IMG/VR virus record: IMGVR_UViG_3300030202_000422
Span: 1 to 58,619 of that record
Strand: one strand, 5' to 3'
DNA length: 58,619 bases
From: a virus
Lineage: Duplodnaviria; Caudoviricetes
Positions 1 to 58,619 of this stretch are shown here, piece after piece; within the stretch, counting starts at the first letter, position 1, and the number at the start of each line of letters is the position of its first letter. Both the position numbers and the translations under genes were made by a program. Below the pieces are notes generated by a model. It saw nothing but the letters and a program-made list of their open reading frames with translations, had not been told where the DNA came from and searched no databases.

Positions 1-168
1 CCACAGATTAAGCCCACGGTTCTGCCACTCGATTGTTATCAGATTCATAGACCGTCTGGCTGTACGAAGATCATATCCAGAACGCATTTCTCGACCAGCA
101 CGTTCCCACGCTTCTTCAGCGATCTCCGTGAAGTCCATGTTGAATGCGGTTGTGCCAGAAGTAGCCAT
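1..168 (-). CDS. 5' part of head-tail adaptor/virion structural protein, truncated by the window edge; allele of 56952..57641
   Basis: Translates MATSGTTAFNMDFTEIAEEAWERAGREMRSGYDLRTARRSMNLITIEWQNRGLNLW, nearly identical to the N-terminus of 56952..57641. Confidence 0.85.
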   Translation of the reverse strand, partial: MATSGTTAFNMDFTEIAEEAWERAGREMRSGYDLRTARRSMNLITIEWQNRGLNLW

Positions 169-477
169 CTATTTCTTCTTAGTTGCAGCTTTCTTTTTAG
201 CTGGGGCTTTCTTTTTTATAGCGGGTTCTTCTACCCACGCCTCGTTTTCTGGGGTATCGGGATCATCAGCTATAAACTGACCCTCATCAGTTCTTGCACG
301 AGTGCGCTTAGTCTCTGTTGCGGGCTGTAACTCAGCTAATGCTGCGTTTGCCTCTTCTTCACTCATCAAATTAGCATTTACGATATCGTAAGTACCGTCT
401 TCTTTATTATTACGAACTTGAAAGACGGGCCTTCCGTCTGAAAAGTTTCCGTTCTGGAATACTTCTAAATCAGCCAT
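169..477 (-). CDS. Hypothetical protein with RARTDEGQFIADDPDTPENEAW motif and Lys-rich tail
   Basis: 102 aa ORF overlapping or abutting its neighbours, GAGG RBS; absent from the right-end copy. Confidence 0.75.
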   Translation of the reverse strand: MADLEVFQNGNFSDGRPVFQVRNNKEDGTYDIVNANLMSEEEANAALAELQPATETKRTRARTDEGQFIADDPDTPENEAWVEEPAIKKKAPAKKKAATKKK

Positions 478-811
478 TTTTACTACCTCTCACATATAAA
501 GTTTTCTTACGCCTTCCTTTACGAACTTTACCGCAGCCTTTATGGTGCTCTCGCATTAAACCACCATCAAATGCAGTTCTAACCTTTGCTTTCTTCGTGT
601 TTGCTACTACTTGCTGGCCCCCTGCCCCTGCTTTCTTCTTCTTTCTAGCAGTTTTAGCTCGTTCTGCCTGACTAAGAGACTGTGCTTTTGCTTTCGGCAA
701 ACATCGATCTGGGTTCTTTTTATTCTCTGACGTACCGCACGGACCTTTTATCTTGCCATCTGTGCCGATACGAACCCACTGTTGGTCACGCCATTGCTTT
801 AATTGTCCCAT
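470..811 (-). CDS. Small basic phage protein (DUF5872-like)
   Basis: WxDQQWVRIG..GPCG..RCLPKAKA motif; allele at 57638..57976. Confidence 0.8.
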   Translation of the reverse strand: MGQLKQWRDQQWVRIGTDGKIKGPCGTSENKKNPDRCLPKAKAQSLSQAERAKTARKKKKAGAGGQQVVANTKKAKVRTAFDGGLMREHHKGCGKVRKGRRKKTLYVRGSKNG

Positions 812-1095
812 CAGCCAGCCTTCCTAGCTCTACGTATAGCTTCTTTACCACGCTTCGCAATATCTGCTTGAGTATGTTTACCCGCTGCCTTAGCCCTCTG
901 TTCTAACACCGTAAGTATCTGTATCTTCCTAGCAAAAGGCTTCCTTACTTTTTTAACCTTAGCCACAGTGTCACGAGCATCCTGTGCAGTAGCGTACTTT
1001 ATAGATACAGTATCTTTAGGATTCTCATCCGTATACAGCCTTCTACCACTACCCTTCGGCTTTTTACCTGTTCCTACTTTAGGATCTTTAGCCAT
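811..1095 (-). CDS. Small basic phage protein (GSGRRLYTDENPKDTV family)
   Basis: 94 aa; start overlaps the upstream stop (TAATG); absent from the right-end copy. Confidence 0.8.
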   Translation of the reverse strand: MAKDPKVGTGKKPKGSGRRLYTDENPKDTVSIKYATAQDARDTVAKVKKVRKPFARKIQILTVLEQRAKAAGKHTQADIAKRGKEAIRRARKAG

Positions 1096-1274
1096 TACTT
1101 CTTCTTTTTCTTGCTGCCTTTGGCGTAGTTAGGATCTTTGCAGTATTTAGAAGCTGCCATGTTTGCATAAGCTGACGGGTATGTATCGAAAGTCCGTTTA
1201 GCCCACGCCTTTCCTTTCGGGCAGATTTTTCCACCCGACTTAACTTTACCGCCTGACTTATAGTATCTTCTCAT
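1095..1274 (-). CDS. Small basic protein, 59 aa, not in the ORF track: MRRYYKSGGKVKSGGKICPKGKAWAKRTFDTYPSAYANMAASKYCKDPNYAKGSKKKKK
   Basis: ATGA and TAATG coupling at its ends; conserved with mostly synonymous changes at 57976..58155. Confidence 0.85.
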   Translation of the reverse strand: MRRYYKSGGKVKSGGKICPKGKAWAKRTFDTYPSAYANMAASKYCKDPNYAKGSKKKKK

Positions 1275-1801
1275 CGCATCTTCGTTGGTCTTACACCCTT
1301 ACGAGCTATTCCAGCACCTCTGACCTTTGGTTTAGAAGCTTTCTTCTTGGTAGCCATCTTAGACTTCATACCACCAACTGCGTAGCCTTTAGACTTCATC
1401 TTCATGCCGCCTTTAGCCATACCTTTAGACTTCATCTTCATGCCGCCTTTAGCCATACCCTTAGCTTTCATCTTCATGCCGCCTTTTTTAAATCTTAATG
1501 GAGCTTCATCTTTCGGTGGCCTAAGTAGATCCGACTTCCCACTACGTCCAGCTATTTCTTCTTTAGCCATCTTCTTATCGCGCTTTGTGTCCTGCATTTT
1601 TCGCGTAGATTCTGGTTTTTGAGTTCTTTTAACGCCTATATTGGCTGTACCTGCCTTATCACTAATAGCTGAATCACGTTTTTTAATTTGGTCTTTGGCC
1701 TTATCCACAGCCGCTTTGCCAAATTTCATCGTCGCTGCTCTGGCTCCATTCGCCATTAAAAATTTAGCTGCTGCTCCTAATACTGGTAGTGCTACTGGCA
1801 T
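1271..1801 (-). CDS. Basic low-complexity protein with KGMAKGGMKMKS repeats; putative internal capsid/DNA-binding protein
   Basis: 176 aa, very Lys-rich, ends KVRGAGIARKGVRPTKMR. Confidence 0.8.
   Translation of the reverse strand: MPVALPVLGAAAKFLMANGARAATMKFGKAAVDKAKDQIKKRDSAISDKAGTANIGVKRTQKPESTRKMQDTKRDKKMAKEEIAGRSGKSDLLRPPKDEAPLRFKKGGMKMKAKGMAKGGMKMKSKGMAKGGMKMKSKGYAVGGMKSKMATKKKASKPKVRGAGIARKGVRPTKMR
1386..1486. repeat. 36-bp coding tandem repeat, ~2.8 copies
   Basis: cctttagacttcatcttcatgccgcctttagccata at 1386 and 1422, degenerate copy at 1458. Confidence 0.9.
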
Positions 1802-1804
1802 AAT

Positions 1805-2479
1805 TTACTCCGCGTATAAGTTGTTAAACACTTGATTAACGTCCAACGTGTAATCAAGATCCGATTTACTATAGTGAACGTGCTGTGACGGCTTAAAGTC
1901 TGGCGCACCTTCCCCCGTTTCAAACCATGCCGGATGTGTAACTCTTACCCTGTTGTTAGGTAATGCCACTATATTTCCGGTCCAAGGTCCAGCATCCAAA
2001 AGCTCCATGACATGACTTTGCTTATGTTGTGCTGGATCATCTGCAATCTCTGAGTCTGTATAGTCCACAGTAAACATATACTTTGCTGGATACATTTCGC
2101 CGTCTATCTTTGCTAACCAAGGACATGGGACAGCACGATCAAGAACATACACCCCGTGATCCCTCGAACTACAGTCCCAAGGTTGAGCGGCCCAGACATC
2201 CATAGGTTCAGGCCATTCCTCATAAGGCGTATCACCGACCAATGCTGTAATCGGCATCCTCGCCCACATAGCTCCCCCGTGAACATTCGGCTCACTTTCA
2301 TCGTCGTATGTCTCTGCTCCTGTAAAAATCACTTGAAAACTCAAACACCTACAAGGAATTGCTGTAACCGCAATCGCCATTGCGTGTAAGAACTCACCAT
2401 GATACTTCTCATGGTTGTGCGTATACTCTCTTCGCACCCAGCACTTGAAGTGCGGGATGTTGCTTTGTAAATATGCCAA
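1805..2479 (-). CDS. Conserved hypothetical phage protein
   Basis: 224 aa, Trp/Cys/His-rich globular sequence (GGAMWARMP, QPWDC, HKQSHV, ALPNNR) in the late operon. Confidence 0.8.
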   Translation of the reverse strand: MAYLQSNIPHFKCWVRREYTHNHEKYHGEFLHAMAIAVTAIPCRCLSFQVIFTGAETYDDESEPNVHGGAMWARMPITALVGDTPYEEWPEPMDVWAAQPWDCSSRDHGVYVLDRAVPCPWLAKIDGEMYPAKYMFTVDYTDSEIADDPAQHKQSHVMELLDAGPWTGNIVALPNNRVRVTHPAWFETGEGAPDFKPSQHVHYSKSDLDYTLDVNQVFNNLYAE

Positions 2480-2480
2480 T

Positions 2481-2804
2481 TTAGCATCTCCATCTTTTTC
2501 GCGCCTGACGCAGCCTTGAGTTAGGGTCTTTTGCTGCTTTAGGGAATTTTTTCATTTGACCTGCTGAACGAGCACAGAAAGACTTTCTACGCTTCGCTCG
2601 ACTGCCCGAAGGACTTTTTTCAGTAACCGCCGTCTTTAACTTACTGCCGGGGTTCTGTCGTCTATATTTAGCAACGCCTTTTGCTGTCATACCAGCGCCA
2701 GACTTAGTGGGACGTTTATCCCCGCTCTTTATAGACATACCAGACATACCACCCCTCTTGAAGGAAGGGCAGCTTTCTGGTTTCTTTTTGTAGTAGCTAC
2801 GCAT
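2481..2804 (-). CDS. Small basic phage protein (RRKSFCARS..RLRQARKRWRC family)
   Basis: 107 aa Lys/Arg-rich, FKRGG motif. Confidence 0.8.
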   Translation of the reverse strand: MRSYYKKKPESCPSFKRGGMSGMSIKSGDKRPTKSGAGMTAKGVAKYRRQNPGSKLKTAVTEKSPSGSRAKRRKSFCARSAGQMKKFPKAAKDPNSRLRQARKRWRC

Positions 2805-3408
2805 GAAACGCTGTCATAGACGTAAAAGTACCACCTGTATAAGTGATAATTATACCGCTTGGAAAGCGCATACCCTCTTCGGGTATGGTTATATCTCGCG
2901 TTATCGTAGCACTAGCAACAGTTCCAACCTCCATCAGGGTTGTACCCGAAACAGAAGTGGTTCTGAATTTTATCGTACCCGCTGTAGCTGAGTTAACTAT
3001 GTAAGCTCCTTTCAGCCTAGCTGGGCCAGCGAATATGTTATCCGCGCAGCTATCGCTAACTCCAGCTTTCACATTACCTGCTGGATCACCCACAGCAGTT
3101 ATAGATGCGATAGTCTTGAAGAAGCCACTGCTAGTAGCAACACCCGCATTTGCGCCAGTAACTGACTCTGTTAAAGCATCACCAAAAATATCTGTACCCA
3201 CTACGGTAAAAGATATTTCATCGTCATCCCCAGCAGAGGTAATCGTAACAAGTTGCCCTGAGTTCAGGGTAACTGAACCACCAGAAGCTAAAGCACCTCC
3301 AATAGTTAGTGCTGCGTTGTTGCCAACAGCGGCGCTTGCGGATATACCATCGTCGTCTGCGGCGATACCTGCGGTTCTAAATACCGCAATTACATCAGAC
3401 ATACCCAT
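2797..3408 (-). CDS. Putative virion structural protein
   Basis: 203 aa Ala/Gly/Thr-rich beta-type sequence downstream of the capsid gene. Confidence 0.65.
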   Translation of the reverse strand: MGMSDVIAVFRTAGIAADDDGISASAAVGNNAALTIGGALASGGSVTLNSGQLVTITSAGDDDEISFTVVGTDIFGDALTESVTGANAGVATSSGFFKTIASITAVGDPAGNVKAGVSDSCADNIFAGPARLKGAYIVNSATAGTIKFRTTSVSGTTLMEVGTVASATITRDITIPEEGMRFPSGIIITYTGGTFTSMTAFHA

Positions 3409-3420
3409 GATTACCCCCTG

Positions 3421-3969
3421 TTACGCTATCTGAACGTACTCAATGATGAACGTAAAAGAACCTGCTGTCGTAGCATCAACCGTATTGGTAATGTTGCAGA
3501 AGATCGTTCTTGCAGCAGAAGTGTACTGGACAGAAGCAGGGGCGGTAGTGCCACTTTGAGTCTGAACAACTAGAGTGGTTAGCGTTACGTTGTGTTCAAC
3601 AACCGTTGTACCACCATCAAGAATCTCATCTGTTACCGCAGCTACAATTTCAGCGCCAGAACTAGAAGTTCCTACTTCATAACCAATGTCACCCGTTCCA
3701 ATAACAGGGGAGGTATCACAGAAAATTTTAATGTCTGTGATAATGGTATTTGCAGGTTGCGTAAACTCACCAATAGCAGGGCTATCGCCAGCGGTAGTGT
3801 TAACTGTTACACCCGTAGCAAAACCTACGTGCTTGACATACTTGTCCGTAACAATTCCAGTAGAAGCAATAGATGCAACATCTGTAACTGCGCCTGTGGT
3901 GGCATTTTTAGAGATTACTGTAAACCCATTCTCTGAACGAACTGGGCCGTTGAAAGTCGTATTAGCCAT
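3421..3969 (-). CDS. Putative virion structural protein (MANTTFNGPVRSENGF family)
   Basis: 182 aa, AGGAGA RBS, first gene after the major capsid gene. Confidence 0.7.
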   Translation of the reverse strand: MANTTFNGPVRSENGFTVISKNATTGAVTDVASIASTGIVTDKYVKHVGFATGVTVNTTAGDSPAIGEFTQPANTIITDIKIFCDTSPVIGTGDIGYEVGTSSSGAEIVAAVTDEILDGGTTVVEHNVTLTTLVVQTQSGTTAPASVQYTSAARTIFCNITNTVDATTAGSFTFIIEYVQIA

Positions 3970-4023
3970 ATGTTTCTCCTGTCGTGGCTAGTGTCAGTCA
4001 CGGGATGCGACTGTCAGGAATAA

Positions 4024-4054
4024 ATTTTATATCATAGAAACAAAAAGGGGGCAA
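4024..4054 (-). promoter_or_regulatory. Putative sigma70-type promoter overlapping the capsid terminator
   Basis: Minus strand TTGCCC-N17-TATAAA with an extended TG. Confidence 0.45.
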
Positions 4055-4067
4055 CAAATGCCCCCTC
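4042..4067 (-). terminator. Rho-independent terminator after the major capsid gene
   Basis: GGGGGCA-tttgt-TGCCCCC followed by TTTTT on the minus strand. Confidence 0.8.
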
Positions 4068-4086
4068 TAAGAAGTGTAGTTACACT

Positions 4087-4995
4087 TTAGGCTCCGGGTG
4101 ATCCGAAAATTCCGAGTGGGTCACTTACCCCAAACGAATACCTTTCTCTCGCTTTATAACGAGAGTTGCCCGTATCAAAGTCTGCATCCATAGATGTAGC
4201 CATTGGTGAACGAACAAAGTGCTTCAGACCGTTTGGTATGTCAGTCGTTAAGAAAAACGCATCGGTATCGGTCAAATAATGATTGATTGTGTAACCACCC
4301 GGTACAGAACCGTTGTTACGCAATGCGTTCAAGTCATTATCAGCCGTTCCAACCCTACCTTCAGTCTCTAACAAACGAGTTGCTACGAACTGTAGATTTG
4401 GTGGGATAACCAAAGTATTTGGTCTTGCAGCGATTAACAATCCACGCTCATCAGTCCATCCAGCTATCTGAATGACGGCGGCTTCCAAAGAAGTCTCGTT
4501 CAAATCAGCAGCCACAGCGGGTCTGTTTGAGTTAGTGCCGCCAGAAACTAGCGGGTGTGCCGTTGAACACAGAGTCTGTCCGTCACCATAAGTAGTACCT
4601 GCTGCAAACGCATTATTAAGAATGGTAGCTGCTTTAACTTGCTTGGTGTACGCCATTGCTCGGGCCAAAGCCTTCGTATATCTTGCTGATAACGAGTCAT
4701 ACAGATTATCTTCGATTGCTTCTTCCGTAATCGAAAATCCCATAGCAATAGTTTCGTGCGTGTACCTTGCGGTGAACGCCTCTTGTGCGTTGTCATACTC
4801 AATTGCAGCGCCTTCGTCTTTGACGGGGGCAGCAGAAAAGCCTGACAACTTGGTTTCTTCTTCAAAAGAACGGTCAGAAGTCTCTGATTCAAAGATTTCT
4901 TTATGCTCTTCTCCATACTTAGCATACTCCATTCCGAACAAAGCGTTCAGTCCGGGCAGGAGTTCTTTAAGTAATTGCGCTCTTGAAATAGCCAT
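4087..4995 (-). CDS. Major capsid protein (HK97 fold, Mu gpT-like family)
   Basis: MAISRAQLLKELLPGLNALFG...YKARERYSFGVSDPLG; lies after scaffold and decoration genes; followed by a terminator. Confidence 0.9.
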   Translation of the reverse strand: MAISRAQLLKELLPGLNALFGMEYAKYGEEHKEIFESETSDRSFEEETKLSGFSAAPVKDEGAAIEYDNAQEAFTARYTHETIAMGFSITEEAIEDNLYDSLSARYTKALARAMAYTKQVKAATILNNAFAAGTTYGDGQTLCSTAHPLVSGGTNSNRPAVAADLNETSLEAAVIQIAGWTDERGLLIAARPNTLVIPPNLQFVATRLLETEGRVGTADNDLNALRNNGSVPGGYTINHYLTDTDAFFLTTDIPNGLKHFVRSPMATSMDADFDTGNSRYKARERYSFGVSDPLGIFGSPGA

Positions 4996-5008
4996 TTCTT
5001 AACTCTCC

Positions 5009-5602
5009 TTATACGCCAGTGGTGTTGGCAAATGCGTGACCTGCGTTCCACTTAACATACGCTTCCGTAAACCCGCCAGAAGAGTTCTTGGTTTCTTCAA
5101 CCAACTCAACAATACGGAAAGGGAGCGTAGCTGTGGTAGCAGATGTATCTGAAATAGCACTAGCAGAATTACCTGTTACGGTGCTTCCGCTATTGTTTAC
5201 TCCAGCGACATTTGCGCCAATATCAGTGATAGCCAAGTCACCAATCGTTGTACCGGAAGATACAACAGCAACCTTGAACAATACGTCCGTAGCATCGCAT
5301 ACATACGCTTTAATATCTGAAGCGGCTGTGCTTGCTGGGTAGTATTGTCTAAAAGTCACTTGTGAAGTGCTTGGGTCGGTGTAAGTTACACCCATGAAAA
5401 CTCCAATAGGAGTCATGGCAGCATCAAACGTATCACGCTCGACAGTGCCTCCAGTAACTAACTTGACAGCATCCCCGTAGAAAATGTCCGTCGCATAACC
5501 GCTGGCTATGCTGTATTGACGAACTGTGCCTACATAAGGAACACCACTAAGCAGTTTTACTGGCTTTAGCCCATAAGGGGCATCAACTGTTGGATAAGCC
5601 AT
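5009..5602 (-). CDS. Capsid decoration/cement protein
   Basis: 197 aa, APYGLKPV..IFYGDAV motif, directly upstream of the capsid gene. Confidence 0.65.
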   Translation of the reverse strand: MAYPTVDAPYGLKPVKLLSGVPYVGTVRQYSIASGYATDIFYGDAVKLVTGGTVERDTFDAAMTPIGVFMGVTYTDPSTSQVTFRQYYPASTAASDIKAYVCDATDVLFKVAVVSSGTTIGDLAITDIGANVAGVNNSGSTVTGNSASAISDTSATTATLPFRIVELVEETKNSSGGFTEAYVKWNAGHAFANTTGV

Positions 5603-5623
5603 GTTAACCTCTTAACAAAAAAT

Positions 5624-6076
5624 TTAAGTTCCTTTACCAAAATTGGTAACTTTAGTTGTGCGCTCGTTGAATAATGGCATACGAGGGTCGTTTTCGCGCA
5701 TAAGGTTATTGTCAACAGAGTTCATCTGTTGCCTAGTTTGGTTTTCGTAATAATCATTACGCTCGTTAACCAACTCTTCTGGAGCTTTACAAAGCAACAA
5801 ACCACCCTGCAATACATTACCTTTGAACCTTTCGTCCGTATCAGTTAATGCAAATTCTGGATGATCTTCTGCTTTTACAGGCTCCCAACCTTCACGTAAT
5901 TTTGAGGAGACGTTAGTGGCATCAGTTACTCCAAGAGTAGCAATCCGCACCCAACGAAACTCGTAGCCGTCCTGCGGTTCCGGGTTGCTTAACACATCCG
6001 GTTTAACCCAGTGTCGCTTACGAGTTTTCGTATCGCGTGTTTCGTGATCTCTTTTAACTCTATTTTCAGCCATCAC
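5624..6076 (-). CDS. Conserved head-module hypothetical protein
   Basis: FRWVR..KLREGWEPV..GGLLLCK motif between scaffold and decoration genes. Confidence 0.75.
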   Translation of the reverse strand: MMAENRVKRDHETRDTKTRKRHWVKPDVLSNPEPQDGYEFRWVRIATLGVTDATNVSSKLREGWEPVKAEDHPEFALTDTDERFKGNVLQGGLLLCKAPEELVNERNDYYENQTRQQMNSVDNNLMRENDPRMPLFNERTTKVTNFGKGT

Positions 6077-7083
6077 TATCCCTCAGTTTTATTTAATGCA
6101 GCCATTTGTTTGGCGTATTCTTCGAGTGGAACTCCCAATTTCCTTGCTATGGCTTGTGCAGATTGCGATAGTCTTACTTTCTTAGGACTTGTGCTCCGCG
6201 CTGCGGGTGCAACTACATTTGACCTTGGCTTGGGTTTCTCTACTTCTTCTGCCCCTCCTTCATTAAAGTAGTCAGGGTAGAAAGATCGCATACGAACATC
6301 AATTTGTTCATAGTAAGTATCCTCCTGTGGCGTTATGTCGTTCCTCATTAGCGATTGGTGTATCGCCATTGCAACATCTCGCATATCTTGGTTTTCTTTA
6401 AACCAAGGGTTGTCATTCGCCCATTTTTCGGCTCTGGGGTCAGCAACTCTTGATTGTTGTACAGGAGTTTCTTCTTCTTGTAAAGGCGGCAACGCAAAGT
6501 TGTCCAGCCTATCAGAACGTATCTTAACGTTAGTCAGAGCTTCCTGTGCTTCTACCACACGATCTGCTTCTCCTGACTCATACGCTTCTTTATACGTTTG
6601 TTTCGCTGCTTCTAATTCAGACTCCGTAGCACGTTTAGCCTGCTCTAAAAGAGCTTCCTGATTCTTGTTAACAGTACCTTTTAACTCTTTATTCTCATCA
6701 ATAAGTCGTTGGGCATACTGTTCTAGTTCTTCACGCTCTCTTTGAGCCGATTCCTTTGCCCGCCGTTCATCGTGATAGCCCTTACTAAAATGTTTGATTC
6801 GTTGTTGAACCTTCTCAGAATAGTCGGCTAACTCATCATCTGTAACATCAGACGGGGGTTCAGAAGGTTTACGGTTGCGATCTGCTTTAGGAGTATCGTC
6901 GTATACCTCGACTTCAACTTTATCTTCTACTTCTGGTTCTACTTCCGGCTCTGGCTCTTTGTAATCCTCTGCCGTTTTCTTACCAGATAAATCTATTTCA
7001 ACCTCGCCCGAATCTTCCACTTCTATTGCTGCATCCTCTTGTTCATCTTCAGGGAACTCAAATTCTACTTTCTGAAATGCCAT
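6076..7083 (-). CDS. Capsid scaffolding protein
   Basis: Acidic coiled-coil, W..DNPWF motif, basic C-terminal helix AIARKLGVPLEEYAKQ. Confidence 0.75.
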   Translation of the reverse strand: MAFQKVEFEFPEDEQEDAAIEVEDSGEVEIDLSGKKTAEDYKEPEPEVEPEVEDKVEVEVYDDTPKADRNRKPSEPPSDVTDDELADYSEKVQQRIKHFSKGYHDERRAKESAQREREELEQYAQRLIDENKELKGTVNKNQEALLEQAKRATESELEAAKQTYKEAYESGEADRVVEAQEALTNVKIRSDRLDNFALPPLQEEETPVQQSRVADPRAEKWANDNPWFKENQDMRDVAMAIHQSLMRNDITPQEDTYYEQIDVRMRSFYPDYFNEGGAEEVEKPKPRSNVVAPAARSTSPKKVRLSQSAQAIARKLGVPLEEYAKQMAALNKTEG

Positions 7084-7093
7084 GTCTTACTCC

Positions 7094-7471
7094 CTATACT
7101 CGCTCTATACCACGATGGTCAGCCACAACTGCTTCGATTGAATCATCATTCATCAGTCGGTACTCTGAACCATCAATAGTAAACCTAGTGCCAGTATTAG
7201 CGCGAAACATAACATAATCCCCGGTTTTACACCAAGCCCCAGTAGGGAATCTATCCTCATCTGAGTATGCCTGTTTGCCCATATCAATCACCACTCCGAT
7301 AATCGACATGACTTGTTCGTTATTTTTAGTAGTAACTGATTTTAGTAAGTCAGTTCCTTCAAACGCCTCTTCCACTTGAGGCATTGCTACTAATACCTTA
7401 TACCCAACGGGTACAGGTAATTGTGCTTCAAACTCTTCTTCCGTTATGCTCGCTTGCGCGGTATCAGTCAT
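7094..7471 (-). CDS. groES: GroES/Cpn10-like co-chaperonin
   Basis: LPVPVGYKVLV...WCKTGDYVMF...G.EYRLMNDDSIEAVV, a Cpn10 pattern. Confidence 0.8.
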   Translation of the reverse strand: MTDTAQASITEEEFEAQLPVPVGYKVLVAMPQVEEAFEGTDLLKSVTTKNNEQVMSIIGVVIDMGKQAYSDEDRFPTGAWCKTGDYVMFRANTGTRFTIDGSEYRLMNDDSIEAVVADHRGIERV

Positions 7472-7658
7472 CTTCGTACTCCATATTGCGCGAAAGGTCT
7501 TCGATATAGCCCAAGCAGGTGTCCAGACCTCGTAATAACCCTGCCGTTTCCTTATACTGAGAGAAGTCCTTTACCGCTCCCCCCACCAAGAAATTTGTTG
7601 CAGAAGCTTTATCAGCTTCGATTCGCTCTCTTAAAACATCTAATACGGTCTTAGCCAC
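7464..7658 (-). CDS. Hypothetical protein
   Basis: 64 aa, coupled between portal and groES. Confidence 0.7.
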   Translation of the reverse strand: MAKTVLDVLRERIEADKASATNFLVGGAVKDFSQYKETAGLLRGLDTCLGYIEDLSRNMEYEDD

Positions 7659-10114
7659 TAGGTATCTCTTTTAGTGTCTTTAACTGTTTTAAGAAGATCC
7701 AAGTCTAATTTAGTGCTGTCTTTTCTACGATCAGCTGCCAGTTTAGCCCCGGCTTTCTGTGCATCGATTTGAAGTTCCTTCTCATCAAGTTCAAGTTGTT
7801 TCGCATCAATCATCGTATCTGCTTGATCTTTCTGCGTTTTTCTCTGTAGATCTGCTGCTTGTAACTGCGTATCAGCCTGATCTTTCTGTGCTTTACGCTG
7901 CACTTCTTGTTGTCTGACTTGCAGTTCTGCTTGCTTTAACTGAAGCAGTGGATCTTGTGCTTGCTGCTGTGCTTTCTGTTGTGCTGCCTTCTGCTGGTTG
8001 GCTTGCGATACTTGTTGCCCAGCTTGCGCCACCACACGAGCCAGATTGACTTCGACCTCTTCCGACAACTCTGAGTTCGGTGCAGGTAGTGGAGCACCCA
8101 TCTTTTCTTCGACCTGCTGGCGATACAAGAACGCCATATGCTCCGCAAGGTGCGCCTGTAGTGCTGCCATGATCTGCTGCCCTTTCGGATTCTGACCGAT
8201 CATCTGAGCTACCATCGGATCTTGCATAAACGCTCTGTGTGCAGCGATATGTGCTTCGTGGTCCTGATAGATAAATGCTCTTAAAGGTTTACCATTAAGG
8301 GCGTCCATGTTCTCACTGACCGGATCGGTAGGTTTAGCGTCATCTTTAGTCGGAACAAGTTTATCGGCATTCTTAACGCCTAGTACTTCGATCATCTGTC
8401 TATGTAGCTGTGGCAAGTCATATATCTGTGGTGCTGACTGTGACATCTGCAATACAGCCTGATACTGAACCACCCGCTGTGCCATCGTAGAACTATTCGG
8501 ATCACTGACGGGTATGACATCCACCATCATGTAATCAGCCTGCCGTGCTGTGACAGAACCTCTTATAGGCTCATAAGAATATTCTGGCGGTGCATACTCT
8601 GCCATGATTGACTTGAGCATCTTAAACTCTTGCTTCATGGCGTAGTGGACACGAGCCTGTACCGCAGCCATCGGCTTCAGCGTTCTTTCCAATAATGCGA
8701 GTGTCGTACCCACAGGAGCATTAGCTGACATATCAGAAATATTCATATCACTGATAGCCCCTAACCGCCTTCCTTCCTGCGTTATCTGATTCAATAAAGC
8801 TAAGAGTGTTTGACTAGGCTCTTTATAAGGAAGCGCCATGATATTATCGCGTATGCTTCCAGACGGTACATCCACATCCTTGAACTCACCCGGCTCTATG
8901 GGCGCATCATCTCCTTTGATACGCAGCCCACGAGTTTTTAGACCCCCCGGTAAATTAGAAAGTGTGCCAGCGTCCACCAACTGCCGTATAAGTGACGTAC
9001 CTGCTTTAGCGTACCCCCCTATTATATGTATCAGACCTAGACCGTAAAACCCAAACCCCGGCACATATACGTAATGTACGAAATGCTGGCGCTTTAACAT
9101 CAAAGGATCGTCAGGGTTCCAGTTACGTCTTATAGCTAAAACTTCAGAAGAACCACGTTCTATTGTTACCACATAAGGTTTAGCAATCTCGTCATCGGAG
9201 TCGTCTACACCCTCAATCACCAGATCTGCGTGTATCTCATACACCGCGTACCGATCATCATCTGTTATAGAATACCCACCTTCTTCCGCTTTACGTTCTT
9301 CTATATCTGTGTGGTACGGCTGCGGCTCACCAAGATCTACCTCTTTGTAAAATCCTGATGCTTGTAATTTTTTAAGCTCGTTCTTTGTCTTACGCATTAC
9401 GTGAGTCACACGCTCTGCGCTCTCTACATTAGACGCTCCGTAAGGGACGATGACATCTTCGGCTGGTATGTACATAGCCATCTGCCGACCGATATTCGGA
9501 TCATAGTAGACTTTCTTAAACGCTGACCCAGCCAGACCAAGACTATAGAGTAGTCGTTCATGCTCCGGTCTGTATTCGACCATGCGCTCTGTAAGCTCGT
9601 AGTTCATGTCAGCTTTGACACGTTGCGCGGCTTCGTCCTTCTCCTTAGTCTCTTCTCCTAAAATCTTTACTCGGACGGGGCCAGCGGCGGGGAAGGTTTC
9701 ACTCATTGCCTCTGCTTGGAAACGTATAGCCGCTTCTGCTAAGACAGTAGAATAAACACCGCAGGCTCCTTCCCAAGGATCATTACGTTCTTCGTATTGG
9801 AACCCAAGAACATCTAAACCTTTTACAAACGTATCAGCCCAATCTTTTCTGCTGGCTGTGTCTGCGTCTACAGAACCTATCAAATCGTCGGATAAACCAT
9901 TAAGCGTGGAGTCATCTAATACTTCAGCCAGATTGTCATCAAAGGCAACCATGTCACCTACATCAGCGTCAGGGACGATGGTTATCTCAACGCTGCCGTC
10001 ATCAAGAGTAACCATCTCAGGGTTAACGATCTCTATTTCAAGACCCTCTTCCTGTTCTAACGCTGCCTCATCAATCCCTGTTGGGGCCGAATATAGTCCT
10101 TTCTCTACTGCCAT
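7658..10114 (-). CDS. Portal protein
   Basis: 818 aa after terL; GSAFKKVYYD and PGFGFYGLGL motifs; Gln-rich C-terminal coiled coil. Confidence 0.85.
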   Translation of the reverse strand: MAVEKGLYSAPTGIDEAALEQEEGLEIEIVNPEMVTLDDGSVEITIVPDADVGDMVAFDDNLAEVLDDSTLNGLSDDLIGSVDADTASRKDWADTFVKGLDVLGFQYEERNDPWEGACGVYSTVLAEAAIRFQAEAMSETFPAAGPVRVKILGEETKEKDEAAQRVKADMNYELTERMVEYRPEHERLLYSLGLAGSAFKKVYYDPNIGRQMAMYIPAEDVIVPYGASNVESAERVTHVMRKTKNELKKLQASGFYKEVDLGEPQPYHTDIEERKAEEGGYSITDDDRYAVYEIHADLVIEGVDDSDDEIAKPYVVTIERGSSEVLAIRRNWNPDDPLMLKRQHFVHYVYVPGFGFYGLGLIHIIGGYAKAGTSLIRQLVDAGTLSNLPGGLKTRGLRIKGDDAPIEPGEFKDVDVPSGSIRDNIMALPYKEPSQTLLALLNQITQEGRRLGAISDMNISDMSANAPVGTTLALLERTLKPMAAVQARVHYAMKQEFKMLKSIMAEYAPPEYSYEPIRGSVTARQADYMMVDVIPVSDPNSSTMAQRVVQYQAVLQMSQSAPQIYDLPQLHRQMIEVLGVKNADKLVPTKDDAKPTDPVSENMDALNGKPLRAFIYQDHEAHIAAHRAFMQDPMVAQMIGQNPKGQQIMAALQAHLAEHMAFLYRQQVEEKMGAPLPAPNSELSEEVEVNLARVVAQAGQQVSQANQQKAAQQKAQQQAQDPLLQLKQAELQVRQQEVQRKAQKDQADTQLQAADLQRKTQKDQADTMIDAKQLELDEKELQIDAQKAGAKLAADRRKDSTKLDLDLLKTVKDTKRDT

Positions 10115-11694
10115 TAGTAATACCCACCCCTGCGTTGTTTGAAGTACCGTATATCCTCTGGCTCATCAGTGGGCAATCGTATAAACCCGCCCTGTCTAAA
10201 TCTCATAAGCGCCATCACTGTTGAGTCAACTAAGTCATCATGGCTCATAAACGGAAAACCTGCAATTTCTTCGATTACCTCTTCTGCCCACCGTGTAGGA
10301 GGAACCCACACCAAACCAGACGCTACAATATCAGATACTGAATTTAATCGTGCAAGTTTATCACCTGATCCTCTATGGGGGGTATACTCAGATACAGGCA
10401 ATCCCATACGCCTCATCTCCTGATACAAGGCCGTACCCGAACTCTTCTTCTCCACAATGAATGCGTCTGGCTCCCACTCGGCATACTCCTCCATAGCCAA
10501 GTCTTTTAGCTCTGGAAACTCCATCCGCTTCTTGATGCTGTTAAGGAGGATGATGTTATACGCTTCATTCTCTTCATTGAGAAACACACCCCACGTAGTT
10601 AACGCTGTGTAGTCAGCCCTGTTGTGAGTTTCTGCTGCTGCGTCCAATGACATGATAACGTACTCACAAGACGGTGGATCACCCTGCTCCCACATCTGCC
10701 ACCACTCACGTTTGACCAGTGCGGCTTCTTCTGCTGTCGGTTCCTGCTGATACTGAGCATTCCACTGGAATGTAGGCATAGATGCCTTGGTTCTGAGTAG
10801 TGCTTCAAGGTCAAAGAACTCAGGCCATAACGGTTTCTGTATTGGTTCTCCTGTTTCTTCGTCATCAATATCAAGAATCGCTGGGAACTCTACCACTTCG
10901 TACTGGTCAGCCCGCTCATTCTGCATCATATCCTTAGTTACACGCCCTGTTAGGTCATCCATGTGCCATCTGGTCTGTATTATGGCTACTCTACCCCCCG
11001 GCATAAGACGAGTTCGAGCACCAAAGGTAAACCAATCGTATGCTTTGGAGAAAACCTCGAAGTTGCCGTTGATTACGTCCTGTTCTGAGTGCGGATCGTC
11101 CACTAATAGTAAATCTGCGCCCCTACCAGCGATAGATGAGCCAATACCACAGGCATAATACTCACCACCTGCGTTAGTATTCCACCTTCCTGCTGATTTT
11201 GAGTCGATTGCCAGCTTTACTGTAGGGAATATCGAGGAATATTCATCTGTAGAGATCAAATTTCGCACTTTTCGACCAAAATCCACCGCCAAATCGGTAG
11301 TGTGGGACACCATCATCACTTTTTTGTTCGGATTACGCCCCAAAAACCACGCCGGGTACATAATAGATACTAAATTCGACTTACCATGCCGTGGTGGTAT
11401 GTTCACACAGATCCGATCTTTGTTACCCTGCTCAATAGACATGAGCATATCGGCTAACAAGCGGTGATGTTTACCCACAATGAAGTCCGACTGCATTCTT
11501 TTACAAAATTCTATGAGATCATCGTAAGCTGCTTGGTTCGCTCGGCGCTCTGCAAGCTCATCCACGATCTTATCAATCTCTAAAATCTCTTCTGCGGTGT
11601 AGTTATCAAGATTATCCAGCATCTGCTGGACCTCTTCTTCCGTAAAACTAAAAGCTGGCTCAGTCATCGTACTCGTCTGGGCCAAATTCTGCAT
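10114..11694 (-). CDS. terL: Terminase large subunit
   Basis: Walker A PPRHGKS, Walker B LLLVDD, IIQTRWH coupling motif, nuclease HDDLVDS. Confidence 0.95.
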   Translation of the reverse strand: MQNLAQTSTMTEPAFSFTEEEVQQMLDNLDNYTAEEILEIDKIVDELAERRANQAAYDDLIEFCKRMQSDFIVGKHHRLLADMLMSIEQGNKDRICVNIPPRHGKSNLVSIMYPAWFLGRNPNKKVMMVSHTTDLAVDFGRKVRNLISTDEYSSIFPTVKLAIDSKSAGRWNTNAGGEYYACGIGSSIAGRGADLLLVDDPHSEQDVINGNFEVFSKAYDWFTFGARTRLMPGGRVAIIQTRWHMDDLTGRVTKDMMQNERADQYEVVEFPAILDIDDEETGEPIQKPLWPEFFDLEALLRTKASMPTFQWNAQYQQEPTAEEAALVKREWWQMWEQGDPPSCEYVIMSLDAAAETHNRADYTALTTWGVFLNEENEAYNIILLNSIKKRMEFPELKDLAMEEYAEWEPDAFIVEKKSSGTALYQEMRRMGLPVSEYTPHRGSGDKLARLNSVSDIVASGLVWVPPTRWAEEVIEEIAGFPFMSHDDLVDSTVMALMRFRQGGFIRLPTDEPEDIRYFKQRRGGYY

Positions 11695-12271
11695 CTACAT
11701 CCAAAACTTCACCGTCAAGCTCCACACTTTGTGTGTACTCAGCATCCACTACGTCTTCTACTTCGATAATCTTTTCGAGTTTACTACGTAACTTATCACG
11801 TAGATCCTCTGTAGATTGGTGGGTAACGGTGACTTCTGACTTCTCTGCGAATAGCCCTACGTCTGAGATCTTACCTAGAAGCTCCAAAGCTCTCATTCGG
11901 ATGCGTGGGTCTTGGTTTTCAGACTCTATAAGTAGTTTGTTTGTTACTAGGTGGCGTATCTGGACTGCGCTTTCTGCAACTGAGTGACCGAACTGCTTTA
12001 AGATTGTGTCGGTAAGCACTAATGCAGGTGGTGTTATCTTAGCTGCCTTAGCATTCGATACAGACTTAGATGTTTTTTCAGGGTCGTCGGCGTAAGACAC
12101 CGCTAATTTTGCAGCTACTTCTTCGTCTTCGCTGGTAGGCTCTATATTCAATCCGTGTTCTGACAATTCCAACGCAGTATTACAAGCGGCTTCAGCCCGC
12201 TCTTTCAAATCCATGTTCGTTATTCCGTCTTCCAACGGAACGCCGATTTCCGGTTTCAGAAGCATCGTCAT
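11660..12271 (-). CDS. terS: Terminase small subunit (putative)
   Basis: First late gene, upstream of terL; helical RMRALELLGKISDVGLF motif. Confidence 0.7.
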   Translation of the reverse strand: MTMLLKPEIGVPLEDGITNMDLKERAEAACNTALELSEHGLNIEPTSEDEEVAAKLAVSYADDPEKTSKSVSNAKAAKITPPALVLTDTILKQFGHSVAESAVQIRHLVTNKLLIESENQDPRIRMRALELLGKISDVGLFAEKSEVTVTHQSTEDLRDKLRSKLEKIIEVEDVVDAEYTQSVELDGEVLDVDAEFGPDEYDD

Positions 12272-12618
12272 ATTTTCGCTGACCTGTGGTCGTTTTGCGA
12301 AATATACAGGAGGGGGACACAGAGGAAAAGTGAGAATTATTTGAAATGTTACTTTTTTTATTTTAGTGGCGCATAAGTTTTTAATTGTAACTTGTTATAT
12401 GTGAATAGTTAGAAGTGAAAGAAATTAAGCCCGCCTAGTTTAATTTTACAAAAAAATTTTTTTCAAGGAGGTTTGGGACTCCAAAGGGGGGTGTTTCCAT
12501 ATATGAGGGGGGTGGGGGTCGAACTCAGAGAAAAACGGATTTGTTTGAGGAAATTAGTAATATACAGACACGCATACAGCTGCGACGTACAGCGGGCCAT
12601 AGGGGTGGGGTGGGTAAT

Positions 12619-12636
12619 GTTATAACCAGTTATAAC
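12619..12636. promoter_or_regulatory. GTTATAAC-CA-GTTATAAC operator-like site 1
   Basis: Exact 18-mer, also at 13409, 13893 (reverse), 14394 and 17920. Confidence 0.75.
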
Positions 12637-12641
12637 AAAAG

Positions 12642-12669
12642 TTGCGTGTAACTTCTTATATGTTACAAT
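12642..12669 (+). promoter_or_regulatory. sigma70-type early promoter
   Basis: TTGCGT-N16-TACAAT with TG extended -10, upstream of 12718. Confidence 0.6.
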
Positions 12670-12717
12670 GTACGGAATCCCGCTCATGTCGAGACGGGTA
12701 TAAACAGGAAAAGTACT

Positions 12718-13194
12718 ATGGCTACAACATACAACAAAGCACAACTAGCAGAATTGACAGCGTTTGCAAAGGGTGAGGAAAAGCAGAGCAACCAAATTGC
12801 AAAGCTCAATAAGCTCGGTTTTGAATTTGCGGATTTCAGAAAATCGCACGAAGATTGCAACGTTGATAATTTCGCCGTGTGTCGCGAGGCGATCATTGCT
12901 GGGCTACCAGCAAAATCCCGGTCTCTCATATGCATGGCATCGCGTGAAGTACCAGCGCACCAACGCGAGGCGCGACGTACAGCGCAACAATCTATAGGTG
13001 CTTACATGGGGCGTGCTTATAAGAGCTTGAAAAAGCTCCAGTCTGACAGCGAGGGCGAGGCCGTGGAAGTAACAGAGCTTTACAAAATCCAGCAAGTACT
13101 GATCGGCCTAGTAAAACGCGCCGGGAAAGATAATTCTGGAGTAAGTAAAAAGGCGATTGCTGGCATGAACGCGGCTCTAGAAATGCTCGGTTAA
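12718..13194 (+). CDS. Hypothetical early protein (monocistronic)
   Basis: 158 aa, AGGA RBS, own promoter and terminator. Confidence 0.75.
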   Translation: MATTYNKAQLAELTAFAKGEEKQSNQIAKLNKLGFEFADFRKSHEDCNVDNFAVCREAIIAGLPAKSRSLICMASREVPAHQREARRTAQQSIGAYMGRAYKSLKKLQSDSEGEAVEVTELYKIQQVLIGLVKRAGKDNSGVSKKAIAGMNAALEMLG

Positions 13195-13216
13195 TCTCAA
13201 ACTACATAGGACAATC

Positions 13217-13240
13217 AAGGGGGCTTCGGCTCCCTTTTTT
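13217..13240 (+). terminator. Rho-independent terminator
   Basis: AAGGGGGC-TTCG-GCTCCCTT followed by a T run. Confidence 0.85.
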
Positions 13241-13327
13241 GTGTCCAAATTTTCTATCCATGTAACATCTCACCAGATCTAATTTACCCAACCCAGTTAT
13301 CCACAGGCAGCAGATATTTTTTATCTT

Positions 13328-13405
13328 TGATAACAGTTCCCTTGTTGCGCTGCGCCTCTGGTTTGCGTGGCCCCTGATAACAGTTCCCCCGTTGCGTTGC
13401 GCCTC
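13328..13405 (+). repeat. 31-bp imperfect direct repeat x2, TGATAACAGTTCCC..GTTGCG.TGCGCCTC
   Basis: Copies at 13328-13358 and 13375-13405. Confidence 0.8.
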
Positions 13406-13408
13406 ATT

Positions 13409-13426
13409 GTTATAACCAGTTATAAC
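13409..13426. promoter_or_regulatory. GTTATAAC-CA-GTTATAAC site 2
   Basis: Exact match. Confidence 0.75.
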
Positions 13427-13442
13427 AAATTGCTTTGTAACC

Positions 13443-13742
13443 AATGTTCCCTTTTTTAATTGCAAAAAGGAACAAATGAAGCGTGGTTTCTGATGGTATC
13501 TGATGGTATGTAATATATGTTTGGTAGTAGGATAGAAGCATATTTTTATAATGTTCCCTTTTTCAAAAAAATTATGAAGCAAGATAAATTTAAGGGGGCT
13601 TCTTTGCGTATTGTTCCCTTTACACACCCTTTACGTCCCAACCCAAGCGGTCCTTCATAATTTTCAAAAAACCGGAACATTAGAACATTACTTTATTTTC
13701 AAGCACTTGCCAGCCTACCTAACGGAACATTACGGAACATTT
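13443..13742. other. Candidate replication origin/iteron region
   Basis: AT-rich and non-coding; TGTTCCCTTT at ~13445, ~13552, ~13612 and inverse-oriented CGGAACATT at ~13673, ~13723, ~13733. Confidence 0.45.
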
Positions 13743-13788
13743 CATTAGAAGTCATTACATGGGACTATTAACTATTTTATGGTAACAC

Positions 13789-13817
13789 TTGACATTACCT
13801 ACTAGATGTGAGAAGAT
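13789..13817 (+). promoter_or_regulatory. Putative early promoter
   Basis: Perfect TTGACA, 17-bp spacer, weak -10 (GAAGAT), upstream of the early operon. Confidence 0.4.
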
Positions 13818-13892
13818 ACATGATGGCTAGCGTACCTCACGGTTTACGCTTGTCTGTAACAGGTTATATCCTTTTATAGCATATGCGTATTT

Positions 13893-13910
13893 GTTATAAC
13901 TGGTTATAAC
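13893..13910. promoter_or_regulatory. GTTATAAC-TG-GTTATAAC site 3 (reverse orientation)
   Basis: Reverse complement of the 18-mer, 30 bp before the first early-operon ATG. Confidence 0.75.
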
Positions 13911-13939
13911 ATTTTATAAACTAAGAAGTAGGAGATCGT

Positions 13940-14110
13940 ATGCAGATTATTGCACTGTTTGTAGGTGGCATATTGTTCGGAGCTTCGACGATTGGCATAT
14001 GTGTTATTGGTCCCACGGCTACGGCTTGGACCTTACCGCTTGTATCAACGCTCGGATGTTTCGCGGTATCGCTTGGGCTTATCTTGATGGGTTCCATCAA
14101 ATCACTGTAG
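13940..14110 (+). CDS. Small two-TM membrane protein, 56 aa, not in the ORF track
   Basis: AGGAGA RBS; MQIIALFVGGILFGASTIGICVIGPTATAWTLPLVSTLGCFAVSLGLILMGSIKSL; its stop overlaps the next RBS. Confidence 0.75.
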   Translation: MQIIALFVGGILFGASTIGICVIGPTATAWTLPLVSTLGCFAVSLGLILMGSIKSL

Positions 14111-14119
14111 GAGAAGTTA

Positions 14120-14392
14120 ATGGAAAGAAGAGAATACGAAGGTTGGTATAACTACGAAACTTGGCAGTGTGCGCTCTGGTTAGACAATGACAGAGATCTC
14201 TATCATGCAGTTAAGTTCTGCTCTGATGAAGAGGAGTTACGAGAGCTTGTTCACGACCATCTATATGAAGATATGAAGAGTGCCGCGAGTCTAGCTACTG
14301 ACATCGTGAACGCTTGGATGACCGAAGTTAATTACAACGAGATCTGGAACAGATACGAAGAGGCGAATGCCAAGGAGAAAGATGATGAATGA
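14120..14392 (+). CDS. Conserved hypothetical early protein (YEGWYNYETW family)
   Basis: AGGAGA RBS; Y.GW.NYETW motif common in phage early genes. Confidence 0.75.
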   Translation: MERREYEGWYNYETWQCALWLDNDRDLYHAVKFCSDEEELRELVHDHLYEDMKSAASLATDIVNAWMTEVNYNEIWNRYEEANAKEKDDE

Positions 14393-15344
14393 TGTTATAA
14401 CCAGTTATAACAATGAGAAGCCCGACCTCAGTGATATGCCATCACTGTCGAAGTCGGCTAGGTTGGTGTTGCTCAACATTAGTTGTTGGACCGCACGTAA
14501 GAAGAACAAAAAAGAGTCTGAGAAAGTGGCGATTGCTAACGGTGCTGACCCCAAAGCGGTGTCAGTCAACAACGGCCTGATGGCTACATCGGTCGAGTTG
14601 GATCAGTTGCAAAAGCACGTTGGGTTATGGCGTAAAGCACACACACGTTTGACCGCTCCGTGGATGGGTACGGGTTATGCTTTCCTACCCAATGCCGCTT
14701 GGATGATGAAGTACCAGAAAGAGATGAGTGTGTTCTCTAATAAGTATGACTCGTTACTAGCATCGTTCCTGAGTAAGTACGAGCAGGATCGCATTACTTC
14801 GATGGCTGCGTTGGGTAACATGGCTGATATGTCGAACTACCCTGACCTTCTGACCGTAAGAAGAAAGTTCAAGTGGTCACTGACATACCATCCTATATCT
14901 GAGGTAGATACAGGTGACTCGTTCCTAGATGATCTCGAAGACGATCAACGTGCATACATGGAAGAACAGCTGGGCGATACCATGCGAGGGCAACACGAGA
15001 AGTTCTTACATGAAGCAATGGACGGTATGGTCAACAGTATCTGGGCTAGGTTGTACGACAATCTTACAAGACTGAGTTCTAATCTTAGGATTCAAGAGGA
15101 CGGTACACCCGGTAGGATACACGAGTCGGTGTTCAATACGACTGTCGAGTTGGTGAATATGATGCGTGAGTTCAATGTATCAGGTAATCCTCAGTTGGAT
15201 GCCATGCGTCAAGAGTTGGAGTCAGCATTAGCTGGCGTAAGTGTGGAAGGTATCAAGCACAGCAGTACGCTGCGTGAAGTTACCAAGGGCAAGGTTGATT
15301 CTGTCAAAAGCAGGATCGAAGCATTGCCGAGTTTGGATCTGTAG
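14382..15344 (+). CDS. Helical hypothetical protein (DUF3150-like) partnering the AAA/VWA genes
   Basis: AAGGAGA RBS before 14382; LTAPW..G..FLP and YPD..VRRKF motifs; upstream of the AAA gene. Confidence 0.6.
   Translation: MMNDVITSYNNEKPDLSDMPSLSKSARLVLLNISCWTARKKNKKESEKVAIANGADPKAVSVNNGLMATSVELDQLQKHVGLWRKAHTRLTAPWMGTGYAFLPNAAWMMKYQKEMSVFSNKYDSLLASFLSKYEQDRITSMAALGNMADMSNYPDLLTVRRKFKWSLTYHPISEVDTGDSFLDDLEDDQRAYMEEQLGDTMRGQHEKFLHEAMDGMVNSIWARLYDNLTRLSSNLRIQEDGTPGRIHESVFNTTVELVNMMREFNVSGNPQLDAMRQELESALAGVSVEGIKHSSTLREVTKGKVDSVKSRIEALPSLDL
14394..14411. promoter_or_regulatory. GTTATAAC-CA-GTTATAAC site 4, inside the 5' end of a CDS
   Basis: Exact match. Confidence 0.7.
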
Positions 15345-15381
15345 TAACAATTAACATAAACAACAAAGTAAGGAGATTGCC

Positions 15382-16476
15382 ATGCTAGGGAATATGCATA
15401 GCTTAGGTTTGGATCAGTGTTCGGAGTTAATCAAAGCGATAGGCAGTGAGGTCACTGTTCTACTGCGCGGTGACATGGGTAACGGTAAGACATCTGTAGC
15501 GAAGACGTTACAGGAAGACTTGCCAGAACATATTCTGTGTATGCTCGACTGTAGTAGTTTGGATCTGGGTGATCTGGCGATACCCAACCTCTCGCAAGCA
15601 GAGACAGAGAAGTATGTGTCGTTTGCTGTCAACGAGGCGTTGGGCCTACATCTGGGTAAGCCGGTGATCGTGTGTCTCGATGAGTTCGGTAAAGCGAATC
15701 CAGCAGTGAAGACTGCGTTATGTCGGTTCATGTTAGAACGGCAGTTCGGTACGTTGTCTCTACATCCTGACTCGATTGTGTTTGCTACCACGAACAAGGG
15801 TGCTGAAGGTGTGGGTGACTTGTTACTACCACACCAGCGTAACAGGATTGCGATTGTGGATGTACGCAAGTCTACGGCTGAAGAGTGGGTGATATGGGGT
15901 ATCAACAACGGTATCGATCACTCGCTACTAGGTTGGGTCAAACAGAATCCGCAAGTGTTACAGTCATTCGAGGATGTCGAGAATCCTGATGACAACATAC
16001 ATATCTTCCATCCCAAGGCACAACGTGAGTCGTTTGTCACACCAAGAGCGTTGGAGTTAGCGAGTAAGATATTACACCGACGAGCTTTGTTCGATGGCGA
16101 TACGTTGAAAGCAGCATTGGCTGGTGTGATCGGTGCTCCATCGGCCCAAGACTTCTACTCGTTTCTTACACTGGCTAATAAGTTGCCGTCCTTGGAGTCG
16201 ATCAAAGCCGATCCCAATACAGCGACATTGCCTGATACTCCAGCGACCAAGTGTATGACTATCTATCGTGGGCTGGCTGCTATCGAGCGAGATTGGGTGG
16301 ATGCATGGATGACGTATCTATTGCGATTCGATCCAGAAGCACAGGCATTGTTTGTGAAAGGTGCGCTGAACGAGAAGTATCCAAAGCGTAAGATGATGAT
16401 GCACAACAGCAAGTTCTGTGATTGGGCTGTAGACAACGGTTGGATCAACGCACAAGCAGTAAAGAAGGGGGTATAA
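15382..16476 (+). CDS. MoxR-like AAA+ ATPase
   Basis: Walker A GDMGNGKT, Walker B VCLDEFGK, sensor ATTN, TPR sensor 2. Confidence 0.85.
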   Translation: MLGNMHSLGLDQCSELIKAIGSEVTVLLRGDMGNGKTSVAKTLQEDLPEHILCMLDCSSLDLGDLAIPNLSQAETEKYVSFAVNEALGLHLGKPVIVCLDEFGKANPAVKTALCRFMLERQFGTLSLHPDSIVFATTNKGAEGVGDLLLPHQRNRIAIVDVRKSTAEEWVIWGINNGIDHSLLGWVKQNPQVLQSFEDVENPDDNIHIFHPKAQRESFVTPRALELASKILHRRALFDGDTLKAALAGVIGAPSAQDFYSFLTLANKLPSLESIKADPNTATLPDTPATKCMTIYRGLAAIERDWVDAWMTYLLRFDPEAQALFVKGALNEKYPKRKMMMHNSKFCDWAVDNGWINAQAVKKGV

Positions 16477-16477
16477 C

Positions 16478-17713
16478 GTGTTAGCTATACATCAAGAGTT
16501 GACCATCGATCAACGGCTGACCAAAGCATACATCGATGTTATGAATCACCCACGCTACATGGCGTTGGGTCCGTTGTTGTTGCATGGCAAGCGCACGATT
16601 GTTGACGATCCTAGTGTCACTGCACGTACCAATGGCAGAGACATCGAGTATGGTAAACAGTTTATCGAGTCGCTAGATGACTACGAGCTACGGTTTCTCA
16701 TACTACATGAGGTCTATCACAAGTTGTTCCGACACCTTACTACGTGGAAGAACTTACACGATAAGAACTTCCGTCTGGCAAACCAAGCGTGTGACTACAA
16801 CATCAACGGCAAGCTGGTAACAGAGAACAAGGATGACGGCTTCGCTACGATGCCACGCACTCCAGACGGTAAGATGATCGGCTTGTATGATGAGCGGTTC
16901 AGAGCAGGTTCCGATTGGATGCCTTCTGACATTATCTTCGAGATGCTAGAAGAAGATGAAGAGAATGGCGATCAGCAGGGTAATCCATCTGGTGGTGGTG
17001 GTGGTCAACCACTGGACGAACACGATTGGGAAGGTGCGGTTGACATCTCAGAAGAGGAGGCCAAAGAGATCGAAGCCGAAATCGAAGAGGCGATACGGCA
17101 GGGTGCGATGATGGCTAAGACTTGTGGTGGGGGCGAGAATGCCAACATCGATGGGCTACTCAAACCCCAAGTTAACTGGCGTGATGTGTTACGTGAGTTT
17201 GTAGAGACAACGTGTTCTGGTAACGACTACTCGACATGGAAGCGACCTAACCGACGATATATCGGGGCTAACGTGTACTTGCCTAGTGGTATCAGCGAGA
17301 CAGCCGAAGAGCTACTCATTGCTTGTGATATGTCGGGTTCGATAGGTCCGAAAGAACGTCGAGTGTTTCTATCTGAAGTAGTCAGTGTATGCGAGGTGAT
17401 GAAACCGCAACGAGTTCGGATTGTCTATTGGGGTTCTATTGTACCGAAAGAAGAAGTGTACGAGGCCCACGAGATATCCGAGATCATGCAACGTACCCAG
17501 CCGGTTGAGGGCTACGGTACAAACATCGACACTGTGACAGCTTATATGCAAGCTAACAATGTCCGACCCACGGCAGCTATCATACTTACTGATGGTTGCT
17601 TTACTGGTTGGGGGCAATGGCACTGTCCAGTTCTATGGGCGTTGGTTGACAACGAGGACGATATGCCTGACTGCGGTAAGGTTGTGCGTATCAAAGCGAG
17701 GTATCTGACATGA
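16478..17713 (+). CDS. DUF2201-like protein: N-terminal HExxH metallopeptidase plus C-terminal VWA domain
   Basis: TNG..., LHEVYHK, ANQACDYNIN; MIDAS DMSGS, GYGT, ILTDG. Confidence 0.85.
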   Translation: MLAIHQELTIDQRLTKAYIDVMNHPRYMALGPLLLHGKRTIVDDPSVTARTNGRDIEYGKQFIESLDDYELRFLILHEVYHKLFRHLTTWKNLHDKNFRLANQACDYNINGKLVTENKDDGFATMPRTPDGKMIGLYDERFRAGSDWMPSDIIFEMLEEDEENGDQQGNPSGGGGGQPLDEHDWEGAVDISEEEAKEIEAEIEEAIRQGAMMAKTCGGGENANIDGLLKPQVNWRDVLREFVETTCSGNDYSTWKRPNRRYIGANVYLPSGISETAEELLIACDMSGSIGPKERRVFLSEVVSVCEVMKPQRVRIVYWGSIVPKEEVYEAHEISEIMQRTQPVEGYGTNIDTVTAYMQANNVRPTAAIILTDGCFTGWGQWHCPVLWALVDNEDDMPDCGKVVRIKARYLT

Positions 17714-17916
17714 GAATTGACAGATTCAACATAGAGAAGCATAAGCATTTGCTTGTGCGTAGCGTGATGCGAAGAGAGGGTGGAGACCCAGTGCAGGAAG
17801 CTGTACTCGACGCAGCGTGTAAGGGGCAAACCCTATTTGATTTGAAAGAATGGAATAGGTTATTGCGTGGGTTAGATACGTCCGACCTGACGGTTGGCGA
17901 TCTAGTTGGTATATAA
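17710..17916 (+). CDS. Hypothetical protein
   Basis: ATGA overlap with the VWA gene. Confidence 0.6.
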   Translation: MRIDRFNIEKHKHLLVRSVMRREGGDPVQEAVLDAACKGQTLFDLKEWNRLLRGLDTSDLTVGDLVGI

Positions 17917-17937
17917 CAAGTTATAACCAGTTATAAC
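17910..17937. promoter_or_regulatory. GTTATAAC-CA-GTTATAAC site 5 with an extra degenerate half-site
   Basis: tatataacaa-gttataacca-gttataac, 10-bp period, at the gene boundary. Confidence 0.75.
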
Positions 17938-17982
17938 ATTGAAGACAATCTATACGATTGTATAAATAAAGAGGTAAGAAAC

Positions 17983-18888
17983 ATGAACAGTAGTGATTTT
18001 AGAAAAGAAGTAAAAGATCTAACACCGATAGAAGTGTGCGACGAGAGGTTCCCATCCACTATGGATGATTTCATCGCAGCACTGAAACCGAAGCTTGATG
18101 GGCCTTTCGGTAACAGGGATGTGCAGTTCGGTGTAAGTGGAGACGGCTATCGCCCTCACAAAGTGTGGGTGTATGACAAAGTAGAGCACTACGCCATGGG
18201 TTACATTCGAGTGAGCGAAGAGCAAGGCTATAATGAGTATGACCGCTCGAAGAGTAGGCCGTTATACATTGTGGGGTCTAGGCTTATCACGAATGGTAAG
18301 GGGTACGACCATAGGCATGAGAACAAGAGTAGTAATCTTAAAGCGGCTGTGGGTAAGGCGTTACGTGGTTTACATAACTATAGTTTGTCGGACATGGCTC
18401 AAGTCTGGCTTATTGATTTTAAAGGCAGGGTGTCTGAAGAGGCTCATGGCCTTAGATCAAAACAAAAAGAAGTGATTAGTGAGATCCTTGGAACGCCGAT
18501 GAGTTCTGTTAACAGTTCGATGTTCTATCAACGTCCGTTAGCTAAACTGGCTTACCTGATGATCGACCAAATAAAAGAGATGGACTCAGAGCTTGCAAAT
18601 AAGCTGTTACGTGTTCAGCAGTATGATGCCGAAGTAGAAGAGGCGAATATGTACAAACAAAAGAGTGCGTTTGTCTTTGTTACGCCGACTGAGTATCGAT
18701 GTTTGTTCAACGTAACTGAAAGCCCTTGGGGTTCTGCTAGTACGCTGGCAGAAAACACACGCATCTTTTCAGCAACGGATAAGCCCGCGTTTCTTAGTAA
18801 GCTAGCAGTGCTTGCAATGTTGAATCCATTTGACTACGAAGATGGCATTGGTATGAAGGTGGACGATAACATCTTTTTCATTCACTAA
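17983..18888 (+). CDS. Hypothetical protein
   Basis: 301 aa, GAGGT RBS; C-terminus KLAVLAML..GIG resembles that of the next gene. Confidence 0.75.
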   Translation: MNSSDFRKEVKDLTPIEVCDERFPSTMDDFIAALKPKLDGPFGNRDVQFGVSGDGYRPHKVWVYDKVEHYAMGYIRVSEEQGYNEYDRSKSRPLYIVGSRLITNGKGYDHRHENKSSNLKAAVGKALRGLHNYSLSDMAQVWLIDFKGRVSEEAHGLRSKQKEVISEILGTPMSSVNSSMFYQRPLAKLAYLMIDQIKEMDSELANKLLRVQQYDAEVEEANMYKQKSAFVFVTPTEYRCLFNVTESPWGSASTLAENTRIFSATDKPAFLSKLAVLAMLNPFDYEDGIGMKVDDNIFFIH

Positions 18889-19139
18889 TGAGCCAAGGAA
18901 CACAATACAGTACGACTTACTTTGTTCTAGTAGACAAAACTACAGGCGTATGTATGATAGATTGTATTGGTCTAGGATGTGTTGATGCACCGCATACAGG
19001 TACGTATGCATCTGTGGACGAACTACCCGACATCTTTAGGAAGAGGATTGCGGTCCTCTCCATGTTGGAACATTCCAACGATGAGGTGTCGGGGGTTGGT
19101 CAGCGGTTTGATGAAAGCACATATTGGGTTCACATTTGA
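18888..19139 (+). CDS. Hypothetical protein
   Basis: TAATG coupling; RIAVLSML..GVG motif. Confidence 0.7.
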   Translation: MSQGTQYSTTYFVLVDKTTGVCMIDCIGLGCVDAPHTGTYASVDELPDIFRKRIAVLSMLEHSNDEVSGVGQRFDESTYWVHI

Positions 19140-19161
19140 TAACAGTTCCCACGGAGAAAGT

Positions 19162-19326
19162 ATGGGCAAAGTAATCATCGAGTTTGATGAGGATGATTTG
19201 GAGAAACTATTCGAGACGCAACATAGCATATTGGAGACGATGCTACGTATCGAGACATTGTTAAAGGAGAAAACGAAAAATGACACCGGAAGCAAAAGTA
19301 AAACGAGTCGTAACAAAGCATCTTAA
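19162..19326 (+). CDS. Small hypothetical protein (MGKVIIEFDEDDLEKL)
   Basis: GGAG RBS before 19162; the ORF-track start at 18979 is likely too far upstream. Confidence 0.6.
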   Translation: MGKVIIEFDEDDLEKLFETQHSILETMLRIETLLKEKTKNDTGSKSKTSRNKAS

Positions 19327-19600
19327 ATCAGTAGGTGCGTATTACTTCTTTCCTGCAACAGGTGGTTACGGTAAGAGCGGTGTACCCGATATTGTCGGGT
19401 GCTTTAGGGGGAAGTTCTTTGGGATAGAGTGCAAGGCAGGTGGTAACAAGCCTACCGCACTGCAAGAAAAGAATCTTCGGGAGATTGCTGATTGCGAGGG
19501 GATTGCATTGGTGGTCAACGAAGAAAACATGAATGACGTATTAGATCTAATCGATGCAAACCCAGCGCAGTTGGAGTTTGACTTTGAAGATACGCTATAA
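19280..19600 (+). CDS. VRR-NUC domain nuclease
   Basis: MTPEAKVK..GVPDIVGC..GIECKAG..TALQ, a PD-(D/E)XK signature. Confidence 0.9.
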   Translation: MTPEAKVKRVVTKHLKSVGAYYFFPATGGYGKSGVPDIVGCFRGKFFGIECKAGGNKPTALQEKNLREIADCEGIALVVNEENMNDVLDLIDANPAQLEFDFEDTL

Positions 19601-19731
19601 ACTAAAGGTACGTTTCCCGCCCAAAAGATAGGTAGTACGTAGTAATACGTTATATGGAGAATCCTACCGCTGTGTTTTGTACACTACTGGTACTTAAAAT
19701 ACAGCAGTAGGGGAAACAAACGGAGAAAGTA

Positions 19732-19959
19732 ATGAAGAATAAACACGGACAAACGCCACAAGAAGTTACACGGGCCAATGTCTTACAGCAGCTACGCTTC
19801 ATGGCAACGGACGATGAGTACACGGAACTAAGGGATCAGAACGAGAACACTTCATTATTCCTACGAGAGGTGCGAAAGCATTACGCCAAAATAAACAATA
19901 GCCTAGCTTATAGGTGGGGAATGGATGAGAACACTATTGATATGAAGGAGGTCAAATGA
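19732..19959 (+). CDS. Hypothetical protein
   Basis: GGAG RBS, operonic. Confidence 0.65.
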   Translation: MKNKHGQTPQEVTRANVLQQLRFMATDDEYTELRDQNENTSLFLREVRKHYAKINNSLAYRWGMDENTIDMKEVK

Positions 19960-20183
19960 AGCTCTATAGAATCGATACTGGAGAAGGTTGGCACTACGCT
20001 AAAACCAAAGGAGCTTTAAAACGTGCTCTGGTAGAGCTAGAGGCAGAATATGCAGATGTGAGTATTTTAGAGTTTCACGTTAATAGTAGGGGGATCTTTG
20101 ATGCTTTACGCGAGGGTGCTAATGCCGCTGGTGGGCATCTAGACGGGTACCCAAGTGTTTATGGAGAGCCTGACTATGAATGA
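19956..20183 (+). CDS. Hypothetical protein
   Basis: GGAGG RBS, ATGA overlap. Confidence 0.65.
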   Translation: MKLYRIDTGEGWHYAKTKGALKRALVELEAEYADVSILEFHVNSRGIFDALREGANAAGGHLDGYPSVYGEPDYE

Positions 20184-20409
20184 TGAAGAAGAACTAGAAT
20201 ACGTTGTGTGGTGTACGCACTCCGGTGATAAGTCACGTACTACGTTTGGGCCGTTCCCAAGTAAGTATTTTGCAGAGCATTTTATTTTGAACTACGGCTT
20301 TACCGAAGGGGTGTACAACCTCAAAGCCGTTCCACTTAACCGCATAGAAATAAAGGTGAAAGATGACGGAGAAGAAGAAACGAGGTCGGCCTCGCAAACA
20401 ACCCACTAA
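20176..20409 (+). CDS. Hypothetical protein
   Basis: GGAG RBS before ATG 20176. Confidence 0.6.
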   Translation: MNDEEELEYVVWCTHSGDKSRTTFGPFPSKYFAEHFILNYGFTEGVYNLKAVPLNRIEIKVKDDGEEETRSASQTTH

Positions 20410-20719
20410 TGCAGTGGTGGGTGATAAAGCTGGTAACAACGTTACAACTGGAAACGATAATGTAGCGGTTGGTGTAACGTCGGACGGTAGTAGTGCTGAC
20501 TATTACGTGTTACCTGCAAAGGCAAAAGAGTTACAGGATCTCATCTCGTTTAAAAACATGAACGCACAGATCGGTGAGATATTTAGGTCATGCTATCGTT
20601 ACGGTCAGTCTTCGCACAGCAACGAGCTACGCGATGCGAAGAAAATTAAATTCTATATCGACGCTGAAATAAAGCGTCTGGAGAGGATAGATGAAACAAC
20701 AGGGCGAAAAAGAGTTTGA
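20363..20719 (+). CDS. DUF3310-like protein with an N-terminal AT-hook-like KKRGRPRK
   Basis: ADYY.LP..LQDLI..IGEIFRSCYRYG..RDAKKIKFY. Confidence 0.6.
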   Translation: MTEKKKRGRPRKQPTNAVVGDKAGNNVTTGNDNVAVGVTSDGSSADYYVLPAKAKELQDLISFKNMNAQIGEIFRSCYRYGQSSHSNELRDAKKIKFYIDAEIKRLERIDETTGRKRV

Positions 20720-20882
20720 GGTTATTTATAACAAGATAACTTCTCACAGGGTTGTCGTGTATGCAACTAACGAAGAGGTGGCGCGATATAAGGCGATTGA
20801 TGGTGAGTGTTTGCCGTTGCGTAAAGCACAAGTGACAGAAAAGAACGTAGTCAAAGTAGTCGAGAGACAGGAGAAGGAGTAA
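20691..20882 (+). CDS. Hypothetical protein
   Basis: GAGGA RBS, directly upstream of polA. Confidence 0.55.
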   Translation: MKQQGEKEFEVIYNKITSHRVVVYATNEEVARYKAIDGECLPLRKAQVTEKNVVKVVERQEKE

Positions 20883-20884
20883 CC

Positions 20885-22723
20885 GTGGATCTAATCACAC
20901 TGGATTTTGAAACCTTTTACGACAAGGATTTCTCACTTTCTAAACTAACAACCGAAGAATATGTACGTGATCTACAGTTTGAAGTCATCGGTGTAGGCGT
21001 GAAAGTCAACAACGGTGCTACCGAATGGGCAAGCGGAACCCATGAAGAGATTGCGGAATATTTTGAAGGGTTTAATTGGGCTTCCAGTATGGTTCTGGCA
21101 CACAATACTATGTTCGATGGTGCTATTTTATCTTGGCTATTCGGCATTAAACCTAAAGTATGGGCTGATACTTTATGTATGGGCAGAGCCGTTCATGGCA
21201 TTGAAGTTAGTGGTAGTCTGAAAGCACTGGCTGAACGCTATGGTATTGGAGAGAAAGGGACTGAGGTTTTAAACGCTAAAGGTAAAAAGCGTGGAGACTT
21301 TACCGAAGAAGAGCTAAGTCGTTATGGCGATTACTGCATTAACGATGTTGAGCTTACCTATCAACTATTCACGCAGATGATAAACGGTTTCCCAAAACAA
21401 GAACTCAAGATCATTGACGCTACACTGCGTATGTTCATACACCCTATTCTGGATTTAGATTTAGGTCTCTTAGAATCACACCTAGAGGATATTGTAGATA
21501 AGAAAGACGATCTGTTGATGGAAGCTAATGTCTGTAAGAAAGATCTTATGTCAAACGAAAAGTTTGCGAATCTTCTGATAGCGCATGGTGTGGAGCCGCC
21601 AATGAAGATTAGTCCGACTACTGGTAAGGAAACATACGCATTTGCTAAGACTGACGAAGGATTCAAAGCGTTACAAGAGCATGAGAACGGTGACGTTCAA
21701 AATCTTGTGGCTGCTAGACTTGGTAACAAAAGCACGCTAGAGCAGACACGGACGCAAAGGTTTATTGACATAGCCAAGCGTGGGTTACTACCTGTACCTG
21801 TAAGATATTATGCTGCACACACTGGTAGGTGGGGCGGAGACGACAAGATAAATCTTCAGAACTTACCCAGCCGTGGACCCAACGGCAAGATGTTGAAACG
21901 TGCGATCATCGCGCCGGAGGGACATACGTTAATTGACTGTGACTCGTCACAGATAGAAGCACGAGTGCTAGCTTGGTTGGCAGGACAGTCGGATCTCGTT
22001 GATGACTTTGCTAATAAGAAAGATGTCTACGTTAAGATGGCTTCTATTATATACAACACACCCGAAGAAAAGGTTACGAAAGACCAGCGGTTTGTAGGTA
22101 AGACTACAATCTTAGGGGCTGGGTATGGTATGGGTGCAATGAAGTTTCAATCACAACTCAAAGCTTTTGGTTTTGATATGGAGCTTGAAGAGGCCCGAAG
22201 AGTCATACAGGTTTATCGAGATACCAACTGGAAGATCAGTGCATTTTGGCGTGAAACACAAGAACTAATACACCAACTTGCGAATTGGAAATCTACGGTA
22301 CTAAAAGAAACAAACCTCATTCGCTCCGTTGGTGAAAAACAATCTATACTACTACCGTCAGGATTGCTCATGCGTTACGAAGACCTAGAAGGTGAGATGT
22401 CCGACGAAGGTAGGATGGAATACTCGTATAAGACAAGGCGAGGCCGAACCCGAATCTACGGTGGGAAGTGTGTGGAGAATATCTGCCAAGCGGTTGCACG
22501 TTGCATCATCGCTGAACAGATGTTGTTACTTCATAAGAGTAATCTTCAACTGTCTCCTGTGTTAACGGTGCATGACTCAATCGTCGTGTGTGTACCGAGC
22601 GATAGTTTAGAGGATGGAAGATGGTATGTGGAAGAATGTATGAGGACTGTTCCGGGTTGGGCCAAGGGACTACCGCTAGACTGCGAAAGCGGTATCGGTC
22701 AGGCATATGGAGACTGTGAATAA
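20885..22723 (+). CDS. polA: DNA polymerase family A with 3'-5' exonuclease (Leu762 type)
   Basis: ExoI LDFET, AHNTMFD, motif A DSSQIEAR, motif B KTTILGAGYG, motif C TVHDS. Confidence 0.95.
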   Translation: MDLITLDFETFYDKDFSLSKLTTEEYVRDLQFEVIGVGVKVNNGATEWASGTHEEIAEYFEGFNWASSMVLAHNTMFDGAILSWLFGIKPKVWADTLCMGRAVHGIEVSGSLKALAERYGIGEKGTEVLNAKGKKRGDFTEEELSRYGDYCINDVELTYQLFTQMINGFPKQELKIIDATLRMFIHPILDLDLGLLESHLEDIVDKKDDLLMEANVCKKDLMSNEKFANLLIAHGVEPPMKISPTTGKETYAFAKTDEGFKALQEHENGDVQNLVAARLGNKSTLEQTRTQRFIDIAKRGLLPVPVRYYAAHTGRWGGDDKINLQNLPSRGPNGKMLKRAIIAPEGHTLIDCDSSQIEARVLAWLAGQSDLVDDFANKKDVYVKMASIIYNTPEEKVTKDQRFVGKTTILGAGYGMGAMKFQSQLKAFGFDMELEEARRVIQVYRDTNWKISAFWRETQELIHQLANWKSTVLKETNLIRSVGEKQSILLPSGLLMRYEDLEGEMSDEGRMEYSYKTRRGRTRIYGGKCVENICQAVARCIIAEQMLLLHKSNLQLSPVLTVHDSIVVCVPSDSLEDGRWYVEECMRTVPGWAKGLPLDCESGIGQAYGDCE

Positions 22724-23262
22724 TGAGTGTAGTAGGTAGGCATGAGCGCCTCTACAAGGTTATAGATGGCGAAGAATACAAGTTATGTGCACTTTGTAAG
22801 CAGTTCGTAGTGTTGGCTAACTGCACTTTAGGGAAAGTGAGGTTTGATGGACGTAGAAACTATGAAAATTGCAAACCGTGTGTAAACAAGAAAAGAAAAA
22901 TATATAGGCAAGCACCAAGACATAAAGAAGTAAAACGTGCTTGGGAAGCAGCCAACCGTGACAAAGTACGAGCGGGAAACAAGATCGCGTCTACTAAATA
23001 CATTCGCTCAGAAAAAGGGAAAGCCACTCGCGCTAAGTATAACGCTGCTCATGCAAAAAAACTAAGGGAAGATAACAGGCAATATAGTAAAGAGAAAGTA
23101 AAAAATATTTCAGACGCTTACGCTCGTCAAATGTTAGCTGTTTATAGCCCCTTAAAAGGTTCGCAGTTTTCCCAAGAAATTGTTGACGCTAAAAGAGAAC
23201 TAATAAAATTAAGAAGAGAACTTAAAGGAGACCAATATGAAAGACGTCGTAGAACTACGTAA
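22723..23262 (+). CDS. Basic Zn-finger (CxxC..CxxC) hypothetical protein
   Basis: CALC/CKPC; resembles HNH-gene N-termini but has no HNH motif. Confidence 0.7.
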   Translation: MSVVGRHERLYKVIDGEEYKLCALCKQFVVLANCTLGKVRFDGRRNYENCKPCVNKKRKIYRQAPRHKEVKRAWEAANRDKVRAGNKIASTKYIRSEKGKATRAKYNAAHAKKLREDNRQYSKEKVKNISDAYARQMLAVYSPLKGSQFSQEIVDAKRELIKLRRELKGDQYERRRRTT

Positions 23263-23440
23263 GCACTTATCAGAAGTATTTGATGAGCTTCGTTCGGGTA
23301 GCATATCAGCTAACGAAGCCTCTGAACTAGCCAACATTGCTGGCAAGATGATTAACTCAGCTAAGGTACAGATGGAGTATCACGCACTACGCAAGGATGA
23401 GCCAAAAATAAAGTTCTTACACGTACAAGAAAAAGTTTGA
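23237..23440 (+). CDS. Small helical hypothetical protein
   Basis: AGGAG RBS; ELANIAGKMINSAKVQ. Confidence 0.7.
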   Translation: MKDVVELRKHLSEVFDELRSGSISANEASELANIAGKMINSAKVQMEYHALRKDEPKIKFLHVQEKV

Positions 23441-23446
23441 CGAGTA

Positions 23447-24115
23447 ATGAATGCTGCACCGTGGTCATTCAGTAAAATAAAATCGTTTCAACAATGCCCG
23501 AAGCAGTTTTATCACGAGAAGGTTATCAAGCAGTATCCGTTCAAGATGACAGCTGCTGTTCGATACGGCGACCAGTTTCATAGGGCTGCGGAGAAGTATG
23601 TACAGGGAGAAGAATTAGATAAACGGTTCGAGTTTGCAAAGCCCGCGTTGGACGCACTTAATGCCAAAGAGGGTAAGAAGTTATGTGAACATAGGATGGG
23701 ATTAACCAAGCGTTTGGAAGCTTGTAGTTTTTACGATCAGAATGTTTGGTTTCGTGGTATCGCAGACTTGCTGATTGTAAATGAAGAAGATAGAATGGCT
23801 TGGGTGGTAGATTACAAAACAGGTAAATCTGCCCGATATGCAGATAGAGGTCAGTTAGAACTGATGGCCCTGTCGGTGTTTAGGCACTTCCCTCAAGTGG
23901 AAAGTGTCAAAGCAGGTTTATTATTTGTAGTATGTAACGAGCTAATACGTGAAGAGTATGCTGTTACAGAACAAAAAAGGTTGTGGTCTAAGTGGCTAGA
24001 GGATTTTAGTTACATGAAAACAGCTTACAGTGACGAGATTTGGAACCCGAAACCAAGCGGATTGTGTCGGATGCACTGTCCGGTGATTGAGTGTTCTCAT
24101 AATGGGAGAAACTAA
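23447..24115 (+). CDS. PD-(D/E)XK Cas4/RecB-like exonuclease
   Basis: WSFSKI..CP, RGIAD, DYKTGK, QLELMA, C-terminal CxxCPxxxC. Confidence 0.85.
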   Translation: MNAAPWSFSKIKSFQQCPKQFYHEKVIKQYPFKMTAAVRYGDQFHRAAEKYVQGEELDKRFEFAKPALDALNAKEGKKLCEHRMGLTKRLEACSFYDQNVWFRGIADLLIVNEEDRMAWVVDYKTGKSARYADRGQLELMALSVFRHFPQVESVKAGLLFVVCNELIREEYAVTEQKRLWSKWLEDFSYMKTAYSDEIWNPKPSGLCRMHCPVIECSHNGRN

Positions 24116-24396
24116 TGCCATATAAGAATCCAAAAGATCGTAAGAAACAAGAGCCTGACAAGAAAGGTACGAAAGCTTTTAAAGATCGCATGGAGCGTCA
24201 GAAAGCCAGACGTAAAATGGATAAGGTTAGCAAGGATGCTAATAAGAATGGGGTGGCTGACAAACGTGAGGGGAAAGATGTCAGTCATAAGAAACCGTTA
24301 AGTAAGGGCGGCTCTAATAAAGATGGAGTAAAGGTAGAGAGTAGTAGTAAGAATCGCAGCCGTAATTATAAGAAACCAACACGGCGCACCAAATAG
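24115..24396 (+). CDS. Small basic protein with a degenerate HNH-like motif
   Basis: KDVSHKKPLSKGGSN..NRSRN. Confidence 0.65.
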   Translation: MPYKNPKDRKKQEPDKKGTKAFKDRMERQKARRKMDKVSKDANKNGVADKREGKDVSHKKPLSKGGSNKDGVKVESSSKNRSRNYKKPTRRTK

Positions 24397-24472
24397 ACCA
24401 AGGGTACTTACTTGCCCTGTTTAGCACGCGCCGTCCGTGTGGTCGAAGACGGCATAATTTTTTGGAGATCAA

Positions 24473-24649
24473 ATGGAATTAAAGAAAGCAGATGACTTTG
24501 ATAGTGAAGATCAGTTTGCGGCTTATACGCTAGAGATGTTTGTCGTATCTGAGATATGCAAAAAATCAGTAGCCGATCTGAATGACTTAGATGTAGCCAA
24601 AGCTAAACGTGTAGTCAAAACGAAAGGCGGTAGGCTTAGTTGGGTATGA
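24473..24649 (+). CDS. Small hypothetical protein, 58 aa, not in the ORF track
   Basis: GGAG RBS; MELKKADDFDSEDQ...GRLSWV; ATGA overlap with the helicase start at 24646. Confidence 0.65.
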   Translation: MELKKADDFDSEDQFAAYTLEMFVVSEICKKSVADLNDLDVAKAKRVVKTKGGRLSWV

Positions 24650-26181
24650 AAGTTATAGATAACAAAGCTCTTTTGCTACGACTACGCCAGCCTGAAAAAG
24701 TAACTGATGTAATACCTAAGAGTAAGTTGTTACCTGATAACCAAGTCTTAGTTAATTGGGGCGTCGAAGAAACACACGTTTTACGAAATCTAAACATCAA
24801 AGCCCCATCACCGATTGAACGAGACTACCAGTGGACAGGTAAATACAAACCGTTTGAACACCAAAAAACCACTTCTTCTTTCTTTACATTGAACAGGAGA
24901 GCGTTCTGCTTTAATGAACAAGGTACTGGTAAGACCGCCAGTGCAATCTGGGCTGCTGATTATCTGATGAACAAAGGCAGGATCAATCGCGCATTAGTTA
25001 TATGTCCATTATCGATTATGGTGAGTGCGTGGAGAAACGATCTGTTTAATTTTGCTATGCATCGCACAGTGAGCGTGGCTTACGGCGCTGCTAGACAACG
25101 TGAAAAGGTCATACGTGACGGCGCTGAGTTTGTAATTATTAATTATGACGGTGTGGAGATCGTGCAAGATGTTATAGCTGAGGGTGGCTTTGATCTGATT
25201 ATTATTGACGAAGCAACGCATTATAAGAATGTACAGACGAACCGTTGGAAGACACTTAACAAACTCATAACAGGTTCTACGTGGGTATGGTTGATGACCG
25301 GAACGCCTGCTGCACAAAGTCCTCTTGATGCTTACGGTCTAGCCAAACTAGCAGACGCTAAATCAGTACCACGTTTTTTCGGATCGTTTCGTGATCAGGT
25401 CATGGTAAAAGTTAGTAAATTCAAATGGGTTCCTAAGCCAGAAGCGACTGAGATTGTGTTTGATGCTATGCAACCTGCCATACGGTTCACTAAGAAAGAG
25501 TGTTTGGATCTACCAGATATTGTTTATACCAAGCGTGAAGTTGAATTGACTCGACAGCAAAACAAATATTACAAAGAACTGAAAGATAGAATGATTACTC
25601 AGGCTGCTGGAGAACAAGTCTCGGCTGCTAACGCTGCGGTAAATATGAACAAGCTTCTTCAAATATCGGCAGGTGTTGTCTATACAGATAACGGTCAGTC
25701 GTTGGAGTTTGATATTAAGTATCGCTATAAGGTGTTACGTGAAGTAATCAACGAAGCCAGCAAAAAAGTGTTGGTATTTGCACCGTTTAAAAACGTGATT
25801 GATGTGTTGGTAGATAAGCTACGCAACGATGGCATAACGACTGAGATGATTCGTGGTGATGTCACAGCATCACAGAGGACTCTTATATTTAAACAGTTTC
25901 AAGAAAACCCAGACCCTAAGATTCTGGTGATTCAACCTCAAGCCGCTGCACATGGTGTTACGTTGACCGCTGCTGACACGATTGTTTGGTGGGGGCCAAC
26001 AAGCTCTGTCGAAACTTATGCACAAGCTAATGCTCGTATCCATAGAGCAGGGCAAGACCATAAATGTACGGTGATTCAGTTACAAGGATCTCACGTAGAA
26101 AAACGTGTTTACGAACTATTAGATAATAAACTAGATACTCATACAAAAATTATCGATTTATACAAAGAAATACTTGCATAA
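24646..26181 (+). CDS. SNF2-family (SF2) DNA helicase
   Basis: GTGKT, DEATH, MTGTP, QANARIHRAGQ motifs. Confidence 0.92.
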   Translation: MKVIDNKALLLRLRQPEKVTDVIPKSKLLPDNQVLVNWGVEETHVLRNLNIKAPSPIERDYQWTGKYKPFEHQKTTSSFFTLNRRAFCFNEQGTGKTASAIWAADYLMNKGRINRALVICPLSIMVSAWRNDLFNFAMHRTVSVAYGAARQREKVIRDGAEFVIINYDGVEIVQDVIAEGGFDLIIIDEATHYKNVQTNRWKTLNKLITGSTWVWLMTGTPAAQSPLDAYGLAKLADAKSVPRFFGSFRDQVMVKVSKFKWVPKPEATEIVFDAMQPAIRFTKKECLDLPDIVYTKREVELTRQQNKYYKELKDRMITQAAGEQVSAANAAVNMNKLLQISAGVVYTDNGQSLEFDIKYRYKVLREVINEASKKVLVFAPFKNVIDVLVDKLRNDGITTEMIRGDVTASQRTLIFKQFQENPDPKILVIQPQAAAHGVTLTAADTIVWWGPTSSVETYAQANARIHRAGQDHKCTVIQLQGSHVEKRVYELLDNKLDTHTKIIDLYKEILA

Positions 26182-26202
26182 GTTATAAAAAAACACGATA
26201 CT
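26174..26202 (+). promoter_or_regulatory. Putative promoter for the ssb/primase block
   Basis: TTGCAT-N17-GATACT. Confidence 0.45.
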
Positions 26203-26228
26203 GCACTCCTCAGTCAAAGGAGAGTGCT

Positions 26229-26630
26229 ATGACTGATGCATTAGATGTATCAAAACTCACAAAAGTCTTTATTAAAATTAGAGACGAAAGAAAACGAATC
26301 GCGGATGACTTTAACAAACGCGATGGAGAGCTTGCTGGAAAGCAAGACACAATTAAGAGTGCGCTGCTGAATCATCTGCAAGAGCAGAACATCGACAGCA
26401 TAAAAACTGGCGAAGGCACGTTCTTTAGATCTACAAAGCAAAAGTATTGGACGAGTGATTGGTCCTCGATGTACGAATTCGTTATAGAGAACCAAGTGCC
26501 TGATCTTTTGGAGAAACGACTGCATCAAACAAATATGAAGCAGTATCTGGAAGATAACCCTGACCTTCTGCCGAAAGGATTGAATGTGGATTCTGAGTAC
26601 ACTTTGTCTATAAGGAAGCCAAAAAAATGA
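26229..26630 (+). CDS. Conserved coiled-coil replication-region protein
   Basis: AAGGAGA RBS; IKIRD..DW..LLEKRLHQ..PKGLNV motif. Confidence 0.75.
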   Translation: MTDALDVSKLTKVFIKIRDERKRIADDFNKRDGELAGKQDTIKSALLNHLQEQNIDSIKTGEGTFFRSTKQKYWTSDWSSMYEFVIENQVPDLLEKRLHQTNMKQYLEDNPDLLPKGLNVDSEYTLSIRKPKK

Positions 26631-26902
26631 TGAAGGACGTAATCGAAGGACAACTGGTTCCAATAGAAGATGTCGCAAAACACTTCAAGGTGTCGCTATC
26701 TACGACTAGAAAGTGGGTTAGAGATGGTGACATACCAGAAAACCTGTACGTGAAGATCGGTAAGACCTATCGGTTTGATCTAGCAGGTATATCTAAGGCA
26801 CTGCTCGCTAGATCAAGTGTGGATTCAACCACAGAAGAAGATACAGGGGTAACAGACTTGCTAGATAGTTGGGCCGAAGAAGATTTAGATGGCGATGTAT
26901 GA
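26627..26902 (+). CDS. Excisionase/MerR-like HTH DNA-binding protein
   Basis: IEDVAKHFKVSLSTTRKWVRDGDIP..KIGKTYRFD. Confidence 0.85.
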   Translation: MMKDVIEGQLVPIEDVAKHFKVSLSTTRKWVRDGDIPENLYVKIGKTYRFDLAGISKALLARSSVDSTTEEDTGVTDLLDSWAEEDLDGDV

Positions 26903-27561
26903 ATCGAATCAGCATACGAGGTGGGGTGTTCAACGGCATACCCACGGACACGGACACGCAGATAAAAGTAGTTATTTTAAATGCTGCAAATGTCGCAAGA
27001 TCGTACTATTCTGATGAGTTCAGTGTTGACAGTTTTCAGCATCCTACCTGTTGGAGTGTTGACACGCAGAGACCTGCTATCGAGGTATTGGAGTCGCGCA
27101 TACAAAGCGCGAGGTGCATTGACTGCACTCAAAATATCAGGGGATCTGCGAAGGGTGGAATTGGTAGAGCTTGTAGGTATTTTCAGCTTCTCGCAGTAGC
27201 TGAAGAACATGACCTCAGAACAGTTTACAGACTGCAAGTTCCATCCGCTTCGGTTTTTGGTAAGGGTAATAGGGACAATAAAATGTCCTTAGAGGGGTAC
27301 GCTAGGTTTTTACAAAAGCATGGCACGCCCCCGGCAGCGGTTGTCACTCGGATATTTTTCGATGACATAAGCACGATGCCCAAGATCTGTTTTGATGCAG
27401 ATAGGGCTTTGGCAGAAAAGGAGCTTGATGAGGTTAGGGGGATGATTAACCATCCAGATGCGTTGGAAGCGATAACTTTCAGTGTGACCTCCCATAACTT
27501 ATCACCCTTTTCTATAGTAGACGGTGGTTTTGTTTTTAATGATGGAGATCATAATGGCTGA
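26899..27561 (+). CDS. Conserved replication-region protein with a Cys motif
   Basis: ATGA start at 26899; RISIRGGVF, PTCWS, CIDCTQN..GRACR. Confidence 0.7.
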   Translation: MNRISIRGGVFNGIPTDTDTQIKVVILNAANVARSYYSDEFSVDSFQHPTCWSVDTQRPAIEVLESRIQSARCIDCTQNIRGSAKGGIGRACRYFQLLAVAEEHDLRTVYRLQVPSASVFGKGNRDNKMSLEGYARFLQKHGTPPAAVVTRIFFDDISTMPKICFDADRALAEKELDEVRGMINHPDALEAITFSVTSHNLSPFSIVDGGFVFNDGDHNG

Positions 27562-28282
27562 AGATATAAACAAATACGTGATACCTAGCGCAGAAGTGCT
27601 ATACCCACGTATCGATCAGACGTATCGGTTCGATACAACTGCAAACCAATCAGTACCATGCGGCGTTTTGGAGGATGGTGCGGAGTACAGCTTGAGTTTT
27701 AAGTTACCCAAAGCGGAAGCAGTAAAACTCTTCAAAGCTATGAAAGCGTATTACGATGTGAAGAAAGAGAAAAGCTGGCCTGACAAATTTCCTAATCCGT
27801 TTAAGGAGCAGGAAGATGGTTTGTGGTTGGGTAAAGCTAAACTCAAAGGGGCGTTTGGCAAGGATGCAAGTCGCAAACCTTTGCAATTCGACTCTAATAA
27901 CACTCCGCTTGGTGAGAACTTCAAACTCACGAGTGGTAGTGTAGCTAACATTCAAATCTCTTTTGTTCCTTATAACATAAGTGGTAATGGTGTTAGCTTG
28001 AGATTGGGCGCGGTACAAGTGCTCAAGTACACTCCTCTACAAACTAGATCCCCATTTGAAGCCGTTGATGGTGGCTTCGTAGTGGATGATGCTAGTCCTT
28101 TTGAGGCCGTTGATTCTGGATCACCTGACACCCTAGATCCTTTTGAAGAAGCGGAACAGGCTGAAGAGCCTGCTGAAGAACTTGTAGAGGAGCCAAAAAA
28201 GAAGGCCGTTAAGAAGTCTGCTCCTGCACCGAAAAAAGACTCTGACGATCTTAGCTCGTTAATCGACGAATGGGACGATTAA
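27554..28282 (+). CDS. ssb: Single-stranded DNA-binding protein (T7 gp2.5/DUF2815-like)
   Basis: YP..., GVSLRLGAVQV OB-fold strand, acidic tail ending IDEWDD. Confidence 0.75.
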   Translation: MAEDINKYVIPSAEVLYPRIDQTYRFDTTANQSVPCGVLEDGAEYSLSFKLPKAEAVKLFKAMKAYYDVKKEKSWPDKFPNPFKEQEDGLWLGKAKLKGAFGKDASRKPLQFDSNNTPLGENFKLTSGSVANIQISFVPYNISGNGVSLRLGAVQVLKYTPLQTRSPFEAVDGGFVVDDASPFEAVDSGSPDTLDPFEEAEQAEEPAEELVEEPKKKAVKKSAPAPKKDSDDLSSLIDEWDD

Positions 28283-28304
28283 GTTTATCGAGGTATAACG
28301 AGTT

Positions 28305-28384
28305 ACATCACGGCTAGGTTCGTGTGGTTTCGACCGAAAAGGGTGGGGTTTTGATGTCCTCTTAACCTACCCCTGCCGTGATGT
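28305..28384 (+). other. Structured intergenic element (three-stem junction) upstream of the primase gene
   Basis: ACATCACGGC/GCCGTGATGT perfect 10-bp closing stem enclosing two hairpins. Confidence 0.55.
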
Positions 28385-28402
28385 CTTTATTAGGTGCAAC
28401 AC

Positions 28403-31288
28403 ATGGATACAAGAGTTTTCTTGAGGAGACTGCTACCGCAAGAGGGATACTACGTCCTTTGGTGTAATAGCAAAAAGCTAAAACGGCATAAGCAATACTC
28501 GTTTGAGACAGTAGATGAGTTAGCAGATGCAGCCGAACAAGCCGATGCAGATGGGTGGGATGCCTATTTTGCAATGAGTAATTTTGACAGTGTGAACACT
28601 CGTAAGGCAGTTAACTCTAAACAAATACGTTCTTTCTTTTTAGATTTGGATTGTGGACCGAGTAAGCCCCACGCCACACAAGCAGACGCTATAAAAGATC
28701 TTATACAGTTCTGCACTGTTACCGAAATACCCAAACCCCTTGCCGTAAATTCTGGCAGGGGAGTACACGTTTACTGGCCTCTTACTGAATCGGTAAGCAT
28801 AAGAGAATGGAAACCTGTCGCAGAGGCATTTAAGAAGCTCTGCAAAGAAAAGAAGTTTGAGATAGATACCGCCGTACCTGCTGATGCAGCGCGAGTATTA
28901 CGTGTTCTACACACACGCAACCATAAACCAGACCCCCCTGCACCAGTAGAGCTTATCGGCAAAGATATAGAGCCGATTAGTTTTGATTTTTTCGCGTCGA
29001 AAGTTGGTGTGGATACGATAACAGTTCCCACAAAAACAGCTCCCCCTACGAAAAACGAACCTGAGCAGGGTAGCGCAGAAGCGTTTGCGGAGTTTATGCA
29101 GAACAGCCGTGAGTATGTATTTAAAAACATATTGTCGAAAACAAAGGCTGGTAAAGGCTGTCAGCAACTGCAATTAATAATGACAGACCAAGAGAATACG
29201 ACCGAACCGATGTGGCGTGCAGGGTTGTCGATTGCAAAGTTTTGTGAAGATGGTGAAAAAGCAGCGCACATACTATCTAAAAAGCACCCTGAGTATGTGC
29301 CACAACTAACCGAAGAAAAGATGGAGTTAGTAAAAGGCCCATATCGGTGTGCTACGTTTGATGAGAACAACCCTCATGTATGTATAGAGTGTCCGAATTG
29401 GGGAAAGATAAAGTCACCAATCTCGCTGGGTGGTCAATACAAAGAGTTTGATAAAGATAACCCTACTCATACTCACGATGACGAAGACGCTACCGTAGAA
29501 AGTATGAGCGCGTTGATAGACGAGACACCAGAACAAGTTATACCTAACTATCCAAGACCGTATTTTCGCGGGGCGAATGGAGGTGTGTTTTACAGGGAGA
29601 CAAAATCGGATGGCGATGTAGATGAAGCAATGGTGTACCACAACGACATTTACGTAACCCGAAGAATGCACGATGTAGAAGCTGGAGAGGCAGTTGTAGT
29701 AAAGTTACACTTGCCTGTAGATGGTATAAGAGAGTTTACAATACCTCTTACGGCACTGACTTCGAGAGAAGAGTTCCGCAAACAAATGGCAATGGTCGGC
29801 GTTGCTCAATTAGATCTTACTGGATTAATGAAATATATGACTGCATGGGTAAATGAATTACAAGCTAAGGTTGTGGCTGATATAGCGCACAGACAATACG
29901 GTTGGACAGATGACGAATGCACAGCTTTTGTCGTAGGTGAAAAAGAAATTAGGGGGAACGAAATATCGTATAACCCCCCTACAGTAGCCACTGCACAGAC
30001 CTTTCCATACTTTGAACCAAAAGGCACGTTAGATGGGTGGCGTAATATGGCTAACTTCTATACGTCCAGAGAAGGTATGGAGATGCATCAATACATTGTT
30101 TGCACTGCTTTCGGGTCTCCACTTATGCAGTTCCTACCTCAGAACTGCTGCACTCTGCATATGTTTGACAAGGATGGCGGTGCAGGTAAGACCGCTGCAA
30201 TGAAAGTAGCAGCATCCGTCTGGGGTCACTTCAAGGCTTGTATGACAGCGGAGAAAGATACAACCGCGTTCAAGATGAATAGAGGTGAGACGTTACATAA
30301 TCTACCTTTATACATTGACGAACTTACAAACACAGAAAAGAAGTATATGAGTGACCTTGCCTACCAACTAACAAGTGGAGAGCAGCGAGGGCGTATGAGT
30401 CCTAACTCTAATGTGGAGCGTACAACTGGCAAACCGTGGAAGCTACTCTGCTGTAGTACAGGTAACATGAGCGCCATAGAAAAAATATCACTATTCAAAG
30501 CAGCGCCTAAAGCGGAAGCGCAGCGTATATTAGAATGTAGAGCACAACAGGTGTTTACTTCTTCTGGTGAAAAGTCATTAACAGATGAGTTTGAAGGGCA
30601 TATCGAGGCACACTACGGTCATGCTGGCCCTATATTTATACAGTATGTGATCAACAATCTGGAGACCGTTAAAACTTTCTTACGTGAAGTGCAGCAAAAA
30701 GTGGATCGCGCTGCTGATCTAAAAGCAGAGAATAGGTATTGGTCGGCAGGTGTGGCGTGTTCTCTTACAGGTGGACTCATAGCCAGTAAGTTAGGTTTAG
30801 TTAATTATGATAACCAAGCTCTATTTAGGTGGAGTATTGACCTGCTGAAGAAGAGTAAAGTACACATAAAAGAATTGGGTGGCTCGGCACAACAGACGCT
30901 AATCGATTATATAATGGAGCACTACGGTGCGTTTTTAATAATTAAAAGCACTGAAGACCTACGAAAAACCCCAGAAGGTAACGCTATGCCTGTGCCTGAT
31001 GCGCTATCACACCTAGTTCGTCCCGATTGGACACCTAGAGTGGCTATGGTGGGTAGGTATGAAACCGATACTAAGAAGGTATACCTGACACCAGCACCGC
31101 TAAAACAGTGGTGTGGGGAGAGGCAAATTAACTACACAGCATTCGTGCAAGAGCTAAAAGAAAAGATGAATGCTAAACGCACTAAAGTACGGTTGGGTAC
31201 AGGTACGCCAATAGATTTGATTCCTTCGCACGTTATTGTTGTTGATTGTGACATTGAAGCAAAAGATGAAATCCCCATAGATGAGTGA
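28403..31288 (+). CDS. Primase-helicase (RepB/AEP-like primase plus DUF927 and a P-loop domain)
   Basis: FLDLDCG, NSGRGVHVYW, D.ARVLRV, Cys cluster, GGAGKT, YIDE; start ATG 28403 or GTG 28394. Confidence 0.85.
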   Translation: MDTRVFLRRLLPQEGYYVLWCNSKKLKRHKQYSFETVDELADAAEQADADGWDAYFAMSNFDSVNTRKAVNSKQIRSFFLDLDCGPSKPHATQADAIKDLIQFCTVTEIPKPLAVNSGRGVHVYWPLTESVSIREWKPVAEAFKKLCKEKKFEIDTAVPADAARVLRVLHTRNHKPDPPAPVELIGKDIEPISFDFFASKVGVDTITVPTKTAPPTKNEPEQGSAEAFAEFMQNSREYVFKNILSKTKAGKGCQQLQLIMTDQENTTEPMWRAGLSIAKFCEDGEKAAHILSKKHPEYVPQLTEEKMELVKGPYRCATFDENNPHVCIECPNWGKIKSPISLGGQYKEFDKDNPTHTHDDEDATVESMSALIDETPEQVIPNYPRPYFRGANGGVFYRETKSDGDVDEAMVYHNDIYVTRRMHDVEAGEAVVVKLHLPVDGIREFTIPLTALTSREEFRKQMAMVGVAQLDLTGLMKYMTAWVNELQAKVVADIAHRQYGWTDDECTAFVVGEKEIRGNEISYNPPTVATAQTFPYFEPKGTLDGWRNMANFYTSREGMEMHQYIVCTAFGSPLMQFLPQNCCTLHMFDKDGGAGKTAAMKVAASVWGHFKACMTAEKDTTAFKMNRGETLHNLPLYIDELTNTEKKYMSDLAYQLTSGEQRGRMSPNSNVERTTGKPWKLLCCSTGNMSAIEKISLFKAAPKAEAQRILECRAQQVFTSSGEKSLTDEFEGHIEAHYGHAGPIFIQYVINNLETVKTFLREVQQKVDRAADLKAENRYWSAGVACSLTGGLIASKLGLVNYDNQALFRWSIDLLKKSKVHIKELGGSAQQTLIDYIMEHYGAFLIIKSTEDLRKTPEGNAMPVPDALSHLVRPDWTPRVAMVGRYETDTKKVYLTPAPLKQWCGERQINYTAFVQELKEKMNAKRTKVRLGTGTPIDLIPSHVIVVDCDIEAKDEIPIDE

Positions 31289-31509
31289 TGGGGGTAATTA
31301 AAACGGATGACTTACACCCTGATGGAATCCGCATCGTAGTCGATTGGCCTAGTATGGTTGTAGGGAGTTCTATTTTCCTGCCATGTATCGATACCTACAA
31401 AGCAAAGGCGCAAATTACGCAGGTCGTTGCCGGATTTGGATGGGAATGTATGTTAAAAGTTGTTATATATAACGGCAAATTAGGTGTTCGTGTTTGGAGA
31501 ACCCTATGA
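31285..31509 (+). CDS. Conserved hypothetical protein, last gene of the replication arm
   Basis: VGSSIFLPC..GVRVWR motif. Confidence 0.7.
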   Translation: MMGVIKTDDLHPDGIRIVVDWPSMVVGSSIFLPCIDTYKAKAQITQVVAGFGWECMLKVVIYNGKLGVRVWRTL

Positions 31510-31578
31510 TACTATCCAGCCGTAGGGTCGATGATCTCCAACTTCACTCTATAAGGTCTAACAAGACTTTTCTCCTAT

Positions 31579-31616
31579 GGTTCCCTCACTATGCCCCGTA
31601 ATATAGTGGGGGAACC
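31579..31616. terminator. Hairpin between convergent arms, probable bidirectional terminator
   Basis: GGTTCCCTCACTAT/ATAGTGGGGGAACC 14-bp stem with one G-U pair. Confidence 0.65.
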
Positions 31617-31618
31617 TT

Positions 31619-34600
31619 CTAAAAGAATCCCTCTTCTTTCACTGCACGTTGGAAGTACGGTGACAGGGTTACGCCGTTGTGCATACGCACATTAGTTGTT
31701 CTCTCGTGAGCTTTCATAGAACGTTCTATAGTTTCGGGGGTAATCAGTAACTTAGGATCTATTTGCGCTGCTCTTGTTTCATTAAATTCAATCATTTGCC
31801 TAGCCGCTTTCTGTGCGCCTTCACGATCCCCGAACCGTTTTGCAAGGTAGTATTTTTTCAATAAGTCAGCACGACGATTTCTTGCCGCACTCTCCATACC
31901 TTTGGCTGCGGATACTTCTGCTTGTTCATTTGTGTATTCATTAGGGGGGAACCCTAATAGTTTAGCGAATATGTCACCACCTGTTATATCATCGTATATA
32001 ACATCGCCACGCCGGGTGAGTATACCTTCATCACGAGGGTAACGTATTACAGCCTGATACGCATTACGCACGGCTCCCGGCATCATATCTTCTAGCCCAC
32101 GTTCTAACTCACCGTCACTTATTTTCTTCGCCCCGTCAACCATCCTGCTAAATATGCTCCATGCAGGACCGCCAAATAAATGGAAGAAAGTTTCTTCTGT
32201 GGAGGGGTTAGAATTAAAACGATCTGCTTCAACTAACAGGTCGGTTAGTTTAACTCTTTCAGATACATCAAGCCCCGTGATTTCAGATAACGCTCCTTTA
32301 AATAATGCGTCATTGTCCAGATACCTACGTACAAGAGTATCTGTATCCTCTTCATACTCTTCTGCAAACAGAGCATCGTACAGCATGGACACTACGCCGT
32401 ATAACGGTAGCCCTTGAACACCCGCGAAAAATAGAGCAGATAAGTGTGTGGCTGCAAGTTGTTTTGCTGCTTCACTTGTTACTGCCTTCGATACTCCCTG
32501 TTTACGTAATACATCAAGGAACTGCATTGCAGTTTTTCCCATTGTGTAGTACATCTGAATACCATAGTTCTTATACATCAAAGCCACACGGAGTGCGCCA
32601 GCACGAGCGAATCTAGGTCCAGTTTCTAAAGTAGCACCGCCGTTTATTTGTTGCGTCTCATACACAGCTTCTTCTGCTGCCTGCTGTCGTTGTTCGGCTG
32701 TAGCATTTTGCGATTTGTTGTTTGTAATCTTATCGAGGGCTAAATTATACGAAGCCACCAGAGCTACTTGCCTATTCATCATTTCTGCTTGGTGAAACAT
32801 CAACGCTGATGCGCCTGTAGCCATGTCTCCTTTACTTAGTTCCCTTCCCGAAGAGTCCACACTAAGTGTGTCAGCTATAAACGAAGAGTTAAGATGTCCT
32901 CTCCTCGATGCTAGTTGCATGAGTGGGCGGAGCCTGTTTAGTTCTGCTTTTGTTTCAGCGGGTAAATCTAAATCCTTCCTGACAGAATATACCAAGTCAC
33001 CAGTGTTGGAATCTCTAGTAAACGTGTAATAGTTATCAAGGCTCATTAGTGACGCACCAGAGTCTTGTATCGCCTCAAATTTATTTTTAAGGCCACTCTT
33101 AGCAAACGCTTCTTTCATTGATGTCGGGCTAGCGTCGTCTCCAAACAGTGTTTTTGAAGCACGATTCGTCGGTGTCCCGGCGAACAATTTAGTAGCATCT
33201 TTAATGGCAGTACCTGCTTTGCCGAATCCAAACTTACCCGCAAGCATGGGGTATGCGAATAGTGGTATCTGCGACAGGTTTACTAGTGCAGAAGATGTGT
33301 TAAATCCTATCGTCCAAAAGAAAGCCATACGGTTGGCTCGTTTAGCCCACTCATCTTTAGCTGGTTGTATTGCAAATCCTGCTCTATTACGAAGTTCGTC
33401 AGCAACAGCACTGGTAGCGGCTGGTGTACCTGCCAACTTCTCGTCTATTTCTCGCATTGTTTTAGATATTTCAGCACTGTTTTTTATGCGTTCTGTTTGC
33501 CGCGTTAGATCATAGGCTTTGGTTCTAGCAGCTTGTAGTGCTCCTACATCGTAACCCTCGGTTTTCTTTCTTCGTACTAGTGCTTTTGCAAAAGAAGACT
33601 CGGGTAATTCTTCTATAAACAACCTAGCCACTTGTTCTCTGGTCTTACTGTCTACGCCTTGTATGTTGAGCGTATTAAATAGTTGCGCTATGAATGAACC
33701 TGATGGCGCATTTTCATAAGATTTGGAATCACTATTGTCCCAAGGTTCTACTTTTAGTCCTTGATTAGCATAGTCCTCCATAGCCTGCACTCGATCCCCT
33801 GCGGTTTGATAAGCAAACACAGCGGGCTTATCCTTATCTCCTTTTGGATCTCGCACCGCTAACCAATAACTGCCAGATCGTGTCAGAGGAAAGTACGGCT
33901 CTATACTGGTGTTCTCTAGCATACGTGCTAGTAATTCGTTCTTTAGATTATTCTTAGCGCCATCTTCTATGTCCAACCCGTCGATACGCCCACGCAACGC
34001 ACCTAATAAGTCGTTATATCGATCTTTATAAAATTTACGTAAATTATCGTAAGTTTTTCTACCACCTTCTCCAAACTCTTGGCTTGTATATATTTTACGT
34101 AACTTCTTATACACCTCTATCTTGAGTGTTTTTTCTTTACCCTCTATAGTTTGATTCTTATATTTATTCTGCGCTTGTTGAGGATTAAGCGCAGGGTCTA
34201 CTTCATTGATTGTGCTTTCATAAACAAGTGTGTCTAATGCTTCGTTGGCTTTTTGCGATGCTTTATCAGCCCACCTAAACATAGGATCTAATATTTGGCG
34301 TGTTTCTTTTTCTGCTTCAGTCAAACGACCACGCTGCTTTTCTATTGCAGCCATTAGTTTCTTCGCGTCTGCTATACCTGTTGATTCTGCTATATCTTGT
34401 ATTGCTTGGTTAGGCAAAAGCCCTAATCCTACACTTTCTACTTTCTTACCCGCAGGTGTTTGCCTACCTAAAAACCCAGCTTTAAAGTCGCGTACTATTT
34501 TTTCTCTGCCCGCTTTTTCTGACAGCTTTGGTTTTTCTCGTTTTAGGTTTCTTCCTATAGCTGCTACGTCATCTTTTGTAGTCATAGAAAGTAGTTTGGG

Positions 34601-37351
34601 ACCACCAGCAAAAGAAGGTGCAGGGGCTAATATGTCTTCTACCAAACGCTCTACTTCAGATTGTGCCGTCTTATCAAAGCGGAATGGAGATATACCAATA
34701 AAGTCAGACAGCCATCTAAGAAACCGTTGCAGTGCGCTGTTTGGTTGACCTTTTGTATTAATCTTAGCGAGTTCTTTTTGAAAGTCGGGATTACTGAACG
34801 TCTCTGCTACAAACTCTCGTATGTTTTCAAGACCGTATGGACTCTTACCAAGTTCCGCTTTTACATCTGTAAATATCTTATCTAGGTCTTTGACCGCTTT
34901 ACTATTGGGCTGGTTTATTATCTTATCTACGGTCGCAGCGTGCGCTGTTTCATGTAACAAAGTATATGTAGTCAAACCGCCATCTTCGTTTAATATGACT
35001 CTGTTAACGCTAGGAGAAAACAAACCGATAGGTGTCTCTCCTTTCTTTCTCTTAGCTAACAACCGTTGCACGTTTTCTGCTTGTCGAGTATCAAGATCTG
35101 CTATTCGTTGTTGCGGATCTATACGTGCTACATCTACCTCTGTGTTACCAACAAACTCAGATAGTTTCTTTGCTATACGCTTAGTCTTTCGATCAACAGA
35201 TCCGTCAGCTACATCCAGAAGTGCCTGTTTTAAGTTACCTGTACGTATTGTATCCACTATGTTTTGTGGTAACGGTGCATCAATATCTGTATTTGCCGTG
35301 ACAGAAACAAAAGTAGGTTCTGATTTATCTAACTCTTGAAGCAGTTCCGTAGGAGTGATGTTAGGATTTTCTTCTAGCAGTTGTTGTTTTAGTGCGAGTC
35401 TCCTACTCCTCTTATCGGCTACGTCTTCTTTTGTTCTAGCCTGTTCTTCTACCGCTTTAACTTTAACCACAGCATCAGTTGGGCCTGTATCTGCTTCTAA
35501 AAACTTAGCTGCAAACCGCGTTATGCCTGCTGGACCTTTCTGTGTCGCTTTTTCAAATTCCTCTGCTAGCTTTGGATCTTCGCTTATTTTTTGAGCCACC
35601 TCTTTGGCTACTTTTGCACGAGGGGGTCTTCCTGTAGGTGTAACAAGTTCTAGCTGTTCTTCTGGAACCCTTTGTAGAAATCTATTGATACTTGCTTTTG
35701 CTTTACCCGAAGTGTTTTTTCTAGCTGCATATTGTTCTAACTGCTGCACCTGATCGTCTTCTCGTAAGTTCTTATCCGCTAGTCTCTTACGGATCGGCGC
35801 ACTAAGTGGTATGTCTAAACTATCTAACACTTCTTCCGTGGCTATTACAGAATCTACGTCTTCTTGAGACTCGGTAGCGATGCGCCTCTCGGCTGCTTCG
35901 GCCTCCTCTAAGTTTGCGCCTTCGGGTTGTTCTGCTCTTGCTAGTTCAGTTGGAAAAAGATCAGCTTGTTCTCTAGTAGCAATCTCTGCACGCTGCTGAC
36001 CTAGCTGTGCTTCATCTGATACAGGTTGCTCTGTAATCTTCCGTTCTCTATCACGTTGGTTGATTCGAGCTAAAGCTTCTTCTCTTGTTAACGCCTGACC
36101 TTCAAAAGGTTTGGGGTCTAATGCATCCTCTAGTGGAGTTACAGCTAGTGTCTCTCCCGGTATGGTCTCGCCCTCTGGTGCAGGTAGTCCTTGTAGCTGC
36201 GGTCCTATTTTTTCTGGTTCTAGTCCCGGTAGAGGTAGTTGATCTGGTGATACAGCCGCTTCTTTTGAAGCGATATACTCCCCTACTGTTAAATCCTCTG
36301 GTCTTTCTCTTGGGCCACTTACCTCTTCAAATAAATCCCCTTGTCTACCGGGTAATGCATCTGCTGGTAATGTAGGTTCAACATCTTCAGCTACTTCTGG
36401 TGGTGGTCTATCGCCAATACGCCGACCTCTTGTAAACAAGTCAACTACACCCTGTACAATAGCGCCTGCTCCTGCACCGTACCCTGCTGCGGGCGCTAAA
36501 CCTTCTGCTAGGTCTTGATCTATATTGTAACCGCGCTCGATAGCGTTTTGAAAAAACTCAGCCGCTACTTCTTGACCGCCCTCTACACCTGCCGTACCAA
36601 CGGCTCTTCTTACTCGATCACCTAATCCCTCTATTGTCTCAGGACCAAACTTATCTACTAATTTATTAAGTGCAGGCAAGTCAGCCATTTTAACAAAACG
36701 TGCAATTGGCACGAGTTCAGTAAATCCAACTAGTGTACCTAGCAATGTAGCTTCGTTTCTTTCTTCTTCTGTAGCACCTTCTTCTCTTGCTCTTTCACTC
36801 GCTTCACCAGCACCTGCTGCACCTGCTAATGTTAAGCCTGTACCTACTGCGGCAATTCCTGCTCCTGCTATAGGGGCTGCACCTACAGCGGCTACTGGTG
36901 CAGCAATTCCTGCTATTGATCCAAGTGCCTGACCTAGACCATAAGATATACTATCTTGATCGCCACCTTCGGGTGTAAGGTCTCCAAAGAAAGATTTAAT
37001 CTTATCTCTAGCAGCTAGTTCTTCCTCTTCTTCTAATAAAGAAGCTAGTCCCAAACTAGCAATTTCACCTGTACCAACAACCCCTGCGCCGAATCCGCTA
37101 GTTAGGTTGCTGAGTATGCCAGACTCTTCTTTTGGAGCAGTATATAGTTGCGCTATGTTTTGTTGGGCTTGCAGATAATCTTGTTCTGCTTTACGTCTAC
37201 GATCTGCAAAACTAGTAGGCGCACTACTAACACTACGGCTTGTTGCCCGTCGAGCATTTAGTATGTCAACAATATCTTGTTTTGTTGCGCCGGGAGGTAC
37301 GTCTACTGTTTCAGAAGTACCATCTCTTAGAAATACAGTTCTAAGAGCCAT
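31619..37351 (-). CDS. Large internal virion/ejection protein with a zincin-like HExxH motif
   Basis: 1910 aa, last late gene; hydrophobic Gly/Ala segments; LLHETAH..EFVAE. Confidence 0.75.
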   Translation of the reverse strand: MALRTVFLRDGTSETVDVPPGATKQDIVDILNARRATSRSVSSAPTSFADRRRKAEQDYLQAQQNIAQLYTAPKEESGILSNLTSGFGAGVVGTGEIASLGLASLLEEEEELAARDKIKSFFGDLTPEGGDQDSISYGLGQALGSIAGIAAPVAAVGAAPIAGAGIAAVGTGLTLAGAAGAGEASERAREEGATEEERNEATLLGTLVGFTELVPIARFVKMADLPALNKLVDKFGPETIEGLGDRVRRAVGTAGVEGGQEVAAEFFQNAIERGYNIDQDLAEGLAPAAGYGAGAGAIVQGVVDLFTRGRRIGDRPPPEVAEDVEPTLPADALPGRQGDLFEEVSGPRERPEDLTVGEYIASKEAAVSPDQLPLPGLEPEKIGPQLQGLPAPEGETIPGETLAVTPLEDALDPKPFEGQALTREEALARINQRDRERKITEQPVSDEAQLGQQRAEIATREQADLFPTELARAEQPEGANLEEAEAAERRIATESQEDVDSVIATEEVLDSLDIPLSAPIRKRLADKNLREDDQVQQLEQYAARKNTSGKAKASINRFLQRVPEEQLELVTPTGRPPRAKVAKEVAQKISEDPKLAEEFEKATQKGPAGITRFAAKFLEADTGPTDAVVKVKAVEEQARTKEDVADKRSRRLALKQQLLEENPNITPTELLQELDKSEPTFVSVTANTDIDAPLPQNIVDTIRTGNLKQALLDVADGSVDRKTKRIAKKLSEFVGNTEVDVARIDPQQRIADLDTRQAENVQRLLAKRKKGETPIGLFSPSVNRVILNEDGGLTTYTLLHETAHAATVDKIINQPNSKAVKDLDKIFTDVKAELGKSPYGLENIREFVAETFSNPDFQKELAKINTKGQPNSALQRFLRWLSDFIGISPFRFDKTAQSEVERLVEDILAPAPSFAGGPKLLSMTTKDDVAAIGRNLKREKPKLSEKAGREKIVRDFKAGFLGRQTPAGKKVESVGLGLLPNQAIQDIAESTGIADAKKLMAAIEKQRGRLTEAEKETRQILDPMFRWADKASQKANEALDTLVYESTINEVDPALNPQQAQNKYKNQTIEGKEKTLKIEVYKKLRKIYTSQEFGEGGRKTYDNLRKFYKDRYNDLLGALRGRIDGLDIEDGAKNNLKNELLARMLENTSIEPYFPLTRSGSYWLAVRDPKGDKDKPAVFAYQTAGDRVQAMEDYANQGLKVEPWDNSDSKSYENAPSGSFIAQLFNTLNIQGVDSKTREQVARLFIEELPESSFAKALVRRKKTEGYDVGALQAARTKAYDLTRQTERIKNSAEISKTMREIDEKLAGTPAATSAVADELRNRAGFAIQPAKDEWAKRANRMAFFWTIGFNTSSALVNLSQIPLFAYPMLAGKFGFGKAGTAIKDATKLFAGTPTNRASKTLFGDDASPTSMKEAFAKSGLKNKFEAIQDSGASLMSLDNYYTFTRDSNTGDLVYSVRKDLDLPAETKAELNRLRPLMQLASRRGHLNSSFIADTLSVDSSGRELSKGDMATGASALMFHQAEMMNRQVALVASYNLALDKITNNKSQNATAEQRQQAAEEAVYETQQINGGATLETGPRFARAGALRVALMYKNYGIQMYYTMGKTAMQFLDVLRKQGVSKAVTSEAAKQLAATHLSALFFAGVQGLPLYGVVSMLYDALFAEEYEEDTDTLVRRYLDNDALFKGALSEITGLDVSERVKLTDLLVEADRFNSNPSTEETFFHLFGGPAWSIFSRMVDGAKKISDGELERGLEDMMPGAVRNAYQAVIRYPRDEGILTRRGDVIYDDITGGDIFAKLLGFPPNEYTNEQAEVSAAKGMESAARNRRADLLKKYYLAKRFGDREGAQKAARQMIEFNETRAAQIDPKLLITPETIERSMKAHERTTNVRMHNGVTLSPYFQRAVKEEGFF

Positions 37352-37352
37352 A

Positions 37353-38936
37353 TCACCTTAGACCCAATATATCTTCTTGTTCTAATCGATTAGCCCTGCG
37401 TTCTTTGATATCGGCTAGTGTTTGACCATAACTATCGCGTATAGCTTGCAGTCCTTCTTTTTCTAATAATGCTTCAACTGCATTTGATACTTCTGCTCTC
37501 AATTTAGCTAATTTTTGTGCGTCTTCTGCGGAAATAGTTCCTAGCTCTTCTTTAAGTACAAGAGCTGCTATAGCTGGTTTACTTTCTTCTATTTGTTTAA
37601 GCCTCATAGAGATTTCTTTTATTTGTACTAGCCCCTCTGCCGCAATAGATTTATCTGCTCTATCATCGGCTCGTAACTGATTAAAATTATCGACAAGTAA
37701 TCGCAATTTAGTTAATTCATTTCTAACTTTAGCATCTTCAGATCGCTGTATTCTGTCTGCATAAGCATTAATAGATCTTATATCGGCTTCTGTTGCACCA
37801 GCTAGGTTCTGTCTAGCAGCCCTTCTATCTGCACGTTCTAACTGTAATACAGCAAGACCTTTATCTTCTGCTCCTTGAACCATACCTAAATCAAAGTCAC
37901 TGAGTGATTTAAGTCTGTCTGCTTTTGTTTTAGCAGCAGCTTTTATTTCTCTGTCTTGCGCTGTTTCTTCTTCTAATAATGCTCGTCCACCACCACGTAG
38001 TATGCTACCTATACCACCTGTGCCAATGTTACTGAAGAAAGCAAGTTGCCTTCTGCGTCTCAGTTTGTCTGGATCTAATAAACCTTCTAACCTATCAGAT
38101 TCTTCTTTAAATCCAGTTTGTAGCTCTTGTTTCTTACCCGTTGCATCTATGCTTTTTAAGTATCGCTCAATCTCTGCCTGCCTTTTTTGCCCTATTTGAT
38201 CTCCGGTCATACGGCTTTCAGCTTCGAGCGAGTCAACAAGTCCTTCAGGAGCTACGTCTTTAAAAGTTAAAGCATTAGCTTTTGCGATGTCTAAAATACC
38301 TTGACTGTCTGCATCTCCATCATCCGTAGATGATTCTTCTTCAGTAGATGTAAATCCACTTGCATCTATAGGTCGTCCAATAAGTTTATCTACTCTTTGC
38401 CCAGTTTGTTGCGCTATTGCTCCTTTACCTATATCTGGCAGTCGAGACTTTGCGTAATCGGTTAATTCTACTTGAGGTTCAGTACGTAACTTACTTTTTG
38501 CTGCCGCTATTCTTCCAGCAATTACTTTTCTAGGTAAATATTCTTCGAGCGGATTCTCTTTTATATATTCATCTATTTCTTCATCGGTTACACCGCCTTC
38601 GCTTTGATATCCAACAATACCGCCCTGTGCTGCCATCTGTGGCTGTCTCTGCGCCATCTGTGGCATTTGGCTCATAATGCCTGATGCTTCTTGCATCTTG
38701 CCCTGCATGACTTGGTTTTCTAGCTGTTGTTTTACAGTGCCGGGAGTTTGTTGCTGACTCATAGCAAGATCACGTTGTGCAGCATCCATATCAGTTTTTA
38801 CTTTTTGCAGTGCGAGTAGGTATACAAGTTCTTTAGTTACTTTGTATCGCTTCTGTAGTTCTTGAGGCGAATACGCCGCAGCCAAATCGTCTACATTAGT
38901 GCCAAACTCGCTAGGTGCTGTAGGTGTCATCATCAT
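37353..38936 (-). CDS. Putative internal virion/ejection protein
   Basis: 527 aa helical; MAAQGGIVGYQSEGG. Confidence 0.65.
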   Translation of the reverse strand: MMMTPTAPSEFGTNVDDLAAAYSPQELQKRYKVTKELVYLLALQKVKTDMDAAQRDLAMSQQQTPGTVKQQLENQVMQGKMQEASGIMSQMPQMAQRQPQMAAQGGIVGYQSEGGVTDEEIDEYIKENPLEEYLPRKVIAGRIAAAKSKLRTEPQVELTDYAKSRLPDIGKGAIAQQTGQRVDKLIGRPIDASGFTSTEEESSTDDGDADSQGILDIAKANALTFKDVAPEGLVDSLEAESRMTGDQIGQKRQAEIERYLKSIDATGKKQELQTGFKEESDRLEGLLDPDKLRRRRQLAFFSNIGTGGIGSILRGGGRALLEEETAQDREIKAAAKTKADRLKSLSDFDLGMVQGAEDKGLAVLQLERADRRAARQNLAGATEADIRSINAYADRIQRSEDAKVRNELTKLRLLVDNFNQLRADDRADKSIAAEGLVQIKEISMRLKQIEESKPAIAALVLKEELGTISAEDAQKLAKLRAEVSNAVEALLEKEGLQAIRDSYGQTLADIKERRANRLEQEDILGLR

Positions 38937-38938
38937 AA

Positions 38939-39850
38939 CTAATTTGTCTCCGAAGCAGTTTCTTCTTTCGTTTCTTCTTTCTTGCCTCCATAAAGCTCAG
39001 CTAATTTAGCTAAAATGCCGGGTAGCCCCCCACCAGATAATATATTCGATAAATCACTTGGCTCTGCATACGAGTAAGACTGTGTAGCCAGCGGTAAACC
39101 ACTAAGCAATGACTGCATATACGTAGCTTGGCGGTATGGGAAGTCTCTTTCTTCTTCAAACTGAGCTTTATCTGCCGCTATGCCTTCTGCTTCTACACCT
39201 CTTTGGACTTGGCCTGCACCAAGTTGAGCACCTAGCACATCAAGGCCATATCGATTAGCCATTTCTTGCGCTGCTCTTCCTCTATCTTGCTCTACATTAA
39301 ACTGCTTTCTAGCTGACTCAAATGCTGACGCATAACCTTTACCCGTTATATCAGCGAGGTTTCTGTTTAATCTGTCATCTCGCTCTAAATCTGCAAGAGC
39401 CTGACGAGAACCACCAAAAGCACCAGCCCTAGTAAATCTACCTGCTTCTGCTTGCCTGCTTATTTCTGCCTGCCTACGCGCTTCTTCTAGTTGTGGTTGT
39501 AATACAGCAGATAGATAAGGATTCATATATTGGTTGGCTACGCTACCCCCTGCGATAGGTACATCTCCAGTGGCGGTTGGAGCACCAGTAGCAGCGAACG
39601 TACCGGGAGTAAACGCCCCCATAGCAGACGCACCCGAAGTATCAGTGGGTAGTGCCAGCCCTGCTAACCCCGTAAATGCTGTGTCTTGTAAACCAGACGT
39701 ACCAGCGGTGAGCGGTCCCATATAAGCTTCGTATGGTTGAGAAGCAACTGCCTGACCTCTACCAAGCATTTCAGTAACATACGGCCCTGCATAAGTAGAA
39801 AGGGCTGATTCAGTACCAGTTTGCTTCCCTGTAATATCTTCTGTAGTCAT
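38939..39850 (-). CDS. Putative DNA pilot/ejection protein
   Basis: QYMNPY..AGAFGGSRQAL motif typical of podovirus pilot proteins. Confidence 0.7.
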   Translation of the reverse strand: MTTEDITGKQTGTESALSTYAGPYVTEMLGRGQAVASQPYEAYMGPLTAGTSGLQDTAFTGLAGLALPTDTSGASAMGAFTPGTFAATGAPTATGDVPIAGGSVANQYMNPYLSAVLQPQLEEARRQAEISRQAEAGRFTRAGAFGGSRQALADLERDDRLNRNLADITGKGYASAFESARKQFNVEQDRGRAAQEMANRYGLDVLGAQLGAGQVQRGVEAEGIAADKAQFEEERDFPYRQATYMQSLLSGLPLATQSYSYAEPSDLSNILSGGGLPGILAKLAELYGGKKEETKEETASETN

Positions 39851-40740
39851 GCCATACCTCTTACAAAATCTCTAGGGTCTACTTCTTTGCCCTGCTTTGC
39901 GTTACCTGTCCTTTCTTGTCTTATGTCATTCATAAATTTATGCAGAAACGCAGCCCCTGCATTCGAGTTGCCATTGCCTAAGTGCGACACCACATCAGCA
40001 GGTATAACGAACTCTCCATCACTCAAACGAACTTCATCCCTACCTACATTGGCTGGTACTTCATCTGCCATACCATCAGTAGCTCCGTTTAAATATCTAC
40101 CACCTGCCATAAACCCATATCTTTCTAACGCATCATCAACTTGTGAGGGTTTCTCACCTTTCATAATTACTTGCGGCATACCTATTCTATCGGTGCTTCC
40201 GCGTGGTTTTTCGACATAGTTAGGATTTTCCATACCAACCCTTGGTCCCGGTCCACCATAACCCGTGCCTGCTGTAGTACCTGTTGTTTTTTTCTTTTTA
40301 GTTTGTGCGGGGGGTGGATCGTATGTGGGGTTCAAACCCGCAAGTCCTTGAGCTTGTGCGTCTGCGGCAGCTTTTGCTTCTTCCGCCGTCATGGGTGTTG
40401 TTTCTGGTTTTTGTGCAAATATTGTATCAGTGAAGTATCGTCTACCACCTGCACCGGGGCGACGATTGGGGTCTTGTTCCATCGGCACACGTTGCCTTAC
40501 TGCTTGATACTCAGGTATGCCACCTTGGTAGCCCACTACAGGAATATTTTGATCGTCTAAACCCGATTTATTAGCTAAATACGCAAGTCCCATACCTAGT
40601 AGAGGGCCAGCGTTACCTTGAAGATACTCAGGTAAATCTCCAGTAAAAAATCCTAAAGCATCTCCTAATGCCTCACCAACATCAAACTCACCCGCTTTAT
40701 CGCCTGTAGTGTAATCTATTAATTCACTCCACCAACTCAT
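39847..40740 (-). CDS. Putative internal virion protein
   Basis: FMAGGRYLNGATDGMADEVPA..LSDGEFVIPADVVS.LGNG. Confidence 0.7.
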   Translation of the reverse strand: MSWWSELIDYTTGDKAGEFDVGEALGDALGFFTGDLPEYLQGNAGPLLGMGLAYLANKSGLDDQNIPVVGYQGGIPEYQAVRQRVPMEQDPNRRPGAGGRRYFTDTIFAQKPETTPMTAEEAKAAADAQAQGLAGLNPTYDPPPAQTKKKKTTGTTAGTGYGGPGPRVGMENPNYVEKPRGSTDRIGMPQVIMKGEKPSQVDDALERYGFMAGGRYLNGATDGMADEVPANVGRDEVRLSDGEFVIPADVVSHLGNGNSNAGAAFLHKFMNDIRQERTGNAKQGKEVDPRDFVRGMA

Positions 40741-43700
40741 CTTTTATTCCTCAGTATTCGTAAAAGATCATCCACAGTGCCTACCTCTTTATGATCAAAT
40801 ATATTATCAGTATTTTGTCTAACAACACCACCTTGTTTGAAGCCCATTGGTCTCATTTGTTGCGGTGGCGCACCTAAAGAAGGTAAGCCGAATGGGGTGC
40901 TATACTCCTCTATAGGCACGTATCTACCGCTTATATCGTAAATACGTTTAATATCTGCTAGAGGGGCAGCTTTAACTTGCACCTGTCTGGGTTGTAGAGC
41001 CTGTAATAACTGCTGACTACCGAAGTCAAATCCTCTGCCCGTACCATCACCTGTTCCATCACCTGTCCCATCACCTGTCCCATCACCCGTTCCAGACCCT
41101 GTACCGTCACCTGTTCCCGTTCCTGTACCTGTTCCCGTTCCTGCACCTGTCCCTGTCCCTGTACCACCACCCGTGCCACCGGGATCGCCTTCATCACCAG
41201 CCCCTGCACCGGGTGTACCAGAAGCACCTGTGCCTGACCCTGTAGCATCTGCATCACCTGCTCCTGTGCCTGTAACATCTGCATCACCTGCACCTGTACC
41301 GTCTTTCGAACCAGTGGTTCCTGTACCTGCCCCATCAGTACCTGCACCTGCCTTATCCTCATCCGCTGCGGTATCACTCGCACCTAAATCATCTCCTGCA
41401 CCAACTCCACCTGTAGTTGTTTCGGTAGGTGTTGTAGTTGCACCAGCCGTGCCTGTTGATGTATCGGCTGTAGTTGTGGTGTCTGTTCCGGCAGTAGTTG
41501 TGGTGGTTGTGCCTGTATCCGTAGTTGTGGTAGTTCCTACCTCCTCCCCAGTTTCTGTAGTACCCGCAGCTTCTTTTTGTTTATCTTCTTCGTCTGTAGG
41601 CAGCCCCACGTTTACAGTATCGGTTTGATCTGCACCCGTATCATCAGAAAATTCTTGTATTGTTTTACCTGTACCCGTGCCATCTGGGTTTAATACCTCC
41701 CATTCTCCCTCGCCACTAGCTGCTGCTGTACTTGTCGTGCCTGCTATTGTACCCGTTACGGTGTTTTGCCAAGCACCATTGGCAAGTTGGACCCATTGAC
41801 CTACGGTATTGGCATTTTCCCCTGTTGCAACCGTCATACCAGAAGTGTAATCGGGTGCTGACGCTGCTTTTGATGCCGCCGCTGCCGCTTCGTTATCTGC
41901 TACGGTCCATACTCCAAACGCCTCATCAGGCGGTAGAGTAGTTTCAGCGTATTTTTCATACTCTTTTAAAAGCGCATCTTTTAACTCAGGGTCGGCTTCT
42001 TGTAGGTAGGCTTCATAAAGCTGCCTTGCAATTACATTTGGATCAAAACTACCACTACCTTTGTAAGGTTTTTGATCGTCAGGAATTATTTCGTCTGGTG
42101 GTGTGGTTGTGTCAGCAGCCCCCGCTTCTCCTGTTTCCGCAGCCGTTGTTGTGCCTGTCTCGGCATCAGCCCCCTTATCACCACCTTCTCCATCACCAGC
42201 ACCCTCACCAGTGCTATCTCCACCGCCGCCCCCATCGTCATCTGTTTCTGTCGTTTTTGTCGTTTCGGTCTCTTTCGGTTGTTCTGGAAAGTTTGGGTCT
42301 ATGTCTAATGGTGGATCTTCCGGTTTTTCAAACGGCTCAACTTCACTAGTAACTTCTATAGGCGTATCTTCTTGTACGTTGGCTGCTACAGCAGTTTCTG
42401 TTAGTTTTTCTGCTGTTTCTGCTGGTTCTGTGGCTGTGAACTCAGTGTCATACCCAACCTCTCCAGCACCAGATACAACATCAGAATAACCGTCTTTTAT
42501 ATCTGATATGGCTTCATTCTTTTGGTTTTCTCTTTCTTCTGCCGCTGCTTTTGATTCAGCCTGTGCGTCTGCTATTTTTTGTTTAACTTCTGCCTCTGCG
42601 TCTCTTTTGGCTTGGGCTACATCATTTTTACGTTGATCATCTGCTTCTTTTCTTGCTAGTGCTTCTGCTTTCTTAGCATTTTCAAGATCAACTTTTGCTG
42701 CATCTGCAATCTGTTTAGCTTTAGTAAGTCTATTTTGTTTTTCTATTTTTGCTTTATCAATTCTTTTTTGTATTGACCTACCTCTACCCGTCTTTCTTTG
42801 AAATCTAGGTATACGGCGTAACTGTGCTTCGTTAGCGGCTATAGTTCTATCAAGATCCTCCATACCCACACCGGCAAGGTAATCTGAGTATGACTGCGTT
42901 GATACTTTAACCGCTTCTTCAGCGGTTTGTGTTTCTTCTGTAGCAGCTATAACATCTTCATTCTCATCTACCGTAGCAACCGCATCGACAGCAGTTTCAA
43001 CAATCGCAGTAGCATCTATTGTATCTGCTGGGTCTTCCTCTTCAGCCGCATCCGTTTCGGCAGTAGTACCAGAAGTTATGTTGTATATAACGCCGGGGTT
43101 CCAAGCACCGTCTGATCCTGCACCGGGGCCACTGTAGACCACCCCACTGGGCAACCCGTTAGCACCTGTGGCTGATGCCAACGTTGCATCTATTGCAGCA
43201 TTTAATTCTTGGTCTTTATATTGCTGTGCATAGTTTATACCCTTCGCAGTGGCTGCTAAAGACCCTGCAAAATCGAGCGTTCCCGGTGGTATAGGTAATC
43301 CTATTTGGTTAAAAGCTGAAGTTACAGCTCCGTTTACAAGGTCTTTTGCACCTGCAAAAGTTTGAGCTACGTTACCTAAACCAGAGCCTATTTTAAGAGC
43401 TATATCTTTAGCTACGTAACTTATTTTTTGTGCTGTGCTTAAACCCGATAACATTCCACTAGCTGCGGTTTCAGCAGCATATTTAACAAGCCAAGTACCT
43501 CCAACTGCGATTGCAGCGAATGCTGCAAAATAAGGTGCTACCTCTTTGAACCCCTCAAAAAAACTTTTTGACTCTGATATTTTAGGTCTGTGGTAAGAAC
43601 CGTACTGACCCACTTCACCCATCTGCGTGTAATAGCCCTGATCGCTATTCATATGTAGGGTATTTTGCAACCTACCGCCGTCTCGTTGTTCTTGGTAATA

Positions 43701-44216
43701 GGTGGGCGTTAGACCTACATTTAGCTCTAATTTTATCCCGTCAGGCGTAGTAACAGACGTAGGTATCTTGTTGTCTTTTATATAGGTTTTTATTTTTTTA
43801 TTGTGATCCTGCAACGCTTTCGAGTACGCAGCAAAATTTGTGTATATAGGACCGGGAGTTTTTCTAAGATTAGCGGATCTTATTCTATCTGCTTCGCTTG
43901 TTGATGATGAACCCGCTTCGCTCCCCATACCTACACCGACTTTTATAGGATCCCACTTAGGCTGCATGGCAGAAAAGGTTTTTAACTGCGTAAGCTGATC
44001 ATTAGATAACGATGTATTGTTATTGCTGTCAGTAACAGCATTTTGTTTTTGCCAATCTTCTAGGCTGACATTGCCATAGCCGACATAACCACCGCCTTCT
44101 GACTCGGTGTATTCATCAGATATGTTAGCTGTAATACCTTCAAGAGCCGCTTTACCTTCATCGCTATCAAAATACTCTTCTAGCTGCTTCTGTATTTGTT
44201 CTTGGGTGAGAGCCAC
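40737..44216 (-). CDS. Long low-complexity putative ejection protein (TM segment, coiled coil, Gly-Thr-Asp repeats)
   Basis: 1159 aa; YFAAFAAIAVGGTWLV; (GTGD/GTGT)n; C-terminal FKQGGVV. Confidence 0.7.
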   Translation of the reverse strand: MALTQEQIQKQLEEYFDSDEGKAALEGITANISDEYTESEGGGYVGYGNVSLEDWQKQNAVTDSNNNTSLSNDQLTQLKTFSAMQPKWDPIKVGVGMGSEAGSSSTSEADRIRSANLRKTPGPIYTNFAAYSKALQDHNKKIKTYIKDNKIPTSVTTPDGIKLELNVGLTPTYYQEQRDGGRLQNTLHMNSDQGYYTQMGEVGQYGSYHRPKISESKSFFEGFKEVAPYFAAFAAIAVGGTWLVKYAAETAASGMLSGLSTAQKISYVAKDIALKIGSGLGNVAQTFAGAKDLVNGAVTSAFNQIGLPIPPGTLDFAGSLAATAKGINYAQQYKDQELNAAIDATLASATGANGLPSGVVYSGPGAGSDGAWNPGVIYNITSGTTAETDAAEEEDPADTIDATAIVETAVDAVATVDENEDVIAATEETQTAEEAVKVSTQSYSDYLAGVGMEDLDRTIAANEAQLRRIPRFQRKTGRGRSIQKRIDKAKIEKQNRLTKAKQIADAAKVDLENAKKAEALARKEADDQRKNDVAQAKRDAEAEVKQKIADAQAESKAAAEERENQKNEAISDIKDGYSDVVSGAGEVGYDTEFTATEPAETAEKLTETAVAANVQEDTPIEVTSEVEPFEKPEDPPLDIDPNFPEQPKETETTKTTETDDDGGGGGDSTGEGAGDGEGGDKGADAETGTTTAAETGEAGAADTTTPPDEIIPDDQKPYKGSGSFDPNVIARQLYEAYLQEADPELKDALLKEYEKYAETTLPPDEAFGVWTVADNEAAAAASKAASAPDYTSGMTVATGENANTVGQWVQLANGAWQNTVTGTIAGTTSTAAASGEGEWEVLNPDGTGTGKTIQEFSDDTGADQTDTVNVGLPTDEEDKQKEAAGTTETGEEVGTTTTTDTGTTTTTTAGTDTTTTADTSTGTAGATTTPTETTTGGVGAGDDLGASDTAADEDKAGAGTDGAGTGTTGSKDGTGAGDADVTGTGAGDADATGSGTGASGTPGAGAGDEGDPGGTGGGTGTGTGAGTGTGTGTGTGDGTGSGTGDGTGDGTGDGTGDGTGRGFDFGSQQLLQALQPRQVQVKAAPLADIKRIYDISGRYVPIEEYSTPFGLPSLGAPPQQMRPMGFKQGGVVRQNTDNIFDHKEVGTVDDLLRILRNKR
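41037..41350. repeat. Coding 6/12-bp tandem repeats (Gly-Thr/Gly-Asp) and a 30-bp duplication
   Basis: ccatcacctgt(c/t) arrays; catctgcatcacctgc repeated. Confidence 0.8.
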
Positions 44217-44539
44217 TACGTCACCTCTAAGATACTAGCGACAACGTGTAACCTGTTAGCTGTAGCTGCTGTAACCTTTAATATCTCAGACTCCTGCACT
44301 ACCAACGGTGCTGTAAGCAGTTCTACCGTAGTGTTAGCGCCCACTGCCTTGACCTTAAACAAACTAAATACTGCCGAAGCAGAATCGGTAATCGTTACAG
44401 TGATTGTATCTGCGTTACCTGAGTCTTCTGATACGAGTATAGATTTAACAATAGCAGTGGTGGCTGTCGCACAGGTATAAAGCGTAGTAGCAGTCGTAGC
44501 TGTTAGATCTTTTTTAGCGTTGATGTAAGTATTAGCCAT
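44216..44539 (-). CDS. Small virion structural protein
   Basis: 107 aa beta-rich, MANTYINAK..LHVVASILEVT. Confidence 0.7.
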   Translation of the reverse strand: MANTYINAKKDLTATTATTLYTCATATTAIVKSILVSEDSGNADTITVTITDSASAVFSLFKVKAVGANTTVELLTAPLVVQESEILKVTAATANRLHVVASILEVT

Positions 44540-44733
44540 CAGCTAAGAAACCAAGCAGTAGCCTGTGCAGTGGGTGACACAGACGCATCACGAATACCTT
44601 TATCAAGCTGGTTAAAATAGATACGCAGGGCGTTGTTTATTTGGTTGAACGAACTCTCGTCATACTCTCTTGGTGGGTCTGGTAGAACGGGTGCTCTAAA
44701 CTCTATGTCATAACTTGTTTTATCTACTGCCAC
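44539..44733 (-). CDS. Small tail-associated protein
   Basis: LPDPPREYD..NALRIYFNQLD, coupled. Confidence 0.7.
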   Translation of the reverse strand: MAVDKTSYDIEFRAPVLPDPPREYDESSFNQINNALRIYFNQLDKGIRDASVSPTAQATAWFLS

Positions 44734-46574
44734 TACCTTCTCCCGTCAGGCCGCAGTTCTAGTCGCGGTGATCCTAACTGCCATTTAACTCCGGCGTTGC
44801 TGGATTCTATCTTCAAAGCTAATTGTCTGCCTCGTACTCGCAGATCTAGCCTAGATGTAAACGCCTCGATAGGTGCAGTGGCTGTTCTGGTTATAGAGCC
44901 TGTGTTTGTACCGCCTTCTGAGGCTGGTGAGTTACGTCCCGAACCAGAGTTTTGTGCTGCAAACAAAGATAACGTAGCACTAGGGCTTTCTGCTGTAGAC
45001 CCGTCAAAGGTTACGTCTGGATATACTTTTTGTATAAACGCAAACTTGTGACCATCATCTAGGTCAAACTGCGCTGATGTTATAAACGAGCTAATACCTG
45101 CATTAGTGCCTGTCTCGTTATCATCTATACCGTCCTCGTGATTGACTACATTGTTGTTGTAAGTTGCAGCTAGCGGAAAGTCTCTAATACCCGAATCTAT
45201 CCATGCGGTTCTAGCTAAATTACCGTAGTACCAGATATTCTGTTCATAGTTGTATATAGCGTAGCGGTCTATAGTTGTAGAACTAGAAGAACAGTAGAAC
45301 CACCATATTTCACTAAACCCTTCGTTAGTACCTGCAAATACCTGATCGTACTGCTCTTCGTTAAAATCGTTAAATATGTACCGTTTAACCGAACAAGGCA
45401 GCGTTTGCACTCTACCGTCATATCTGTAAAACCCACCTACACCCATCCAATAAGCTACACCGTTTGCGTAGGCCACAGTGTTAGGGGATGCAATAGATAA
45501 GTTCTCTCCAACCGTCTGAGACGACCATACCGCAGGTGCGCCCACATACTGTAACGCATACAAAGCAGAGTCCGTCCAAACCAGTATTTCCTGTCGGCCT
45601 TGTATAGCAGTTATGATTGACGAGCCTTTAGACAACCGCAGATCACCTGCTTGATTAGTGGATGAAGGAGTCCAGTTAAGTGCGTTCTCTTGGTCAGACC
45701 AACGTAACAGCATAGGATCTATATCCGTGCTACCAAGCACATTAGTGCCAAAACAAAATACAAATCGGTTGTCTGATACAAGCACGGTGTTTACTTTAAC
45801 AGGGACGTTAGACGCGCCGGTCTCACTAGATAGCAACACGCCACGAGTTGTTAGCGCATCAGTAGCATCCCAGAAGAATAAGTTACCCCCACGAGCAGCA
45901 AAAATAAGATCTTCACCAAAATTAGATTGAGTCCACAAACGCAGTGCATCAGTAGATGTTACACCTACGCCCCACGTACCCAGACCCCAACCAGCAGCAC
46001 CCCAACCAACTAGCGTTTCTGCAACAGAGGGGCCAGTGTTTATTTGGTACACAGCGGATACAGACCCCCCACCCGAAGCTGAAGAACTTGCAGCCTCACT
46101 TGCTGTTATGGTGTACGTGTTTCCTGTTAAATATGTTATCTGAAACTCACCATTAAGCGTAAGGCCACCTACAGCAGACGCTCCACTAAACGTTACAAAG
46201 TCATCGTCTATGTATCCACCCGCAGCATCTGTAACTGTTACAGTGGTAGATCCACTTACCGTGGTAAAAGGGTCAGTAAGCGATACAGTGGCTCGTATGG
46301 GGGTAATGTCATAATACGTTCCACCCTGTTCTATGTAGAACTTTAGATTGGTGCCTACACCTAATAGCTTCTGACTACCCAACGTAACCCAAGAAAACAA
46401 CGATCTAGCAATACCTAAAAACGAGTTGGTAGATATGCGGTTCCACCCACCTATCTTTTCCGGCATACCAGAGCGAAACCTTATCTTGTCACATTCGTAC
46501 CAGCCGCCTTCACTCGTATAACGAGTGTTCTCTCTATCTACTCCCGGCTTAAATACGAACTTCTGTAAGGTCAT
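44733..46574 (-). CDS. Tail tubular/nozzle (P22 gp10/T7 gp12-like stabilisation) protein
   Basis: 613 aa beta-rich; FKPGV..KIRFRSGMPEKIGGW; RWSDQE; ends PDGRR. Confidence 0.75.
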   Translation of the reverse strand: MTLQKFVFKPGVDRENTRYTSEGGWYECDKIRFRSGMPEKIGGWNRISTNSFLGIARSLFSWVTLGSQKLLGVGTNLKFYIEQGGTYYDITPIRATVSLTDPFTTVSGSTTVTVTDAAGGYIDDDFVTFSGASAVGGLTLNGEFQITYLTGNTYTITASEAASSSASGGGSVSAVYQINTGPSVAETLVGWGAAGWGLGTWGVGVTSTDALRLWTQSNFGEDLIFAARGGNLFFWDATDALTTRGVLLSSETGASNVPVKVNTVLVSDNRFVFCFGTNVLGSTDIDPMLLRWSDQENALNWTPSSTNQAGDLRLSKGSSIITAIQGRQEILVWTDSALYALQYVGAPAVWSSQTVGENLSIASPNTVAYANGVAYWMGVGGFYRYDGRVQTLPCSVKRYIFNDFNEEQYDQVFAGTNEGFSEIWWFYCSSSSTTIDRYAIYNYEQNIWYYGNLARTAWIDSGIRDFPLAATYNNNVVNHEDGIDDNETGTNAGISSFITSAQFDLDDGHKFAFIQKVYPDVTFDGSTAESPSATLSLFAAQNSGSGRNSPASEGGTNTGSITRTATAPIEAFTSRLDLRVRGRQLALKIESSNAGVKWQLGSPRLELRPDGRR

Positions 46575-46996
46575 TCTTGATAATCACCTGTTCTAATCAT
46601 TTCAGTGACACGTATTGCACGTTGTCCTACCTGAGATGCCCATCTACTATCTAAAAACTCATCGGCAGCATTGTCATATTCTTGCCTAGACATAGCCTCG
46701 ATTGCCTTTACAAAGCCTCGTAAACGACTCAAACCCAGATTAAAGCACATATCTATCATAGCCGCTTGTCTTACTTCATCTAACGCAGGGAACCAAAAAT
46801 ATGCAGCGCCTAATTCTCCTTTAACACGTTCTACATCGTTTATGAGCAGTAGGTTTATCTCTTCGTTATTGAGACCCAAACCACCTTCTTCATCTATGTT
46901 TCTACCTACACCTATCGTCCATTTACCAGCCGTGCATTGGTACGCATGAGATTTAACGCCCTCATGCAGTTTTATCATCTTTAATAATCTTTCCAT
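46571..46996 (-). CDS. Endolysin, T4-like lysozyme (GH24)
   Basis: Catalytic E-x8-C-x5-T (HEGVKSHAYQCTAGKWT), DMCFNLG, SRWASQVGQRA. Confidence 0.9.
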   Translation of the reverse strand: MERLLKMIKLHEGVKSHAYQCTAGKWTIGVGRNIDEEGGLGLNNEEINLLLINDVERVKGELGAAYFWFPALDEVRQAAMIDMCFNLGLSRLRGFVKAIEAMSRQEYDNAADEFLDSRWASQVGQRAIRVTEMIRTGDYQE

Positions 46997-47386
46997 TTAT
47001 TTCTCTCTGCTTACGCCTTGTACTTTTTCGTAAGATCTCATTGCTCCAAGGCCGAGCATACCCATCATTACAGGAACGAGCAGGGTGGTGTCCACTTCTG
47101 GCACATCAATCCAAATACCTATAATGTTTGCTAAGATCACGTTGTAAAAGAGGCCCAACGCACACACCCAGCCAATGCAGGGTCTCCACCCAGCAACAAA
47201 TAACGACTTATGTGTAGCCTCTGCTTTGTTTATCTCAAGTTGACCTTTAAGCGCCTCTTGAGCATGGCGCTCTGACATCGTAGCTATCTCGTGAGCAAGA
47301 GCAGCTTTTTGATCTTTGTCTTCGATAAACTTGTCTAACAGACCTGTAACTGGTCCGACAAGCTGTGTAACGATACTCATGCCCAC
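46997..47386 (-). CDS. Holin (3TM, GTA-type family)
   Basis: AGWRPCIGWVC..GMLGLGAMRSYEK; adjacent to the endolysin. Confidence 0.85.
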   Translation of the reverse strand: MGMSIVTQLVGPVTGLLDKFIEDKDQKAALAHEIATMSERHAQEALKGQLEINKAEATHKSLFVAGWRPCIGWVCALGLFYNVILANIIGIWIDVPEVDTTLLVPVMMGMLGLGAMRSYEKVQGVSREK

Positions 47387-47748
47387 ACCTTAGTTTTCTT
47401 ACCGCCGTAGTATTCTACCGCATGACCTGTCTTAATTAACAACTTACATATGTCAATTCCGGTCTCTGTGTAAGGTATTCCAAGTATGCGTCCGTACTTA
47501 CCTCGACCCATGGATGCAATCTTAAATGTACCGCGACACTGTTGTGTCAGAAACTCTTTAGCAGCAAGACCTAAGACCTTTTCTGCTTTGTTTCGGGTAC
47601 GAGATTCGGGTGTGTCTATGCCATGCAGCCTGACTCTTTGTTTCCTAAGCCATACATCAAACCCAAGATCTATATCTACATCAATCGTGTCACCATCAAT
47701 CACTCTGACTAAAGTGCATTTGTAGTTATAAACTTCTTTAGTTTTCAT
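47377..47748 (-). CDS. Staphylococcal nuclease (thermonuclease)-like protein
   Basis: RVIDGDT, RVRLHGIDTPE, GKYGRILG. Confidence 0.85.
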   Translation of the reverse strand: MKTKEVYNYKCTLVRVIDGDTIDVDIDLGFDVWLRKQRVRLHGIDTPESRTRNKAEKVLGLAAKEFLTQQCRGTFKIASMGRGKYGRILGIPYTETGIDICKLLIKTGHAVEYYGGKKTKVWA

Positions 47749-47969
47749 ACAGTCACCAAAATGTGTTGTCCTGTTGCTTTCGGAGTCGTTTCGCTCAACC
47801 CACCGTTTTTATACAAGTAAGTTTTTTGATCGTAGTAAGTTGTAACAACCTCTCTATGTCTATTTGTTTCTCTGACTTGCAACCTTTCCGTTTCGATCTT
47901 GTGTATTTGATGTTTTGCATTCGGCGGTTGCGCTTGAATGCTGTTAGGAAAAGGCGGTATGTCAGTCAT
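47745..47969 (-). CDS. Hypothetical protein
   Basis: 74 aa, overlapping both neighbours. Confidence 0.55.
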   Translation of the reverse strand: MTDIPPFPNSIQAQPPNAKHQIHKIETERLQVRETNRHREVVTTYYDQKTYLYKNGGLSETTPKATGQHILVTV

Positions 47970-48225
47970 CTTTATTTTTTATCTTTGGATCTCGAAAAAT
48001 ATAGTTACCTTTCCCTGCTTCGCTTTGCGGTATAAGCCTTACTTCACAATACGCATCAAACTTACTTGTCTTCCGACCAACCACATGGTTATGAACATGA
48101 GTAGACTGCATAACTAAGGCGTCACGGTACTCAATGCAACTGGTTAATTCTTGGAATGCAAGCTCTACCCCAGTTTTGTTACCGCCTGAGTCCAACATAA
48201 TCAGCATAAAGATCATTAACGTCAT
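47962..48225 (-). CDS. Hypothetical protein with a hydrophobic N-terminus
   Basis: MTLMIFMLIML; ATGA overlap. Confidence 0.6.
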   Translation of the reverse strand: MTLMIFMLIMLDSGGNKTGVELAFQELTSCIEYRDALVMQSTHVHNHVVGRKTSKFDAYCEVRLIPQSEAGKGNYIFRDPKIKNKDD

Positions 48226-48617
48226 ATACGTCTTTTCTTTTGGATGGCTTGAGTTTTTTCAGCCTGTGGCTCGACCAGATCCCAAGTAAGCATTTCTATA
48301 TCAATCTGATGTGCTGTACCTAAAACTCTTGGCATGGTGTTTCTCACGTAGATATACGCCCCATACCCGCACTGTTGAAAGTTAAACTTGAGCCAATCCA
48401 TTGCCACTTCATGCCGTTTGGCAGGTGGTTGTACTAGTCGTAAGTTATTCCACTCTCGCAGATCACAAAACAGATTAGGATTTTCGGGGTCGTATTCTAC
48501 TGAGCCTGCTTGATCATCAGTTCGATCAACGTCTGTAGCTTCGCGTCCGAGTCTCGTGCTGTCTCGTTCATCTGTGCAAGCGATGTCGTTATCTGATCTA
48601 TCGCCTGTGCATTCAGC
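48222..48617 (-). CDS. -1 frame extension of 48497..48784 (predicted frameshift product, 187 aa in total)
   Basis: Frame stays open from 48638 to 48222 with no ATG/SD start in its 5' part; entered at G GGA AAG (48623-48617). Confidence 0.55.
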   Translation of the reverse strand, partial: AECTGDRSDNDIACTDERDSTRLGREATDVDRTDDQAGSVEYDPENPNLFCDLREWNNLRLVQPPAKRHEVAMDWLKFNFQQCGYGAYIYVRNTMPRVLGTAHQIDIEMLTWDLVEPQAEKTQAIQKKRRI

Positions 48618-48784
48618 TTTCCCGTTGTATCGGCCTGTTCAACCTTTACCTTAATTTCTGCGACTTCATCAGCCGTAGCAGCAGCTTGTGCCTGCATAGA
48701 TCCCCATGCTATTGCACCAGATACTAATGCTGCACCTATGGGTAATGCCCAAGTAGGTACTTTAATTGAGTTACCATCGCTCAT
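48497..48784 (-). CDS. Membrane-anchored coiled-coil protein (i-spanin-like topology)
   Basis: AGGAG RBS; TM WALPIGAALVSGAIAWGSM then coiled coil; in the lysis region. Confidence 0.7.
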   Translation of the reverse strand: MSDGNSIKVPTWALPIGAALVSGAIAWGSMQAQAAATADEVAEIKVKVEQADTTGKLNAQAIDQITTSLAQMNETARDSDAKLQTLIELMIKQAQ

Positions 48785-48785
48785 G

Positions 48786-49007
48786 TTAAGCTCCTAAGAA
48801 CTGGGGAACCAACAGGCTCCCGATAATTAAAATTATTACGCCCCATAACATTCGCTCGATGCGGTCAAATCTTCTTGACCCATCGGTTAGTCTCTCCTCA
48901 ATCCTTTCGTAACGCAAAGCGCACTCTCTTTCATGTGCATTTATTTCTTGCAAGGCTTTTTGCCCCTGATCATCCATACCCATTGCTTTTGCAAGACCAT
49001 CATCCAC
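48786..49007 (-). CDS. Coiled coil plus C-terminal TM protein (XhlA-like)
   Basis: HERECALRYERIE..MLWGVIILIIGSLLV. Confidence 0.7.
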   Translation of the reverse strand: MDDGLAKAMGMDDQGQKALQEINAHERECALRYERIEERLTDGSRRFDRIERMLWGVIILIIGSLLVPQFLGA

Positions 49008-49009
49008 GA

Positions 49010-49189
49010 TTACTTCTCAGTAGGTGCTTGCTGCTTGGCCTTACCTATCGTCAGCGACATATACTCAATAATTGGGTAAACATACTTACCCATAAAGGCA
49101 TCGTCTTTAGGCGTTGGGGTAGCCGCAGTAACTGCACTGGCTATTGTGACAACCGTAGTAACAAGTGTCCAAATTTCCATGAAATCCAT
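49010..49189 (-). CDS. Small membrane protein, 59 aa, not in the ORF track; holin-like
   Basis: TAATG coupling; MDFMEIWTLVTTVVTIASAVTAATPTPKDD...IGKAK. Confidence 0.7.
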   Translation of the reverse strand: MDFMEIWTLVTTVVTIASAVTAATPTPKDDAFMGKYVYPIIEYMSLTIGKAKQQAPTEK

Positions 49190-49449
49190 TATTGGATAGC
49201 CTCCTCTTGAGATTCTTCTTCAACCACTTTGACAGAGTTCTTGAGATCCATTTCTCTTTTGGCAATCGCAAGTTGTAGGTCATGTGCATCCTCCTGTAAA
49301 CCAGCTATTTGGTTTACCGTAGTTTGTAACCTTTCTTTGAGATTTTGCAACCTGACAATCTGACGATGCTCCTCTGGCTTGAGGTCTTCTAGCTTATATT
49401 CTTCGCCAAAGATCGTGACTACTGGGGTTTCTTCAGTGTTTTGTTCCAT
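49189..49449 (-). CDS. Coiled-coil hypothetical protein
   Basis: 86 aa, VTIFGEEYKLEDL. Confidence 0.7.
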   Translation of the reverse strand: MEQNTEETPVVTIFGEEYKLEDLKPEEHRQIVRLQNLKERLQTTVNQIAGLQEDAHDLQLAIAKREMDLKNSVKVVEEESQEEAIQ

Positions 49450-50146
49450 CGGGTGTTACCTTCCATACGTTTAAATTAGCTGCTACCGTTCTTCGCTCAC
49501 CATCCCCTTTGAATGGATACACACTATGTTGTAACCACGAGGGGAACATAAAAAACTTACCCACTTCGGGTTTCATAATGACCATCTGTGGTGGACGTAA
49601 TCGCTCTGTATCTAGTAACGATCCAGTGCCATATTGAAAGTTAATACACCCATCCGAATGACCGCTGGAATTATACAAACCATATTCGCTTGTGCCAGAG
49701 GTTGGCTGATCTAATATCTGTTGTGGCACTTTAGTCCAGCAAGTACAACTCACACCCATCAGAGTTTTAGTGCCATGATCGTGTATTGGGTTGTAGTCAC
49801 CAGCATAGCTGTGCACTGACCAACACTCATCTGTTTCTACAATGCGGTTTTCATTGAATGGGTTAACCGTAGAACCAGCAAAGTTTTTAACGTAATCCGC
49901 ACCCATACATTGGATTAACTCGTTGAACTCTTGAATCTTTGAATGCGTGTGATCCATTGTTAGTTGTTCGCCGTTACCGATCTGGCCTACTAATGTGCCA
50001 GCATGAGATGCTCGATCCTCTTGATTAAGCAGATCATCAAGATACTCATTGAGGTCGTTTACCATCCTATCTGGCAGCATCGCCTCCATCAAAAATACTG
50101 ATGGTAACGGGTGCATTTTGTATTCTTGTCTGACTTCGGGCATCAA
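49433..50146 (-). CDS. 2OG-Fe(II) oxygenase (TIGR02466-like)
   Basis: W..GDYNPIHDH, FPSWLQHSVYPF..ERRTVAAN. Confidence 0.85.
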   Translation of the reverse strand: MMPEVRQEYKMHPLPSVFLMEAMLPDRMVNDLNEYLDDLLNQEDRASHAGTLVGQIGNGEQLTMDHTHSKIQEFNELIQCMGADYVKNFAGSTVNPFNENRIVETDECWSVHSYAGDYNPIHDHGTKTLMGVSCTCWTKVPQQILDQPTSGTSEYGLYNSSGHSDGCINFQYGTGSLLDTERLRPPQMVIMKPEVGKFFMFPSWLQHSVYPFKGDGERRTVAANLNVWKVTPDGTKH

Positions 50147-50153
50147 TGTCTCC

Positions 50154-50219
50154 TCACCACAGATAACTAAAAACTATTATCGGCAATACAATCAACACTA
50201 CCAATAACAATTCTACCAT
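50154..50219 (-). CDS. 21-aa hydrophobic micropeptide MVELLLVVLIVLPIIVFSYLW
   Basis: Starts right after the upstream TAG; its TGA overlaps the GAGGAG RBS of the oxygenase; fills the gap exactly. Confidence 0.5.
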   Translation of the reverse strand: MVELLLVVLIVLPIIVFSYLW

Positions 50220-50477
50220 CTATGCACTTGGATCGTAGTCTTCTGCTTTCTTGATAGCAGCGTCAATATTAGTGAAGTCTTCTGACCCCCAATCGTCTAA
50301 CGCTTTCTGATAAGACATATATCCTGCACTTCGCATGACACGTTCTTTCTTTCCGTCTTTGTCTAAATCGTTACAGAACTCGTTTGAGTCATCCAACGTA
50401 TTGTCAATTACGGAAATACTTCCTGTCATAGCTGCGAATGCTGCTGCTTTCTCTTCGTCTGTTCTAGCTTCTGCCAT
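50220..50477 (-). CDS. Hypothetical protein downstream of the tail fibre
   Basis: AGGAGG RBS, 85 aa. Confidence 0.7.
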   Translation of the reverse strand: MAEARTDEEKAAAFAAMTGSISVIDNTLDDSNEFCNDLDKDGKKERVMRSAGYMSYQKALDDWGSEDFTNIDAAIKKAEDYDPSA

Positions 50478-50480
50478 TTT

Positions 50481-53400
50481 CTATCCTCCTGATTTGAGTG
50501 TTTCTATCTCTGCTGAAAGTTCTTGGATTGCTTTTACGAGCATTGGTATAAGAGCATTTGGGCCAAGTCTTTGTCTGCCATCTGTATCTTCAGCCCACAT
50601 ATCAAAACCATCTTTCAATTCCGCATGGTTGTCTATAGCGGTTTTGACTTCTTGAGCAATAAAACCATGGTTTGTTTCACCCTCACTCAACATCACCCTG
50701 TCTTCTGACCCTTCAACGTAAGCTCTGTGGTCTGACGGTATGTCTTTTTCTTTCTTCCATTGGAAGGTCACCGGGCGAAGATCGTTGATAAATGATAGTC
50801 CGGCAGTAGAGTCGGCGATGCTTTCTTTGTATCGCTCATCAGATGGCGCAGTAATGCTTGTACCACCAAAAGCAATATTGCTATCTGCTGCACCGTTACC
50901 AAACGTAAAATTGTTATCCCCTGTACAAGTAACAGTTGATCCCATAGATATTTGGTTATTAGAACCAGATGCAGATGGCCTACAGTCTAAGCCAACCATT
51001 ACATTTTCACCCCCAGTGGTAATATTGTCACCAGCATCTTTTCCAACACAAGTATTATGAGCACCCGTAGTTATGGCAGTAGCTGCCTCTGGCCCTATCG
51101 CAACATTACCTAAAGCCGTTGCCCCAGTACTAACTCCTCTGAGAGCTTTTTGTCCGACAGCAACATTGTTAGCTCCCGTAGTCAGGTATTGACCAGCTTG
51201 GAAGCCTATAAGAGTACCAGCAGCTCCTGTAGTAGTACTTTCTCCAGCACTAGTCCCTACAAAGACTGTGCCATCTCCACTAGTTAAGTTTGTTCCAGCC
51301 GATGATCCAACTATTGTATTTGAGCTAGAGGTAGTGATTGCATCACCAGCTAGACCCCCTATGAGGGTGTTGTTAGCCCCCGTGGTGACGTTTGTTCCTG
51401 CACTAAACCCAACCGCCGTATTAAATGTATCAGTTGCCGTGGTAAAACTTTGGAATCGTAAAGCACTTGTTCCTATAGCAACTGATTTGCTACCAAGGGT
51501 GTCAGTGGTTAAAGCAAACACGCCCATAGCTACATTAAAATCTGCATCCGTAAGCGCATCACCAGCGTCACCACCAACAATTGTGTTGTAAATTCCCGTA
51601 GTGACTGCTACACCAGCGTTATGCCCTACGGCAGTATTTAAAGTGTCTGTCGCAGTCGTAAAGTTTTGTGCGTTTAGAGTACCTTGACCAATAGCAACTG
51701 TCTTGCTGCCTTTTGTATCTTGCTCTAGTGCGCCACGGCCTACGACTACATTGCTAGAGCCTACAGTTACTTGCTCTCCTGCATCAGTACCTACGAAAAC
51801 ATTGAATTGACCAGTGGTGACATCTTGTCCCGCTAATCCTCCGATCAAGGTGTTGTCAGTCCCCGTGGTGACTGCCTCACCTGCTTTATCGCCTATAGCG
51901 ATGTTGAACGAGTTCGTTACTGTTGTAGAAAAGTTTTGGGTTTTTAGAGCATCCCGACCGATAGCGATTGTCCTAGAGCCTAACGTGTCTGCTGAAAGTG
52001 CGTTTTGCCCTATTGCCACGTTAGCAGAACCTTGCGTAAGTGCATCTCCAGCGAGTCCCCCGACGAGGGTGTTGAGGGTTCCCGTGGTGACTAACAGACC
52101 AGCATCTGTGCCTACTGCGGTATTATAAACATCTGTGGCTGTGGTGAAGTTTTGGGTCAGTAATGCCTGATTACCAATAGCCACTGACCTTGATCCAAGA
52201 GTATCGGAACTTAATGCCTGATAACCTATAGCTACATTTAAATCGGCATCTGTAAAAGCGTCTCCAGCAAGACCGCCAATGAGCGTGTTGCGGATTCCCG
52301 TGGTGACATTTGCACCAGCGTTACGACCAACCGCCACGTTATAACTATCAGTAGCCGTAGCGAAGTTCATAGAAGTAAGGGCTTGAGCGCCGATTGCTAC
52401 ATTATAGTTACCAAGGTCATCTGAACTTAAAGCTGCGTATCCAATCGCCACATTGTCAACCGCTACGGTTAGGGCATCACCAGCAAGACTACCGATGAGA
52501 GTGTTGCGTTGTCCCGTGGTGATTGCTGTTCCAGCAGCGTACCCTATACCCGTATTATTACTGTGAGAATTTCCACTAGCTCCTAAACCCGCAGCACTAC
52601 CGACAAAAGTGTTGTTTACTCCTGTCACGTTATAGAAAAGCGATAAGTCTCCAATGCCGATATTGTGAGAATTAGTGGCAGTCGCATAGTTTTGATTAAA
52701 CACTGCACCAGCACCAACAGCTATTGTTCTTGATCCCAGATCATCTGTGGTCAGTGCTTGATATCCAATTGCGATATTTCTATCTGCATCAGTCAGAGCG
52801 TCTCCTGCTAGACCGCCCAAGATAGTGTTCTCTTTCCCCGTAGTGACTGCTGCTCCTGCGTTGTGTCCAACAGCTACATTAAAAGTGTCTGTAGAAGTCG
52901 TGAAGTTTTGAGCAGTAAGAGCATCTACGCCAATAGCAATAGTCTTGTTGCCTTTAGTATCTGAACCTAATGCACCAAAGCCTAAAGTTACATTGAAGTC
53001 TGCATCAGTTAAGTCATCTCCAGAAAACGCGCCGATAATCGTGTTGCGTACACCTGTAGTGATGTCGGTTCCTGAGATATAGCCTAGCGCCGTGTTGTAA
53101 GCGTCTGCACCTGCGTTTAAGTCTTCAAGAGATTGATAACCAACAGCAGTATTGCCTGAGTTAGCGTCTTCAGTTTTTAATGCGGCATAACCAACGGCTA
53201 CGTTGTTATCACCCGTAGTAATCGCCGTACCCGCTTCATCTCCCACTGTCACATTGAAATTACCGCCAGATTGGATGCTGTTACCAGCGTTTACACCGAT
53301 ACGAACATTAGATGTGCCAGCGGATGCAGTGATCAGATCAGCACCATCTTCGAGTGTCGTATCGCCTGAGATCGTGACTGTGCCGTTGAAGTCCATCGCA

Positions 53401-54050
53401 GTAGCAGTCAGATCTATTTCATCAGTCGCACCAAGCGATAGAACCGTAGCACTAGAGCCTTGGATGAACTGACTCGCATCATTGAACATAATCTTGTTCG
53501 TAGAGTTCAACGTCAGACCAGAGCCATCTGTATGTGTCAGCGTAGTGTCGCCATCTGCGCCAAAGGTAATAACTGCGCTGTCAGAGGTAAACGTCAGGTC
53601 ATCGTCAATAAACAGGTCAGGAATAGACAGGTCTTGGAAGGCGTCAACCATCGCGCCACCTGATCCAGCACCGTCCGAGTAGATTGCTTTGGTCTGACCA
53701 TTGGCTATGGTGATTGTGGCACCAGAACCTTGCTTGATAATTATGCTTTGTGAACCACTTGTTCCATTCTCTATGAACCAGAGCTTGCTAACAGTATTCG
53801 GGCCAATAGTAATCGTACACGTTGAATCCAAAGTTCCTGTGTATTTGAGGAATAACGAGCGACCCGGATCAGTAGAACCATCAGCTATTGTGGTAGTATG
53901 AGTATCGGCATTAGTGGTTATTGCCTCTGTACCAAAGCTAAAAGCTTCAGCAACTAATTCCAAATTTGTATTTGTGCTGGTTCCCCACGTACCTGATTCG
54001 TCGCCTGTGGCAATTTCTTTTAATCGAAGGTCATTTACATACGTTGCCAT
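50481..54050 (-). CDS. Tail fibre with trimeric beta-roll (NxAxG) repeats and a C-terminal peptidase S74 intramolecular chaperone
   Basis: N-terminal GTWGTSTNTNL; seven ~72-aa super-repeats; SDERYKE..LRPVTFQW..HGFIAQEV..LVKAIQEL. Confidence 0.9.
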   Translation of the reverse strand: MATYVNDLRLKEIATGDESGTWGTSTNTNLELVAEAFSFGTEAITTNADTHTTTIADGSTDPGRSLFLKYTGTLDSTCTITIGPNTVSKLWFIENGTSGSQSIIIKQGSGATITIANGQTKAIYSDGAGSGGAMVDAFQDLSIPDLFIDDDLTFTSDSAVITFGADGDTTLTHTDGSGLTLNSTNKIMFNDASQFIQGSSATVLSLGATDEIDLTATAMDFNGTVTISGDTTLEDGADLITASAGTSNVRIGVNAGNSIQSGGNFNVTVGDEAGTAITTGDNNVAVGYAALKTEDANSGNTAVGYQSLEDLNAGADAYNTALGYISGTDITTGVRNTIIGAFSGDDLTDADFNVTLGFGALGSDTKGNKTIAIGVDALTAQNFTTSTDTFNVAVGHNAGAAVTTGKENTILGGLAGDALTDADRNIAIGYQALTTDDLGSRTIAVGAGAVFNQNYATATNSHNIGIGDLSLFYNVTGVNNTFVGSAAGLGASGNSHSNNTGIGYAAGTAITTGQRNTLIGSLAGDALTVAVDNVAIGYAALSSDDLGNYNVAIGAQALTSMNFATATDSYNVAVGRNAGANVTTGIRNTLIGGLAGDAFTDADLNVAIGYQALSSDTLGSRSVAIGNQALLTQNFTTATDVYNTAVGTDAGLLVTTGTLNTLVGGLAGDALTQGSANVAIGQNALSADTLGSRTIAIGRDALKTQNFSTTVTNSFNIAIGDKAGEAVTTGTDNTLIGGLAGQDVTTGQFNVFVGTDAGEQVTVGSSNVVVGRGALEQDTKGSKTVAIGQGTLNAQNFTTATDTLNTAVGHNAGVAVTTGIYNTIVGGDAGDALTDADFNVAMGVFALTTDTLGSKSVAIGTSALRFQSFTTATDTFNTAVGFSAGTNVTTGANNTLIGGLAGDAITTSSSNTIVGSSAGTNLTSGDGTVFVGTSAGESTTTGAAGTLIGFQAGQYLTTGANNVAVGQKALRGVSTGATALGNVAIGPEAATAITTGAHNTCVGKDAGDNITTGGENVMVGLDCRPSASGSNNQISMGSTVTCTGDNNFTFGNGAADSNIAFGGTSITAPSDERYKESIADSTAGLSFINDLRPVTFQWKKEKDIPSDHRAYVEGSEDRVMLSEGETNHGFIAQEVKTAIDNHAELKDGFDMWAEDTDGRQRLGPNALIPMLVKAIQELSAEIETLKSGG

Positions 54051-54182
54051 TTACTTTCTCCGACTTTTAGGCTTCACTTTCTTTATTGAAGCCATATGCT
54101 TTTTTAACACATCCGCTTGTTTTTTGTGAGTCTTAGAGGCTTTCTCTAAACCTTTAATAACTTTTTTAACTTTGCGAACCAT
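54051..54182 (-). CDS. 43-aa Lys-rich protein, not in the ORF track: MVRKVKKVIKGLEKASKTHKKQADVLKKHMASIKKVKPKSRRK
   Basis: TAA-ATG abutment at both ends; GAGG RBS. Confidence 0.7.
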   Translation of the reverse strand: MVRKVKKVIKGLEKASKTHKKQADVLKKHMASIKKVKPKSRRK

Positions 54183-55076
54183 TTAAGCTACCTCTTCCCA
54201 ATCAGGCGTTTGTGAGTCGCTAATCTCTGACCAACTCGGTGTTTGTGAATCACTTATACTACTCCAATTCGGTGTTTGTGCATCATCTATAAGCCCCCAA
54301 ACTAACGCGAACCCGATTTGTCCTGTACCGCTAACTCCAACGGGGGAGACATTTGTGTCTGGTTCGACTGCGACAACGCCCACTTGTGCAGAGCTTTCTG
54401 TACCCGTAACTGTAATATTTTGCCCAAGCGCAATGGAGACAGTACCAACTGCACTAGTCCCTGCCACGCCAGTAGGGGTAGTCGATGCAGCACCAGTAAC
54501 GGATACCGAACCGATTGAACCAGTAGCGTCAACGCCAGTAACAGAAGTGTTGGCCCCAGCAGTAGCAGTGACAGAACCCACACTATTAGTTGCTGAAACC
54601 CCTGTGGTAGTGACGTTAGCTGCACCCGTGACTGTAACGCTGCCAGCGGCTGAAGTGCCAGCAACACCAGTAGGACTAACATTCGCAGCGGCGGTAACAG
54701 AAACTGATCCCACAGATCCTGTTGCAGATACGCCGGAGACTGAGGTGGACGCTGCCGCGCTGACCGATACAGACCCGACAGCACTCGTACCCGCGACACC
54801 CGATGGCGTAACATTAGCTTCTGCCGTGACCGATACAGACCCAATAGACCCTGTTGCAGATACACCTGTAACCGATGTATTAGAGGCTCCTGTAACTGTA
54901 ACTGATCCGACCGCAGACGTTCCTGCCAAGCCTGTGACAGAGGCATTTGCATCTGCCGTGACCGTAACCGATCCGACTGAGCCAGTTGCAGATACACCTG
55001 TGACATCGACAAGATCAGGTTCGCCCCACGCATCTTCGCCCCAAGTGCCTCTGCCCCATCCAGTAATATCTGCCAC
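54183..55076 (-). CDS. Virion structural protein with ~22-aa Gly/Ser/Thr/Val repeats
   Basis: GWGRGTW N-terminus, repeats of TGVSATGSVGSVSVTA, SQTPxW C-terminal repeats. Confidence 0.75.
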   Translation of the reverse strand: MADITGWGRGTWGEDAWGEPDLVDVTGVSATGSVGSVTVTADANASVTGLAGTSAVGSVTVTGASNTSVTGVSATGSIGSVSVTAEANVTPSGVAGTSAVGSVSVSAAASTSVSGVSATGSVGSVSVTAAANVSPTGVAGTSAAGSVTVTGAANVTTTGVSATNSVGSVTATAGANTSVTGVDATGSIGSVSVTGAASTTPTGVAGTSAVGTVSIALGQNITVTGTESSAQVGVVAVEPDTNVSPVGVSGTGQIGFALVWGLIDDAQTPNWSSISDSQTPSWSEISDSQTPDWEEVA

Positions 55077-55085
55077 ATAGTATCT

Positions 55086-55514
55086 CTAGGCGATGCGGAT
55101 TATCGCGTTTGACGCATCCGCTGCTGGGAAAGTAATTGTAAAATCACCTGCCGTACTAGTTTTATCACCACCGAAAGCCAACGCACAAACTGCTTTGTTT
55201 GAGGCACTGCTATTGTAAATAAGTGCTCCATTAGCTGTGACTGATGCACTGGAGAATGTGAGATCTGAGAAGTCACACAATGCAGTTGTACCAGAGGTTG
55301 TTGGGGTTACTGAAGTAAGGTTTGAACCACCACTTGAATACCCTGTACCACTAACTTCGTTGGTTGTAGCAAAAGCAGTAGTGCTTGCGCCTAATGATGC
55401 ACTGCTTGTAAACAATGCAAGTTTAAATGTATTACCTGTAGTAGCAGTAAAGTTGTGAGTTCCAACAAGTATTTCCTGCTTAAACGAGGTACACATAGCT
55501 GTCGATATAGCCAT
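55086..55514 (-). CDS. Virion structural protein
   Basis: MCTSFKQE..FKLALFT..GALIYN..FGGDK family. Confidence 0.75.
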   Translation of the reverse strand: MAISTAMCTSFKQEILVGTHNFTATTGNTFKLALFTSSASLGASTTAFATTNEVSGTGYSSGGSNLTSVTPTTSGTTALCDFSDLTFSSASVTANGALIYNSSASNKAVCALAFGGDKTSTAGDFTITFPAADASNAIIRIA

Positions 55515-55804
55515 TATAATCTCCTTAAAATGTTAGCCATCTCTTGTTGGCCTTGTTTTTCTAATTCCGCAATAAGCGTGGTTCTGTCACTCTTAATTGC
55601 TTCCTTCATGTAGTAGGATATTTGTTGCAACACAGCTTCTTGGAAAGCCTCTGCCTGCTGTGCGATCAGGGGGTGGCAGTTACCACCAATACTAACAATC
55701 TTTTTCGTAGCTTGCTCTGCCCAAAAATCAGGGCTATGACCTATATTCTGCGTGGTGGCTACGTTTACCGTGCCGACTTCTACTTCTGATGTACTAGCTA
55801 ACAC
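55514..55804 (-). CDS. Hypothetical structural-module protein
   Basis: 96 aa, coupled. Confidence 0.7.
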   Translation of the reverse strand: MLASTSEVEVGTVNVATTQNIGHSPDFWAEQATKKIVSIGGNCHPLIAQQAEAFQEAVLQQISYYMKEAIKSDRTTLIAELEKQGQQEMANILRRL

Positions 55805-55805
55805 G

Positions 55806-56444
55806 TTATGTTACCGCCTGCTTATATTGGCCTTCTCTGTACGTATCACCACGTAGCTTACCGTCACCCATGTTTTTCAACAACGTAATAGACTGTAAAT
55901 ACATCTGTTGGTACATCTGAACCAAATCAGGCTCACCTTTCATAAACCGTATGGCTTCTACCAAAGAACCATTTAACAACGCGGAATCAAAGTTCTCGCC
56001 CAACCACGGAAGTGTGCTTGCTGTAACAATAGACTCAGGGTAGTAGCCGTAATGCAACTCAGCAGTTAGGTCTGCGCTAGGGGTGGGGCCAAGTATAAAC
56101 GTGCCATCATTAAAATTAGCGTAGTGTTTAGGCGTACCTGTGCTAGTCGGCGTGGGGTATGCTTCCCTAATAAAATTAACATCTTTATCAAGTAAGAAGT
56201 CATACGATCCATCAGAATTGACTATGGCTAGACTATACACATACAAAAAGTCAGACGGTACGGCTAGGTATTTGTTACCGCTGGTAACAGAACCAGTTAC
56301 GTTTTTACGAAGCGCAGGAAGCTGAACCGTGTTATATATGGTCTGCTCTGCCTGTTTTGTAAACAATGCAAGCTGGTCGCTTGTAAACGTAGTCTCACAA
56401 ATATCTTGTATATTTGCGGTCAGTTCTGAGTAGGTCATACTCAT
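55806..56444 (-). CDS. Head-tail adaptor/tail tubular A-like protein
   Basis: MTYSEL..QAEQ..KDVNFIREAYP..GPTP..LLNGSLVEA. Confidence 0.7.
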   Translation of the reverse strand: MSMTYSELTANIQDICETTFTSDQLALFTKQAEQTIYNTVQLPALRKNVTGSVTSGNKYLAVPSDFLYVYSLAIVNSDGSYDFLLDKDVNFIREAYPTPTSTGTPKHYANFNDGTFILGPTPSADLTAELHYGYYPESIVTASTLPWLGENFDSALLNGSLVEAIRFMKGEPDLVQMYQQMYLQSITLLKNMGDGKLRGDTYREGQYKQAVT

Positions 56445-56447
56445 AAA

Positions 56448-56585
56448 TTACGCCATCGGCCCTCTTGCCATCGTTCCTTTGGTAGCTGCACCCGTACCAC
56501 GAACTTTAATTCCAGTGGTTTTTACACCCTTCATATCTGTCTGGGGTGCGCCTTTTACAGGTTTTACCGTGCTTATATTTTTCAT
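56448..56585 (-). CDS. 45-aa basic protein, not in the ORF track, ending GIKVRGTGAATKGTMARGPMA
   Basis: AGGTG RBS; shares the KVRGxG motif with the basic-protein family. Confidence 0.7.
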   Translation of the reverse strand: MKNISTVKPVKGAPQTDMKGVKTTGIKVRGTGAATKGTMARGPMA

Positions 56586-56593
56586 AACATCAC

Positions 56594-56959
56594 CTAAGTT
56601 GTTGTTACCGTTACCGTACCTACTTCTCCAGTAGCCACTAAATCATTAGGAGTAAGGTCGAAAGGATCTCTACCTGCCCCAACTGGGTTAAATCCATATT
56701 GTATCTGGCGGCTACTGTTTACTCCAGCTTCACCCAAACTTCTATCTGGTCTTGGGTCACGTATAGCCTGTGGATCATTAATAGGAAACTCACCCAACTT
56801 CAACTGCGGGTGGTCGGGACTCCAACACTCAGGACAGGCTTTTAAGTTTGTATCTCGCCCTTTACGTATTAGATTTTTTAATTGACGTAACTTATAACGA
56901 AAACCACATATATCGCACATAGCGACTGCGATTTTCTTTGATGCAAACTGCCTAGACAT
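56594..56959 (-). CDS. Conserved Zn-ribbon (CDICG..CPECW) hypothetical protein
   Basis: 121 aa, DPQAIRDPRPD. Confidence 0.75.
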   Translation of the reverse strand: MSRQFASKKIAVAMCDICGFRYKLRQLKNLIRKGRDTNLKACPECWSPDHPQLKLGEFPINDPQAIRDPRPDRSLGEAGVNSSRQIQYGFNPVGAGRDPFDLTPNDLVATGEVGTVTVTTT

Positions 56960-57641
56960 AACTTATTTTAGGTACAAACCTAGCTGGAGTTTTTACCCGG
57001 TCCTCTTCAGAAGCTAATCTAAATTGTTCTTCATAGATTTCTTTAAGGAGAGGTATACGAGGTGCTAACTCTGGTTCTTTCATGGCTATGTAATAAGCAA
57101 GTCCTGCTACAAGACAAGGTAAAAATCTAAAGTTCATATCAGCAGTTTCTACTCCACTGCCAGCGTCTTGAACCCTTCGCATACGATAGTATTTAAATAT
57201 ATACGTATCGTTTTTATCTGGTACAGGCCACACATTGATTGTCGGATTGTCTCGTAGTCGCTCTATCCATACCTGTATCGGCCTACCCTGCGTTAGTTTA
57301 TTTGGTATAGACGCATAAGTACTGACACTAATACGGTTTATGGTTAAATCTTGCTGAGTAGTAGTGTTACCGCTATCAGTACGTATGACCTGTTCTAGTA
57401 AATCAATCGTGTCGGCGGGTAAATCATACTCTGATGTGCCTTTTACGAGCGTTACTGTGCCTTCATCAATAGTCCACAGATTAAGGCCACGATTCTGCCA
57501 CTCTATAGTCAACAGATTCATAGAACGTCTAGCAGTGCGTAGGTCGTACCCTGAACGCATTTCACGGCCCGCACGTTCCCACGCTTCTTCAGCGATCTCC
57601 GTGAAGTCCATATCAAATGCTGTTGTTCCAGATGTTGTCAT
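56952..57641 (-). CDS. Head-tail connector/virion structural protein
   Basis: 229 aa; GYDLRTARRSMNL..WPVPD..FRFLPCLVAGLAYY. Confidence 0.75.
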   Translation of the reverse strand: MTTSGTTAFDMDFTEIAEEAWERAGREMRSGYDLRTARRSMNLLTIEWQNRGLNLWTIDEGTVTLVKGTSEYDLPADTIDLLEQVIRTDSGNTTTQQDLTINRISVSTYASIPNKLTQGRPIQVWIERLRDNPTINVWPVPDKNDTYIFKYYRMRRVQDAGSGVETADMNFRFLPCLVAGLAYYIAMKEPELAPRIPLLKEIYEEQFRLASEEDRVKTPARFVPKISYV

Positions 57642-57976
57642 GGCCTATTACCTTGTACGTACAGCGTCTTCTTCCTACGCTTGTTCATTACTGCGCCACA
57701 GCCTTTGTGATTTGCGCGTATTGGGCCACCAGCTTTCGCTGTTTTAACCTTGGCTTTGGGAGTATTAGATACTACCTGCTGCCCTGTGGCACCTGCCTTT
57801 TTCTTCTTACGCGCTGTGGTAGCACGTTCAGACTGGCTCAGTGACTGTGCTTTAGCTTTAGGTAGGCAGCGATCTGGGTTCTTTTTGTCTTTCGACGTGC
57901 CGCATGGCCCTTTGATCTTGCCATCGGTGCCAATACGAACCCACTGCTGATCCCGCCACTGTTTAAGCTGCCCCAT
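57638..57976 (-). CDS. Small basic protein, allele of 470..811
   Basis: Near-identical protein sequence. Confidence 0.8.
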   Translation of the reverse strand: MGQLKQWRDQQWVRIGTDGKIKGPCGTSKDKKNPDRCLPKAKAQSLSQSERATTARKKKKAGATGQQVVSNTPKAKVKTAKAGGPIRANHKGCGAVMNKRRKKTLYVQGNRP

Positions 57977-58155
57977 TACTTACTCTTCTTCTTGCTGCCC
58001 TTAGCATAGTTAGGGTCTTTGCAATACTTAGAAGCCGCCATGTTCGCATAAGCAGACGGGTAGGTATCAAACGTACGCTTGGCCCACGCTTTGCCTTTCG
58101 GGCAGATCTTACCGCCCGACTTCACCTTACCGCCTGACTTATAATAACGTCTCAT
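57976..58155 (-). CDS. 59-aa basic protein, allele of 1095..1274
   Basis: MRRYYKSGGKVKSGGKICPKGK...; coupled at both ends. Confidence 0.85.
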   Translation of the reverse strand: MRRYYKSGGKVKSGGKICPKGKAWAKRTFDTYPSAYANMAASKYCKDPNYAKGSKKKSK

Positions 58156-58478
58156 CGCATCTTCGCTGGACGTACGCCCTTACGAGCTATGCCAGCGCCT
58201 CTTACTTTGCCACCCTTTTTGTAGCCCTTATACAGACTAGGGTTTTCTTTTATACGCTGTCGTTTTTTCTTCTGAGCAGCTTTTTTTCTTTTCTCTTCAG
58301 CTAGGCGTTTTTCTCGGTATGCAAGTATTTCTTCCATAGTTAGCCTGTCTTCTGACATACCGGGAATAAGACCTCTAACTCCTTCTTTCTCATATCCAGC
58401 ACCAAAAACATCTTTGCGAGCTTCGTTTAGTTCTCCAATAAAACTAAATGGCCCTTTGCTTTTTTTATCTTTAGCCAT
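58152..58478 (-). CDS. Basic protein ending YKKGGKVRGAGIARKGVRPAKMR
   Basis: AGGAG/AGGT RBS; absent from the left copy. Confidence 0.75.
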   Translation of the reverse strand: MAKDKKSKGPFSFIGELNEARKDVFGAGYEKEGVRGLIPGMSEDRLTMEEILAYREKRLAEEKRKKAAQKKKRQRIKENPSLYKGYKKGGKVRGAGIARKGVRPAKMR

Positions 58479-58487
58479 ACCTAACTC

Positions 58488-58619
58488 CTAACGCATCTTC
58501 GCTGGACGTACACCCTTACGAGCGATACCGGCACCGCGAACCTTCTGTGTAGTAGGCTTCTTACCGCCTTTAGCACCACCTTTTGAAGACATCTTAGACT
58601 TCATGCCACCTTTGGCGAA
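58488..58619 (-). CDS. 3' part of a basic protein, counterpart of 1271..1801
   Basis: FAKGGMKSKMSSKGGAKGGKKPTTQKVRGAGIARKGVRPAKMR*. Confidence 0.75.
   Translation of the reverse strand, partial: FAKGGMKSKMSSKGGAKGGKKPTTQKVRGAGIARKGVRPAKMR

Follow-up and report, generated by a model that had tools for sequence, protein, structure and literature searches.

A probable programmed −1 ribosomal frameshift yielding two membrane-anchored isoforms from one gene of a phage lysis cassette

In tailed phages, programmed frameshifting is known from tail chaperones and from some capsid genes. In the gpG/gpGT pair of bacteriophage λ, tandem tRNA slippage on the heptamer G GGA AAG produces a −1 frameshift for which no strong downstream structure is needed, and in Escherichia coli dnaX (tau/gamma) a strong upstream Shine-Dalgarno (SD) sequence and a downstream hairpin accompany a frameshift that truncates the protein. 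Two isoforms of a single lysis protein are familiar from λ S105/S107, a dual-start holin/antiholin pair that is made from alternative starts and differs by two residues. Overlapped two-component spanins were surveyed by Kongari et al. 2018, who report 116 cases of an o-spanin in the −1 frame (PMC6139136). Among the papers covered by our full-text search, which reached beyond neither open literature nor main texts, we found none that describes a programmed frameshift in any lysis-cassette gene of dsDNA phages, be it a holin, a spanin or another.

Here we describe a locus in a viral sequence of 58,619 nt (IMG/VR record IMGVR_UViG_3300030202_000422; this whole stretch is called the window) at which a programmed −1 frameshift very probably yields membrane-anchored isoforms of 95 and 187 aa. 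The gene concerned, gene0, is located in a lysis cassette with a holin and an endolysin (Table 1), which lie 1.1–2.2 kb downstream of it on the same strand and occupy the same neighbourhood in relatives. The preliminary description of this locus had placed G GGA AAG in slip register within gene0, had described a −1 frame that opens five codons before this site and stays open for 131 codons to 48222, and had noted that the stop of this frame overlaps the next gene in an ATGA, all of which the sequence bears out. The codons ACG GGA AAG at 48625..48617 place the heptamer (48623..48617) in register. A TGA closes the −1 frame five codons ahead of the heptamer codons, after which this frame is open to the TGA at 48224..48222, with the ATGA at 48225..48222, and the zero frame of gene0 ends in the TAG at 48499..48497. 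Slippage would join 56 residues to 131 at ...TTGK-AECTGDR, giving a product of 187 aa.

Table 1 Features of the lysis region in the window.
Feature	Position	Strand	Basis or remark
T4-type lysozyme	46571..46996	-	Pfam Phage_lysozyme E 1.1e-13; PHROG endolysin E 1.9e-21
Three-TM holin	46997..47386	-	Pfam GTA_holin_3TM E 7e-17; PHROG holin E 4e-35
Next gene, 87 aa, short hydrophobic N-terminus, two invariant Cys	47962..48225	-	start overlaps −1 ORF stop (ATGA)
C-terminal domain of the putative long form, about 91 codons + stop	48222..48497	-	predicted four-helix fold, two conserved Cys, no conserved start
−1 frame overlap, 40 codons (AECTGDR...QAGSV)	48498..48617	-	open, sequence not conserved
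Local hairpin, 8-bp stem CAGGCGAU/AUCGCUUG, 15-nt loop	48577..48607	-	begins 9 nt past the heptamer
Candidate slippery heptamer G GGA AAG, X XXY YYZ register (Thr54-Gly55-Lys56)	48617..48623	-	sequence
gene0 (zero-frame product, 95 aa)	48784..48497	-	ORF list
Upstream cassette gene, 73 aa, C-terminal TM	48786..49007	-	ORF list

We propose that most ribosomes read gene0 to its TAG and so make the 95-aa protein, a membrane helix with a helical tail that is presumably the major isoform, and that a minority slip back by one base on the heptamer through tandem tRNA slippage and read the −1 frame to 48222. The long form would share the anchor and the first 56 residues, followed by a disordered linker of ~40 residues and a two-Cys domain of ~80 residues in four helices. 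The two forms would act jointly in the lysis cassette, the long one as a sub-stoichiometric periplasmic module, and termination of the −1 frame on the ATGA may couple translation of the 87-aa gene to the frameshift. That ribosomes do shift frame here, and at low efficiency, is our inference; sequence comparisons show that slip motif, open frame and domain are all under selection.

The proposed arrangement resembles λ gpG/gpGT in its heptamer, in pairing a major short product with a minor long one that has the same N-terminus, and in the startless extension ORF. It differs in that gene0 encodes a small membrane-anchored lysis-cassette protein of a podovirus-like phage rather than a tail chaperone, in that its long overlap (40–60 codons) would serve as a disordered linker, and in that sequence and position of the slip site differ between clades. 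As in dnaX, A AAA AAG stands in register in clade B1 and several distant relatives, but in the gene0 family we found no conserved stimulator, and the frameshift would extend the protein instead of truncating it. Like S105/S107, gene0 would be one lysis-cassette membrane gene with two isoforms made by translational choice, although here the choice would be a frameshift and the difference a 131-residue extension.

The heptamer alone is not significant, because the window has 9 copies of GGGAAAG where 5.8 ± 2.6 would be expected; the significance of the slip site comes from its conservation in relatives. Selection at the nucleotide level acts on it: ACG and GGA, both four-fold-degenerate codons, are invariant in 19/19 unique group-A sequences in which neighbouring synonymous sites vary, and the GTA codon of the slip site is invariant in 38/38 group-B sequences amid variable synonymous sites. 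Conservation of the heptamer in homologues, proposed in the preliminary description as a check, was found for the motif but not for its exact form. An in-register slip motif is present in all 68 complete unique sequences, whereas the canonical heptamer occurs in 46 and the other 22 carry G GTA AAG (21) or G GCA AAG (1), which retain only the A AAG tetramer. Heptamers are clade-specific and stand at differing alignment columns (G GGA AAG/A, A AAA AAG, A AAA AAA and A AAA AAC); clade B1 shows six consecutive A (GTA AAA AAG), and at least seven (A AAA AAA) occur in one lineage. The viral contigs were sampled by single-protein scans, and the unique sequences are mutually related, so counts given here do not represent independent events.

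Past the slip site, the −1 frame is kept open by selection across the overlap. Stops in this frame among homologues, which the preliminary description had named as evidence against a frameshift, are absent from the overlap in 62/62 unique extension-bearing sequences, compared with about 3.1 expected under synonymous resampling with the phage's codon usage (P of an open frame about 0.02); the control values are 5.9 for the +1 frame there and 2.6 for the −1 frame upstream of the site. T-ending codons that create a −1 stop number 0/606 in the overlap versus 164/538 at risk junctions upstream, and at harmless junctions within the overlap T-ending codons number 293/1275. The pN/pS of the overlap in the −1 frame is 1.16, that is, there is no purifying selection there, and model residues 1–40 have pLDDT < 50; in the long isoform the overlap would form a disordered linker. 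In relatives the −1 frame comprises 38–102 codons of overlap and 91–93 codons past the gene0 stop. Taken together, conservation in relatives supports the claim made at the outset for this gene, a programmed −1 frameshift with 95-aa and 187-aa forms on a common anchor.

The segment past the gene0 stop is predicted by AF2 to fold as a single confident domain (pLDDT 82–97 over residues 41–120; helices H55-63, H67-80, H87-104 and H107-114), and this domain takes in the residues encoded before the GTG at 48407, the first ATG/GTG/TTG of the −1 frame in the window. Between the gene0 stop and this GTG pN/pS is 0.38, and after it 0.41; purifying selection thus acts on the domain even ahead of the first start codon in the window. 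The extension had been described as a four-Cys one, which proved right for two Cys, C53 in FCDLREW (at least 90%) and C85 in QQCGYG (invariant), but not for the two in the overlap linker, which lie outside conserved columns. Public gene calls for the domain are fragments of 37–83 aa, and as such it is currently mis-annotated. Scans of the −1 product against Pfam and PHROGs gave no match; searches with the domain gave nothing at E ≤ 0.001 in the PDB by Foldseek, nothing below E 0.77 in a PDB profile search, a best Z of 5.3 by VIA-align wide that is unspecific for a helical bundle, and only short unnamed clusters with no structure in a protein atlas look-up. A BFVD search with the model returned only three uncharacterised proteins of 90–103 aa from uncultured Caudovirales.

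A stand-alone homologue of the domain is present in Bacteriophage sp. MW202825.1 (hhalign 97.3%, E 1.7e-11). This gene of 90 aa has a GTGA-coupled start and a hydrophobic leader at its N-terminus, and the domain follows directly on the leader, beginning at the same first Cys. Immediately downstream of the gene, there as in three IMG/VR relatives, lie a GTA-type holin and a lysozyme. Unlike the window's domain, which would be reached by frameshifting, the MW202825.1 gene has no frameshift. A 144-aa protein of group C was ruled out as a stand-in for the domain (hhalign probability 0.9%).

The short product has an N-terminal hydrophobic helix (residues about 13–32) followed by helical segments; the AF2 secondary structure is H13-32, H45-51, H59-71 and H79-94, at low confidence (pLDDT 49). 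Its zero-frame C-terminus is itself conserved among relatives. The charges on either side of the TM do not settle its topology; the leader of the stand-alone homologue, together with the conserved Cys pair, suggests a possible N-in/C-out anchor, which would tether the domain of the long form in the periplasm.

A 3′ hairpin had also been proposed, and one is present in the window near the proposed register, but it has no conserved or covarying counterpart in relatives. ViennaRNA pairs CAGGCGAU (48607..48600) with AUCGCUUG (48584..48577); the 74-nt stretch that holds the hairpin folds at −13.4 kcal/mol (z −1.73), with 10/200 shuffles folding equally well. The hairpin is kept solely in the nearest relatives of the window. 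Consensus folding gave no structure across group A (−2.41 kcal/mol) or group B (−2.64), with little covariation, and per-sequence z among relatives ranges from +0.5 to −2.0. By eye we saw no SD-like stimulator upstream of the slip site, and Rfam has no match in 47900..49100. The window's hairpin is possibly a weak stimulator.

The domain could be a separate gene with a start of its own, whether at GTG 48407, at another internal ATG/GTG/TTG or, close to 48497, at a non-canonical codon; that the overlap is open would then be incidental. The products that public gene callers annotate would agree with this, as would the stand-alone gene of the distant MW202825.1, an ATG 7 codons past the first Cys in 10/68 unique sequences and a canonical start before the first Cys in 6/68; in some lineages (P0018–P0023; L028–L030) there is also an ATG in the −1 frame inside gene0, from which internal initiation may take place. 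We nevertheless consider an own start improbable. Start positions are not conserved, the first canonical start of the −1 frame falling after the first conserved Cys in 62/68 sequences and anywhere from +2 to +44 codons beyond it, while the segment upstream of these starts is under the same purifying selection as the remainder and belongs to both the confident fold and the hhalign match; no SD was seen by eye before GTG 48407, and neither the lack of stop-creating codons in the overlap nor the invariant codons of the slip site would be explained. Re-initiation at the gene0 stop on a non-AUG codon of the −1 frame, which would release a free domain without the anchor, is less probable again, even though the folded domain begins almost exactly at that stop and tight start/stop coupling is usual in the cassette. 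No ATG/GTG/TTG lies near the stop in the window or, by eye, in representative relatives, and neither the 40–60 codons that are open ahead of it nor the conservation of slip motifs would serve a purpose. The pair of conserved Cys, like the leader that the stand-alone homologue carries, is also hard to reconcile with a free cytoplasmic domain.

Slippage of RNA polymerase on an A/G run, such that some mRNAs are one base longer or shorter and the long form comes from edited transcripts, would give the same two proteins, and the A runs of clade B1 and of the lineage with seven or more A might permit it. The runs known to cause transcriptional slippage are, however, far longer than three bases, which is all that the window's GGGAAAG offers, and the codon register for tRNA re-pairing is kept in every clade; the sole RNA-library contig over the site, from a relative, shows no indel, although contigs drop rare variants. 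We regard transcriptional slippage as very improbable. An assembly indel that splits one gene, or a recent pseudogene, is barely conceivable despite the window being a metagenome-assembled record. The preliminary description had allowed for such an indel; contigs from 4 runs, drawn from different studies, contain none of 1 nt, and one 888-nt contig with 0 differences bridges the site; the same frame arrangement recurs in the 68 complete unique sequences, on many contigs, and conservation of the zero-frame C-terminus of gene0 likewise argues against decay.

The candidate frameshift layout is kept in 70/74 usable related contigs, which are marine viral. All or part of the window's stretch is present in runs of 11 studies, and the arrangement has a wide distribution across marine viromes. 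In-frame fusions of the gene0 N-terminus to the domain occur as two database proteins (P0024 and P0025), each a single occurrence on a short contig, which may be misassemblies; in IMG/VR we found no P0024-like fusion, 55/55 loci having the frameshifted layout, and no fused form longer than 259 aa was found. The 236-aa P0002, a fusion of three cassette ORFs, was set aside as an indel-ridden assembly with a garbled end. One clade lacks the extension. By TerL, which is about 45–47% identical to that of cultured pelagiphages, the nearest cultured phages are HTVC027P and HTVC023P, both without gene0; neither tblastn with gene0 nor a distant-mode DNA search with the region gave a match in 50,697 phage records, and a scan of genome contigs for prophage or host clues found none.

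With respect to function, gene0 resembles Rz/Rz1 spanins, as described in PMC6139136, in being a small helical gene with an N-terminal TM whose 3′ half is overlapped by a second-frame ORF that passes its stop. Unlike in Rz/Rz1, the overlapping ORF has no start, signal sequence or lipobox, and its product would be fused to that of gene0 and not a separate outer-membrane lipoprotein. Matches of gene0 to PHROGs are weak and fall in holin and Rz-like spanin families (phrog_5151, phrog_739 and phrog_7686 for the window's gene0, E 1e-3 to 7e-3); phrog_739 matches 6/16 relatives (best E 3.6e-4), and a holin family scores as well. A Pfam scan of gene0 gave no match. The −1 ORF lacks a hydrophobic leader and a lipoprotein signal, and the sole TM of the long form is N-terminal; judged by its sequence, the −1 product appears to have neither the lipobox Cys of an o-spanin nor the C-terminal TM of a u-spanin. 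A regex lipobox scan of all six frames yielded only chance matches in antisense; no ORF with a lipoprotein signal was found in the lysis region on its coding strand, and we rejected the −1 ORF and the small ORFs nearby as o-spanins. In the 87-aa neighbour, C30 and C60 are invariant in 39 sequences, and an L-T-S-C about 15 polar residues past the hydrophobic stretch makes an atypical lipobox; the stop of the −1 ORF and the start of this gene overlap by 4 nt at 55/61 loci and by 1 nt at 5/61, with a 1-nt gap at 1/61.

Family and fold searches (Pfam, PHROGs, Foldseek, VIA-align and PDB profile) gave no match supporting a function. Spanin-like envelope disruption, which the preliminary description had suggested in the form of a two-component system from one gene, is a tentative reading of the two isoforms, and a lysis-timing or accessory role is an equally tentative one; a role of some other kind is a reasonable possibility, short of being probable. 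It is unlikely, though conceivable, that one recoded gene replaces the o-spanin, with the short form as a helical scaffold in the inner membrane, a periplasmic domain on a linker that engages the wall or outer membrane at a fixed low ratio determined by the slip site, and the frameshift gating the ATGA-coupled 87-aa protein. Were this true, spanin-type function would have a third genetic basis besides two-component and unimolecular spanins, and recoding would serve as stoichiometry control in lysis.

The domain would constitute a new small family, probably periplasmic, that is tied to lysis cassettes. The gene0 family offers a natural experiment, comprising at least three slip motifs, a clade that lacks the extension and a stand-alone form whose leader is its own. 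It also opens a testable way to learn how phages that infect abundant marine Gram-negative bacteria breach the envelope when they have no recognisable spanins. As a separate observation on the cassette, relatives of the 73-aa gene upstream of gene0 recur, by similarity judged by eye, in the cassettes of group C and of MW202825.1.

The window comes from a 58.6-kb IMG/VR virus record, and the gene carrying the putative slip site (gene0) reads ACG GGA AAG at codons 54–56, which puts a G GGA AAG heptamer in the X XXY YYZ register. A stop in the −1 frame lies 5 codons ahead of the heptamer codons; a slipped ribosome could read 131 codons in the −1 frame up to a terminal TGA, which shares the sequence ATGA with the start codon of the next gene. 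The product of such a slip is predicted to be 187 aa long, with the junction TTGK-AECTGDR. The heptamer, its register, the open −1 frame and the ATGA overlap, all reported in the preliminary description, are present in the sequence. The heptamer alone means little, because GGGAAAG occurs 9 times in the window against an expected 5.8 ± 2.6. We note that a G GTA AAG, the same motif as the slip site of one subclade among the relatives (B2), is also in register at gene0 codon 45, where a slip in the window would run into a −1 stop after three codons. A further GGGAAAG, within the 87-aa gene downstream, is read as GGG AAA G (XXX YYY Z) and is therefore no slip site by the usual rule.

Coordinates of gene0, its reading-frame elements and other features of the window
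Feature	Coordinates	Strand	Description
gene0	48784..48497	-	95 aa; hydrophobic N-terminal helix and helical tail
G GGA AAG heptamer	48623..48617	-	gene0 codons 54–56
G GTA AAG	48645..48651	-	gene0 codon 45
GTG	48407	-	earliest ATG/GTG/TTG of the −1 frame
−1 ORF stop (TGA)	48224..48222	-	overlaps ATG of next gene
87-aa gene	47962..48225	-	next gene after the −1 ORF
GGGAAAG	48009..48015	-	within the 87-aa gene
Holin	46997..47386	-	three TM; downstream of gene0; PHROG/Pfam
T4-type lysozyme	46571..46996	-	downstream of gene0; PHROG/Pfam
73-aa protein	48786..49007	-	conserved H-E-x-x-C helix and C-terminal TM
1910-aa ORF	31619..37351	-	PHROG matches to DarB-like antirestriction and very large virion proteins

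Scans of IMG/VR returned 78 loci with a relative of gene0 and 10 with the downstream part. Together with the window the former give 79 entries, of which 5 reach a contig end. Among the 74 usable entries the −1 frame is open in 70, over 38–102 overlap codons and a further 91–93 codons past the gene0 stop (the extension), and the same layout is found in more distant relatives reached through the database proteins P0005, P0006 and P0010. The extension is absent from the remaining four (L048, L050, L051 and L052), whose gene0 is ~48% identical. This clade is without the slip motif; its gene0 encodes 99 aa and is followed after 3 nt by a 70-aa relative of the 87-aa gene. Two members (L048 and L052) have an extra 141–144-aa protein with a C-terminal TM ahead of the holin, and the one in L048 was rejected as a relative of the extension (hhalign 0.9%). 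In L028, L029 and L030 the −1 frame is free of stops along the entire gene0 (102 codons) and has a GTG near its start; these loci retain a G GGA AAA motif.

Between the slip site and the gene0 stop, all 62 unique sequences are free of −1 stops, so the interruptions in homologues that the preliminary description had set against its own reading do not occur in the overlap. Resampling of synonymous codons at the phage's own usage leaves the frame open in ~2% of draws, with a mean of 3.1 stops; for comparison, there are 5.9 stops in the +1 frame of the overlap and 2.6 in the −1 frame ahead of the site. For a −1 stop to arise, a T-ending codon must be followed by one that begins with AA, AG or GA. 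At such stop-creating junctions the preceding codon ends in T in 0 of 606 cases in the overlap, compared with 293 of 1275 at harmless junctions there, whereas upstream of the site the corresponding counts are 164 of 538 and 634 of 1843; the sequences are related and the events not independent, the contrast being drawn inside the same sequences. This contrast within the gene is a sharper control than the resampling of stops.

The slip site itself is conserved in a manner that points the same way. All 19 unique sequences of the window's clade share the codons ACG and GGA, both four-fold degenerate, while adjacent codons for Thr, Ala, Val and Leu are free to vary, and in a second clade (38 unique sequences) the Val codon GTA, which supplies the first A, is invariant. 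A motif-based census yielded 68 complete unique sequences: 46 have a canonical heptamer (G GGA AAG in 18, G GGA AAA in 3, A AAA AAG in 21, A AAA AAC in 3 and A AAA AAA in 1), but 22 have G GTA AAG (21) or G GCA AAG (1), in which the in-register match is reduced to the A AAG tetramer. These 22 are the main weakness of the argument for selection on the slip site. The motifs occupy different columns of the gene0 alignment, spread within about ten codons, and in most sequences the −1 frame opens 2–11 codons ahead of the motif. A site that moves and changes yet stays in register just after the −1 opening is the pattern that selection for frameshifting predicts. The proposed 3′ hairpin fared less well. 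It is present in the window, as an 8-bp stem 9 nt past the heptamer (−13.4 kcal/mol over 74 nt; z −1.73, with 10 of 200 shuffles equally good), and is kept in near relatives, but consensus folds across the window's clade and the second clade are weak (−2.41 and −2.64 kcal/mol, respectively), with almost no covariation, which is limited because both frames are coding here. Per-sequence fold z-scores range from +0.5 to −2.0, Rfam has no match at the locus, and a role for the hairpin as frameshift stimulator is not established.

An open −1 frame could also reflect a 1-nt assembly error or a separately initiated gene. All or part of the window's stretch occurs in 20 runs from 11 studies labeled marine, seawater or aquatic-virus, 5 of which contain at least half of its sampled words. 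Among indels, contigs of four runs have a single in-frame 6-nt insertion, behind 48497, and none of 1 nt; an 888-nt contig without differences spans the slip site, as does, without gaps, a contig from an RNA library, which is no proof of transcription. As for separate initiation, the first canonical −1-frame start falls behind the first conserved Cys of the extension in 62 of 68 sequences, 2 to 44 codons on, and ahead of it in the other 6, and public gene calls of the −1 ORF are 37–83-aa fragments or begin at chance ATGs inside gene0. The pN/pS is 0.38 over the 31 codons from the gene0 stop to the window's GTG, 0.41 over the rest of the domain and 1.16 for the −1-frame reading of the overlap (p-distances over 15 representatives, whose synonymous sites are near saturation). 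AF2, run on a 65-row alignment, leaves residues 1–40 (the overlap) disordered and gives four helices over residues 41–120 (pLDDT 82–97), a span that takes in the stretch preceding any start. The extension had been described as carrying four Cys; two, in the domain, are conserved (one invariant, the other in ≥90%), unlike the two in the overlap linker. The database proteins P0024 (162 aa) and P0025 (164 aa) each have the N-terminal part of gene0 fused in frame to the domain, with differing junctions. They are only suggestive of a joined protein, because each occurs once, on a short contig, and no such fusion was found in IMG/VR. P0002 (236 aa), in which a single frame runs through the 73-aa gene, the N-terminal part of gene0 and the domain to a garbled end, is probably an indel-rich assembly and illustrates how such loci become mis-called.

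Taken together, the comparative evidence strongly supports a −1 frameshift, and it is very probable that this is programmed and yields a major 95-aa and a minor 187-aa form sharing one anchor. Searches through the main text of openly accessible papers, among them PMC10885494, PMC13704836 and PMC6139136, gave no report of frameshifting in a dsDNA phage gene for a holin, a spanin or another member of the lysis cassette. Expression of the MS2 lysis gene depends on frameshifting in the coat gene, according to PMC10885494, but MS2 is an RNA phage and the mechanism differs. The kind of recoding is known, and what is new is the gene class and the domain family.

Searches of Pfam, PHROGs, PDB sequences and PDB folds gave no match for the domain, and a search of 50,697 phage records returned MW202825.1 alone, with homology by profile comparison (97.3%, E 1.7e-11) from the first conserved Cys onward. 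In that record a 90-aa ORF encodes the domain behind a hydrophobic leader of its own; its start is GTGA-coupled, and it lies immediately upstream of a GTA-type holin and lysozyme; the leader is kept as protein in three IMG/VR relatives. Because this stand-alone homologue has a leader and adjoins a holin and lysozyme, it supports the view that the domain may be exported or membrane-tethered and belong to lysis cassettes. Its membrane anchor would come from the frameshift in the window's family. PHROG and Pfam scans place gene0 in a lysis neighborhood within the structural module of a podovirus-like phage, with an SNase-like nuclease and several tiny membrane proteins around it and a tail spike and 2OG-Fe(II) oxygenase upstream; among 27 ORFs scanned none matched a tail tube, sheath or tape-measure protein. 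The terminase is 45–47% identical to those of Pelagibacter phages HTVC027P and HTVC023P. By eye, look-alikes of the 73-aa protein occur in the same cassette of the clade without the extension (L048 3497..3682) and of MW202825.1 (L107 1522..1791).

Gene0 matches PHROG families weakly (holin, E 1.6e-4; Rz-like spanins, E 1e-3 to 7e-3), and 6 of 16 relatives match the Rz-like phrog_739 (best E 3.6e-4). We infer that the anchor would lie N-in/C-out with the domain in the periplasm, that the two forms would co-assemble through their shared part, and that both would act in lysis. The layout of gene0 and the −1 ORF resembles an overlapped i-/o-spanin pair, and o-spanins in the −1 frame are known (PMC6139136), but here the −1 ORF is without start, signal or lipobox. 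The coding strand of the lysis region yielded no lipoprotein candidate; the recoded gene is a candidate for a spanin-like function, which is not established. The 87-aa gene has a short hydrophobic N-terminus, and its C30 and C60 are invariant in 39 sequences. Since its start sits on the −1 ORF stop, as in 55 of 61 loci, its translation may require ribosomes that have frameshifted. Where the extension is missing, the relative of this gene is coupled to gene0 instead and, following gene0 directly, occupies the place of a "separated" o-spanin. The 87-aa protein has a conserved L-T-S-C or L-T-G-C that agrees with the lipobox consensus, but this lies ~15 polar residues past the hydrophobic stretch.
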